Assembly (NCBI GenBank): GCA_039588275.1
Contig: JBDHAC010000029.1
Coordinates: forward strand, 1 to 51,175
Length of the DNA stretch: 51,175 nucleotides
Direction of reading: 5' to 3'
DNA from: Gemmatimonadota bacterium
Lineage (GTDB): Bacteria > Gemmatimonadota > Gemmatimonadetes > Palauibacterales > Palauibacteraceae
Shown: in pieces, positions 1-51,175 of the stretch
Layout: every line of letters begins with the position of its first letter
Numbering within the stretch: position 1 is the first letter of the stretch
Made by a program: the position numbers and the translations under genes
The notes under the pieces: generated by a model
Told to the model about the DNA's origin: nothing
The model's database searches: none
The model's input: only the letters and a program-made list of their open reading frames with translations

Positions 1-1
1 C

Positions 2-334
2 CTGATCGACTACGCGCGGATCAAACGGGCCAAGAAGCGCGGCGGGGATCAGGTGCGTGTGACGCTGGACGAGCTCCGGGTGGAAGGACTCGGCCCCGAG
101 ATCTCGAACGACAAGGCCGATTCGCTGATCGCCCTCAACGAGGCGCTGGAACGGCTCCAGGAGCGGGACGAACGTCAGAGCAAGGTCGTGGAGTGCCGCT
201 TCTTCGGCGGCATGTCGATCCCCGACACGGCCGTCGCGCTGGGGGTGTCGCACGCGACCGTCGAGCGCGATTGGGCGATGGCGAAGGCGTGGCTGTTCCG
301 GGACATGAAGCGGGCGCGGGTCGGCGAACAGTAG
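2..334 (+). CDS. ECF-type RNA polymerase sigma factor, TIGR02999/Sigma70_ECF-like (5'-truncated by window edge)
   Basis: Open frame from base 2: LIDYARIKRAKKRGG...LIALNEALERL...VVECRFFGGMSIPDTAVALGVSHATVERDWAMAKAWL. The AxKRGG and RFFGG...TVxRDWxxAxAWL motifs are typical of the kinase-associated ECF group. Confidence 0.88.
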   Translation: MIDYARIKRAKKRGGDQVRVTLDELRVEGLGPEISNDKADSLIALNEALERLQERDERQSKVVECRFFGGMSIPDTAVALGVSHATVERDWAMAKAWLFRDMKRARVGEQ

Positions 335-377
335 CGAGCCGGCGTACGGGGTAACGCCGGCTGGACTCATCGAAGCG

Positions 378-401
378 GCCGCTCAGGGCGGGCTGAGCGG
401 C
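378..401 (+). terminator. GC-rich hairpin after the sigma gene, possible weak terminator
   Basis: GCCGCTCAG-ggcggg-CTGAGCGGC, a 9-bp stem followed by only TTA. Confidence 0.35.
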
Positions 402-762
402 TTACATGCCGAATGGAGGATACGGTGGGGGCTTTAAACAAAAAGCAGATATTCCGGTCTGTTACCCCACAATTGTCCGCTGCCGGCCGACTGACGGTAC
501 CGGGTTCGAGCCCGTTGGCTTGCGCGGATGGAGGCTGGCCGCCCCAGAAGCCCGTATCTATGTTAAAGCGCATCAGATCCGCAACTCCGTTTATGTCAAT
601 GAGCTGACGCCCCTCAACGCGAGGCGGTCCTGTGGTGCCTTCGCCTACCAGCTCACCCGCGAGATCTGTCCCCCGCCCTCTCCCGAGGGTGGCTGGCCCT
701 CGCGCGACTGGCGCCCGAATCGCTCTCGAGATCCGACAGGGGCACCGTCACGGGGGGTTCCC

Positions 763-3700
763 ATGCTAGCCGCATCGCTTGGGCAACCACGGCGGATCGC
801 GTCATACATGGTTATTCCCTTGGCCCTCCTCACGGCCTCCGCGGTCCCGGTGCGCGCACAGGAAGGGGCGATCGCCGGCACGGTCGTCAACGCCCAGACC
901 CTTGAGCCGGTGCGTGCCGCCCAAGTCTTCATTCCCCGCGCCGAGCTCGGCACGCGTGCCGATCTCGGGACGCTGACGAATCGCGACGGTCAGTATCGTC
1001 TCGCCCCCGTCCCCGCTGGTGAGGTCAGCGTTGAGGTGCGCCTGATCGGGTTCCGATCCGCGGCCCAGACCGTGACAGTCGTTTCCGGAGAGGTGACGAC
1101 GCTGGACTTCGAGCTCGAGGTGTCGGCGATCCAGCTCGAGGACGTGACGGTGAACATCATCACGGGGCGCGAGCGCCGCCGCCGCCAAGACGGGACGAAC
1201 GCGGGCCGGATCGACGTGGACGCTATCTCCAAAGCTCCGATCCAGGACTTCACCGATCTGATGGCAGGCCGGACCGAGGGCGTGATTCTCCAGGACGTCT
1301 CGGGCACCACCGGGACTTCACCGAGGATCCGGATCCGAGGCATGAGCAGCCTGTCGCTATCCAGCGATCCCCTCATCATCGTCGACGGCATCTACTTCAG
1401 CAACGACCAGGGGATCAACGAGTTCCTGTTCACGGGCGGCCAGGACCCGTCGCGGCTCAACGATCTCAATCCGGACGAGATCGAGGGCATCGAAATCGTG
1501 AAGGGCCCGGCCGCGTCGGCGTTGTACGGTGCAGTGGGCGCCAACGGGGTGATCCTCGTCACGACGAAGAGAGGGACCCCGGGTGGCACGGACTGGCACT
1601 TCTTCACCGAGCGTGGGCAGCTCGAGGACCGCACGGATTGGCCCCTCAACTACGAGGCGGTTCAGATCATCGGAGACTCCAACAACCCCGTATTCACCGA
1701 GGACGGCTTCAACACCACCGACTACGCCGCCTGCGCGAACTTTCAGGCGGGAGCGGGAGATTGCACGCAGGACAGGTTTCTGACCTTCAACACCCTTCGC
1801 GATCCGCGCACGACGGCATTCCAGAAGGGGAACCGACAGAGCTACGGGATGAACGTGGCGGGCGGGACCCCCTCCTCCACGTATTACATCTCCGGCGAAT
1901 ACGAGCGGGAGAGGGGAGTCGTGACGGACCCGGTCATCAACCGGGAGGAGCATTGGAGCCTGCGGACCAACCTGGACGCCGGGCTCGCCGACAACCTGAA
2001 CGCGTCGATCAGCATCGGGTTCATGTCCCGGGATGTGGAATTCAACGACAACGACAACGACATCTTCGGCTCGATCATCAACGGGCTCGGCGGGATGGCC
2101 GGGTTCGTCCCGGGGGACGATCCCAACGGCGGCCCGAACAAGCTGAACTACGCCTTCTTCCGGAACATGCAGGACCTCGCCGAGGCCGCCGGGGCCACGC
2201 AGGAGATCGACCGCTTCACCGGCAGCATTAACGCGAGCTGGCGACCGCTCGAGTGGTTGAGCGCGCAGGGAACCTTCGGTATCGACCTCGTGAGCGGCTT
2301 CGAACACAACACGGTACAGCCGGGGCTCGACAACCTGTCCGAGCCCTGGACGCTGGGCCTCCGTGCAGCCGCTCGAAACCAGCGCCAGAACTGGACGGGG
2401 AACTTCTCGGTGACGGGCACGGCGGCCATTCCCGGTACCTCGATTACATCCACCACCACCGCGGGTGCGAGCTATCAGGAAGAGCTGTGGGAAGGCACGA
2501 GTTGCTGGGGCATGGGCTTGGTGGAGGGCACCGACTCTTGCAGCTCGACCACCTCGGTATTCGATCTGGCCGAGGATTGGCTGAACGTCGTGACCGTGGG
2601 CGCGTTCTTCCAGCAGGAGTTCTCGCTGGCGGACAAGCTGTTTCTCACGGGGTCGGTGCGGCTGGACGACAACAGCAACTTCGGTGGAAACGCTCCGCTG
2701 GAGGCGTACCCGTCGGCGAACGTGTCCTACCTGATGAGCGACGAGGAGTGGTTCCCGAAGGGCGGCGTCCTGAGCGAGCTGAGGCTCCGCGCCGCCTACG
2801 GCGTGGCGGGCCTGCGACCGGGCTTCCGCGACGCGATCACGCTGTTCGCTCCGGTCACGGTGCGAATCGACGGCGAGGAGCTCCCCGCAGTCACGTTGGA
2901 CGAGACCGGGAACGAGCTCCTGGAGCCCGAGCGGTCCACGGAGTGGGAGGGTGGTATCGACCTCGGCCTGTTCGAGGATCGGGTAGGGATCGAGTTCACG
3001 TACTTCCACAAGACCTCCAAGGACGCTCTCATTTCGCGCGAGCTTGCGCCGTCCCTCGGGCTCACCCACTTCGTGTTCGACAACCTCGCCGAAGTTCGTA
3101 ACAAGGGCACCGAGATGTCGCTGCGTGCCCTGGCGATCGACCACAGGAACGTCCGGGCCAACGTCGCGATCCAGTGGACGACGCTCGACAACCTCATCGT
3201 GGAGCTGGGTGAAGGGGTGGAGCCCATCATCGGCGGCGTGCAGCGTCACGATGAGGGTTATGCGGCGGCCGCGTACTGGCACAAGCCCATCTCATGGGAC
3301 GACGCGAACGGGGACGGGCTCCTGTCGATCGACGAGGTAGCCGCCGGTGACGAAGACCTCTTCATCGACGAGGCGTTCCCTACCTGGACGGCCTCGTTCA
3401 ACGCCGACCTCGAATTGTTCCAGGCGATCCGAATCAGCACGCTGTTCGATGCGCGTGGAGGTCACAGCCAGAGTAACGGGACCGAGCGTATCCGTTGCCG
3501 CCTCTTCGCCCAGCCCGGACGCGGATGCGAAGCGACCGGCGGGGATAACGCGACGCTCGAAGATCAGGCGGCCTTCGTCGCGGACCGTTTCCACGGCGCG
3601 CGGAGCGGCTATGTACAGAAGGCGGGTTTCATCAAGTGGCGGGAGATCTCGTTCACGCTCACGGCGCCCCCGTCGCTGGCCCAAAAGCATGCCCTGCTGG

Positions 3701-3870
3701 AGCGCACGAGCCTGACGTTCTCCGGCCGAAACCTGCAGACGTTTACCGATTATCCGGGGATCGATCCGGAGATCCACACCGGGGGCAGCGACAGTATCTT
3801 CGGTCAGGGGGAGTTCTTCACGCAGCCCCCCGTCCGGGTCTTCACCGTGCGCCTGGATGTGAGGTTCTAG
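763..3870 (+). CDS. SusC/RagA-family TonB-dependent outer-membrane receptor
   Basis: Signal peptide ending VRA-Q, N-terminal carboxypeptidase-regulatory-like domain, plug signature DLNPDEIEGIEIVKGPAASALYGAVGANGVILVTTKRG, C-terminal F. ATG 763 follows GGGGG and is preferred over the ORF-track start at 406. Confidence 0.93.
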   Translation: MLAASLGQPRRIASYMVIPLALLTASAVPVRAQEGAIAGTVVNAQTLEPVRAAQVFIPRAELGTRADLGTLTNRDGQYRLAPVPAGEVSVEVRLIGFRSAAQTVTVVSGEVTTLDFELEVSAIQLEDVTVNIITGRERRRRQDGTNAGRIDVDAISKAPIQDFTDLMAGRTEGVILQDVSGTTGTSPRIRIRGMSSLSLSSDPLIIVDGIYFSNDQGINEFLFTGGQDPSRLNDLNPDEIEGIEIVKGPAASALYGAVGANGVILVTTKRGTPGGTDWHFFTERGQLEDRTDWPLNYEAVQIIGDSNNPVFTEDGFNTTDYAACANFQAGAGDCTQDRFLTFNTLRDPRTTAFQKGNRQSYGMNVAGGTPSSTYYISGEYERERGVVTDPVINREEHWSLRTNLDAGLADNLNASISIGFMSRDVEFNDNDNDIFGSIINGLGGMAGFVPGDDPNGGPNKLNYAFFRNMQDLAEAAGATQEIDRFTGSINASWRPLEWLSAQGTFGIDLVSGFEHNTVQPGLDNLSEPWTLGLRAAARNQRQNWTGNFSVTGTAAIPGTSITSTTTAGASYQEELWEGTSCWGMGLVEGTDSCSSTTSVFDLAEDWLNVVTVGAFFQQEFSLADKLFLTGSVRLDDNSNFGGNAPLEAYPSANVSYLMSDEEWFPKGGVLSELRLRAAYGVAGLRPGFRDAITLFAPVTVRIDGEELPAVTLDETGNELLEPERSTEWEGGIDLGLFEDRVGIEFTYFHKTSKDALISRELAPSLGLTHFVFDNLAEVRNKGTEMSLRALAIDHRNVRANVAIQWTTLDNLIVELGEGVEPIIGGVQRHDEGYAAAAYWHKPISWDDANGDGLLSIDEVAAGDEDLFIDEAFPTWTASFNADLELFQAIRISTLFDARGGHSQSNGTERIRCRLFAQPGRGCEATGGDNATLEDQAAFVADRFHGARSGYVQKAGFIKWREISFTLTAPPSLAQKHALLERTSLTFSGRNLQTFTDYPGIDPEIHTGGSDSIFGQGEFFTQPPVRVFTVRLDVRF

Positions 3871-3872
3871 GA

Positions 3873-5267
3873 ATGGCCGCGAGCGAGCTTGAGCCGCTGA
3901 AGCACCTAGATTCCTGCCGATCGCGCTGGATGACCCTTCTCGCCGTGGGCGCCCTGGCCCTCCCGAGCCTTGGGTGTGAGAACACCCTGGCCGTGAAGGA
4001 GCGGGAGTTTCTGACCCCTGCGGGGCTGGACCCCGACCTCCTGTACGCAGGGGCGATGGCAGACTTCCAGGAGGCGTACAGCGGGGGCACCTCGTGGGGT
4101 GGGTTCATCACGATAGATGCGCTGCTCACGGACCAGCTGTTCGTGACCACCACGGGTTCGTCGATAACAGCGGCGGACCAGCGCGCTCAGTTCCCGATGG
4201 ACCAGGCGCACCTGTCCGACGGGGTGTACACCGATCTTCATCAGGTGCGCCGGGCTGCGATTCGGGCCATCCGGGCGATGGAGTCGGCCGGGCTCGGCGC
4301 TGACCCGCGCATCCCGGAACTGCGGATGCTCGAGGCGTACTCGACCCTGGCGCTCGGGGAGGGTTTCTGCTCGGGGATCCCCTTCAGCGAGGTGGACGAG
4401 CAGGGAGCGTTCATCGATGGCGCACCGCTCAGTACGGCGCAGGTGTTCGAGCGAGCGCTCGGGTTCTTCGACGAGGCGAGCGGTGCGGGCCCGGCGGCGG
4501 CCATCGGCAAGGCGCGGACTCTGGTGAACCTGGGTCGCTACTCGGAAGCCGCGAGCGCGGTCTCGGGCGTGCCTACGTCCTTCGTGCGCAATATCGAGCA
4601 CTCGGCGAACTCCGTCGATCAGAACAATCCGATCTTCGGCCTCCAATCGAACGGGCGTTTCTCGCTCTCGAACCTCGAGGGGACGAACGGGCTCCCATAC
4701 CGGGATGCCCAGGATCCGCGGATCCCTTGGGTGGAGGATCCGGCGGGTGCGTTCATTCCATCCCTACCGCTCTACCTGGTCTTGTCGTATGGGGTGAAGG
4801 AAGCGCCGGTGCGGGTGGCGGACGGGATCGAGGCCCGGCTGATCGAGGCCGAGGCGGACCTGCCGATCAACGGCGGTTCGGGGACCCAGTGGCTGAACAT
4901 CCTGAACACGCTCCGGCGCGATGTGAGGGACCTCATGGCCGCCCGAGTCCCGGACTACTCGTCGCTCGTGCCCGGGCCCAACAACCCGTCGATGACCCTG
5001 CCCGATCTGGTCGACCCGGGGAACGACGCCGCTCGGGTGGACATGGTCTTCAGCGAAAGGGCGTTCTGGTTGTTCCTGACCGGCCATCGGATCGGCGACC
5101 TGAGGCGGCTGATGCGCGATTACGGCCGCGATGGCGAGTCCATCTGGCCCGTCGGCCCGTTTCACAGGGGTGGCGAGTACGGAGGAGATGTAGTGCTCCC
5201 CCTTCGATTCGAGGAGCAGAACAACAGCCTCTACGACGTGACTATGTGCAGCTACACGACGCCATGA
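3873..5267 (+). CDS. SusD/RagB-family outer-membrane lipoprotein
   Basis: ATG 2 nt after the susC stop. Lipobox SLGC, LGEGFCSGIP, EARLIEAEA, ERAFWLFLTGHRIGDLRR, C-terminal EEQNN. Confidence 0.88.
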   Translation: MAASELEPLKHLDSCRSRWMTLLAVGALALPSLGCENTLAVKEREFLTPAGLDPDLLYAGAMADFQEAYSGGTSWGGFITIDALLTDQLFVTTTGSSITAADQRAQFPMDQAHLSDGVYTDLHQVRRAAIRAIRAMESAGLGADPRIPELRMLEAYSTLALGEGFCSGIPFSEVDEQGAFIDGAPLSTAQVFERALGFFDEASGAGPAAAIGKARTLVNLGRYSEAASAVSGVPTSFVRNIEHSANSVDQNNPIFGLQSNGRFSLSNLEGTNGLPYRDAQDPRIPWVEDPAGAFIPSLPLYLVLSYGVKEAPVRVADGIEARLIEAEADLPINGGSGTQWLNILNTLRRDVRDLMAARVPDYSSLVPGPNNPSMTLPDLVDPGNDAARVDMVFSERAFWLFLTGHRIGDLRRLMRDYGRDGESIWPVGPFHRGGEYGGDVVLPLRFEEQNNSLYDVTMCSYTTP

Positions 5268-7006
5268 GTTGCTGGACGCAGGCGATGGGAAGAGGTCGCT
5301 GGGCGCCCCTGCGCTCCTGGCCAGCGCTCGCGGCGCTCCTCGCAGCAATCGCTTCCGTCGGGGTCTGGTGGTCCGTGCGAGACCCCTCAGGATCGGATGC
5401 GGCGGCTGGCCTTCCTGAGGCTAGGGTGGCGGTGTTTCCCTTCGAAAACCTCTCCGGCGATCCGGAGCTGGACGGTATGGGCGAGTACGCCGCTTTCGGC
5501 ATATCCGATGGCCTGAGCCGGATGGACGAGAGCCAGCCGGTGAGTCAAGACGCCGTGCGCAGAGTTCTACAGAGTGCGGGAGAGGACGCCAGCGCCCGTG
5601 AGATCGCCGCGGATCTCGGGGCCGGGACCTCGGTCACGGGTGTCTTTTTTAGTCGAGATGACACGCTGGAGCTTCGGGCGGAGATCACGGCGGTAGGCAG
5701 TGGCGAGGTCATCCACACCGTCGATGCGTCGGGCAGAGCCGACGATCCGTCGGAGGTCGTCGAGACCCTGAGGCAACGCGTGATGGGAGCGGTCGCCACG
5801 ATGCTGGGTGACGACCGGTCGACGCTTGCGATTTCAAGGCCCCTCTCCTATCAGGCGTACCAGGCCTGGGCGCGGGCCACGGAGAGGTTCGATGCCCTCG
5901 ACTGGCCAGGCTTCCTGCACCAGTGCCGCGAAGCTTACCGACTGGATACCACGTTCATGGCCCCGCTCATGGGGATGGTGACGGCGTACGGCAATCTGGG
6001 GCGGCCGACCGATCAAGACTCGATACTCTCGATCCTCGAGCATCGTCGGAGCGAACTCCGCCCCGGTAACCTGGTCATGTTGGAGTACCTACACGGGTGG
6101 ATGTCCGACGACCCGGAGCGCATGTTGGAGGCGCTGAGGGTCGTGGTCCGTGATCACGATCGGGGGTGGTGGATCACCCTCCTGGGGACCCTGGTCAACC
6201 GGGGGCGGCCTGAGGAGGCGCTGCAGCTTTGGGAGGATTATCGGGAAGGCCGGATCTCGGCACCCCGGCGCTGGACGTCTCTGGAACTTCCGCCCTTCTG
6301 GATGGCCCTGGCTGCGGCCCAGCATGTGACAGGTCGGTACCGGGAGGAGCTCGCGACCGCCCGGCACGCCCGAGAGCTGATGCCCGATGCCGTGCGCCTC
6401 CGGTTGCCCGAGATCCGAGCGCTGGTCGCGCTGGACCGCTGGGAGGAGGCCCGATCCCTAATCGACGAAGTGGAGAACATCGAGCAGCCCTCCTCGCCCC
6501 GTGGGTGGTCTCCGGTGCTGGTTGTCTACTGGGTCGGGGCGGACATGGCTCGGCACGGGCATGCGGTGGAGGCCCGGGCCGCTGCCGAGCGAGTCATATC
6601 CTGGCTCCGGTCCCGGGATCCGGAAGGGTCCCCCTTCGAGATGGCGAACGCGCTGCTGCTGGCCGATCGTCCGGCGGAGGCCCTCGAGCTGGCCCAGCCT
6701 CTCGTTGAGGAATACCCCGACGAGGTCTGGGCGCACAGGCTCCTCGGCATCGCGCTCGCACGTACCGGTGACCGGCCCGGGGCGGAAGCGGAAGCCCGCT
6801 GGCTGGAGGAGCTTGAACGGCCTTATCTGAAGGGAGACCATATCCGACTGCGTGCGGCCATCGTCGCGCATCTCGGTCAGAAGGAACTGGCAGTGCGGCT
6901 TCTGCGCCAGGCTATCTTCAGTTTCCGGCGACTGCACTACGACCCCGACTATGCACCCTTGTGGGGGTATGACCCGTTCGAGCGGCTTATCGCACCAAGG
7001 GGGTGA
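5264..7006 (+). CDS. Kinase-less membrane-anchored TolB-N-like/TPR receptor protein (paralog A)
   Basis: ATGA overlap with the susD stop (alternative start 5285). TM segment PALAALLAAIASVGVWW, VAVFPFENLSGD, TPR-like helices, C-terminus APLWGYDPFERLIAPRG shared with paralogs B and C. Confidence 0.82.
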   Translation: MSCWTQAMGRGRWAPLRSWPALAALLAAIASVGVWWSVRDPSGSDAAAGLPEARVAVFPFENLSGDPELDGMGEYAAFGISDGLSRMDESQPVSQDAVRRVLQSAGEDASAREIAADLGAGTSVTGVFFSRDDTLELRAEITAVGSGEVIHTVDASGRADDPSEVVETLRQRVMGAVATMLGDDRSTLAISRPLSYQAYQAWARATERFDALDWPGFLHQCREAYRLDTTFMAPLMGMVTAYGNLGRPTDQDSILSILEHRRSELRPGNLVMLEYLHGWMSDDPERMLEALRVVVRDHDRGWWITLLGTLVNRGRPEEALQLWEDYREGRISAPRRWTSLELPPFWMALAAAQHVTGRYREELATARHARELMPDAVRLRLPEIRALVALDRWEEARSLIDEVENIEQPSSPRGWSPVLVVYWVGADMARHGHAVEARAAAERVISWLRSRDPEGSPFEMANALLLADRPAEALELAQPLVEEYPDEVWAHRLLGIALARTGDRPGAEAEARWLEELERPYLKGDHIRLRAAIVAHLGQKELAVRLLRQAIFSFRRLHYDPDYAPLWGYDPFERLIAPRG

Positions 7007-7093
7007 ACATGTCGGACTCGCTCGTCTTCATCGGAGCCCTTCCCGACTATTACTTTTGAGGGGGGTAGTCGCATCCCTTCGCGGCGGTAACCG

Positions 7094-9814
7094 ATGCACT
7101 CAGGTGACCCGGACTCGTTGAAGGACCTGTTCGAGCGGGCGAGCGCGCTCCCCGCCGACGAGCAGCAGGCGTTCCTGGAACACGCCTGCCGGGACGACCC
7201 CGACCGACAGGCCGAGCTCGAGTCCCTGATAGCGGCCGCCCAGGAAGCCGAGGGGTTCTTCGACAGCCTGGCCGACGCGGTCGTCTCGCTCTCCCCCTGG
7301 TCCGACGACTCGCCCACTGGACTCTCCGAGACTGCTTTGGGAGCGGACCCGCTGCTCGGGCGCACGGTCCGGCACTACCGGATCGAGGAGCGGCTCGGAA
7401 GCGGCGGTATGGGCGTGGTCTATCGCGCCCACGACACCCGCCTCAACCGGGCTGTGGCGCTCAAGTTCCTGCCGCGGCACCTGCGAGCGGACGACGCCGC
7501 CACGGAGCGCTTCCTGGTCGAAGCCCGAGCGGCCGCGGCCCTCGATCACCCGAACGTGTGCGTCGTGCACGAGATCGGAGAAGACGAAAAAGACCGTGTG
7601 TTCATCTCGATGGCCTGCTACGAGGGGGAGACCCTCAGGCACAAGATCGAGCGGGGTCCGCTGGCGATCGAGGAGGCGTGGGACTACGCGCGTCAAATCG
7701 CGGCTGGACTGGGTGCGGCACACGCGCACGACATCGTGCACCGCGACGTCAAGCCCGGAAACGTGATCATCACGCCCGAGGGCGTGGCCAAGGTGCTGGA
7801 TTTCGGGCTCGCCAAGCTGACTGACGTCACGCTGACCCGGACGGGTACCACGCTCGGCACGGTGGCGTACATGTCACCCGAGCAGGTGAGGGGCACGGAC
7901 GTGGACCACCGCACCGACCTCTGGTCGCTGGGCGTGGTCCTGTACGAGATGCTGACCGGTGAGCGGCCGTTCAAAGGCGACTCGACAGCCGTCGTGCTGC
8001 ACGCGATTCAGAATGAGGACCCGGAGCCACCGTCGACCCTGCGCCCCGAGGTCCCGCCGGAGCTGGAAGCCATCGTCGGGCAGTTGCTCGCGAAGAACCC
8101 GGCCCAGCGACCCGCCGGCGTCGAGGATGCGGGGCTCGTCACGGGCGAGGCCACGCTGCCAAGAGGCGTGTTCGCGAAACCGGGGAGTCCCTGGGCACGG
8201 GTGCTTTCCTGGCCGGTAGCCGCGGCTCTCGTGATGGTGGCCGCCGTCCTCGCCGTCTGGTCGTTCGTGTGGGGGCCCACCCCGAACGAGCCGGCTTCCG
8301 AGCTTCCAGTGGCCACCGTGGCCGTGTTCCCCTTCGACAACCTCTCTGGCGAGGCGGCGCTGGATCGCGTCGGCGAAGCCGTCGTCTTCGGGATCGTGGA
8401 TGGCCTGAGCTGGATGGACGAAGCGCAGGTGGTGGGCCGCGATGCGGTGCGGGACGCCCTCCGGAGCAGTGGCCAGGGCGCCGGCGCCCGGGAGATCGCG
8501 GCGGACCTGGGGGCGGGGACCAGCGTGACGGGGGTCGTGATGAGTCTCGGCGACTCGCTGCACCTCCGGGCCCAGGTCACGTCCGTGGCCACGGGAGAGG
8601 TGCAGCACGCCGTGGATGCCTCCGGCCTCTCCGCCGATGAACGCGTGATCATCGAAGAGCTCAAGCAGCGCGTGATGGGTGCGGTCGCGATGATGGTGAG
8701 TGACGAGCCCTCTACGAGGTATCTCTTGACCGCTCCCACCTACGAGGCGTTTCAAGCCTTCGCGCGGGGCCAGGAACGATTCGATGCGTCGGACCATCAA
8801 GGAGCCCTCGAACGCTACCGCGAAGCCTACCGCCTGGATACCACGTTCGTATCTGCCCTCAATGGCATGGCCACGGCGTACGCCAATCTCTGGCAACCTG
8901 AGCTGTTGGATTCGGTCGTTACGCTCCTCGAAAGCCGTCGGAGCGAGCTTCACCCCATCGAACAACACTACAACGATCAGCGTCGCGCGAGGCTCGAAGG
9001 AGACCGGATGCGATCGGTGGAGGCCGTGAGGGCTACGTTCCAGCTGGATCCCGGCCCGCATGCCGGTTGGCTGATAGTGGAGGCCGTGCATGCGGGGCGA
9101 CCCGAAGAAGCCCTGCAGGTTTGGGAGGAGTCGGACGAGGGCCAAACGCCGTCCTTCGACTCGCCCTCCCCATGGTATAGAGTAGTCACGGCCCAGCACA
9201 TGACGGGCCGGTACCAGGAGCAGCTCGCGACCGCCCGGCGCGCCCGAGAGCTGTTTTCGGAGCGTCCACGCTTCCGGTTTCAAGAGATCCAGGGGCTCGT
9301 CGCGTTGGGTCGATTGGATGAGGCGGGTGGCCTCGTCGATGAGCTGGAGTCGATCGAGCGGCCCGCGGAGGCTGACCAGGTGGCCGAGCGAGCCGTGTCC
9401 TGGTACCGGGCCCAGGACTCGGAGTCGTACCGACTTGGAATGGTAGAAGCGCTGCTGCTGTCTGACCGCCCGGAGGAGGCCGAGCGGCTGATCCGCGTCG
9501 TGCTCACGGAATACCCGGAAGGTCTGGAGGCGCATGCCCTCCTTGGGAACGCGCTCGCGCGTACCGGTGACCCTGCCGGGGCGGAAGGCGAAGCGCGCTG
9601 GTTGGAGGAGCTCGATCGGCCGTACCTCGGGGGAGCGAACACCTACTCCCGTGCCGCTATCGCCGCACACCTCGGTCAACGGGACCTCGCAGTGCGGCTC
9701 TTGCGTCAGGCCATCCAGGAAGGCGTGTCGTTCGAGTTCCTGCATTACGAGCCCGTCTTTGCCCCACTGTGGGGCTACGAACCCTTCGAGCAGGTCATCG
9801 CACCCAGGGGGTGA
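7094..9814 (+). CDS. Hanks-type Ser/Thr protein kinase with TM and TolB-N-like/TPR sensor (paralog B)
   Basis: GSGGMGVVY, VALK, HRDVKPGN, DFG and YMSPEQ are all intact. N-terminal helical DSLKDLFERAS...ELESL region, TM, then AVFPFDNLSG and TPRs. Confidence 0.93.
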   Translation: MHSGDPDSLKDLFERASALPADEQQAFLEHACRDDPDRQAELESLIAAAQEAEGFFDSLADAVVSLSPWSDDSPTGLSETALGADPLLGRTVRHYRIEERLGSGGMGVVYRAHDTRLNRAVALKFLPRHLRADDAATERFLVEARAAAALDHPNVCVVHEIGEDEKDRVFISMACYEGETLRHKIERGPLAIEEAWDYARQIAAGLGAAHAHDIVHRDVKPGNVIITPEGVAKVLDFGLAKLTDVTLTRTGTTLGTVAYMSPEQVRGTDVDHRTDLWSLGVVLYEMLTGERPFKGDSTAVVLHAIQNEDPEPPSTLRPEVPPELEAIVGQLLAKNPAQRPAGVEDAGLVTGEATLPRGVFAKPGSPWARVLSWPVAAALVMVAAVLAVWSFVWGPTPNEPASELPVATVAVFPFDNLSGEAALDRVGEAVVFGIVDGLSWMDEAQVVGRDAVRDALRSSGQGAGAREIAADLGAGTSVTGVVMSLGDSLHLRAQVTSVATGEVQHAVDASGLSADERVIIEELKQRVMGAVAMMVSDEPSTRYLLTAPTYEAFQAFARGQERFDASDHQGALERYREAYRLDTTFVSALNGMATAYANLWQPELLDSVVTLLESRRSELHPIEQHYNDQRRARLEGDRMRSVEAVRATFQLDPGPHAGWLIVEAVHAGRPEEALQVWEESDEGQTPSFDSPSPWYRVVTAQHMTGRYQEQLATARRARELFSERPRFRFQEIQGLVALGRLDEAGGLVDELESIERPAEADQVAERAVSWYRAQDSESYRLGMVEALLLSDRPEEAERLIRVVLTEYPEGLEAHALLGNALARTGDPAGAEGEARWLEELDRPYLGGANTYSRAAIAAHLGQRDLAVRLLRQAIQEGVSFEFLHYEPVFAPLWGYEPFEQVIAPRG

Positions 9815-9826
9815 GGGAGAAAGGCC

Positions 9827-11572
9827 ATGGAGGCACCTGACGAAGACTCGCTGAAGCACTTCGGTCCGAGAGGTTCGTCGGCACGCCTGGGCTCCAGGCC
9901 AGCTCTGGCTGTGCTGGTCCTGGGGGTTGCTGCGCTCGCCGTCTGGTGGTGGGTTCAGGGACCTGCGCCTGACGAGGCAGCTTCTGCCCGTCCCGAGGCC
10001 AGAGTGGTCGTGTTTCCCTTCGAAGACCTCTCCGGCGATGCTGCCCTGGAAGGCGCGGGCGACTATGCCGCCTTCGGGATCATCGATGGCCTGAGTTGGA
10101 TGGACGGAGCGAGTGTGGTAAGCCGGGACGCGGTGCTCCGGGCCCTCCAGATGGCGGGCGACAGCGTCAACACTCAGGAGATCGCCGCGGAGCTCGGCGC
10201 CGGAACCAAGGTCACGGGCCTTCTCGTGAGTAGCGACGACTCACTAGAGTTTCGGGCCGAGGTCAGTGCGGTGACAAGCGGCGAGGTGATCCACACCGCG
10301 GAGGCCTCGGGCCGCACCGCAGATCTGGCCGAGGTCGTCGAGAGCCTGAGGCAACGCGTGATGGGCGCGGTCGCGACGATGCTGGGTCCGGATCGGGGAA
10401 CGACGTATCTGTCGCGCCCGCCCACCTACGAGGCGTATCAGGCCTGGGCGAGAGGCGTAGAGAGGTTTTGGGCGCGGGATTTTGAGGGGGCACTCGACCG
10501 CCATCGTGAAGCCTACCGGTTGGACACCACCTTCGTGAACGCGCTCTTTGGCATGGCGCTCCAGTACAGCAACCTGGGGCAACCGGCGAAGGTGGATTCG
10601 TTGGTCGGGCTCCTTGAGGCTCGTCGGAGTGAGCTTCGTCCCCTGCACGGGTACTGGCTCGATTACTACCGAGCGTCCCTCGCAGGCGACTGGATGAGCA
10701 AGGTGGAGGCACAGAGAGCCCAGCTTCGTCTCGATCCGGAGTCATGGACGAGTCTCGTGATGACTGCGGTCGGTGCGGGGCGACCCAACGAGGCTCTACA
10801 GCTCTGGGAGGACTTTCAAGAAGGCCGGCTCGCTGCTCCACGTCGGGCGCCGGCACTGGAATGGCCAGCCTTCTGGGGACGGGTAGCCGCGGCTCAGCAC
10901 ATGACCGCCCGCTACCCGGAGCAGCTTGCAACCGCCCGCCGGGCTCGCGCGCAATTCCCAGAGTATCCAGGGGTGAGGTTGCACGAGATTCAGGCGCTCT
11001 TCGCGTTGGACCGATTCGAAGAAGCCTACGGATTGCTCGAAGAGGTTGAGAAGGCCGAGGGGCCCGGTGCGTTCGGGCCATTCTATTGGGTCGCGGCGGA
11101 CCTGCTCCGTCACGGATACGACGCTGAGGGTCGGGAAGTCGCGCACCGAGCCGTGTCCTGGCTTCGGTCTAGGGATCCGGAGTCCTTAAAGGGCGAAATA
11201 GCCGTGGCGTTGTTACTTGCCGGCCGGCCGGAGGAAGCCCTGCCGCTGATTCGGGAAGTCGCCACACAGAACCCCGACATTCCGGAAGTTCGGGGACTTC
11301 TCGGGATCGCGCTCGCACGTACCGGTGACCGGCCCGGAGCCGAAGCGGAAGCGCGCTGGTTGGAAGAGCTCGATCTGCCGTACTCCGATGGATACGAGAC
11401 GGAATTGCGCGCGAGCATCGCCGCTAATCTGGATCAGAACGACATGGCCGTGAGGCTCCTTCGGCAGGCGATACAAGAAGGCCTGTCGTTCGAGTACCTC
11501 CACTGCCAACCCCTCCTCGCGCCGCTGTGGGGGTACGAGCCTTTCGAGCAGGTCATCGCACCGAGGGGTTGA
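9827..11572 (+). CDS. Kinase-less membrane-anchored TolB-N-like/TPR receptor protein (paralog C)
   Basis: RBS GGGAGAAAGG. The first 11 codons match the kinase N-termini, followed directly by the TM, VVVFPFEDLSGD, TPRs and APLWGYEPFEQVIAPRG. Confidence 0.85.
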   Translation: MEAPDEDSLKHFGPRGSSARLGSRPALAVLVLGVAALAVWWWVQGPAPDEAASARPEARVVVFPFEDLSGDAALEGAGDYAAFGIIDGLSWMDGASVVSRDAVLRALQMAGDSVNTQEIAAELGAGTKVTGLLVSSDDSLEFRAEVSAVTSGEVIHTAEASGRTADLAEVVESLRQRVMGAVATMLGPDRGTTYLSRPPTYEAYQAWARGVERFWARDFEGALDRHREAYRLDTTFVNALFGMALQYSNLGQPAKVDSLVGLLEARRSELRPLHGYWLDYYRASLAGDWMSKVEAQRAQLRLDPESWTSLVMTAVGAGRPNEALQLWEDFQEGRLAAPRRAPALEWPAFWGRVAAAQHMTARYPEQLATARRARAQFPEYPGVRLHEIQALFALDRFEEAYGLLEEVEKAEGPGAFGPFYWVAADLLRHGYDAEGREVAHRAVSWLRSRDPESLKGEIAVALLLAGRPEEALPLIREVATQNPDIPEVRGLLGIALARTGDRPGAEAEARWLEELDLPYSDGYETELRASIAANLDQNDMAVRLLRQAIQEGLSFEYLHCQPLLAPLWGYEPFEQVIAPRG

Positions 11573-11632
11573 GACAGGTGAAGACATACGTAGACGACAC
11601 ACAGTCGACCCTGCCCGAGAGAACGCTAAGCG

Positions 11633-14509
11633 ATGGATGCAGTTGACGCAGACTCGCTGAAGCACCTGTTCGAGCGCGCTAGCAGGCTACTGGCCGACGA
11701 GCAGCTCGCGTTCCTGAAGGACGCCTGTAGAGGCGATCCCGCCCGGCAGGCCGAGCTTGAATCGCTGCTTGCGGCGGCCGAGGAGGCGGAGGGGTTCTTC
11801 GACAGCTTGGCCGACGCGGTTCTCTCCCTCCCTCACTGGTCGACCGACCCGGGCTCCGCGCCCCCCGAGACACGATCGGGACCGGATCCGCTCATTGGAC
11901 GGATGGTTCATCAGTACCGGATCGAGGAGAAGCTCGGCAGTGGTGGGATGGGAGTCGTGTATCGGGCACACGACACCGGGCTGAACCGGGCCGTGGCGCT
12001 CAAATTCCTGCCTCCGCATCTGCGCTCGGATGACGCGGCCACTCAACGCTTCCTGGTCGAAGCTCAGGCCGCTGCCGCGTTGGATCACCCGAACGCGTGT
12101 AACGTGCACGAGATCGGCGAGGACGAGGACGGGCGGGTGTTCATCGCCATGGCTTATTACGAGGGCGAGACGCTCAGGCGGAGGCTCGAGCGGGGTTCCC
12201 TCCCGATCGAAGAGGCCCTCGACTACGCGCAGCAGATCGCGGCCGGGCTCGGGGCTGCGCACGCACATGACATCGTCCACCGGGACATCAAGCCGGCGAA
12301 CGTGATCATCACCCCCGAGGGTGTCGCCAAGGTGCTGGACTTCGGGCTGGCCAAGCTGACCGATGTCACGCTCACCGGGACGGGTACGACGCTCGGCACG
12401 GTGGCTTACATGTCACCGGAGCAGGTCCAGGGCGAGGGAGTGGACCATCGCACGGACCTGTGGTCCCTGGGCGTGGTCTTGTACGAGATGCTGGCGGGCC
12501 AGCGCCCGTTCAAGGGGGACACGACGGCCGTCGTGTTCCATGCGATCCAGCACGAGGGTTCGAAGCCGCCGTCCGCCCTACGGGGCGACCTTCCGTCAGG
12601 GCTCGACGCCACGCTCGCGAAGGCTCTTGCGAAAGCACAGGACGATCGGTTCGCGACCGCCGAGGAGTTCGCCAGAGCGTTGCAGAGCCGTGAAACAGGC
12701 CCAGAGGTCTCGACCGAAGGCCCCGGCCGTAGAATCTCAAGGCGTTCCGTCCTGGTGTGGGCAGGTGTGGCGGCCATTGCGGGCCTCACGACCTTCGGGC
12801 TTGTCACATCGTCACGATCGGGCGGGGCGAGACCCGAGCCCTCCCCACCCACCAGCACCGACCTCGCACGAACAGCGATCGCGGTGCTGCCGTTCGAGAA
12901 TCTGAGTGCCGGAGGCGAGCACGCGTACTTCGCGGGCGGGCTGCACTCCGAATTGCTGACCCAGCTAGCCAAGGTGGCGGCCCTCACCGTCACGGCGCGA
13001 ACGTCAGTCCTGGGCTATGCAGATACGCACAAACCACTCTCGGTGATTGCAGACGAGCTGGGAGTGGGAAGCATCGTCGAAGGCAGCGTCCAGGTCCTCG
13101 GAGACCGTCTGCGGGTGAATGTGACGCTTCTGGACGGCGAAAGCGGTGGACCCCTTTGGGCGGAAACGTACGATGGATCGCTGGAAGACGCGTTTGCGGT
13201 CCAAAGCGAGGTCGCCCAGCAGGTCGTGACGGCGATGGGCGCGGCCCTCACGGAGACCGAGGTGAGCGCCATCACCGCGGCGCCGACCGACAATCCCGAG
13301 GCGTACCTGCTCTTCTTGCAGGGGGAGGAGTACCGCACCCGGGCAGGGTATACGAAGCAGGACCTCGAGATCGCACAGCAGCTCTACGAGCGGGCGCTGG
13401 TCATGGACCCGACGTTCGCGCTCGCGTACGCCTCTCTGTCGCAGGTCCACGCAATGATGTACTGGCTCCGGTATGACCCGTCCGCGACGCGGCTGGAGCG
13501 CCAGCGTGACGCGGCCGAGGCGGCACTCGGGCTCGCACCAGATCTTCCGCAGACGCGCTGGGCTATGGGATTGGTGTACTACTATGGCGAGCGGGACTAT
13601 GCCCGCGCCCTCGAGGAGCTGACTGCCGCGGTGGCGAGGCTCCCGGGATCCGGCGAGCTGCGGGCGTGGGTCGGCTATGCACATCGGCGCCTTGGTAACT
13701 GGGATGAGGCGTTGGCCGCGTTCGAGATGGCCACGGCGATAGACCCGCGCGATGCGCTTATCATCGGCGGGGGGAGCGGTCACACTCTAGCGTTCCTGCA
13801 CCGTTATGGCGACGCCATCGCGACGTATGACCGAGCGCTGAGATTGGCGCCGGATGCTTGGGCGCTGCAGTTGTCGAGAGCCAGGGCCTATCTCGGCTGG
13901 CGTGGTGAGCTGGATACGTTGCGGAGCACCCTGCTGCGTGGACCCGAGGACTACGGTCCGGGCGGCAGCCGTGACCTGTGGCAGGTGCAGCTAGCGTTTT
14001 GGGAGCGTGAGCCGGACACGATGTTGGCGCTTCTCGCCGAGCCCGAAGTGGTCACGTTCGAGGACCAGGGCTCATACGGGCCGGGATTGCTGTACGCCGC
14101 CTGGGCCCACCAGCTGCGTGGGGACCGCGATGCTGCGAGGCCAGCCTTCACAGGCGCGTTGGCACAGCTGGACTCGGCGCTGCGCGAGCTGCCGGACGAC
14201 TGGCGGGTGCACGCAGCACGGGGGCTGGCATTGGCTGGCATGGGGCGTGGTTCAGAGGCCCGGTTGGAAGCCGAGTGGATTCGCACGAATCGGCCGGGGC
14301 GACACTACGGCTGGACATACGCGACCGAAGCAGTCGCCATGATTCTCGCGCAGACGGGAGATGCGGAAGGCGCTCTGCACACTATCGAGCCGTCGGTAGC
14401 CGGTCCATCCTTTTTCAGCGTCCACAACCTCCGCCTCGACCCACGCTGGGACCCGATCCGCGACGATCCGCGGTTCCGGGCGCTGCTGGAGAGGTACGCA
14501 GAGCCCTGA
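11633..14509 (+). CDS. Hanks-type Ser/Thr protein kinase with TM and TolB-N-like/TPR sensor (paralog D)
   Basis: GSGGMGVVY, HRDIKPAN, DFG, YMSPEQ. Sensor IAVLPFENLS...FAGGLHSELLTQL...EGSV...RLRVNV, PTDNPEAY, C-terminal DPRWDPIRDDPRF. Confidence 0.94.
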   Translation: MDAVDADSLKHLFERASRLLADEQLAFLKDACRGDPARQAELESLLAAAEEAEGFFDSLADAVLSLPHWSTDPGSAPPETRSGPDPLIGRMVHQYRIEEKLGSGGMGVVYRAHDTGLNRAVALKFLPPHLRSDDAATQRFLVEAQAAAALDHPNACNVHEIGEDEDGRVFIAMAYYEGETLRRRLERGSLPIEEALDYAQQIAAGLGAAHAHDIVHRDIKPANVIITPEGVAKVLDFGLAKLTDVTLTGTGTTLGTVAYMSPEQVQGEGVDHRTDLWSLGVVLYEMLAGQRPFKGDTTAVVFHAIQHEGSKPPSALRGDLPSGLDATLAKALAKAQDDRFATAEEFARALQSRETGPEVSTEGPGRRISRRSVLVWAGVAAIAGLTTFGLVTSSRSGGARPEPSPPTSTDLARTAIAVLPFENLSAGGEHAYFAGGLHSELLTQLAKVAALTVTARTSVLGYADTHKPLSVIADELGVGSIVEGSVQVLGDRLRVNVTLLDGESGGPLWAETYDGSLEDAFAVQSEVAQQVVTAMGAALTETEVSAITAAPTDNPEAYLLFLQGEEYRTRAGYTKQDLEIAQQLYERALVMDPTFALAYASLSQVHAMMYWLRYDPSATRLERQRDAAEAALGLAPDLPQTRWAMGLVYYYGERDYARALEELTAAVARLPGSGELRAWVGYAHRRLGNWDEALAAFEMATAIDPRDALIIGGGSGHTLAFLHRYGDAIATYDRALRLAPDAWALQLSRARAYLGWRGELDTLRSTLLRGPEDYGPGGSRDLWQVQLAFWEREPDTMLALLAEPEVVTFEDQGSYGPGLLYAAWAHQLRGDRDAARPAFTGALAQLDSALRELPDDWRVHAARGLALAGMGRGSEARLEAEWIRTNRPGRHYGWTYATEAVAMILAQTGDAEGALHTIEPSVAGPSFFSVHNLRLDPRWDPIRDDPRFRALLERYAEP

Positions 14510-14512
14510 GGC

Positions 14513-15439
14513 TCAGGTTCCTGACCCGTCCTCCAGCGCCCCCACTAGCCCCCCGAGCGCTGACACTTCGTGGCGCTCCACGTACTCCGCGATCCCCTCG
14601 TGCACTCGGACGGCCGCGTCCGGGTCCACGAACGACGCGGTCCCCACCTGCACCAGGCACGCGCCGGCGAGGATGTACTGCATGGCGTCGGTCCCATTGC
14701 GGATCCCGCCGATCCCCATGATCGGGAGGTCGCAGGCCGCGGCCGCGCACCAGGTGGAGTACACCCCCATCGGCAGGATGGCGGGGCCGCTCACGCCGCC
14801 GCTCTGGTTACCGATCACGGGCCGTCGGCGCTCCACGTCGATCAACATGCCGGGGAAGGTGTTGATCGCGCTCAGGCCGTCGGCGCCGCCCTCCTCACAG
14901 ATGCGGGCGAAGACACCGACATCGGGCACATTCGGGGCGAGCTTGACGACCAGTGGACGTTCGGTCTCGCGTCGCAGGCGCTCGACGAGCTCGGCGAGCG
15001 AGGCCTCGTGCGTGCCGAACTCGGTCCCGCCTTCCACGTTCGGGCACGAGACGTTGATCTCGTAGCCGAGGAAGCCTTCTTCTCCGTCGAGCCCGGCGAC
15101 CACCGCCGCGAAGTCGTCGACCGTGTACCCCACCACGTTCACGAAGACGTGCGCTCGCGTCAGGTTCTCGTTCAGCCACGGGAGCTTCTCGGCGATGAAC
15201 CGCTCGAGCCCCACGTTCTCGAGGCCTATCGCGTTGATCATCCCTCCCGGTGTCTCGGCGACCCGGTGCGGGGGATTCCCGACGCGCGGTTCCACGCTCA
15301 CGGCCTTGGTGACCAAGCCCCCGATCCGATCGAGCGGGATCAGCTCCGCGTATTCCTGCCCGTACCCGCACGTGCCCGAGGCCAGCAGCACCGGGCTGTG
15401 GAACTCGACGCCGAACAGCGTCTGGGTCAGATCGGCCAT
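14513..15439 (-). CDS. pyrD: Dihydroorotate dehydrogenase B (NAD+), catalytic subunit
   Basis: PVLLASGT, NAIGLEN, EINVSCPN, VKLAPN, SAINT, GGVSG, GIGGI, VQVGTA. Start MADLTQ at 15439. Confidence 0.95.
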   Translation of the reverse strand: MADLTQTLFGVEFHSPVLLASGTCGYGQEYAELIPLDRIGGLVTKAVSVEPRVGNPPHRVAETPGGMINAIGLENVGLERFIAEKLPWLNENLTRAHVFVNVVGYTVDDFAAVVAGLDGEEGFLGYEINVSCPNVEGGTEFGTHEASLAELVERLRRETERPLVVKLAPNVPDVGVFARICEEGGADGLSAINTFPGMLIDVERRRPVIGNQSGGVSGPAILPMGVYSTWCAAAACDLPIMGIGGIRNGTDAMQYILAGACLVQVGTASFVDPDAAVRVHEGIAEYVERHEVSALGGLVGALEDGSGT

Positions 15440-15455
15440 GTCACGTTTCGCCAGA

Positions 15456-16331
15456 TCACGTCGGCCATGCCAACTCCGTCGCGTCGAACACGGGGCCTTC
15501 GATACACGATTTGATCCACGAGCCGTCGGCGCCGGGGACCACGCACCCCTGACAGGTCCCGATCCCGCAGGCCATGTGCTCCTCGACCGAAACCTGGAGG
15601 TCGCGCCCGCGCTCGCCCGCGAGCCGCACAACCGCGTGCAGCATGGGCGTTGGCCCGCAGGCGAGAAGGAGGGCGTCATCCGACGCGGCAGCCGTCGCCT
15701 CGGCACCGGTCGCCTCGAACGGCTCCTGGATGCCTCCGATACCCTCGGTGACGAACCCCCGTCGCCCGGCGCTCCCGTCCTCCGTGAACAACTCGGGGGT
15801 AACGCCGGTCAGCTCGCCCAGCAGATCGGGGTCGAACAGGAGCCGTGCGCTCCGTTCCCCGTACAGGAGGCGCAGAGGGCGGCCCGCGGCCGACGCCTCG
15901 GCGGCGAGGAAGATGAACGGCGCCAGCCCCACACCACCCGCCACGCACTCGATCGGGCGACCGGGGTCGAGTCTAAACGGGCGCCCGAGCGGACCCAGCA
16001 GAAGTGCTTCTTCGCCCGGCTCCAGACGCGCGAGCCTCCGCGTTCCTTCGCCGAATACCCGAACCAGCAGGCCGACGCGGCCGTCCTCCGAGCGCCAGGC
16101 CACGCTGAACGGGCGAGGCAGGAGAAACACCCCGGGCTCCTCGAGCCCGAGCCCCCACATGACGAACTGGCCGGGCTGGCTGGCGGCGGCGATCTCGGGG
16201 CTGTCGAACTCCAACCACCACGTGTCGTCGGCGACACGCCGGCGAGAGGTGACCCGTGCCCGGCTGCGGCACGGGGTGGCGCGTGAGGCGGCGCGAGCGC
16301 TCGCCCGATCGATCGTGCGCGTGCTCAGCAG
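15456..16331 (-). CDS. pyrK: Dihydroorotate dehydrogenase electron-transfer subunit
   Basis: PGQFVM, LPRPFS, GPLG, AGGVGLAP, ACGP, EEHMACGIGTCQGC...C-IEGPVF [2Fe-2S] motif. Start uncertain, probably CTG at 16331. Confidence 0.9.
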   Translation of the reverse strand: MLSTRTIDRASARAASRATPCRSRARVTSRRRVADDTWWLEFDSPEIAAASQPGQFVMWGLGLEEPGVFLLPRPFSVAWRSEDGRVGLLVRVFGEGTRRLARLEPGEEALLLGPLGRPFRLDPGRPIECVAGGVGLAPFIFLAAEASAAGRPLRLLYGERSARLLFDPDLLGELTGVTPELFTEDGSAGRRGFVTEGIGGIQEPFEATGAEATAAASDDALLLACGPTPMLHAVVRLAGERGRDLQVSVEEHMACGIGTCQGCVVPGADGSWIKSCIEGPVFDATELAWPT

Positions 16332-17572
16332 CTCCCCCCTCCCCCACCGCCGCCCCCAGCCTCCGTGTCCAGGAACGCCTTGTAGTCGGCGATCGCCTCG
16401 GCGAGCGCGGCCGCGATCTGCTCCTGCCCCGCGGAGCCGCTCATGAGGCGGCGTTCCGAGGAGTTCGTGATGAAGCCGAGCTCCACGATCACAGACGGCA
16501 TCTGGGCGAGCGCGCCGAGCAGTACCCAGAACTTGCCCTGCTTGACGCCCCTGTCCCGCCGGCTCGCATACGTCCGCCGCATCGAGTTCTGCACGCAACC
16601 GGCGAAGCGCCGCGACTCCACGGTGTTCTCGTTCCGGTCCAGGCCCGTGAGGATGAACTGCAGGTCATCCTCGATGGCCGCCCCGGCGCCATCCTCGTAC
16701 TGGATCACGCTGTTCTCGCGCAGGGCGACCTCGCGCGCCTCTTCCGACCGCTCCAGCCCGAGGAAGTACGTCTCGAACCCGTTCGCGGTCGAGCCCCCCC
16801 GGCCCGGCACCGAGTTGACGTGGATCGATACGAACAGCTCGCCCTCCCGCCGGACCGCGATCCGTGATCGCTCCTCGATGGGGATGAAGATGTCCCGGTC
16901 CCGGGTCATGCTCGGCTCGAACCCTCCCCGGGCTTCGAGCGCGCGGACGAGCGCCTGGCTCACCCCGAGCACGATGTCCTTCTCGCGGACCCCCTGGCTC
17001 AGCGTCCCTGGATCCCTGCCGCCGTGTCCCGGGTCGATGATGACGCGCATCGGCCGACTGGGGTCGCGACGTGGACGCGGCGTGATGGGAGCCGGTGCGA
17101 AGTCGGCCAGGTCGGCACCCGCCAGCCGGTCACCGGAGCCCACGGCGCTCGGCCACCATTCGGTGAGAAAATCGGACGGGATCCAGAACGCTCCGCCCCA
17201 CTCGTACGGCGCGTTCGCGAGCTGGTAGGTGGAGTCGCCGAGCCGGAAGAACGGGGATCCGGCCTCGAACACCAGATCCCGGCCGCCCAGGCGTGCGCGC
17301 ATGGACTGCCTCGCGACCGCCCCCTCCGAGAGCAGGGCGCGGGCGAGCTCGATCGCGTTGAACGCCGGATAGGCCCGGTGCCGGGCGATGCGGAGGTCCA
17401 CCGTCCGGCCGTTGAGCTCCGCCCGAAGCGTTCCGCTCGCGGGGGACTGCCCCACCGCCTGGCCGAGCGGAACGGCGAGGGCCAGCACGGCCACCGACAC
17501 GGTCACCGACATCGCCCGACCGGGCAAACCCCACACGCGTGAGCCGCCGCTATTCAGCGACGCTCTAGCCAT
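16325..17572 (-). CDS. N-acetylmuramoyl-L-alanine amidase (Amidase_3)
   Basis: IIDPGHGGRDPG, EKDIVL, FVSIHVNS, GFETYFL, SVIVELGFITN. N-terminal signal peptide. Alternative start 17512. Confidence 0.92.
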   Translation of the reverse strand: MARASLNSGGSRVWGLPGRAMSVTVSVAVLALAVPLGQAVGQSPASGTLRAELNGRTVDLRIARHRAYPAFNAIELARALLSEGAVARQSMRARLGGRDLVFEAGSPFFRLGDSTYQLANAPYEWGGAFWIPSDFLTEWWPSAVGSGDRLAGADLADFAPAPITPRPRRDPSRPMRVIIDPGHGGRDPGTLSQGVREKDIVLGVSQALVRALEARGGFEPSMTRDRDIFIPIEERSRIAVRREGELFVSIHVNSVPGRGGSTANGFETYFLGLERSEEAREVALRENSVIQYEDGAGAAIEDDLQFILTGLDRNENTVESRRFAGCVQNSMRRTYASRRDRGVKQGKFWVLLGALAQMPSVIVELGFITNSSERRLMSGSAGQEQIAAALAEAIADYKAFLDTEAGGGGGGGGSC

Positions 17573-18131
17573 CGCGCCGCGCGTCCTGCACCGCACGCTC
17601 CACCTCCCGTTTCATCGCCCGCTTCTTCAGATCTTCCCGCCGGTCATGGCGCGTCTTACCTCGCGCGACGGCCAAAGTGACCTTCGCGTGCCCGCGGCGG
17701 AAGTGCAGGTCCAGCGGCACCAGCGTGAGACCCGTTTCGTGGGTCTTCGTGTCCAACCGATAGATCTGTCGCTTGTGCAGCAGCAGCTTGCGTCGTCGCT
17801 TCGGGTCCGGTCGATCCAGCTGCGCCGATTCGTAGGGCGTGATGTGGAGGTTGTAGAGCCACACCTCCCCCGACTCCACGCGCGCGAACGCATCCGTGAA
17901 GCTCGCCTTCCCCTCGCGGAGCGACTTCACTTCCGCACCCTTCAACACGAGCCCCGCCTCGAACTCCTCCAGCACCTCATACTCGTGGCGCGCCTTCCGG
18001 TTGCGGGCCACGATCCGCACGCCCTCGGGGTCGGACTTGGCGCCCCCCCCAGACTTGGCGCCCCCACCACCGCGGGCCTTGGCGCCCGCCTTCCCAGACT
18101 TCGTGCTCACCTTTCGAGCCTTAGCGCTCAC
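17565..18131 (-). CDS. smpB: SsrA-binding protein
   Basis: [39 protein letters not shown] start overlaps the upstream stop (GTGA). Alternative start 18110. Confidence 0.95.
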
Positions 18132-18967
18132 TCTTCGAACAACTCGCGCTGTGTGCGAATCAACCGGTGGATCTCCGAAGACTGGGCGACCTCGCCACCG
18201 ATGAGGAAGAGGATCGACGCGTAGTACACCGACAACACGAGCACGACGAGCGTCGTGAACGCGAAGAAGATCGTCGACAGATCGGCGAACGCTTCCACGT
18301 AGCGGCTGAACGCGAAGGTGAGGACCTCGAACATCGCCGCCGCGAAGCCCGCCGCGATGGCCGCGGTTCGCCACCGGAGCCGCTTGGGCGGTACGAATTT
18401 GTAGATGAGCAAGAACATGATGAAGATCGTGGCGAACGCCGACGCGAAAGCGGTGAACTCCGGGCCGAACGGCGTAGGGAGCTGGATGCTATTGAACCAC
18501 GGGGCGTCGCTCAGCTGCAGGTATACCTTCAGACCGATGTAGACCGACAGGAGCAGCGTGCTGATCAGCACGAGCTGCATGTCGATCAGCTTCCCCTTGA
18601 TCACGCCGTGCGGGTCCTCGATGTCGAAGACGATGCACAGTGCGGTCCGCAGCGACCCGAACAGCCGGGTGGAAAGCCACACGAACAGCGGAGCGCTCAC
18701 GAGCGTGATGGACCCGGCGCTGTTCACGACGTCTTCGAATTGGCGCCGCAGGTTTTCCTGGACCTCGGGCGTCTGGGCCGGAACGATTCTCCACAACCAG
18801 CGGACCGCCTCATCCTTGAACGGCTCTGCGCCGACGCCCATCACCAGCGCGGGGATGGCGAGGAGGAGGAGCAGGAAGGGGATGGCGGCCAGCAAGACGC
18901 TGAACGTGAGGCCGGACGCGAGGAAGAAGACGCTATCGTCGGCGGCGCGATGATACACCCGACCCAC
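18128..18967 (-). CDS. YihY/virulence factor BrkB family membrane protein
   Basis: [26 protein letters not shown], multiple TMs, [17 protein letters not shown]. Confidence 0.88.
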
Positions 18968-19059
18968 GAACGAGCGGATCGGGTGAACCTCCGACGTCCA
19001 GCGTCTCGAGGCGGCCCGGCGCCACCAGCCTCGCAGAGGATTCGACCCGGGGTGGGGCG

Positions 19060-19488
19060 TCAGGACGCCTCGACGTCCTCGGTGCTCTCGGCGAGCGCCG
19101 CCTTGTACGCCTCCTTCGACTCCGAGACCCTCTCTTCAAGGTCGCCCCGCGCACGCTTCGCGGCTTCCTTGCCGGCCTTGAGCGCCTCTTCCGCCTTGTG
19201 CCTCCGCTCACGCACCTGCTCGCGAGCGACTTCCACCCGCTCGGCGACGTCCTCGCGCGCTTTGTCGTAACCTTCCTCTACGCTCTCGCGGATCTCCGAG
19301 AACTTGTCCTCGGCACTGCGTCGGAGGCGGCGGGCGCCCTCTTTGATGTCGGCCTGCGTCTCTTCCCCCGACTTCGGGGCGAACAGCAGCGCGGCCGCAG
19401 CACCGACCAGAGCTCCCCACAGGAAGGCGCCGAAGGCGGAGGTGCCTTTCTCGACGACGATATACGGCTGTGAATGGTCTTCTGGCAT
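19060..19488 (-). CDS. YtxH-domain protein
   Basis: [24 protein letters not shown] followed by a coiled coil. RBS GAGG before ATG 19488. Confidence 0.88.
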
Positions 19489-19667
19489 GACTGAGACCTC
19501 GTTCGTTGCGGAAGCTCGCCCGGCGAGTCTCCCGGCGGCTACTTCAGAATCTATCCGACGCTCGGCGCAGGGCAACGTCGCGCCCGGTCAGGGCACCACC
19601 GCGCGAGGTCACGGCGACGCCGCGTCAGTGGCGCGGCGGCGCGGCGTCAGGTCACGGTAGCGACGCG

Positions 19668-21215
19668 TCAGTTCCCGCCGGCGCCCTCCACCACCCGGTT
19701 GTACGCCTCCGGGTCCCATTGCGGCCGCCCGCCCGATTCCGCGATCTCCAGACCCAGGTAATAGACCAGACGCGTGATGCGCGATGCCTTCTCGTACAGG
19801 ATGCGATCGGCGTGATCGGAGGGACGGTGGTAATCCTCGTGCGTGCCCGTGAAGAAGAACAGGATCGGCACTCCCTTGCGGGCGAAGTGGTAGTGATCCG
19901 AGCGGAAATAGAAGCGCTCTTCGGGCCACGGATCGTCGATGACGGCCAGATTCAGCTCCGGGTGCTCGCCCGCCACGCGCTCGAGGGTCTGGCCCAGCGT
20001 GGATTCCTCCTTCCCGATCGCGACAACGGTGTCGCGCCAATTCCGGCCGATCATGTCGAGGTTCACGTTGGCGACGGTCGCCTCGAGCGGGAACAGGGGG
20101 TGCTCCGAGTACCAGCGCGACCCCAGCAGCCCCTTCTCCTCCCCACTCACCACCATGAACAGCATCGAGCGCCGCGGAGGAGTCGGCAGGGAGGCGAACG
20201 CCTCGGCCAGCTCGACGATGGCGGCCGTCCCGGACGCATCGTCATCGGCGCCGTTGTAGATGGAGTCCCCCGCCACGGGGCGGCCGACGCCCACGTGATC
20301 CATGTGGGCCGTGAAGATGATGAACTCGTCCTGGAGGCCGGGGTCGGAGCCCTCCAACCACCCGATCGCGTTCTGGCCCTCCGCGGCCCGAATCTCGGCC
20401 TCGCTGTGGAGCGTCGCGCGAAATCCCGTAGGGAACGCCCGCCCCGTCTGGAGCGCTTCGGCCACCGGTTCGGGGAGTGCACTCTCCGAGACCAGCACCA
20501 CGGGGGCTCCGAGCGCATCCGGCTCCCCCACCGACATCCGCGTCCGCCCGAAGAAGCGTCGCATGCCGGCTAGGTACTCGGTGCCCTCCGCCACCGCGAG
20601 GATCACTCCGTTCGCGCGGCGCCCGAGGATCTCACGCGCCGAGGAGAGCGCTCGTTGCACCTCCCGCCGGGTGACGCGCACCACCGGGATCTTCCCCGCG
20701 ACATCCACATTCGAATCGAGAGATGGCAAGAGGACCAGGGGGCCACGGCCATCCAGCCGCTCTCCCACCGGCGCCGCGATGAACTCGCTCGCTGAGTCGA
20801 GCGAGCGCTCGCCGCCGGGCCAGCTCAGGAGCACGGACTGCGCCCCTGGATCCCCAGGGCGAATCAGGGTCAGCGGGTAGGCCTGGATGTAGCTGTCCCC
20901 GTTCCCCGGGAGCAGCCCGAAGCGCTGGAACTCGCCGGCGATGTAGTCCGCCGTCTTGACCAGCTCGGGGCTCGGCGTATTCCGGCCCCGCATCGAATCG
21001 TGCGCGAGGATGCCGATCCGGACGCGCAAGTCGCCCGGCGTGATGGTCTCCACTGCGCTCGCGGTCCCGTCCTGCGCTCTTTCCTGCCCGCCCTGCGCGG
21101 CCAGCCTGGTGGCCGGTTCGGAGCAGGCCATGGCCGTCAAGATCAAGGCCGGCGTCAGAACCGCTCGTCTCCCCGTCGGGTGCAGCCACAACCCCCGCAT
21201 ATCCAAACCCCGCAT
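19668..21215 (-). CDS. M28-family aminopeptidase, probable lipoprotein
   Basis: AHMDHVG, NGADDDASG, GEEKGLLGS, NLDMIG, RSDH, HEDYH. Lipobox-like AMAC. RBS AGGAG. Confidence 0.92.
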   Translation of the reverse strand: MRGLDMRGLWLHPTGRRAVLTPALILTAMACSEPATRLAAQGGQERAQDGTASAVETITPGDLRVRIGILAHDSMRGRNTPSPELVKTADYIAGEFQRFGLLPGNGDSYIQAYPLTLIRPGDPGAQSVLLSWPGGERSLDSASEFIAAPVGERLDGRGPLVLLPSLDSNVDVAGKIPVVRVTRREVQRALSSAREILGRRANGVILAVAEGTEYLAGMRRFFGRTRMSVGEPDALGAPVVLVSESALPEPVAEALQTGRAFPTGFRATLHSEAEIRAAEGQNAIGWLEGSDPGLQDEFIIFTAHMDHVGVGRPVAGDSIYNGADDDASGTAAIVELAEAFASLPTPPRRSMLFMVVSGEEKGLLGSRWYSEHPLFPLEATVANVNLDMIGRNWRDTVVAIGKEESTLGQTLERVAGEHPELNLAVIDDPWPEERFYFRSDHYHFARKGVPILFFFTGTHEDYHRPSDHADRILYEKASRITRLVYYLGLEIAESGGRPQWDPEAYNRVVEGAGGN

Positions 21216-21396
21216 ATCTTCCTCGCTCCTTCGCTAAGCCGAGCTCGCGGCTGTACGCCCTCTAGCGCTGCCCCCCCCCCGCACGGCCCCGGGATTTCGG
21301 CATCTGCGCATACGAAAGGGTGGGTACACTTCGTACGCGGCAGGAGTGCCCAGCAACCAGATGGCGGGAGTCGCAACCGCGGGGTAGTGTGTGAGG

Positions 21397-22338
21397 ATGG
21401 CTCGAACGTCCGAAATTCCGGCCTCCGCGGGGCCAAAGCGCGAGCGACTGGACCTCGCCAGCCCGCGCGAGATCGCAGACATGGGACATCTGGAGCTGGT
21501 CGCACGGGGGGTCGTCGAAGGCTTCCTGATCGGCCTGCACCGGTCCCCTTATCGCGGCTTCTCGGTCGAGTTCGCCGAGAACCGGCCCTACAACGTGGGC
21601 GACGATCTCCGCTTCGCCGACTGGAAGGTGTTCGCGCGCTCCGATCGGCTGTTCATCAAGCAATTCGAGGAGGAAACCAACCTCCGGGCCTACCTGATGG
21701 TCGACATCAGCCGCTCGATGGGGTGGTCCTCCGACGAAGCGCGTATCGCCACGAAGCTGGACTACGCCCGGCTGCTGACCGCATCGCTATCGCTGCTCCT
21801 CCTGCGCCAGGGCGACGCGGCGGGTCTTCTGATGTTCGAGGAGGAGATACGCGATCAGCTGGAGCCGCGCGCCACGCGCCACCACTGGACGCGAATCGTG
21901 CGCGCGCTCGATGCGGCGGAGCCTAGCGGACGAACGGACGCGGGCACCGCTCTGCGAGATCTCGCCCGTCGGCTCCAGCGGCGCGGGCTGGTGGTCCTGA
22001 TCTCCGATCTCCTGGTCGACCCCGAGGCGACGCGCACGGCGCTCAGGTACCTGCGGCACGCCGGTCACGAGGTCCTCGTGTTCCACATCATGGACCCGGG
22101 GGAGCGCGAGCTTCCCGCGGCGGGCGAAGCCATCTTCTACGATCCGGAGACCGGCGAGGAGTTGGGCACCAACTCGGCGGCCCTCCGCCGCCAGTACCGC
22201 GAGGCGGTGACCGGAGCGATCGAGGGGTGGCAGCGCGAGGCGCTCGCAATTGGCGCCGAGTACGTCCTGGTCACGACCGATACGGCGCTCGGCATGGCGC
22301 TTCGGCGGTTCCTGCGCAAGCGCGCACGGCTGGGGTGA
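21397..22338 (+). CDS. DUF58 (vWA-like) protein
   Basis: GLHRSPYRGFSVEFAENRPYNVGDDLRFADWKVFARSDRLFIKQFEEETN, DISRSM, LISD. Confidence 0.93.
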   Translation: MARTSEIPASAGPKRERLDLASPREIADMGHLELVARGVVEGFLIGLHRSPYRGFSVEFAENRPYNVGDDLRFADWKVFARSDRLFIKQFEEETNLRAYLMVDISRSMGWSSDEARIATKLDYARLLTASLSLLLLRQGDAAGLLMFEEEIRDQLEPRATRHHWTRIVRALDAAEPSGRTDAGTALRDLARRLQRRGLVVLISDLLVDPEATRTALRYLRHAGHEVLVFHIMDPGERELPAAGEAIFYDPETGEELGTNSAALRRQYREAVTGAIEGWQREALAIGAEYVLVTTDTALGMALRRFLRKRARLG

Positions 22339-22466
22339 GCGCGGTCGAGGTGGCCGGGACGGGGGTCAAGGACGTCGAGCCGAGTGAGACCGGAGTCAGC
22401 GACGTCGAGGAGTGTGAGACCGGGGTCAGCGACGTCGTGATGCGCGAGGATCCGTTCGCGCCGTGA
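22335..22466 (+). CDS. Putative 43-aa acidic repeat peptide, translationally coupled on both sides
   Basis: GTG overlaps the DUF58 stop and TGA overlaps the BatA start (GTGA at both ends). Three 10-aa repeats. Confidence 0.4.
   Translation: MSAVEVAGTGVKDVEPSETGVSDVEECETGVSDVVMREDPFAP
22344..22433 (+). repeat. 3 x 30-bp degenerate tandem repeat
   Basis: gtcgaggtggccgggacgggggtcaaggac / gtcgagccgagtgagaccggagtcagcgac / gtcgaggagtgtgagaccggggtcagcgac. Confidence 0.85.
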
Positions 22467-24454
22467 GCCTTCTCTACGCCTGGGCTCTCGCCTTCGGATT
22501 GCTGGTCGTCGTGCCGCTCATCATCCACCTGCGCCGCCGGGAGACGAGCCGCCGGATCCCGTTCCCCGCCCTGCGATACCTGACGCGTGCCGAGGACGCC
22601 CGTTCCCGGTCGCTGCGGGCCAGCGACGTGCTCCTACTCGCGACACGGGTGGGTCTGCTGCTCCTGTTGGCGCTGGCGGCGGCGGGACCGCTGCTCGGCC
22701 GGGGGGGCGCGGCGGACCACCACCCCACCGATGTGGCGATCGTGATCGACAACTCGGCGAGCGCCGGGCAGCTGGCGGGTGGGCAACCGCTGGTGGAGCT
22801 GTTCGTGGAGCGGGCTCGGCGGACGCTCGCCGCCGGTCAGCCGTCGGACCGCTTCTGGATCCAGCCGCTCCTCGGCCCCCCACTGGCTGCGGGCGCAAAC
22901 GCCGCTCGGGCGATCGCGGCCCTGGATCGGGTGCAGCCGACCGGAGGTGGTGCAGACCTCGCCGAGGCGCTCGCTGGCGCGACCGCCCTCCTGCCGGCGA
23001 GCGAAGGCCGGCGACGAGAGGTCCACCTCCTCAGCGATCTGCAGCGCTCGGCACTGCCTCGCCCCGATCCATCGCCCGCGAGCGCGGGGACACCGATCGT
23101 GGTGTACGTGCCGCCGCTCGAATCCGTCGAGAACGGCGCGATCGCGTCGGTGCAGCTGAGCGGGGGGCCCACCGTTCCGAGTGGCTTCGGGCAGACGGCG
23201 ATCGTGCGCGTGGAGCGTTACCCGGGCGGGGTGGTGACCGCGCCGGAAACGGCGGGCGTCGATTCCGCGCTGACGCCCGAGGACGCGACGCCCGACGCGG
23301 AGGCCACCCTGCGGCTCGAGCTGGATGGACAGACTGCCGGCGGCGCACGGGCGCCGTGGGGCTCGGCGGTCACAGTCGGGCTCCCGCAGCTGTCGCCCGG
23401 CGTCCACCTGGGGCGGGTGGAGATCGAGCCCGATGGCCTGCGCCTCGACGACGAGCGTCATTTTGCGGTGCACGTCGTCGAGCCCCCTTCGGTCCGTCGT
23501 GTCGGTCTAGAGGACTCCTTTCTCGCCGTCGGGATCGAGACGCTCCAGGAGGCTGGACGACTCGGGAGCGGTCGAGCCGACGTAGTCGTCCTCGAAGGTG
23601 CTCCCCAGGGCGCCGGCGCGGATGCCGGGACGATCGTGCTGGTGCCACCGCTAGATCCGGTGGAGCTGCCCGCCTTCAACCAGCAGCTGGCCCGGCTGGA
23701 AACGGGTTGGAGGGCCGAGCTGGATCCCGGACGAGGCCAGATCGGCTTTGCGGAGAGCGCCGTTGCGCTCCCCCTGGAGGGCGTCGCCGTATACCGGCGC
23801 TACCTGTTGCGCCCCCTGGGCGGCGGAGCGACGGACACGGTCCTGCTCGCCGCGACGGACGGCGAACCTTGGCTCGTCCGCCGCCAGGTGGATGGGAGCA
23901 CCTTTCTGTTGCTCGGCTCGGCGCTAGATCCCACGGCTACGGACCTTCCGGCGAGCCCCGTCATGATCCCGTTCCTGGAGGCCCTGCTGGTTCGATGGTC
24001 GCACCTGGCCACCTGGCCACCCTCGGACTTCGAGGCGGGGGTCCCCCTCACCCTGCCCGAATGGGCCGATTCGGTCCGGGCCACCGACGGGGTGTGGGCC
24101 GCGGTCGAGCCCGGGGCGCCATTCACGGCGCTCTTCGCCGGCGTTTACTTCGTGAGCGGAACGAGCACCACCGGCGGGACGGCCCCCGGGCGGGTGGAGC
24201 GGACCGCGGCCTTCGCGGTGAACGTTCCCCCTCGAGAGCTCGACCTCGCCCTCCTGCCGGCCGATTCGCTTCCGGAACTGTTCCCGGACCGCGAGGTAAT
24301 CACGGCCGGGCCGGACGAGGGCGCGTGGGAGAGGGCGATCTTTCGCGCGCGCCGCGGGCGGGATGCAGTCTCGTGGCTGCTGCTGCTCGCGCTCGCTCTC
24401 GCGGCGACGGAGTTGGTCCTCGCCACGCCCGGTAGGGCCGCGAAACTCAGGTAG
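22463..24454 (+). CDS. BatA N-terminal domain / vWA membrane protein
   Basis: PLIIHLRRR...FPALRYL...LLLALAAAGP, IDNSAS MIDAS-like motif, LLSDLQ, C-terminal TM ending in E. Confidence 0.87.
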   Translation: MSLLYAWALAFGLLVVVPLIIHLRRRETSRRIPFPALRYLTRAEDARSRSLRASDVLLLATRVGLLLLLALAAAGPLLGRGGAADHHPTDVAIVIDNSASAGQLAGGQPLVELFVERARRTLAAGQPSDRFWIQPLLGPPLAAGANAARAIAALDRVQPTGGGADLAEALAGATALLPASEGRRREVHLLSDLQRSALPRPDPSPASAGTPIVVYVPPLESVENGAIASVQLSGGPTVPSGFGQTAIVRVERYPGGVVTAPETAGVDSALTPEDATPDAEATLRLELDGQTAGGARAPWGSAVTVGLPQLSPGVHLGRVEIEPDGLRLDDERHFAVHVVEPPSVRRVGLEDSFLAVGIETLQEAGRLGSGRADVVVLEGAPQGAGADAGTIVLVPPLDPVELPAFNQQLARLETGWRAELDPGRGQIGFAESAVALPLEGVAVYRRYLLRPLGGGATDTVLLAATDGEPWLVRRQVDGSTFLLLGSALDPTATDLPASPVMIPFLEALLVRWSHLATWPPSDFEAGVPLTLPEWADSVRATDGVWAAVEPGAPFTALFAGVYFVSGTSTTGGTAPGRVERTAAFAVNVPPRELDLALLPADSLPELFPDREVITAGPDEGAWERAIFRARRGRDAVSWLLLLALALAATELVLATPGRAAKLR

Positions 24455-24461
24455 ACGTTCT

Positions 24462-27400
24462 ATTTCTCGCTTCGCACTGATCCACGACGCCGTTCGCGAG
24501 CTGTCGCACGCGGCGGGACTCCCGGAGCAGCTCTCGCGAGCGGGGAGCGGGGTTCGCATCCGACCCCTCCCCGGTGCGGCGACATCCGCCCTGAGCACGG
24601 CTCTGTTGCAGAGAGGCAGCCCCGGCCCGGTCGTGTTGATCGTCGACACGCCGAACGACGCGGACGCCGTCTACGACGACCTGCGCGAGCTCGTCGGCGA
24701 CCAGGACTCCGCCTTCTTTCCGCAGCGAGAGGCGCTTCCGTACGAGGACTCGGACCCCCACCTCGAGATCTCGGCGCAGCGGGTCGACACCCTCGGCAGG
24801 TTGCTGGCCGGGCGCCTGCGTTATCTGGTCACGACGGCGCGGGCGCTCATCGAGCGCATGCCGATCCCGACGCGTGATGGCGACTTCGGGGTGGAGCTTC
24901 GGGTCGGTGCGGAGCCAGGGCTGCGAGCGCTCACCGAGCGTCTCGATGAGCTGGGCTTCGAGCGGACGTACACGGTACAGAGCGTGGGAGAGTACGCGGT
25001 GCGCGGCGGGATCGTCGACGCGTACGCGTACGGTCACCCGGCGCCGCTGCGGATCGAGCTGTGGGGCGATGAGGTCGCGTCTCTCAGACGCTTCGACCTG
25101 CTCACGCAGCGCTCGATCGAGGAGATCGAGGAGACGGAGCTTCTCCCGATTGATCTCCGCGCCGCGACCGAATCCGCGGGGGCAACCGACGACTCGGCGT
25201 CCCGTTCGTTGCTCGAGGTCCTCCCCGAGACCAGCTGTCTCGTCGTGCCCACCCCCGGCACGGGAGCGCAGAGGCGCCGCCAGCTGTGGGAGGAGACGGT
25301 CTCGGCGCGGCGAGCCGAGGCGCGGGCGTCCATCCAGGCCGAGGCCCTGGTCCTCCCACCCGAGGAGGCGGAGCGACGCATCGCGGGGCTTCGACGGATC
25401 GAGATGGGCGACGAGGGGCAGGAGCTGGCGATCGACGCCCCGCCGGCCATCGACCGCGACATGGGCCGCCTGGTCGGGGTCCTGAGCGATGCTCGGGAGG
25501 CCGGCGAGCGAGTCCTGATCCTGTGCGACAACGAGGGGCAGGTGGAGCGTCTCGAGGAGATCCTCCTGGAGCGGGCAGGGCCCGATCTCGCGCGCGCGAC
25601 AACGCTTGCGATCGGCTCGCTCAGCGGCGGATTCAGGATCGGTGGCCGGTGCCCGCTCAGCGTGCTCACCGATCACGAGATCTTCAGGCGTTCCCGTCGC
25701 CTGGGCGGGCGATCTCGGTTCCGCGGCGCCGCGACGCTCGAGTCGATCGCGTCTATCGCCCCCGGGGATTACGTGGTGCACATGGACCACGGCATCGGCC
25801 GCTACCGCGGCATCGAGCGAGTCGATGTCGGCGGGGAGACGATCGAGACGCTCGAGATCGAGTATGCGGACGGAGAGATCCTGCGCTTGCCACATTACCG
25901 CCTCGACCTGATCGAGCGGTGGAGCGCGACCGGGACGGACGGCGGTGAATCGCCTCCGCGCGTGCACAAGCTCGGTGGCAAGCGCTGGAAGCAGCTCAAG
26001 CGAAAGACGATCGCCTCCATCGAGGAGACGGCGATCGAGCTCCTGCAGCTGTACGCGCGACGCCAACTGGCGGAAGGGCACTCGTTCGAGGCCGAGACTG
26101 CCTGGCAGCGCGAGATGGAATCCGCCTTCGTTTACGACGAGACACCGGACCAGCTGGCCGCGTGGCACGCCATCCGGGGGGACATGGAGGAAGGCCGGCC
26201 GATGGATCGGCTCGTGTGCGGCGACGTCGGCTACGGAAAGACCGAGATCGCGATACGCGCGGCGTTCAAGGCGGTCCAGGATGGGAAGCAGGTGGGGCTC
26301 CTCGCCCCCACGACGATCCTCGCCGATCAGCACCTGCACACGTTCCGCGAGCGCCTCGCCGCGTTCCCCGTCCGGATCGAGAGCCTCTCCCGCTTCCGGT
26401 CTCCGGGCGAGCAGCGGAGAGTGGTCGAAGGCCTGGCGCGCGGGGAGCTGGACATCGTGATCGGGACGCACCGTCTCCTGTCCAAGGACGTCGGCTTCGC
26501 CGATCTGGGGCTCCTGATCGTGGACGAGGAGCAACGCTTCGGCGTGCGACAGAAGGAGCGGCTCAAGCAGCTGCGCGAGTCGGTGGACGTGCTCACGCTG
26601 ACCGCCACGCCGATCCCGCGCACGCTCCACCTGGCGTTGGGTGGCATCCGCGATCTGTCACGGATCGAGACGGCGCCGCGTGACCGGCTGCCCATCATCA
26701 CGCACGTCCTGACCTGGCATGACGACGTCATCGAGGACGCGCTTCAGCGCGAGCTGGACCGCGGCGGCCAGGTGTTCTTCGTGCACGACCGGGTCGAGAC
26801 GATCGACTCGCTCGCCAACCGGGTGCGAAAGCTGGTGCCGGATGCGCGCGTGGCGGTGGCGCACGGTCAGATGGCCGAGCGCGAGCTGGAGAGCGTGATG
26901 CACCAGCTGATGGCGCGGGACGTGGACGTCCTCATCTGCACGTCCATCATCGAGAACGGGCTCGACGTGCCGACCGCGAACACGATGGTCGTCCACCGGG
27001 CGGATCGGTTCGGGCTCGCGCAGCTCTACCAGCTCCGCGGTAGAGTCGGCCGTTCCCACCGCCGCGCGTACTGCTATCTCCTGGTGCCGTCGGACGTCAC
27101 CCCCGAGGCCGAGAAGCGCCTGCGCGTGCTCGAGCACCACACGGAGCTCGGTGCGGGGTACCAGGTCGCGCTCAAGGACCTGGAGCTCCGCGGCGGCGGC
27201 AACCTCCTGGGAGCCGAGCAATCCGGATTCGCCACGGCGGTCGGACTCGAGACGTATCAGCGCCTCGTCACGAGCACCGTCAGCCGACTGAAGGGCGAGA
27301 CGAAGGGGGAGCGGGCCGTCGTCACTCGGGTCTCGGTGGAGGGCGAAGCGTACCTGCCGGATGAGTACATCGTCGGGTCCGATCAAAAGATGCATCTCTA

Positions 27401-27794
27401 CCGGCGACTGTCGCGTCTAACCGAGCAGGAGGAGGTCGCCGACCTCCGCGAGGAGTTGCGCGATCGCTTCGGCCCGTTGCCGACGCAGGCGAATCGCCTG
27501 TTGGACGCGGCGGAATTGCGCGCTCTGGGTGCGTCCGTGGAGGCGGAGTGGGTCCGGGTCTCCGACGACTGGGCGCGCATCACGTTTGCCGCCGACGCGA
27601 CGCCCCAGCTCAGCTTGTTGAAGAACGCGCTCGGTGACCGTCAGCTCGACGTTGAAGTGCGGCGACTCCAGCCGTTATCGTTGGTGCTGAGGCGGGCGGG
27701 GACGGAACCGCTCCTGCCGACGTTGGTCGATGCGCTGAGGCTACTGGCCACGGTGAGCGGAGAGACGGTTCGGGTGGCCGCGGGAGGAACCTGA
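24462..27794 (+). CDS. mfd: Transcription-repair coupling factor
   Basis: VRGGIVD, GDYVVHMDHGIGRY, PMDRLVCGDVGYGKTE, DEEQRFG, TATPIPRT, QLRGRVGR, DLELRGGGNLLG. Start uncertain (see findings). Confidence 0.96.
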   Translation: MSRFALIHDAVRELSHAAGLPEQLSRAGSGVRIRPLPGAATSALSTALLQRGSPGPVVLIVDTPNDADAVYDDLRELVGDQDSAFFPQREALPYEDSDPHLEISAQRVDTLGRLLAGRLRYLVTTARALIERMPIPTRDGDFGVELRVGAEPGLRALTERLDELGFERTYTVQSVGEYAVRGGIVDAYAYGHPAPLRIELWGDEVASLRRFDLLTQRSIEEIEETELLPIDLRAATESAGATDDSASRSLLEVLPETSCLVVPTPGTGAQRRRQLWEETVSARRAEARASIQAEALVLPPEEAERRIAGLRRIEMGDEGQELAIDAPPAIDRDMGRLVGVLSDAREAGERVLILCDNEGQVERLEEILLERAGPDLARATTLAIGSLSGGFRIGGRCPLSVLTDHEIFRRSRRLGGRSRFRGAATLESIASIAPGDYVVHMDHGIGRYRGIERVDVGGETIETLEIEYADGEILRLPHYRLDLIERWSATGTDGGESPPRVHKLGGKRWKQLKRKTIASIEETAIELLQLYARRQLAEGHSFEAETAWQREMESAFVYDETPDQLAAWHAIRGDMEEGRPMDRLVCGDVGYGKTEIAIRAAFKAVQDGKQVGLLAPTTILADQHLHTFRERLAAFPVRIESLSRFRSPGEQRRVVEGLARGELDIVIGTHRLLSKDVGFADLGLLIVDEEQRFGVRQKERLKQLRESVDVLTLTATPIPRTLHLALGGIRDLSRIETAPRDRLPIITHVLTWHDDVIEDALQRELDRGGQVFFVHDRVETIDSLANRVRKLVPDARVAVAHGQMAERELESVMHQLMARDVDVLICTSIIENGLDVPTANTMVVHRADRFGLAQLYQLRGRVGRSHRRAYCYLLVPSDVTPEAEKRLRVLEHHTELGAGYQVALKDLELRGGGNLLGAEQSGFATAVGLETYQRLVTSTVSRLKGETKGERAVVTRVSVEGEAYLPDEYIVGSDQKMHLYRRLSRLTEQEEVADLREELRDRFGPLPTQANRLLDAAELRALGASVEAEWVRVSDDWARITFAADATPQLSLLKNALGDRQLDVEVRRLQPLSLVLRRAGTEPLLPTLVDALRLLATVSGETVRVAAGGT

Positions 27795-27797
27795 TTC

Positions 27798-29135
27798 ATG
27801 TCAGTGCACAGCCGAATCCTCATTGCCGTCGTGGCGATCGTCGCCGTGACCCGGCCATCCGTTGCGCAGGACCAGTCCGCTTCCGCTCCCGATTCGGCGC
27901 TCCTGGTCGACCGCATCGTGGCGGTGGTGGGCGATACCGCCGTTCTCCTCTCCGAGCTCCGTCTGGAGATGTTCCGGATCCAGGCCCAGGGCGCGCAGGT
28001 CCCGCCGGAAGGGACCGCCGAATGGCTTACTGTGGCCCGCCAGCTCCTCGCCGCGGCCGCCGATCGGTTGATCTTACTCCAGCACGCGAAGCGGAGCGGG
28101 ATCACCGCCGGGGACACCGAGGTGGAGAGCTACACGGACCAGCTCTTCCGGGAGCGGCGGCGGCAGTTCGCTTCGGACGAGGAGATGCAGCAGGCCGTGG
28201 AGAGCTCCGGCATGAACATGCTCCAGTACCGGCAGCAACTCCGCAACGAGGCCCGGGCCGAGATCCTGTTGAACCGGTACCGCGGCAGTCTGGAGAGCGG
28301 CGGCGTCTTGCCGGCCGTGGCCGTGAGCGAGGACGAGGTCCTGGCGGTGTTCGAGCGCGACTTCGCCGATCAGCAACGGCCCGCCACGGTCTCCTTCAAT
28401 CAGATCATCGTGATGCCGGTTCCCGGGGAGGAGGCCCAAGACAGCGCCATCGCGCGTGCGCGTACGGCGTACGAGGAGATCGAGGCCGGCGACGATTTCG
28501 AGATCGTCGCGCGCCGTCACTCGGACGACCCCGGAACTCGGGACCAGGGTGGCGAGCTGGGCTGGCTGCGCCGTACCGCGCTCGTGCGTCGCTTCGCGGC
28601 CGCTGCGTGGAGTGCGCCGGCCGGCGTGGTGGTGGGACCGGTCCAGACTCGCTTCGGGCTGCACCTCATCAAGATCGAGACGATCCGGCGCGACGAGCGA
28701 TTCCTGCGCCACATCCTCATTCGCCCGGAGATCGTGGAGGCGGATCTGGAAGAGGCCCGAGACTTTGCAGCTTCGTTAGCGGACAGCCTGCGGGCGGGCT
28801 CGGATGTCGAGCGACTGAAACGGGACCCGGCCGTGGTCGACGAGGAGACCCGTTTCGATGACGTGCTGGTGGAGGACGTGGGCGAGCGCTTCGGGCCCGC
28901 CTACGCCCGGGCCCTGCAGACGGCGCGCGCGGGAGATGTCGTCGGTCCGTTCCAGACGGGTGGGGGCCTCAATCCCGAGTACGCGGTGCTTCAGGTGCTC
29001 GACTCCAGATCGCAGGGAGTGTTCGAGCTGGAGGAAGTGGCGGACATCCTCCGCAGCCGAATACGGACCCAGAAGCAATTGGATCGGTACATTAGGGATC
29101 TGCGCGAACGGACGTATGTCGAGGTGCGTCTGTAG
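27798..29135 (+). CDS. surA: SurA-like periplasmic chaperone / parvulin PPIase
   Basis: Signal peptide, VDRIVAVVG, FEIVARRHSDDPG, GGELGW, TRFGLHLIK. Lies upstream of pdxA. Confidence 0.85.
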   Translation: MSVHSRILIAVVAIVAVTRPSVAQDQSASAPDSALLVDRIVAVVGDTAVLLSELRLEMFRIQAQGAQVPPEGTAEWLTVARQLLAAAADRLILLQHAKRSGITAGDTEVESYTDQLFRERRRQFASDEEMQQAVESSGMNMLQYRQQLRNEARAEILLNRYRGSLESGGVLPAVAVSEDEVLAVFERDFADQQRPATVSFNQIIVMPVPGEEAQDSAIARARTAYEEIEAGDDFEIVARRHSDDPGTRDQGGELGWLRRTALVRRFAAAAWSAPAGVVVGPVQTRFGLHLIKIETIRRDERFLRHILIRPEIVEADLEEARDFAASLADSLRAGSDVERLKRDPAVVDEETRFDDVLVEDVGERFGPAYARALQTARAGDVVGPFQTGGGLNPEYAVLQVLDSRSQGVFELEEVADILRSRIRTQKQLDRYIRDLRERTYVEVRL

Positions 29136-29165
29136 ATGCCATGAGGACGACGTAGGGAGGGGCGT

Positions 29166-30149
29166 TTGGGCGTGCCGCGCATAGGGATCACCCTCGGGGA
29201 CCCGCGCGGCATCGGTCCGGAGGTGATCGCTTCAGCGCTCGCCGCTACGGCGGTCCGTGAGGTCGCCCGCTATCTTCTCATCGGGCCGAAGTCGGTGGAC
29301 GGTGGCGACGCCGGAGTCATCTCCGACCAGGCGATCGGCCGCGTGGAGCGCGAGGTGGTGGGCGCCTGGGGAGGCCAGGTCGAGGCCGACGACGGCGAGC
29401 GAGCCGCGGGCGAGGTCTCAGGGCGATCGATCGAGCGGGGGGTCGAGCTGGCGGTCAGGGGAGAGATCGACGGGCTGGTGACGGGACCGATCAGCAAGCG
29501 GGCGTTGCGGGCGGCCGGGTACGAGTACCCGGGACACACCGAGCTGCTGCGGGATCGCGCCGGGGTCGAAGAGGTGACGATGATGATGGCGGCCGAGCGC
29601 ACACCCCTGGGGGGTCCCCTCCGATTGGCGTTGCTCACCGCGCACATCCCCCTCCGTGAGGTACCTCCCGCGTTGACGGTCGAGCTCGCGGTGCAGCGCA
29701 CGCGCATCGCCATAGACGCCCTGCGCGAGTGGTGGGGGTTCGATCGCCCCAGGGTCGCCTTCGCGGGTCTGAATCCGCACGCGGGTGAATCGGGTCTGTT
29801 CGGCGACGAGGAGAGCCGGGTCCTGACCCCGGCCGCGGATCGCGTAGCAGCCGAGACCGGGGCCGAGATCGTGGGCGTGCTGCCCGCGGATACGGTCTTC
29901 CTCCACGCGATCGAAGGCGGGGCGGATCTGGTCGTGACTCCGTATCACGACGTGGGCCTGGCCGTCTTGAAGACGGTGGCTCGCGACGAGGGCGTGAACG
30001 TGACGGCCGGCCTGCCGTTTCCTCGCACTTCCCCGGACCACGGCACGGCGTTCGACATCGCGGGGACCGGGAGAGCGAATCCGGGCGCTATGATCGCGGC
30101 GATCGAGTTGTGCGCCCGCTTCTGCAACACGAGCGTGACAGTCACATGA
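29166..30149 (+). CDS. pdxA: 4-hydroxythreonine-4-phosphate dehydrogenase
   Basis: ITLGDPRGIGPEV, PGHTE, GLNPHAGE, YHDVGL, RTSPDHGTAFDIAG. Start is TTG 29166 or GTG 29172. Confidence 0.95.
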   Translation: MGVPRIGITLGDPRGIGPEVIASALAATAVREVARYLLIGPKSVDGGDAGVISDQAIGRVEREVVGAWGGQVEADDGERAAGEVSGRSIERGVELAVRGEIDGLVTGPISKRALRAAGYEYPGHTELLRDRAGVEEVTMMMAAERTPLGGPLRLALLTAHIPLREVPPALTVELAVQRTRIAIDALREWWGFDRPRVAFAGLNPHAGESGLFGDEESRVLTPAADRVAAETGAEIVGVLPADTVFLHAIEGGADLVVTPYHDVGLAVLKTVARDEGVNVTAGLPFPRTSPDHGTAFDIAGTGRANPGAMIAAIELCARFCNTSVTVT

Positions 30150-30162
30150 TTCTGGCACTCAC

Positions 30163-30927
30163 ATGATTCGGTTCCGTAACGTCACGAAGAACTACCCGCG
30201 GAGCGGGGCGGCGCTCGAGGACGTGAGCTTCCACCTCCGGAAGGGAGAGTTCGCGTTCGTCACCGGTGCGTCGGGCGCGGGAAAGACCACGCTGCTGCGC
30301 CTGGTACACTTCCAGACGCTCCCGTCGGAGGGCGAGGTTCGGGTCTCGCGGTATGCTTCGTCCAAGATCAAGCGACGCGAGGTGCCGGACCTCAGGCGAC
30401 GGGTGGGGTTCGTGTTCCAGGACTTCCGGCTCCTGGAGCGGCTGACCGCGGCCGAGAACGTGGCCTTCGCGCTCGAGGTCACCGGGACGGCCAAGTCACA
30501 GATCGCACCGAAGGTCCAGCGACTGCTCAGTCAGGTGGGCCTCGCGGCCAAGGCCCGGTCGCTGCCCTCCGAGCTGTCGGGCGGTCAGCGGCAGCGGGTC
30601 GTCATCGCGCGCGCTCTCGCGACGGACCCGCTGATCCTGCTCGCGGATGAGCCGACGGGCAATCTGGACCCGCGTGCCGCGGACAGCGTGTTCGAGCTGT
30701 TCAGCTCGATCAACCAGCTGGGGATGGCGGTCCTCATGGCTACGCACGATGCGAGATTGATACGTGACCATCCGCAGGTGCGAGTGCTGGAGCTGGAGCA
30801 CGGCCGCCTGGTGTTCGACTCGGCGGCCGAAGAGGCTCGGGGCACTCCGGAGCCCCTTCCCGCGCCACCCCCGGGCCCCGCGGAGCAGGTAACGCCGATC
30901 GCCGGTCAGGAAGGAGGGACGGGATGA
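30163..30927 (+). CDS. ftsE: Cell division ABC ATPase FtsE
   Basis: GASGAGKTT, VFQDFRLL, LSGGQRQR, ADEPTGNLD, ATHD. Followed by ftsX. Confidence 0.93.
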   Translation: MIRFRNVTKNYPRSGAALEDVSFHLRKGEFAFVTGASGAGKTTLLRLVHFQTLPSEGEVRVSRYASSKIKRREVPDLRRRVGFVFQDFRLLERLTAAENVAFALEVTGTAKSQIAPKVQRLLSQVGLAAKARSLPSELSGGQRQRVVIARALATDPLILLADEPTGNLDPRAADSVFELFSSINQLGMAVLMATHDARLIRDHPQVRVLELEHGRLVFDSAAEEARGTPEPLPAPPPGPAEQVTPIAGQEGGTG

Positions 30928-31787
30928 GGGCGGTTCGTGAGGCCCTGTCGGCATTCCGGCGAGCGCCGCTTCTGGGCGGACTCTCGATCACGGCGATCGC
31001 GCTCAGCTTGTTGATCGTGGGACTGTTCGGACTCAGCGCGCACAACATCGGCGTGGCGATCACCGACGTCGAGCGCCGGGTCGAAGTCGTCGGGTATCTG
31101 ACGGAGGACGCGAGCGAAGACCAGGTGACCCTCGCGCGCCGCGAGATCGAGAGCTTTCCCGAGGTCGAGGACGTGCGGTACGTCTCGAAGACCGAAGCCC
31201 TGTTCAACGCCTCGCGCGACCTGCCGGAGTTCTCCGACGTGTTCTCCGACCTGGACGTCAACCCTCTACCCGCTTCGCTCGAGCTCCGTCTCCTGCCCGG
31301 GTATCGCGACCCCGAGAACGTGCGAACGGTCGCGGAGCGCGTGCGGGGATACGGGTTCATCGAGGAGGTGCGGTTCGGCCAGGGCTGGGTGGAGCGCATC
31401 TTCGCACTGCGTCGGATTGCCGGTGGCACGGCGATGGTGCTTGGTGGCGCGTTCGCGATCGCCGCTATCCTCCTGATCGCGACGGCGGTTCGCATGGCGA
31501 TCCTGGCTCGGTCCGAGGAGATCGACGTCATGCAGACCGTGGGCGCCACGGAGGGCTATATCCAGCGCCCGTTTCTGATCGAGGGCCTCATCACCGGGCT
31601 CCTGGGCGGCTTGGTCGCGCTGGGCCTCACGCGGCTCGCGTATCAGCTCATCCACGATGGCCTAGTCACGCTACAGTGGCTGCCCGACGCATGGGTCCTC
31701 ATCGGGATGGTGACGGCTTCGGCGCTCGGGATGCTCACGGCCGGGTACGCGGTGCGACGCGAGCTCGGGAAGGCGTATGCGATCTAG
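30924..31787 (+). CDS. ftsX: Cell division permease FtsX
   Basis: NPLPASLE, EEIDVMQTVGAT...PFLIEG, four TMs. ATGA-coupled to ftsE. Confidence 0.92.
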   Translation: MRAVREALSAFRRAPLLGGLSITAIALSLLIVGLFGLSAHNIGVAITDVERRVEVVGYLTEDASEDQVTLARREIESFPEVEDVRYVSKTEALFNASRDLPEFSDVFSDLDVNPLPASLELRLLPGYRDPENVRTVAERVRGYGFIEEVRFGQGWVERIFALRRIAGGTAMVLGGAFAIAAILLIATAVRMAILARSEEIDVMQTVGATEGYIQRPFLIEGLITGLLGGLVALGLTRLAYQLIHDGLVTLQWLPDAWVLIGMVTASALGMLTAGYAVRRELGKAYAI

Positions 31788-32997
31788 CGCCTGGGTGCGG
31801 GTCGGCGGCGCGTTCCTGCTGTCGCTGCTCATCGCGGTCGCCTTCGGTACCGCCCAGGAGACCAGCGAGGACGTCCTCCGGCGACAGATCAGGGAGAGCC
31901 AGGACCGGTTGGAGCGCATCCGCGGAGAAAGGCGCCGACTCCAGAACGAGCTCCAGGGTCTCACCAGCGAGGTGCACAACGTCTCCGAGGAGATCCGCAA
32001 CATCGAGCGGCAGATCACTGCTTCCTCGAGCCTGGTGGCGGAACTCGACGTACAGCTCCTGGCGTTGCTCGAGCAGGTCGCGATCAGCACGCGCGATATG
32101 CTGCTCACCCGGGACCAGCTGACCGCGCGCGAGGTCGTTCTCCGCGAGAGGCTACGAGAGATCTACAAACGTGGGCCGTTGGCCCCGGTCCAGGTGCTTC
32201 TGGCCGCCACGTCGTTCGCCGACCTGCTGAATCGATACAAATACCTGCACCAGGTCGCGCTATTCGACCGGTTGCTCGTGCAGGAGGTCGGCCGGCTGGA
32301 GCATGAGCTTGAAGATCACCGGGCCGGCCTCGCGCGCGATGCGGAGAGCATTCGCGACGTCCGCGACGAAAAGTCGCTCGAGCTCGAGGAGCTGAATCGG
32401 TTGGAGCAGCAGCGGCAGCGACGCCTGACCAACTACGCGTCGCGTCAGACGCAGGCGGAGAGCCGGCTCGCTCAGCTGGCGGCCGAGGAGGAGCAGCTCC
32501 GTGGCGTCCTCGCGAGTCTCGAGGAACAGCGCCGCGCGCTGGAAGCGGCCTCCGGCGCCGTCTCGGTGTCGACGATGACCACCGGCGACCTGGGGCAGTT
32601 GGGCTGGCCCGTCGAAGGGAGCATCGTCTACAACTTCGGTCCCGAGCGACAGGGGAACACGACGATCCTGCGCGAGGGCATCGGCATCGCGGCCCCGGTC
32701 GGCACTCCGGTGCGCACCGTAGAGGCGGGCGAGGTGCGGTACGCCGAGTTCCGCGGAATCTCGGGGTATACGGTCATCATCGGACACGGTGGCGGATACT
32801 ACTCCGTGTACTTGCACCTCCAGGGGTTGTCCGTCTCGACCGGGGACCGTGTCGCGGTCGGGCAGGTCATCGGGCGCGTCGGTGACACGGCCGCTCCGGA
32901 TCTGCCACCGTACATCGAGTTTCAGATCCACGAGCCCAGCGGCTCGGGAGATCCACGCGCCGTGGACCCGGTCCGCTGGCTGCGGGGACGCTCTTGA
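31777..32997 (+). CDS. envC: Murein hydrolase activator EnvC-like (coiled coil + degenerate M23)
   Basis: Signal peptide, long coiled coil, WPVEG, GIGI, YLHL, GQVIG. HxxxD and HxH are replaced (REGIG, YIE), as expected for inactive EnvC. Confidence 0.85.
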   Translation: MRSSAWVRVGGAFLLSLLIAVAFGTAQETSEDVLRRQIRESQDRLERIRGERRRLQNELQGLTSEVHNVSEEIRNIERQITASSSLVAELDVQLLALLEQVAISTRDMLLTRDQLTAREVVLRERLREIYKRGPLAPVQVLLAATSFADLLNRYKYLHQVALFDRLLVQEVGRLEHELEDHRAGLARDAESIRDVRDEKSLELEELNRLEQQRQRRLTNYASRQTQAESRLAQLAAEEEQLRGVLASLEEQRRALEAASGAVSVSTMTTGDLGQLGWPVEGSIVYNFGPERQGNTTILREGIGIAAPVGTPVRTVEAGEVRYAEFRGISGYTVIIGHGGGYYSVYLHLQGLSVSTGDRVAVGQVIGRVGDTAAPDLPPYIEFQIHEPSGSGDPRAVDPVRWLRGRS

Positions 32998-34169
32998 CCG
33001 ACACTCCCGAGCTGACCCGCGCAGAGGGCCCGGGCCTGCCCACGGTGGTCGGCCACGAGGATCTGCGCGGGCGGCTCCGGGACGCGGCGTCCTCTCGGCG
33101 GATGCCCCAGTCGCTATTGCTGCACGGTCCACCCGGCGTCGGGAAGCGGACGCTCGCGCTGTGGACCGCGGCGCTGCTGCAGTGCGAGAGCCCCGATCCA
33201 CCCTGCAGATCCTGTCGCAGCTGCCGTCTCGCCGCCCGCCTCGAGCACCCGGACACGCACTACCATTTTCCGCTGCCGAGACCGAAGGGTGCGTCGACGC
33301 GCCGCAAACTGCGCGACATGCTCGAGGCGGCGAGGATGGAGCGGCTGGCAGTTCTCAGGGAGGGTGAGACGTCACAGTCCGAGGACGATCAGGTTACCGG
33401 CATCTACCTGGCCGCGGTCGAGGAGATTCGCGCGCAGGCGGCCCGTCGGCCGGCGATGGGACCCTCGGCGGTCTTCGTCATCTCCGAGGCCGACCGGATG
33501 GTTCCCCAGAGCGCGAACCCGGAAGCCGCCAACGCATTCCTCAAGCTGCTCGAGGAACCCCCCGGCTACGCCTACGTCATCCTGACGAGCAGCCGGCCGA
33601 GCGCCTTGCTGCCCACCATCCGGTCCCGCGTCACGTCGCTTCGCGTCGCCCCCCTCAGCAAGCACGAGGTCGCGGATCACCTGCTCGAGTCGCGCGGAGT
33701 GGGGCGCGAGGAGGCGGAGGCAGCCGCGCGCCGCGCACAAGGGTCGATCGGGTATGCGCTGGCGCTCCTGTCGGGGCATGGGGACGAGGCGCGGGAGGGG
33801 GCCGATCGTCTGCTCCGCGCGGCGGCTCTCGGAGGCGACGGCGACCGGCTCAGGGCGGCGTTGGCCTTTACCGCGCGTGGGGCCCGCTCGGTGCTCGTCG
33901 ATGTCCTCGACGCGCTCGAGGAGCGCCTGCGAGATCTGCTGTGTGTGTCATCGGGGGCGGGGGAGCGGGCTCTGGCGCCTCAGGACGTCGACCGGTTGCT
34001 GCGCGCTCCGCCCGACCCTGCGCGCGTGCAGGAGGCGTTGGGGATCGTCGAGCGGGCCCGCGAGGACGCCAACCGTAACGTGAACCCCCAGGCCACGGTC
34101 GCGCTTCTCCTCGGCGATCTGGCGGGCGCGCTCGGGAGAGAGGAAGCCGGTAGGCCGAGCGGGGTCTGA
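32994..34169 (+). CDS. holB: DNA polymerase III delta' subunit
   Basis: LLLHGPPGVGK, C..C..C zinc module, HPD, EAANAFLKLLEEPP, LLPTIRSR. Confidence 0.9.
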   Translation: MTDTPELTRAEGPGLPTVVGHEDLRGRLRDAASSRRMPQSLLLHGPPGVGKRTLALWTAALLQCESPDPPCRSCRSCRLAARLEHPDTHYHFPLPRPKGASTRRKLRDMLEAARMERLAVLREGETSQSEDDQVTGIYLAAVEEIRAQAARRPAMGPSAVFVISEADRMVPQSANPEAANAFLKLLEEPPGYAYVILTSSRPSALLPTIRSRVTSLRVAPLSKHEVADHLLESRGVGREEAEAAARRAQGSIGYALALLSGHGDEAREGADRLLRAAALGGDGDRLRAALAFTARGARSVLVDVLDALEERLRDLLCVSSGAGERALAPQDVDRLLRAPPDPARVQEALGIVERAREDANRNVNPQATVALLLGDLAGALGREEAGRPSGV

Positions 34170-34378
34170 AGGCTGGTAACGACAAGCGTACCGGGGGCTT
34201 GCAGCCCCTTACCCCGCCGCGGATGGCAGCGGCGGTGTCACGGAGGGGAACCTCGGATCGTTCTGGGGTTACTCACGCCGCTAGCAAGCCCGCCGGAGCC
34301 GTTCAGCGACGCGCTGGTTCCACGGCGCAGGCACGCATTGCCTCCGTCAGCGAGACGTTTGCGAAGGAGGTTGGGCCC

Positions 34379-34891
34379 GTGGAGTTCTCCCACCTCGACG
34401 AATCCGGTCGCGTGCGGATGGTGGACGTGAGCCAGAAGCCCGTGTCCCGGCGAACCGCCGTCGCTGAAGGACTCATTCGCATGGATGCCTCGACGCTCCA
34501 GGCAATTCGGTCCGGAGAAGTCGAGAAGGGCGAAGCACTCGCCGTCGCCCGCCTGGCGGCGATCGGCGCGGCGAAGCGAGCCGCAGATTTGATCCCGCTG
34601 TGTCACCCGGTCCCCCTCGATCGAATAGACGTGGAGATCGAGGCCGTGCCCGAGCTTCCGGGACTTCGAATGCGGGTACGGGCCTCGGCGGAGTGGCGCA
34701 CGGGGGTCGAGATGGAGGCGCTGGTCGCGGTGGCGGGCGGCCTGCTGGCCGTCTACGACATGTGCAAGGGGAAGGACCGGGGCATGGAGGTCGGGACGAT
34801 CCGCTTGCTGGAGAAGACGGGCGGGACATCGGGCGATTGGCGAGCGGAAGGTGCGTTCGCCGGGCAGCCCGGGGATCCGGCTCACGGCTAG
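34379..34891 (+). CDS. moaC: Cyclic pyranopterin monophosphate synthase
   Basis: FSHLD...RMVDVS, LIPLCHP, TGVEMEAL, YDMCK, KTGG. GTG start 8 nt after AAGGAGG. Confidence 0.95.
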   Translation: MEFSHLDESGRVRMVDVSQKPVSRRTAVAEGLIRMDASTLQAIRSGEVEKGEALAVARLAAIGAAKRAADLIPLCHPVPLDRIDVEIEAVPELPGLRMRVRASAEWRTGVEMEALVAVAGGLLAVYDMCKGKDRGMEVGTIRLLEKTGGTSGDWRAEGAFAGQPGDPAHG

Positions 34892-35016
34892 ACGCGTTGA
34901 ACCTGGTGCACCCCCGGGCTCGTAGAGGGTACACCTGAGGCGAGGATAGCGGGGTAGACACCCGGTGGATGCATGGTAACCTGGTGCGCCGCGAGATAGA
35001 TTTCGAGACGTGTCGT

Positions 35017-35679
35017 ATGAATAAAATATTACCTGTAGGGAAGTTACGGGGATCGCGAGCGACGAAGGACGGGTCGGAGACTGCCCGCCGTAAAGGCGGT
35101 TACCTGACCATCCCCCTTCTGGTCCTCAGCTCGCTGGCATCGCTCGGATTCGGGCACACCGAGGCCGGAAACTTGCGTGCCGAGGGGAGCTCGGGCATGC
35201 CCGTTCGTCTTACACAGAGTGACCTCGGGCTGTGGACGGTGCAGCTCCAGCGGCTCGAAAGGACTCGAGCGTACGCGGGCGAGTTCCGGATCGAGCGGCG
35301 GCTGGCGGAGCGAATCTACGACGCAGCCGTGAATGAGGGCGTCGACGTGGACCTGGCGTTCCGCCTAGTCAAGGTCGAGTCTTCGTTCAGGCAGCGTGCC
35401 GTCGGTCCGGCGGGGTCGATCGGCTATACGCAGGTGCAGCCACGAACCGCGCGCTGGCTTGACCCGAGCGTGTCTCGCGAGGACCTGTTCGAGACGGAGA
35501 CGAACCTGCGGCTCGGTTTTCGCTACCTGAAGATGTTGCTGGACAGGTACCGCAGCACGAGGATGGCCCTGCTCGCCTATAACCGCGGCCCCGGCACGGT
35601 GGCGACGGTGCTGGCAGCGGGGGAAGATCCCGCGAACGGATACGCGCGCCGGGTATTGGCTGTGAAACCGGCGCGCTGA
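35017..35679 (+). CDS. Lytic transglycosylase (SLT domain)
   Basis: VKVESSF, GYTQV, NLRLGFRYL, ALLAYNRG, N-terminal hydrophobic segment. Start uncertain (34969 or 35017). Confidence 0.87.
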   Translation: MNKILPVGKLRGSRATKDGSETARRKGGYLTIPLLVLSSLASLGFGHTEAGNLRAEGSSGMPVRLTQSDLGLWTVQLQRLERTRAYAGEFRIERRLAERIYDAAVNEGVDVDLAFRLVKVESSFRQRAVGPAGSIGYTQVQPRTARWLDPSVSREDLFETETNLRLGFRYLKMLLDRYRSTRMALLAYNRGPGTVATVLAAGEDPANGYARRVLAVKPAR

Positions 35680-35737
35680 TCGGCGGGCCGGCCTACAGGT
35701 CAGGCTATCGCCCGCTGCGGGATCCGGGGAAGACCCG

Positions 35738-37165
35738 GTGACGACACAGCAACGGCGAGGCGATCAGTTGGACCACAAGCAAGCTCTCCAGGACAAGATC
35801 GAGGGCCGGGATGCGCGCGTAGGCGTCCTCGGGCTCGGGTACGTCGGGCTACCCGTGGCCGTCGCGTTCGCCGAGGCGGGCTTCTCGACTCTGGGCTTCG
35901 ACGTCGACGCATCGGTCGTCGAGCTGATTCAACGCGGCGCGTCACACATCGGCGATGTCTCGGCCGGACGCGTCGGGCGCCTGATCCAATCGAGCGCGCT
36001 CGAGGCCACCACCGATTTCGACCGCCTCGCCGAGATGGACGCGATCGTCATCTGCGTGCCGACTCCCCTGTCCAAGACCGGTGATCCCGATGTCTCGTAT
36101 ATCGTCCGGGCCGTGGATGAGGTCGTGCGGCACTTGCGACCGGGTCAGCTCGTAATCCTCGAGTCGACGACCTATCCGGGTACTACGCGCGAGCTCGTAC
36201 AGCCCAGCCTCGAGGCGTCGGGGCTGGCGGTCGGGCGCGATTGCTTCCTCGCGTTCAGCCCAGAGCGCGTCGATCCCGGCAATCAGGACTTCGATATCAA
36301 GAACACGCCCAAGGTGGTCGGCGGGCTGACCGGCGACTGCCACGAGCTGGCCGCGCAGCTTTATCGCAGCGTGATCGACACCGTGGTGGAGGTGTCTTCG
36401 CCCGAGGCGGCCGAGCTCACGAAGATCCTCGAAAACACGTTTCGGGCCGTGAACATCGGCCTCGTCAACGAGATGGCGGTGATCGCGGACCGGCTCGGGA
36501 TCGATATCTGGGAGGTGGTGGACGCGGCGTCGACGAAGCCGTACGGGTACATGCGGTTCACACCCGGCCCGGGGCTGGGGGGTCACTGCATCCCCATCGA
36601 CCCTCAGTACCTCGCGTGGAAGATGCGGACCCTCGAGTACAAGACGCGGTTCATCGAGCTCGCGGCGGAAATCAATGCCGAGATGCCGCGATATGTAGTC
36701 GCGAAGATCGCGGAGGCCCTGAACCGCGATCGGAAGCCGGTGAACGGTAGCCGCATCCTGCTGCTCGGCGTGTCCTACAAGCCCGACGTCGACGATACGC
36801 GCGAGAGTCCGGCGCTCGACATCCTCGAGCTTCTGCGCGAGATGGGAGCCACGGTCGAGTATCACGACCCGTACGTTTCGGCGCTGACGCTCGATTCGGG
36901 AGCGGCGGAGTCGGTTCCGCTCACCGCCGAGGTGCTGTCGGCCACTGACGCCGTCGTCATCACGGCCGACCACCGCGAGCTGGACTACGACCTGGTTCTG
37001 GAGCACGCGCGGGTCGTCGTGGACCCGCGGGACGGCCTACGCGGGCGATCGGGCAAGGCCACGATTTACCCGATCGCGGGCCCGCCCCGGCGCGACGGCC
37101 CTCCAGCCACCAGGAGCGCGGCCGACACGGCCGCTACCGACGCGACGGCGGACGTCGCCGTCTGA
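35738..37165 (+). CDS. Nucleotide-sugar (UDP-N-acetylhexosamine-type) dehydrogenase
   Basis: GLGYVGLP, ICVPTP, ESTTYPGTT, FSPERVDPG, GGHCIPIDP, YKPDVDDTRESP. Confidence 0.93.
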   Translation: MTTQQRRGDQLDHKQALQDKIEGRDARVGVLGLGYVGLPVAVAFAEAGFSTLGFDVDASVVELIQRGASHIGDVSAGRVGRLIQSSALEATTDFDRLAEMDAIVICVPTPLSKTGDPDVSYIVRAVDEVVRHLRPGQLVILESTTYPGTTRELVQPSLEASGLAVGRDCFLAFSPERVDPGNQDFDIKNTPKVVGGLTGDCHELAAQLYRSVIDTVVEVSSPEAAELTKILENTFRAVNIGLVNEMAVIADRLGIDIWEVVDAASTKPYGYMRFTPGPGLGGHCIPIDPQYLAWKMRTLEYKTRFIELAAEINAEMPRYVVAKIAEALNRDRKPVNGSRILLLGVSYKPDVDDTRESPALDILELLREMGATVEYHDPYVSALTLDSGAAESVPLTAEVLSATDAVVITADHRELDYDLVLEHARVVVDPRDGLRGRSGKATIYPIAGPPRRDGPPATRSAADTAATDATADVAV

Positions 37166-37192
37166 CCGCTGCGGAAGCTGCGGAAGACCCGG

Positions 37193-37358
37193 GACGCCCC
37201 CTGGGGCGGGGTACCCCTTCCCTCGCGACTGAAGCTCCGCGTGGGGACATACGGAGGTCCCGTCCCTGACCCGTCTAGTGTCTGATCCTATCGGGTCACA
37301 ACCAGCGCGGATCTAGCATCGCTCCCGAAGGGGTACCCCCGCCGAGGAAGGGGGCGTC
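37193..37358 (-). repeat. Structured intergenic element, copy A (candidate ncRNA or MITE-like unit)
   Basis: Shares a 26-bp and a 23-bp block with copy B in inverted orientation. Closed by its own long stem (GACGCCCCC/GGGGGCGTC and GGGGTACCCCTTC/GAAGGGGTACCCC). The strand is inferred from G-U pairs. Confidence 0.7.
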
Positions 37359-37581
37359 GATCCCTCCAGAGAGATTGCCAGCGCGAGGTGTACGCGAGCC
37401 CGGCGTCTATACTGCTGATAGTACAGCGACCCCTCCGCCCGCTGCGGCACCACCGTCATCTGGATGGAGCGATCTCCCGGTGAGCCCGCTGCGAATACCG
37501 CCGCGTAAGGTGACGGGGTCGACCCCCCGGATGCAGATGCCCGGACCAGGTAATACGGCTCGGTCGGACCATAGTCCCTCT

Positions 37582-37731
37582 GCCGTCGGGAGGGTATGCC
37601 TTCCCGAGCGACGCTAGATCCGCGCTGGGCGATGGGCTGACGGATCTGCCTCTAGACAAAAGAGGTGGAGGGTCGCACTTGTTGCGCCGCGGAGCTTCAG
37701 TCGCGAGGGAAGGCATGCCCTCGCGATCGGC
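37582..37731 (+). repeat. Structured intergenic element, copy B (candidate ncRNA or MITE-like unit)
   Basis: GAGCGACGCTAGATCCGCGCTGG-N13-GGATC-N5-CTAGAC-N30-CGCGGAGCTTCAGTCGCGAGGGAAGG, closed by GAGGGTATGCCTTCCC/GGGAAGGCATGCCCTC. Confidence 0.7.
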
Positions 37732-37734
37732 TTC

Positions 37735-38469
37735 TTAGTGGTCGATCGGCACCGCGCTCGGGGCACCGATCGGCCGCGTGGCGAATTCCGACAGGACCCG
37801 CGCCGATTTGAGCGTCATCGAAGCGACGTGCATGAAGGGGCTAGTCATCTCACGGGCTACCGGTCTCGCACCCTGCAGTGCGGCACCGAACTCCCGCGCT
37901 CCGTCGAACGCTTCGATCTCGGTGAACGCCCGCCCGATCTCACCCAGAAAATGCGCGTCAGACCCGGCGGCCATGGCAAGCCCTCGCGCACGGGCCGCAC
38001 GCTTCGCGGCTCGGTTCCAGATCGGCAAGAAGGCGCGTGCATTGTGTGCCTCGACCACGTCGGCGACGGCGAGGGCCCGACGGGCACGCAGGATCGGATT
38101 CCTCGGGTAGGCATACGGATGCGGCGCGTAGATGATGCCGCCCTGATCACGGATCCTGTCCACGACTTCCTCCAGAGGCAGCCGCATCGGGATGGGCTCT
38201 GACAGGAAGAGCCCTATGAGCTCGGTCCGGCAGCGGCAGCGGATTTCCTCTCCCACGATGACGAGGTCCGGGTCCGCTTCCCAAGCCAGGAGCGCCCCTT
38301 CTATCGTGCCGTGGTCCGTAACCGCGACGCGATCCAGGCCTACTTCGCGCGCTCGCTCGACCAGTTGGAGCGGTTCGGTGGCCGCGTCCTTTGAGTGATG
38401 AGTATGTGCGTGAAGATCGACGCGCAGACGCTTGCCGGTTTCCATCCGTGCGGCTTCCCCTGAATGCAT
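37735..38469 (-). CDS. PHP-domain metal-dependent phosphoesterase
   Basis: DLHAHTHHSKD, AVTDH, GEEI, APHP, GSDAH. Alternative start 38445. Confidence 0.9.
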   Translation of the reverse strand: MHSGEAARMETGKRLRVDLHAHTHHSKDAATEPLQLVERAREVGLDRVAVTDHGTIEGALLAWEADPDLVIVGEEIRCRCRTELIGLFLSEPIPMRLPLEEVVDRIRDQGGIIYAPHPYAYPRNPILRARRALAVADVVEAHNARAFLPIWNRAAKRAARARGLAMAAGSDAHFLGEIGRAFTEIEAFDGAREFGAALQGARPVAREMTSPFMHVASMTLKSARVLSEFATRPIGAPSAVPIDH

Positions 38470-38662
38470 GGCCTCCCGTTTCCTCCCAGGTGGGGCACCG
38501 ATCTGCAAGCCCCGGTCCACCTCGGCCGCGATTCGAGGGGAACTGTAAATAGTTGCGGTCCCGGCGTTTGCCTGAGTCCGCCTGTGAGTCACCGCGTGGC
38601 GCCGAGGCGCGGCGCGGGATGATTGCGACAGGTGGGTTCGATCTGCGGTCGTGTCGAGGTCC

Positions 38663-40144
38663 CTATCGTCGAATCTGGAGTCTGTCTCCGGGCTTGATCA
38701 CCGTCGAGCTGAGGTTGTTCCAGGCCATGATGTCCGAAGTCGAGACGTCGTACCGGCGAGCAATCGCCCACAGCGTGTCTCCACGACGAACCACGATCGT
38801 CACCGGACCCTCGGCCGCCACGGCCGGAGCGGACCGGGCCGCGCTCGCCCGAGCTGAAGACGCGGTAGCCGAGATGGGCACTACGAGCTGTTGACCGATG
38901 CGAAGACGGCGCGGATTCACGTTGCCGTTCGATGCCCGGAGCGCCGCCACCGACGTCCCGTAGCGCGCCGCGATGTGCCCGAGCGTCTGTCCCCGGGTCA
39001 CCGTGTGCATGAGCCACGTGACCCGCTCCGAGGGCGGGATCTGGGCGTACCTCTCGGTGAACGTGGCGCCCATGTCCACGGGTACGCGCAGCTGTACCAC
39101 TCGGTCCGGCGGCGTGACGCGCCGCGGGAAGTTGGGGTTGAGCGCTCGAAGCGTCTCCTCGTCCGTTCCCGCCGCTTCTGCCAGCACGTCGAATGTCGTC
39201 GCGTCCGGCACCTCGACGAGGTCGTATTCGATCGGCGCGTCGGGGACCACGTGGCCGAACCCGTACGCGTCGGGATCGCGCGCTATGATCGCCGCGGCGA
39301 TCAGCTTCGGCACGTAGTTGCGCGTTTCGGACCTCAGCAGGCGGCTGTCCGCCAGATCCCAGAACGTCTCCACCCCGGCTCTCGAGAGACCGCGGCGGAC
39401 GCGACCCGGCCCACCGTTGTACGCGGCGGCCGCCAGGTACCACGACCCGAACTCCTCGTACAGATCCGAGAGGTACCTGATCGCCGCGTCCGTGGCCTTG
39501 GGCGGATCGCGTCTGTCGTCGACCCAGAAGGAGACCTCCAGGTCGTACAGGCGGGCCGTGCTGGAGATGAACTGCCATAGACCCACGGCCCGGGCGCGAC
39601 TGTACGCGCGCGGGTTCATGCCGCTCTCGATGAGCGCGAGATACAGCAGCTCTTCGGGCAGACCGGCGCGTCGGAGCTTCTGACGGATCATCGACTCGTA
39701 GCGCCCGCTTCGCTCCAGATAAAGCGCGAAACGCTGCGGGATCACGTCCTGGAAGTAATGGATCCAGGCCTCGACGCGGTCGTTCATCGCGAGCGGGAGC
39801 TCGGGCGGACGGGCGCGGTCTGCCATCCGCGCGATCCCGATCGGATCCGAGCCGAGCGCAGACCGGAGCTCGTGATCGATCTCGGCTCTCCTGCGCGCGT
39901 CCTCTTCCGCCCTTCGTGCGGCGGCGGCAGCGGCCAGTGCGGCTTCTTGCTCGGTCGTGAGCGTGTCTTCGACGGGAGCCTGAACGTCGGTCATATCCGC
40001 GGGCGGTTGGGCCTCCGCCTCGGCGACGGCCCCGGAGGGGCTCGGGCCGGTCGTGACCGTTTCCTGCGACGCAGCGCACCCGGTCGCGAACAACGCCGCC
40101 ACCAGCATCGACCCACGCAGCTGGGCGCCGTTAGGCTCGTTCAT
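38663..40144 (-). CDS. mltD: Membrane-bound lytic murein transglycosylase D-like lipoprotein (SLT + LysM)
   Basis: Lipobox ATGC, LALIESG, GLWQFI, AAYNGG, ETRNYVPK, two C-terminal LysM domains. RBS GGAGGAGG. Confidence 0.9.
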   Translation of the reverse strand: MNEPNGAQLRGSMLVAALFATGCAASQETVTTGPSPSGAVAEAEAQPPADMTDVQAPVEDTLTTEQEAALAAAAAARRAEEDARRRAEIDHELRSALGSDPIGIARMADRARPPELPLAMNDRVEAWIHYFQDVIPQRFALYLERSGRYESMIRQKLRRAGLPEELLYLALIESGMNPRAYSRARAVGLWQFISSTARLYDLEVSFWVDDRRDPPKATDAAIRYLSDLYEEFGSWYLAAAAYNGGPGRVRRGLSRAGVETFWDLADSRLLRSETRNYVPKLIAAAIIARDPDAYGFGHVVPDAPIEYDLVEVPDATTFDVLAEAAGTDEETLRALNPNFPRRVTPPDRVVQLRVPVDMGATFTERYAQIPPSERVTWLMHTVTRGQTLGHIAARYGTSVAALRASNGNVNPRRLRIGQQLVVPISATASSARASAARSAPAVAAEGPVTIVVRRGDTLWAIARRYDVSTSDIMAWNNLSSTVIKPGDRLQIRR

Positions 40145-40248
40145 CCATCCTCCTCCGCTCGATTCTCACCGCCGGTCCGCGCTGAGCGATTCGCCCGACA
40201 TCACCGATTTGGGCGAGGCTCGGGTCTTACACTCCCGCGCGCGCTTTG

Positions 40249-40266
40249 TGTCGCATGGATGCAACA
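40249..40266. promoter_or_regulatory. Palindromic site TGTCGC-N6-GCAACA upstream of mltD
   Basis: Same TGTYGC-N6-GCRACA form as 48156-48173. Confidence 0.4.
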
Positions 40267-40273
40267 GACTCTC

Positions 40274-40294
40274 GCCACCTCAATCAGAGGTGGC
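40274..40294 (-). terminator. Hairpin just after the guaB stop
   Basis: GCCACCTC-aatca-GAGGTGGC, an 8-bp stem with no U-tract. Confidence 0.3.
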
Positions 40295-40308
40295 ACCCGC
40301 CAACCCGA

Positions 40309-41766
40309 TCAGAGGTGGTAGTTGGGTGCCTCCCGCGTGATCACCACGTCGTGGGGGTGCGATTCGCGCAGCCCGCCCGGCGTGATCCGCAGGAATGTCG
40401 CCTCCTCGCGTAGCTCCGTGACCGTGGTGACGCCGCAGTACCCCATCCCGCTGCGCAGGCCGCCGACCAGCTGAAACACCGTGTCGGCGACCGGGCCTTT
40501 GTAAGGTACGCGTCCCTCGATCCCTTCAGGGACGAGTTTCTGTGCATTGAACGTGCCTTCCTGGAAGTATCGGTCCGCCGAACCTGCCTCCATGGCGGAG
40601 AGCGAGCCCATGCCGCGGATCACCTTGAAGCGTCTTCCTTCCAGCAGGAAGGCCTCGCCGGGGCTCTCGTCGGCACCGGCGAACATCGATCCGAGCATGC
40701 ACGAATGCGCGCCGGCCGCGATCGCCTTCACGAGATCGCCGGAGTACTTGATGCCGCCGTCCGCGATCACCGGCACACGTCCGGCAACGCCCTCGACCGC
40801 ATCTCGTATCGCCGTGATCTGTGGCACACCGACACCCGTCACGACGCGCGTCGTGCAGATGGAGCCCGGCCCGACGCCGACCTTCACGGCATCGACACCG
40901 CGCTCGGCCAGTGCTTCCGCCGCCTCCCTGGTGGCGACGTTGCCGGCGATCAAGGGGGTGTCGGGGAATGCTTCGCGCGTCCGGGCGACTGCATCCAGGA
41001 CTCCCTGTGCATGACCGTGGGCGGTATCGATCACGAGCACGTCCACGCCCGCGTCGATCAGAGCACGCGCGCGGTCGATGTCGCCCTCCGACGCTCCGAT
41101 GGCGGCACCGGCACGCAGCCGTCCGTGCGAGTCCTTCGTGGCGTTCGGATACTGGCGGCGTTTGAAGATGTCCTTCACGGTGATAAGACCCCGCAGCCGT
41201 CCGTCCGTGTCGGTGACGGGCAACTTCTCGACCTTGTGCTCTCGGAGGATCTCCTCCGCATCGTCGATCGACGTGCCGACGGGTGCGGTGATCAGGCCGT
41301 CGGCGGTCATCACCTCTCGAATGGGGCGTGACAGATCAGACTCGAAGACGAGGTCCCGGTTCGTGAGGATTCCCACCAGCCGGCCGTCCGATTCTACGAT
41401 CGGCACGCCGCTGATCGAGAACTCCTCCATCAGTCGAACGGCCTCTCGTAGCGTCGCGTCCGGCCCGAGCGTGATCGGGTCGAGGATCATCCCGCTCTCC
41501 GAGCGCTTCACGCGGTCCACCTGGGCGCATTGTGCCTCCACGGACATGTTCTTGTGGAGAAAGCCGATCCCGCCCTCGCGCGCGAGCTGGATGGCCATAC
41601 GGTGCTCGGTCACCGTGTCCATGGCGGCCGATATCAAGGGGATGGCGAGGCGGATCTGGGACGTTAGCTCGGTCGACACGTCGACATCGGCCGGGTGAAC
41701 CCGCGCGTGGGCGGGGGCCAGGAGGATGTCGTCGAAGGTGAGCGTCTCGCGGATCTTTCCAGTCAT
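40309..41766 (-). CDS. guaB: IMP dehydrogenase
   Basis: [19 protein letters not shown] pair, [31 protein letters not shown]. Confidence 0.97.
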
Positions 41767-41971
41767 AATGCTAGGCGGCTCGCTTCAGTAGCTGCAGGGT
41801 GAGCTGGGGCACGGGGGCGATGCGACAAACCGCATGTCGCGGCGCCTGATGGGCGGCGCGAGCATGCGGTCGGCGCGGTGCGGGCGTTGATCCTACCATG
41901 CGACATGGTAGGAAGCGTGCGGCGCAGCGTCAACGCAGGGGGCCGCCGGGTCCGCGGCCCGAGGGTCGTGC

Positions 41972-42331
41972 TTACTCCACGACGATCTCCCGCTCGTGCG
42001 GGGGCTCGTCCTCATCCTTCAGCGGCGGCTCGGCCTTGCCGGTCTCCAGCTCGGCCAGGAACTCCCTACCGGCTTGCCGAAAGGCGTCCAGGACTTTGTC
42101 GGTCGCACCGAGCACCTTCATCGTCTCGCGCACGGCGGAGGCGGGCACCCGACTGCGGCGGAGGTTGCGCTGGAACGACTCCGCGAACCTCTGAAAAGCA
42201 GGAGCCGAATCGGCGCTCCGATCCGCGTACTCGGAGTCGAGGAACTCGATGAAATCGAGCACCTCGTACACTTTTTCTTCTGGAAGAGCCTCCAGCTTTC
42301 GCCAGATCTGCTTTTTCAGAATCTCGTTCAT
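41972..42331 (-). CDS. DUF2281-like small protein
   Basis: KLEALPEEKVYEVLDFIEFL. RBS GAGGGA. Confidence 0.7.
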   Translation of the reverse strand: MNEILKKQIWRKLEALPEEKVYEVLDFIEFLDSEYADRSADSAPAFQRFAESFQRNLRRSRVPASAVRETMKVLGATDKVLDAFRQAGREFLAELETGKAEPPLKDEDEPPHEREIVVE

Positions 42332-42684
42332 TGCGTCCCTCTGCTGGTCAGGGTGTCAGACACCTATACCCGCGCAAGGGGGGGTCAGGTTTCAACGGTA
42401 CTTCGCTGACGGTGCCGGTCCACGTTCCTCCGGGTCCTCTGAACAGGACCGAATCCGCGGCGGCCAATTGACACGTTGCCCGGATGCCTCCTCAATTGTA
42501 GGGGTGATTGACGCGACTCGCTTTCGTGTAATTGACCGTCGGGACTGGCAATGGCGCAGCTGTTCCTCAAGCCACCGCGGCACCCCCTGATGGCGGGGTA
42601 CAGGAGTGCGGCCGCCGTCGCGTGTGAGAACGATCGAAGCGCGGAACGCCCCAATGCACGCGGCGTAGCCGGCGAACGCGCGCG

Positions 42685-43551
42685 TTGATCCCCGTCCGAG
42701 CCCAGAACCTGTCCACCCGATGGACTCACCGATCCATTGCGGTCCGAATATGGGCGGCCGGGATTCGGATTGGCTTCTCATCTCTACGGCGCGAGCCCGT
42801 TCTCGGACTAAAACGTCTCGTTCTCCCCGTCAGCTACTGGCGGACAGCCGAGTTTGCCTATGCCTGGCGGCGCCTGACGCCTAGTCGAGGTTCGCTCGTT
42901 TTCGACCTCGGCAGCCCAAAGGACCTGGCCTCGATTCTAGCCCGACACCGCGGCTTCAACGTCGTCGCCTCCGACATACTCCGCGAGGCCGTGTGGCTCG
43001 GCAGACGGTCCGCCAGGGCTCAGGGATTGACCGAAGCAGGGGCTTCCGTCCTGGCTGCGGTGATCGACGGCCGTTCGATTCCCCATCGTTCTGACACTTT
43101 CGATGCTGCGTACTCGATCTCCGTGCTCGAGCATATCCCAGAAGGCGGAGACACAAGCGCGATTCGGGAGATCGTGCGAACGACAAAACCAGGCGGTCTG
43201 ATCGTCGCTACCGTGCCATTCGCCCCTCAATACGGCGAGACCTTCTTGCGTGATGACGTATACGAGCGCAAGCAGGACGGCGACGAGCCCGTGTTCTTCG
43301 AGCGACATTACGATCATGAAGCGCTGCAGTCTCGGTTGATCGAGCCCAGTGGGGCTGAGCTGGTCGACCTCGAGATATGGGGCGAGAGGGCCACGCGCGT
43401 CGAGAGTAGGCTGAACCGATTCCGATCTGCCACCCGCGTGCTGCTATCGCCGCTGGAGCCCTTGCTCTCCCTCGTCTTCCTCCGCCAGGTGGGTGGCTCT
43501 CCCAACGATCACCCGATGGCCGCGTTTCTGACGCTCATGAAGCCCTCGTAG
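42685..43551 (+). CDS. Class I SAM-dependent methyltransferase
   Basis: VFDLGS, FDAAYSISVLEHI, KPGGLIVATVPF. TTG start uncertain. Confidence 0.82.
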   Translation: MIPVRAQNLSTRWTHRSIAVRIWAAGIRIGFSSLRREPVLGLKRLVLPVSYWRTAEFAYAWRRLTPSRGSLVFDLGSPKDLASILARHRGFNVVASDILREAVWLGRRSARAQGLTEAGASVLAAVIDGRSIPHRSDTFDAAYSISVLEHIPEGGDTSAIREIVRTTKPGGLIVATVPFAPQYGETFLRDDVYERKQDGDEPVFFERHYDHEALQSRLIEPSGAELVDLEIWGERATRVESRLNRFRSATRVLLSPLEPLLSLVFLRQVGGSPNDHPMAAFLTLMKPS

Positions 43552-43608
43552 CCTCCCTGTCGGCCGCTCTTCGAATCAGGTTGGAGTAGCTCTCGCGACG
43601 GGCCAATC

Positions 43609-44688
43609 CTACAGACGCGCGAACGGGAGGTCGACCGTGAAGCAACAACCGTCGCCGGGCGCTGCACCCACGCGTAGATCCCCGCCCGCCGCTCTCACGA
43701 GCCGGGCGCAGATCGACAAGCCAAGCCCGTTCGTCCAGCCCCGTCTCAGATCGCCGAGACCGGCATCCGCGCCCTCGGACTCTAGCATACGGCGTAGCTC
43801 GGCGGGATCGCCTCCGGGACCGTCGTCGTGAACCTCCACCCTGAGCCACCCCTCCTCGTGCTCCATGGCGCGAACATCCACGTGACCGCCGACGTCCGCC
43901 ACTTGTGCGGCGTTGGTCACGAGGTTGAGCAGGACCCGGGTGAGCAGTCGGCGATCTCCGGACCGTGGACCGAGCGTCTCCAGACGGAAGCCGAGGGCGA
44001 CTTCGCGGTGGTGGGCGAGCGGGCTGACGAGGCGCTCGACGTCCTTCAGGACACCTTCGACGGAGAACGGGTCGTGGCTCACACGGATCTCCGATCCGTC
44101 CCCGAGCCGGGCGGCATCGATCACGTCGTTGACCAGACCGACCAGTGACACGGCAGCCGTGTACAGGACGCCCAGCTGGCGGCGCTGCACGTCGTTCAGC
44201 TCGCCGGCATGCTCGCTGATCAGGGCATCCGCGAGGAAGAGGATCGAGTTGAGCGGTGACCGAATATCGTGCGCGACGTCGCGCAGGAGCCGTCGCGCCT
44301 CCGTTCTGCGCCGCTCCATCAGCCCCTGCGTCAACAAGGCCACCTCCCGGTCGAGGTGGCCATGGAGTAACCGCACCTTGGACGGAGGCGCGCCGCGCTC
44401 GGCCGTGTCGTGTATCGCCTCCCTGATCACGCGCGCGGCGGCCGCGATCGATTCAGCATCGGGTATGGGCCCTACACCGGGCTCGCGCGCGGCCGCGTCG
44501 GCTTCGAGCCGCAACCTCGCATGAAGGCGCTCGACCAGCGGGCGGATGTCCGGAGGCAAGCCGTGCAGGAGGCGGTCCAGGTGCAACCCGGCGTCCTGGC
44601 CGAGGCGGTGAGCGCCCGGCGAGGCCGAGCGTCCGCCGATCTTTCGGGCGCGGACATCGGGGGGGACGTTGTCAGGATCGCGGCTCAC
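43609..44688 (-). CDS. Soluble sensor histidine kinase (HisKA + HATPase)
   Basis: HDIRSPLN H-box, NLVTNA, DDGPG, GLGLSI, FTVDLP. No TM. Start GTG 44688 or TTG 44694. Confidence 0.88.
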   Translation of the reverse strand: MSRDPDNVPPDVRARKIGGRSASPGAHRLGQDAGLHLDRLLHGLPPDIRPLVERLHARLRLEADAAAREPGVGPIPDAESIAAAARVIREAIHDTAERGAPPSKVRLLHGHLDREVALLTQGLMERRRTEARRLLRDVAHDIRSPLNSILFLADALISEHAGELNDVQRRQLGVLYTAAVSLVGLVNDVIDAARLGDGSEIRVSHDPFSVEGVLKDVERLVSPLAHHREVALGFRLETLGPRSGDRRLLTRVLLNLVTNAAQVADVGGHVDVRAMEHEEGWLRVEVHDDGPGGDPAELRRMLESEGADAGLGDLRRGWTNGLGLSICARLVRAAGGDLRVGAAPGDGCCFTVDLPFARL

Positions 44689-44738
44689 GCTCAACTCCGC
44701 AGCCCGTTTTGCCAGCGTGTCCGGTCGTCAGGGACCTA

Positions 44739-46274
44739 TCACGGAACGAACGCATCCTTCGACAGCTCGTGCTTGTCCATGAGGCGATACAACGTCGTGC
44801 GATCGATCCCCGCCTGACGTGCCGCCTCGGACATGTTACCGGCGGTACGTGCGATGACCTGGGCCAGGTACTCACGCTCGAACCGTCCGATCAGCGAGTC
44901 CTTCGCATCGTGGAACGGAGCGTGGAAGTCGATCATGGATGAGACCGAGGCCGGGCTCGAAGCTGACGGGGTCGCTGTCATGCCCTCGTCCAGGATCGAC
45001 AGCCGGTCCCGTTCGATCGTTTCCGCCGCATCGGAGAGCACGACGAGGTGCTCGATCACGTTCTGCAGCTCCCTGACGTTGCCCGGCCAATCGTATCGGA
45101 CGAGCAGATCCAACGCCTCCGGAGCCAGTCGGGGAGGAATCGCCCCCGGCAGCTGATGACGACGCCAGAAGTGATCGATGAAGTTCTTGATCAGGACGGG
45201 GATGTCTTCCGCCCGTTCGCGCAGTGGCGGCAGATGGATGGGCACGACACGAAGCCGGTAGTAGAGATCGTTGCGCAGCGCGCCGTCCCGCAGCGCCGTG
45301 TCCGGATCGCGGTTGGTCGCCGACACGAAGCGAACGTCCACCACCGCGTCGTCCTTCTCGCTTCCGACTCTCCGCAGCACGCCATCCTGCAACACGCGCA
45401 GTAGCTTCGCCTGCAGCGGCAGTGGCATTTCGGCGAGCTCGTCGAGGAAGAACGTCCCCTGGTCCGCCACCTCGAGGAGCCCGGGCTTGTCGCGGACCGC
45501 GCCGGTGAACGCTCCGCGTCTGTGGCCGAACATCTCGGACTCGAGCAACTCGGCCGGGAGTGCCGCGCAGTTCACGGCTACGAACGCCTTCCGGGACCGC
45601 CTGCTCTCGCCGTGAATGTACTGCGCGATGAGCTCCTTACCGGTTCCGCTCTCGCCGGTGATGAACACGGTGGCGTCGGTCTTCGCGACCTTCATGGCCG
45701 TCTGAACGGCGGCACGCATGGAGCTGGAGACGCCCAGGATCCGCACCTTCCCGTCGACGAGAACGCCCTCGCGCCGTGAGCTGTCGGACAGGATTCGCTG
45801 CCTGAGGAGCGTGTAGGCGGCGCGCCCGATCACCACCAGCAACTGCGTCGCCGTGAACGGCTTTGGCAGGTACTCCCACGCGCCTGCCTGAATGGCCCTG
45901 ATGCTGGCCTCCGTGGTGGCGTGCCCCGTCATCATGATCGCGATCGTGCCAGGCGAGCGTTGCCTGACCTCGGCGAGGATGTCGAGACCGTGCACCTGGG
46001 GCATGCTCTGGTCGATCAGCACGATGTCGTAGGACTGGCTCTTCAGCCGGTGGAGGGCCTCCTCCGCCTTGCGCTCGCACTCGCACTGATAGCCGTCGGC
46101 CGTGAGGACAGACTCACAGCTCTCCAGGATGCTCGGCTCGTCATCGATCACGAGGATCCGGACGCTCGCCCGTTCCTCGGGTCCCAAGAGAACGGAGCCG
46201 GACCCCTCCAGCTCGTCGAGCAGAATCTCGTCGTCGGTCAGATCTTTCTCGATCTCAGGCGCTTCAATTCGCAC
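44739..46274 (-). CDS. Sigma-54-dependent NtrC-family response regulator
   Basis: REC (LVIDDE, LIDQSMP, KPF), GESGTGKE, ESEMFGH, GAFTGA, LDE, WPGNVREL, Fis-type HTH. Start uncertain. Confidence 0.94.
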   Translation of the reverse strand: MRIEAPEIEKDLTDDEILLDELEGSGSVLLGPEERASVRILVIDDEPSILESCESVLTADGYQCECERKAEEALHRLKSQSYDIVLIDQSMPQVHGLDILAEVRQRSPGTIAIMMTGHATTEASIRAIQAGAWEYLPKPFTATQLLVVIGRAAYTLLRQRILSDSSRREGVLVDGKVRILGVSSSMRAAVQTAMKVAKTDATVFITGESGTGKELIAQYIHGESRRSRKAFVAVNCAALPAELLESEMFGHRRGAFTGAVRDKPGLLEVADQGTFFLDELAEMPLPLQAKLLRVLQDGVLRRVGSEKDDAVVDVRFVSATNRDPDTALRDGALRNDLYYRLRVVPIHLPPLRERAEDIPVLIKNFIDHFWRRHQLPGAIPPRLAPEALDLLVRYDWPGNVRELQNVIEHLVVLSDAAETIERDRLSILDEGMTATPSASSPASVSSMIDFHAPFHDAKDSLIGRFEREYLAQVIARTAGNMSEAARQAGIDRTTLYRLMDKHELSKDAFVP

Positions 46275-46769
46275 GCGCTATCTCCCGCTATGTAGCTGCC
46301 GGGGGATTCCCCGTCGATCTGGTGCTCCCTGCGCCCGATCCACTCGTTGGCCGTTCAGCCCGTGACATCGCAAGTTGCTCGGACCTTCGTGCAACCTGCC
46401 CGGGCGTCCATCTCCCGAACTCATAGCGGCTACGCTACACTCCCGCCTCGTTCTGAGGCGCCGTGTTGCGTCGCTGACGCAGTTTAGCCCACAAGTCGGC
46501 GGTTGACGAGGGTACCCACCCTTTGAATCGACCCTGGACCCGCAGCCGCACGCGGCCGGATGAAGGGCCCAAATCATACCGTTGGGCGCGTTGAAGTTCA
46601 AGAACTGCGCCATGATCTGGCACTGTGTGGATCTCTGGTGCGAGGGCGGAAGGGGGTCTCTGAGGCTCAGTTTCAGCCATGTAGCACGCTCACAACGGAC
46701 CGTGTGTCAGGATGACGGGATGCGGCCGCTCAACCCGCACATCACAGCGGATGGAGGGCGGCGGGAGGG

Positions 46770-47912
46770 TCAGACGGCGTGGATTGCCAGTCTTCGGAGC
46801 TGCCCTTCTGGGGAATCCGCGTTGCGTTCGGGCAACTCGTGGGCGATCGCGTGCGCGATGCGCGCCGCCGCACGACCGTCCCACAGCGGAGGTCGGCAGG
46901 GTCGTCGGCCTTCCGCCACCCGTGCACGAACCACGGCCGGCAACTCGCTCACATCTCCATGGAACAACTCGTTCGTCCCCGCGGTCAGGGTCACCGGACG
47001 GTCCGTAGTATCACGCAGGGTGACACACGGTACTCCGAGCACGGTCGTTTCTTCCTGCACCCCGCCGGAATCCGTCAACGCGGCCGCCGCGTGATCCATC
47101 AGACACAGAAAGTCCAGGTATCCGAGGGGCGTGAGGACGATGAGAGAGCGAAGCGTTCGATCGAGACCGAAGCCGCGAACGTTCATCGAAGTGCGCGGGT
47201 GCAGCGGGAGTACCAGCGGGAGGCGGCACGCGCGAGCCGTCTCTGCGAATGCCTCCAGGATCGATTCCAGACGGGTCGGGTCATCCACGTTCTCCGGGCG
47301 GTGCAAGGTAGCCAGGAGGTACTTCCCCACCTCCAACCCCAGCGCCTCGTGTACGGCCCGCGCCGCGGCGCGGGGGCGGAACCGATCGAGCGTGTCGATC
47401 ATCACGTTGCCCACGAAGCGGATCCTGTCGGCGTCGATCCCCTCGGCCGCCAGGTTCTCGTTGGCGGAGCGCTCGGTGGTGAAAAGCGCCTCGCCGAGGG
47501 CATCCGTCAGCACGCGATTGATCTCTTCCGGCATGTTCCGGTCGCCGCTTCTGAGCCCGGCTTCGACGTGCGCGATCGGGAGTCCCAGCTTCGAGGCCAC
47601 GAGCGCACCGGCGAGCGTCGAGTTCACGTCACCGACCGTGAGGAGCCAGTCCGGTCTCGATCGTTGGAGCACGGGCTCCAGGGCGATGAGCATGCGACCT
47701 GTCTGTACGGCGTGTGAGCCGGAGCCCACACTGAGGTTCAGGTCCGGGCGCGGAATCTCGAGGTCCGAGAAGAAGTGATCGGACAGGGAGTCATCGTAGT
47801 GTTGCCCGGTGTGAATGAGGGACTGCTCGACGCCGAACCGCCCCAGGGCGCGCATGATCGGCGCGATCTTAATGAAGTTCGGGCGAGCACCTACGAGGTG
47901 AACGACTTTCAT
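46770..47912 (-). CDS. wecB: UDP-N-acetylglucosamine 2-epimerase (non-hydrolysing)
   Basis: MKVVHLVGARPNFIK, HTGQHYD, GDVNST, HVEAGLRS, PEEINR, TLHRPEN, TDSGGVQEE. Start at 47912, not 48398. Confidence 0.95.
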   Translation of the reverse strand: MKVVHLVGARPNFIKIAPIMRALGRFGVEQSLIHTGQHYDDSLSDHFFSDLEIPRPDLNLSVGSGSHAVQTGRMLIALEPVLQRSRPDWLLTVGDVNSTLAGALVASKLGLPIAHVEAGLRSGDRNMPEEINRVLTDALGEALFTTERSANENLAAEGIDADRIRFVGNVMIDTLDRFRPRAAARAVHEALGLEVGKYLLATLHRPENVDDPTRLESILEAFAETARACRLPLVLPLHPRTSMNVRGFGLDRTLRSLIVLTPLGYLDFLCLMDHAAAALTDSGGVQEETTVLGVPCVTLRDTTDRPVTLTAGTNELFHGDVSELPAVVRARVAEGRRPCRPPLWDGRAAARIAHAIAHELPERNADSPEGQLRRLAIHAV

Positions 47913-48127
47913 GTCGAACCGTAAATCCGAAATCCAAGCGCCAGGGTCGGGTCTGACCTCGACCGGACCGGTTAACCTCCCGCGGTCGATACAAGACACA
48001 AGCCACTTCTCCGGCCTCCTCGCGCCCGAAGCAGGAGCATGGGAAAAAGGCGCGTGGTTGAGGGAACTTCGGCCCTCGTCGGGTGATACCAACACGCTCC
48101 GGTGCTCGTCCCATCGCCGATCGTCAC

Positions 48128-48173
48128 TGTCGCCCCGCGACCACATACGACGGTGTGTTGCGGAAGGGCGACA
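48128..48173. promoter_or_regulatory. Tandem TGT-N12-ACA enhancer-like sites
   Basis: TGTCGCCCCGCGACCACA (48128-48145) and TGTTGCGGAAGGGCGACA (48156-48173), about 70-115 bp upstream of the sigma-54 promoter. Confidence 0.55.
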
Positions 48174-48242
48174 GACCTCCGGCGACGAGTTGCGCGGGAA
48201 CCGGAACATCGCGTGTCTCTTGAAGTTCCGGGATCGGCGCCG

Positions 48243-48257
48243 CGGCACCACTCTTGC
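48243..48257 (+). promoter_or_regulatory. Sigma-54 (-24/-12) promoter for the wzc gene
   Basis: CGGCAC-CACTC-TTGC matches the TGGCAC-N5-TTGC consensus with exact GG-N10-GC spacing. Confidence 0.7.
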
Positions 48258-48489
48258 CTCGCTCAGAGGCCTGCGCGTTCGCCCGGATCGCCAGCGAGCG
48301 CGCGAGGACCCGGTGGCGACAGGTGTCACGCGAAGCACTCGTCGTGCATAACGGGCGGCACGAAGATCAGACGTGCAGAACAGGGTCAGGTTGAGCACGC
48401 CCGAATCGGAGCGACCATGGTGTCGTACCGAGACGATCGGGCGGCCGGCAACCGGTCGAGTCCACTCAAGTGAAGACGGAGACTAGGCG

Positions 48490-50886
48490 TTGAGCGACAA
48501 CAACAGGCCTGAGAGCCAGGTTCCGGTACCGCACATCGCCGAAGCCGAATTGGCCCAACGAGAAGGCTACTACTATCCGGACTATGCGGATTACACGCTT
48601 GGGCAACCGGCCGAGGGCACGGACTGGTCGCGCATCGGCAAGCTGCTCTGGTACCGGAAGTGGTGGATCCTCGCCACTGTCCTCGTCGGCACTCTCGCCG
48701 GCTGGGGCGTCAGCCAATTCGCGGCGCCCGAGTACGAGACTTTCACGAAGATCTGGATCCAGGATCAGCGCAGCGGCAGCGGACCTATCCAGGCGCAGGA
48801 GATCCTGCAGGGCGAGGGCTGGGCGGACGTGTTCCGGAGTCGGGCGGTCCTTCGCCCGGTGGTAGAGGAGCTGCACCTGCAGCTCGACCTGCTCGAGCCG
48901 GAAGGCCTGGATCGGGCGGTGTTCGCGGGGTTCGTGACCCGACGGGATGTCATCCCGGGCGTGTATACGATCTCTGGACAGGGTGACGGGACCTGGACCC
49001 TGGCGCGAGATGGCGAAGCCACGATCCAGCGAGGTCGGGCCGGCCAGCCGGTGGGCGAGCCGGCGGGATTCGAGTGGCTGCCGGCGGCGGAGCTCTTGAG
49101 CGCGGCGAACGACATCCGCTTCAGCGTGTCCAGCACGCGTGGCGCGGTGTCGGGCCTGGCGTCCAATCTCGTCGTCAACTACAACCGCAACTCGAATATC
49201 ATCCAGGCCACGCTCACGTGGACGGATCCGCAGGAGTCGGCCACCATCCTCAACGCGCTCGGGCGTGAATTCGTGCGCCTCGCGACGGACCTCAAGGCAC
49301 AGAAGATCCGCGAAGAGCGGGAGATGCTCGAGGAGCAGACCCAGTACACGCAGGAGCGGCTTCAAAGCGCCGAGTTCGCCCTCGAGAGCCACCGGGTGGA
49401 GACGATCACGCTCCCGAGCGAACCGCTGGTGACCGGGATCCCCACGGGCGCGATGGGGACCCCCGGGGGGAGGGGCGCCGCGCAGAGCGATCCCGTCTTC
49501 GGCGTGTTCTCGCAGCGAAAGATCCAGGCCGATCAGTTAAGCTACGACCTCGCGCAAGTCCGAGATCTCCAGCGAGACCTGGAGCAAACCGGAGAGCCCA
49601 ACGTCCTGGCCATCCGGATGATCCCGTCGGCGGTCAACTCGGCCGAGCTCAACTCGGCCATCCAACAGCTTCAGCAGAAGCTGATCGACCGACAGACGCT
49701 GCTGTACACCTACACGCCCGAGTACCCGGCGGTGGTGCAGCTGGACACCGAGATCAATGACCTGCGCTCGATCATCATCCCCGGCGCGCTGCGGGCACTG
49801 GGCACCCAGGTGGAAAGTCAACTGGATCTGTTGAATCAGCAGATCGTCGCGCAGAGCGAGGACCTGCGGCAGATCCCTCGCCGCACGATCGAGAACGCGC
49901 GGCTCCAACGTGAGATGACGCACGCCGAGACGCTCCACGACATGCTCCTCCTCCGGCTGAAGGAGGCGCAGCTGGCCGAGGCGACCAGCGCACCGGGAAT
50001 CGAGGTGCTCGACCCGGCCTGGGCCCCCACGTCGCCGCTGGGCGACACGGCCAGCCGGATCATCATGCTGTTCTCGATGGCGAGTTTGGGCTTAGGGATC
50101 GCGGGCGTACTCGTCCTCGATCACCTGGACAAGCGGATTCGACACCCGGAGCAGGTGACCGGGTCGCTCGGTCTGCCCGTGCTAGGCGTTGTGCCCAGAT
50201 TGCAGGCCGCGCCCGATCCCAATAGCGCCACTGCGGCGATTGCGGTCGAGTCCTTCCGTGGCCTTCGAACCCAGATCGCGCACGTCGATGGCCATATCGA
50301 GGGCATCACGCTCGTTACGAGCCCGGCGCCGAGAGAAGGCAAGTCGATGGTGTCGGCCAACCTGGCCATCTCGTACGCGACGGCGGGCTACAAGACCCTG
50401 CTGCTGGACGGGGACACACGTCGCGGACGAGCGCAAGAGATGTTCGGCTTGAAGCGGTCGCCGGGGCTGACCGACTACCTGATGGGGCGCTCCGCCCTCG
50501 AGCAGGTGCTACAGGAAACGAACGTCCAGAACTTGATGCTGCTCGCGCGGGGGGCTCCCGGCGGGTTCAACGCCGATCTCCTCGAAAGCGAGCGCATGGA
50601 TGGACTGCTCGCCCAGCTTCGCGAAACGTACGAAGTGATCATCATCGACGGTCCTCCGCTGGCCGCGGGGGCCGATGTGCTGATGCTCGGGGAGAGGAGC
50701 CGCAAGGTCGTCATCGTGCTGCGCGCCGGCTCGACGAGGGAGGACCTCGCCCGGGCCAAGCTGGAGACGCTCGGCAACGTCCAGTTGCCAATCGTAGGTG
50801 CGGTGCTCAACGCCATGCCGAAGTCGGCGCCGTACTACGACTACTACGTCCACTATTACTACGCGGACGCGGAGGTCGCCTCCTAG
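48490..50886 (+). CDS. wzc: Polysaccharide co-polymerase / tyrosine autokinase (Wzc/GumC-CpsD fusion)
   Basis: Two TMs around a coiled-coil periplasmic region, ESFRGLRT, Walker A PREGKS, A' LLDGDTRR, B IIDGPP, C-terminal YYDYYVHYYY cluster. Confidence 0.92.
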   Translation: MSDNNRPESQVPVPHIAEAELAQREGYYYPDYADYTLGQPAEGTDWSRIGKLLWYRKWWILATVLVGTLAGWGVSQFAAPEYETFTKIWIQDQRSGSGPIQAQEILQGEGWADVFRSRAVLRPVVEELHLQLDLLEPEGLDRAVFAGFVTRRDVIPGVYTISGQGDGTWTLARDGEATIQRGRAGQPVGEPAGFEWLPAAELLSAANDIRFSVSSTRGAVSGLASNLVVNYNRNSNIIQATLTWTDPQESATILNALGREFVRLATDLKAQKIREEREMLEEQTQYTQERLQSAEFALESHRVETITLPSEPLVTGIPTGAMGTPGGRGAAQSDPVFGVFSQRKIQADQLSYDLAQVRDLQRDLEQTGEPNVLAIRMIPSAVNSAELNSAIQQLQQKLIDRQTLLYTYTPEYPAVVQLDTEINDLRSIIIPGALRALGTQVESQLDLLNQQIVAQSEDLRQIPRRTIENARLQREMTHAETLHDMLLLRLKEAQLAEATSAPGIEVLDPAWAPTSPLGDTASRIIMLFSMASLGLGIAGVLVLDHLDKRIRHPEQVTGSLGLPVLGVVPRLQAAPDPNSATAAIAVESFRGLRTQIAHVDGHIEGITLVTSPAPREGKSMVSANLAISYATAGYKTLLLDGDTRRGRAQEMFGLKRSPGLTDYLMGRSALEQVLQETNVQNLMLLARGAPGGFNADLLESERMDGLLAQLRETYEVIIIDGPPLAAGADVLMLGERSRKVVIVLRAGSTREDLARAKLETLGNVQLPIVGAVLNAMPKSAPYYDYYVHYYYADAEVAS

Positions 50887-51175
50887 CTTTCCATGCTCCT
50901 GATACTCCTGCCTCCTTGAGGGCGGCGTAGCGCTCGCTTCGTGCCATGCAGGAGCCGGAGCGCGAACGCCGGGAGGAGTGCGGCGAGGTAGATGGCCACG
51001 GACTTACTCGAAACCGGGAGATCGTCGCGCCACCCGCGCCTGAGCGTGCGCCTCGCTGCCCGACGGTCGAGATCGGAAAGCGCGGCGTAGGCTTTCCTGA
51101 GGGTCAGGGCCTGGAGACCAGCTCTATACGCGCCACTCTCGCTCGCTGTAAGGGTGCCGCGCCGACCGACCGCGC
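50883..51175 (-). CDS. 3' end of a convergent gene, possibly a glycosyltransferase (truncated by window edge)
   Basis: Open minus-strand frame ...KAYAALSDLDRRAARRTLRRGW...AIYLAALLPAFALRLL...MES*. Its stop overlaps the wzc stop (CTAG). The amphipathic tail resembles GT2 C-termini, but no catalytic motif is visible. Confidence 0.5.
   Translation of the reverse strand, partial: AVGRRGTLTASESGAYRAGLQALTLRKAYAALSDLDRRAARRTLRRGWRDDLPVSSKSVAIYLAALLPAFALRLLHGTKRALRRPQGGRSIRSMES

Follow-up and report, generated by a model that had tools for sequence, protein, structure and literature searches.

Hairpin elements with a REPIN-like layout and attC-like strand logic behind core genes of a Gemmatimonadota genus

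Two inverted hairpins in the window (the whole stretch of DNA analysed here, 51,175 nt) belong to a family of elements that is REPIN-like in layout and history and attC-like in strand logic, and that fails the defining tests of both. As far as found, the family is confined to one Gemmatimonadota genus, where it is low in copy number and apparently undescribed. With moderate confidence, we interpret it as a family of orphan REPIN-type non-autonomous hairpin elements whose transposase would be encoded elsewhere. This interpretation is based on the inverted conserved arms, the variable spacer of fixed length, the covariation between the arms, the strand bias, the copies that appear to postdate speciation and the nesting of units. 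Among the observations against it, the copy number is tens of times below that of typical REPIN families, and the strong conservation at fixed loci is unexpected for an orphaned, decaying family.

The inverted pair in the window

The genome holding the window (G000, 4.1 Mb) was compared with two further genomes of the same genus (G001 and G002), all three being 84-91% complete. The pair, units A and B, is located between two convergent genes and consists of the following features.

35738..37165, plus strand: gene of the UDP-glucose/GDP-mannose dehydrogenase family, left flank
37193..37358, minus strand: unit A, whole hairpin (outer stem, core and centre), antisense to the UDP-sugar dehydrogenase gene and 27 bp past its stop codon
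37216..37241, minus strand: 3' core arm of unit A and start of its outer stem, a perfect inverted repeat with 37688-37713
37242..37304, minus strand: centre of unit A, a part that is unstructured, length-constrained and drifting in sequence throughout the family
37305..37324, minus strand: 5' core arm of unit A, with the local variant GCTAG where the family has CGTAG or CGTTG
37371..37483, plus strand: frameshifted 3' remnant of an accessory gene (CarboxypepD_reg domain, 356 aa and intact in G002), 75.7% over 103 nt
37582..37731, plus strand: unit B, whole hairpin, antisense to the PHP gene and 3 bp from its stop codon
37606..37625, plus strand: 5' core arm of unit B, A type by comparison with G002
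37626..37687, plus strand: centre of unit B
37688..37713, plus strand: 3' core arm of unit B and start of its outer stem, A type
37735..38445, minus strand: PHP-domain gene, right flank, convergent

The repeats that a sequence-only reading had described were confirmed in every position: 37216-37241 and 37688-37713 form a perfect 26-bp inverted repeat, 37302-37324 and 37606-37628 are identical at 22 of 23 positions, and the full two-copy pattern has one match per strand, with variable parts of 13, 5 and 30 nt in B (plus) and 13, 5 and 31 nt in A (minus). Only three perfect inverted repeats of at least 20 bp, 60-1500 bp apart, were found in the whole of G000, one of which is the A/B pair; the remaining two are situated at C7:38002-38276 and C27:18970-19272. 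Both units are long hairpins that fold far beyond shuffled sequence. The strands proposed earlier as the better folding ones, minus for A and plus for B, agree with the z scores against shuffles (-4.2 on minus vs -4.0 on plus for A, a small margin, and -7.3 on plus vs -5.3 on minus for B). The spacer of about 220 bp between the units contains the broken end of the accessory gene. No known RNA pattern had been recognised in the pair, and Rfam likewise gave no hit in the window at gathering score (best E of 3 in 37100-37800), and a search for the hammerhead core pattern gave none. A contig of run X1 is identical to 37439-37701 and may derive from the source sample.

Family size and range

Pattern, profile and covariance model searches revealed at least 10 full copies in G000, at least 11 in G001 and at least 15 in G002, i.e. 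36 in total. The exact words of A and B occur in G000 at the window locus only. A first covariance model, built from 15 copies, recovered the remaining 21 full ones in G001 and G002, and a looser pattern and profile added partial copies in G000 to its ten full ones.

Outside the genus, covariance models were scored on the best 55 or best 21 candidates per genome. Among the best candidates listed per genome, the 15-copy model had no match in 58 other relatives and the 36-copy model found nothing convincing in 142 genomes from the rest of the order, six of which gave weak partial matches (E 3e-4 to 9e-4). A pattern scan of a species-level genome collection returned 14 loci, of which 13 lay in two Gemmatimonadota records and repeated known loci; the single weak match, in Variovorax, was taken as chance. 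None of the viral contigs scanned carried the strict A/B pattern, and none of the metagenome contigs the two-arm or the one-arm pattern. Since these scans are samples and rely on exact matches, the range reads as "not found elsewhere" and not as "absent". Within a partial collection of literature, no description of the family was found among papers on Gemmatimonad repetitive extragenic sequences or on REPs with cargo genes and HUH enzymes, and those on REP hotspots at orthologous loci held nothing relevant.

Structure of the hairpin

A unit is about 150 bp long and consists of a 5' core GAGCGACCGTWGRYSYGCGC, a centre and a 3' core CGCGSRGCTYCCGYGTCGCGAG (consensus sequences), enclosed by an outer stem of about 25-30 bp whose sequence differs from locus to locus. 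The two arms, of 45-50 bp, are unequal and differ in a fixed way, which results in a conserved internal loop and tandem GA. Over the 36 copies, 84% of the cells of the drawn structure are paired and 19 of the 31 pairs change on both sides, so that the compensatory change first noticed between A and B extends to the family alignment. The covariation score was reached by none of 500 shuffles and by no slid register. Related sequences may inflate this score, and in the outermost columns of the alignment the register is partly lost.

At the foot of the inner stem, GTAG or GTTG is present in 30 of the 36 copies (GTAG 19, GTTG 11; CTAG, as in A and B, 3), together with a conserved bulge. This word is enclosed by the long stem and lies away from its outer foot. 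The arms are not self-palindromic REPs, as their folding on themselves reached z<-2 against shuffles in 0/36 and 3/36, and the mirror tetranucleotide in the 3' arm was seen once among 36.

The centre measures 54-61 nt in all 36 copies. On its own it does not fold (z -0.2 and -0.4), on the folding strand it holds more G than C in 30/36 with an AT skew of just 0.03, and centres of paralogs are about as alike as the shuffled baseline (0.48 vs 0.45).

Several details proposed as general from the two copies of the window turned out to be local. The inner GGATC..CTAGAC motif, searched as GGAYC-N5-CTRG, and the word GCTAGATCC required for a second fold each occur in only 3/36 members, so neither the motif nor the second fold is a property of the family. 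The "invariant scaffold" is a local variant, and the inner motif and GCTAG (3/36) both characterise the A/B sub-clade.

These results also bear on the suggestion that the pair encodes a non-coding RNA whose constant scaffold would carry programmable inserts as guide or cargo. Such an RNA would be in keeping with the tandem GA, the conserved internal loops, the fixed length of the centre and the covariation. However, the variable part is a single centre that does not fold, is inherited vertically and drifts about neutrally; the inner motif is rare, no sigma-70-like promoter or terminator was found at the units, and a comparison of neighbouring genes gave no partner gene common to the loci. Possible targets of the variable segments amounted to chance: 39 centres compared with their own genome gave 13-22-nt matches beyond themselves and one ortholog, and for the 570-bp region the matches to phages and plasmids (29-30 nt, E 0.04-0.05) fell outside the centres. 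We consider this explanation extremely improbable.

Position and strand

Of 39 units (36 full and 3 partial), 32 have the end of a gene at their 3' side and 7 the start of one, according to our own gene caller. At the level of loci, 17 of 20 are positioned directly after a stop codon. The units follow core genes and are often inverted; where a gene ends at a unit, the unit runs antisense to it, usually at a distance of 9-120 nt from the stop. The locus labels secA, proS, ybeY, mgtE, mraZ, mcm, degP and lytR are presumptive and were assigned from the translations.

The strand antisense to the upstream gene forms the better arm duplex in 34 of the 36 copies, with RNA and DNA parameters alike, and in the outer stem this strand holds 68 G-T against 26 A-C combinations. 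The earlier description of a structured element with strand-specific folding is supported for the family. As the antisense strand is the better folding one, this argues against a plain 3'-UTR hairpin and suggests use as single-stranded DNA.

Evolution of the units

Most units have a counterpart at the orthologous position in one or both of the other species, and in the unit tree the loci form clades (with bootstrap not settled). Distances between orthologs (5, 9 and 8 locus pairs) were 0.05-0.18 for the cores, 0.34-0.61 for 4-fold sites and 0.49-0.82 for the centres, the conservation of the cores being somewhat inflated because copies with damaged arms are detected less readily. The length of the centre changes by 0-4 nt between orthologs, compared with about 20% for other intergenic regions. 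Taken together, the distances and length changes indicate that the arms and the loop length are constrained while the loop sequence is free. Hypermutation of the centre is not indicated, its divergence being 1.0-1.4 times the 4-fold distance, and concerted evolution across loci is not supported, with no species-wide homogenisation (p 0.41).

Among paralogs, the outer stem is 0.59-0.61 identical and the core 0.77-0.79, the tips being least conserved. This pattern is relevant to the possibility that the units are MITEs of a DDE insertion sequence, with the arms as imperfect terminal repeats and the centre as a leftover of the transposase gene. Two long imperfect inverted arms with fixed differences agree with such an origin, and size and position are MITE-like (PMC3733652). 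Against it, precisely the tips are weakly conserved and covary with their partner, no target duplication was seen, and the genome collection and metagenome contigs yielded no longer version of the unit carrying an enzyme. A MITE origin is very unlikely.

The tree suggests that whole units reached new loci by copying once the species had separated. G0_ybeY and G0_mcm2 are 85.8% identical over 155 nt including the centre and are sisters in the tree (100/94), and G1_degP and G1_c42 (sisters, 100/99) are a second example of such copying inside a single lineage. Several units have additional 5' or 3' arms stacked next to them; there is also a unit nested within another and a chimeric unit composed of two types. 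At L169:4129-4313 (G001:C23), an outward-facing pair of 3' arms surrounds fused centres, both inner arms being lost. C|T junctions at stacked arms (3/7 by eye) are too common in C-rich sequence to count. Loss was observed as well: G000 carries stubs or decayed copies at four loci, and deletion often leaves nothing in the place of a unit. The losses seen have their ends at short words common to both sides, a pattern like that of slippage. At two loci, A/B in G000 and c41a/c41b, the partners of a pair have rare core variants in common.

The position of the units and their conservation could also mean that, whatever their origin, they now serve mainly as cis-elements of the host. Either an RNA hairpin at the 3' end or a DNA site of fixed geometry bound by a protein would then terminate, stabilise or insulate the transcripts of core genes. 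The location of most loci just behind a stop codon and the constraint on the arms, locus by locus and free of species-wide homogenisation, are in line with this, and comparable roles are listed for REPs (PMC6006769, PMC3733652). On the other hand, the mRNA-sense strand is the weaker fold, no U-tract terminator is present, units can be deleted with nothing in their place, other genera do with short gaps or overlapping genes at the window locus, and copying and nesting would be left unexplained. A mainly host-serving role is in our view distinctly unlikely.

History of the A/B pair

In G002, the equivalent two units enclose the intact 356-aa CarboxypepD_reg gene, which stands between unmatched cores. 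In the window this gene is reduced to its frameshifted 3' end, the remainder being deleted from near the foot of hairpin A. In G001 the interval is 65 bp: the tip of A passes into the outer arm of B at a 7-mer common to both, and a deletion is the simplest explanation. In other genera no unit is present at this locus, where the genes overlap or are 9-93 bp apart; these genera also have no matching outer stem there, and insertion into a pre-existing terminator is not supported.

Units A and B are sister clades (100/100). The outer stem and centre of B are orthologous to those of B in G002 (0.84/0.91/0.56), whereas its cores are of A type, with values of 1.0 and 0.91 towards A of G002 and of 0.80 and 0.87 towards B of G002. 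Because the cores are A-type in spite of an orthologous stem and centre, the common scaffold of the window pair is likely the product of local conversion between neighbouring inverted copies, in either direction. The pair is likely a local inverted duplication, with cores that were later homogenised and the wreck of an accessory gene in between.

Gene turnover beside the units

Junctions holding a unit differ in gene content from G000 in 12 of 23 cases, compared with 21 of 108 other junctions; these counts depend on our own gene calls, the junctions are not independent, and a part of the controls are junctions at the opposite end of a cargo. One locus carries, between inverted units or their stubs, a different gene in each of the three species, namely a methyltransferase, a TPR protein and a third ORF. 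In G000 this methyltransferase has another location, next to which no unit was detected. The link between units and gene turnover is an association, and long gaps behind stop codons may just tolerate insertions.

Two other repeats or structures were noticed in passing. At G000:C20:26670-26910 (L031), a second small repeat lies beside the secA-like locus and has relatives on C14, C35, C26 and C25. A highly conserved structured leader is located upstream of a btuF-like gene (G000:C34:32203-32693, L082, L073) and is a candidate cobalamin riboswitch.

The turnover raises the question whether the units are attC-like sites of a dispersed cassette system, in which the bottom strand would fold, a recombinase would recognise its unpaired features, and accessory genes would be inserted or exchanged 5' of a unit or between inverted units. 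Sites of the attC type follow a stop codon, fold better on the bottom strand by means of G-T pairs and have a G-rich variable loop (PMC5027507), and the units share this logic together with conserved unpaired features and an association with accessory genes. The differing unit junctions, the three genes at one locus and the rare core variants of pair partners point in the same direction. An IntI-like tyrosine recombinase is encoded in G001 (C18, L122:624-1466) and G002 (C196, L123:759-1613), both with NF040815 and TIGR02249 below cut-off. However, this gene is followed by a short attC-like hairpin of its own in the same direction and by cassette-like genes, no unit is near, and it was not found in G000, although one such attC-like site is present there at C43 near 950. 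The RYYYAAC/GTTRRRY cores are absent from all 72 strand tests, as is AAC..GTT alone. The units further differ from attC in being inverted, with neither an array in direct orientation nor an adjoining integrase, and in following core genes rather than cassettes. The intact gene of G002 stands between cores that do not match, the losses resemble slippage, and long intergenic gaps would accept insertions anyway. We regard such a cassette system as unlikely, though of greater interest, and the stronger proposal, that the units are attachment sites of an undescribed chromosome-wide system comparable to an integron without an array or AAC cores, as doubtful. In that system, single-strand hairpins defined by their structure would stand behind core genes, and the fixed loop length and matched core variants would let a trans-acting enzyme swap genes between inverted partners.

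Search for an enzyme

The sequence-only reading had suggested a hairpin substrate of an enzyme encoded elsewhere, and the behaviour of the family fits this. Of the enzyme genes it named, IS110, IS200/RAYT and RT were looked for, and none lies next to a unit. No RAYT was detected in the three genomes, which are 84-91% complete (best E of NF047646 0.07), and a profile from 27 RAYTs of the phylum recovered only a degenerate Y1 gene in them. RAYT-like genes are present in 67 of 401 genomes of the phylum, and no family member adjoins any of 30 RAYT loci (best 20 bits). IS110 had no match in G000 and three in G001 and G002, none of them near a unit; reverse transcriptases and tyrosine recombinases beside a unit were absent from all three genomes.

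The single Y1 gene of each genome of the genus lacks the first His of HUH and has no visible catalytic Tyr. In 25 of 26 aligned copies (28 loci supplied) the first HUH position is Arg. The gene occurs in 55 of 114 genomes of the taxonomic family, with no unit beside it. In G000 (L032:1366-1839, C74) this degenerate IS200-fold gene has DRVH for HUH, is single-copy and lies between a phosphomannomutase-like gene and a Cys/Met metabolism gene. It is likely a domesticated, inactive transposase, to judge from its residues and distribution.

In another family of the phylum, the RAYT genes (L252, L253) have GC-rich REPs on either side, whose first bases are GGAG/GGGG-ATCCGCG in place of GTAG. A kinship of the units with these REPs through the common word GATCCGCG was considered and dropped, the word being judged too simple.

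Comparison with known systems

REPINs consist of two inverted arms and have spacers that fall into length classes, with no two identical (PMC3337134). Fixed length and unique spacers, which had been taken as a mark against REPINs, are therefore part of their own description. The family resembles the REPINs of Pseudomonas fluorescens SBW25 in being extragenic and lineage-specific, in its inverted conserved arms around a variable spacer of fixed length, and in its nested and tandem copies, decay and loss; REPINs insert into or next to other REPINs (PMC3116915), and their populations shrink after loss of the RAYT (bioRxiv 10.1101/2021.07.10.451892). In contrast to the SBW25 elements, the arms are unequal, 45-50 bp long and not self-palindromic, the centre is unstructured (REPIN spacers are said to form a hairpin, PMC3337134), there are 10-15 copies instead of hundreds, the units are long-lived at orthologous loci, and no RAYT was found.

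For TnpA-REP, the determinants are GTAG, a bulge and C|T cleavage (PMC8266576). The E. coli REP/BIME system with TnpA-REP (group 2) shares with the units a GTAG-like word at the foot of a stem, a conserved bulge, a single-strand folding bias and a position behind genes. It differs in its loop of a few bases, against about 58 nt in the family, and in that the word of the family varies and is enclosed by a further stem of 25-30 bp. TIRtrons and REPtrons also have an inverted repeat pair flanking one gene, while the genes enclosed here are ordinary accessory genes and the units are unlike the flanks of the 30 phylum RAYT genes. TIRtrons and atypical hairpins are described in PMC3733652 and PMC6006769, and the parts of these sources covered here make no mention of Gemmatimonadota.

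Implications

Under the preferred REPIN-type reading, the predicted fold of one DNA strand is a long stem whose core is conserved and asymmetric. This folded strand would be cut and rejoined by a transposase that is encoded at a different locus and is likely an HUH enzyme of RAYT type, and further stop codons would in this way acquire a copy of the unit behind them. We infer that the units act as single-stranded DNA, that an enzyme of this kind was later lost, and that selection at each locus, for a host role or for continued use, keeps the arms.

As a REPIN-like family, the units are modest news, i.e. an undescribed repeat in a little-studied phylum. About 20 loci can be traced over three species, which makes constraint measurable part by part. 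That arms and loop length are kept while the loop sequence is free, with gene turnover alongside, bears on the persistence of REPINs and on their benefit to the host. If it were true that these hairpins drive gene exchange, they would represent a new kind of distributed gene-capture system.
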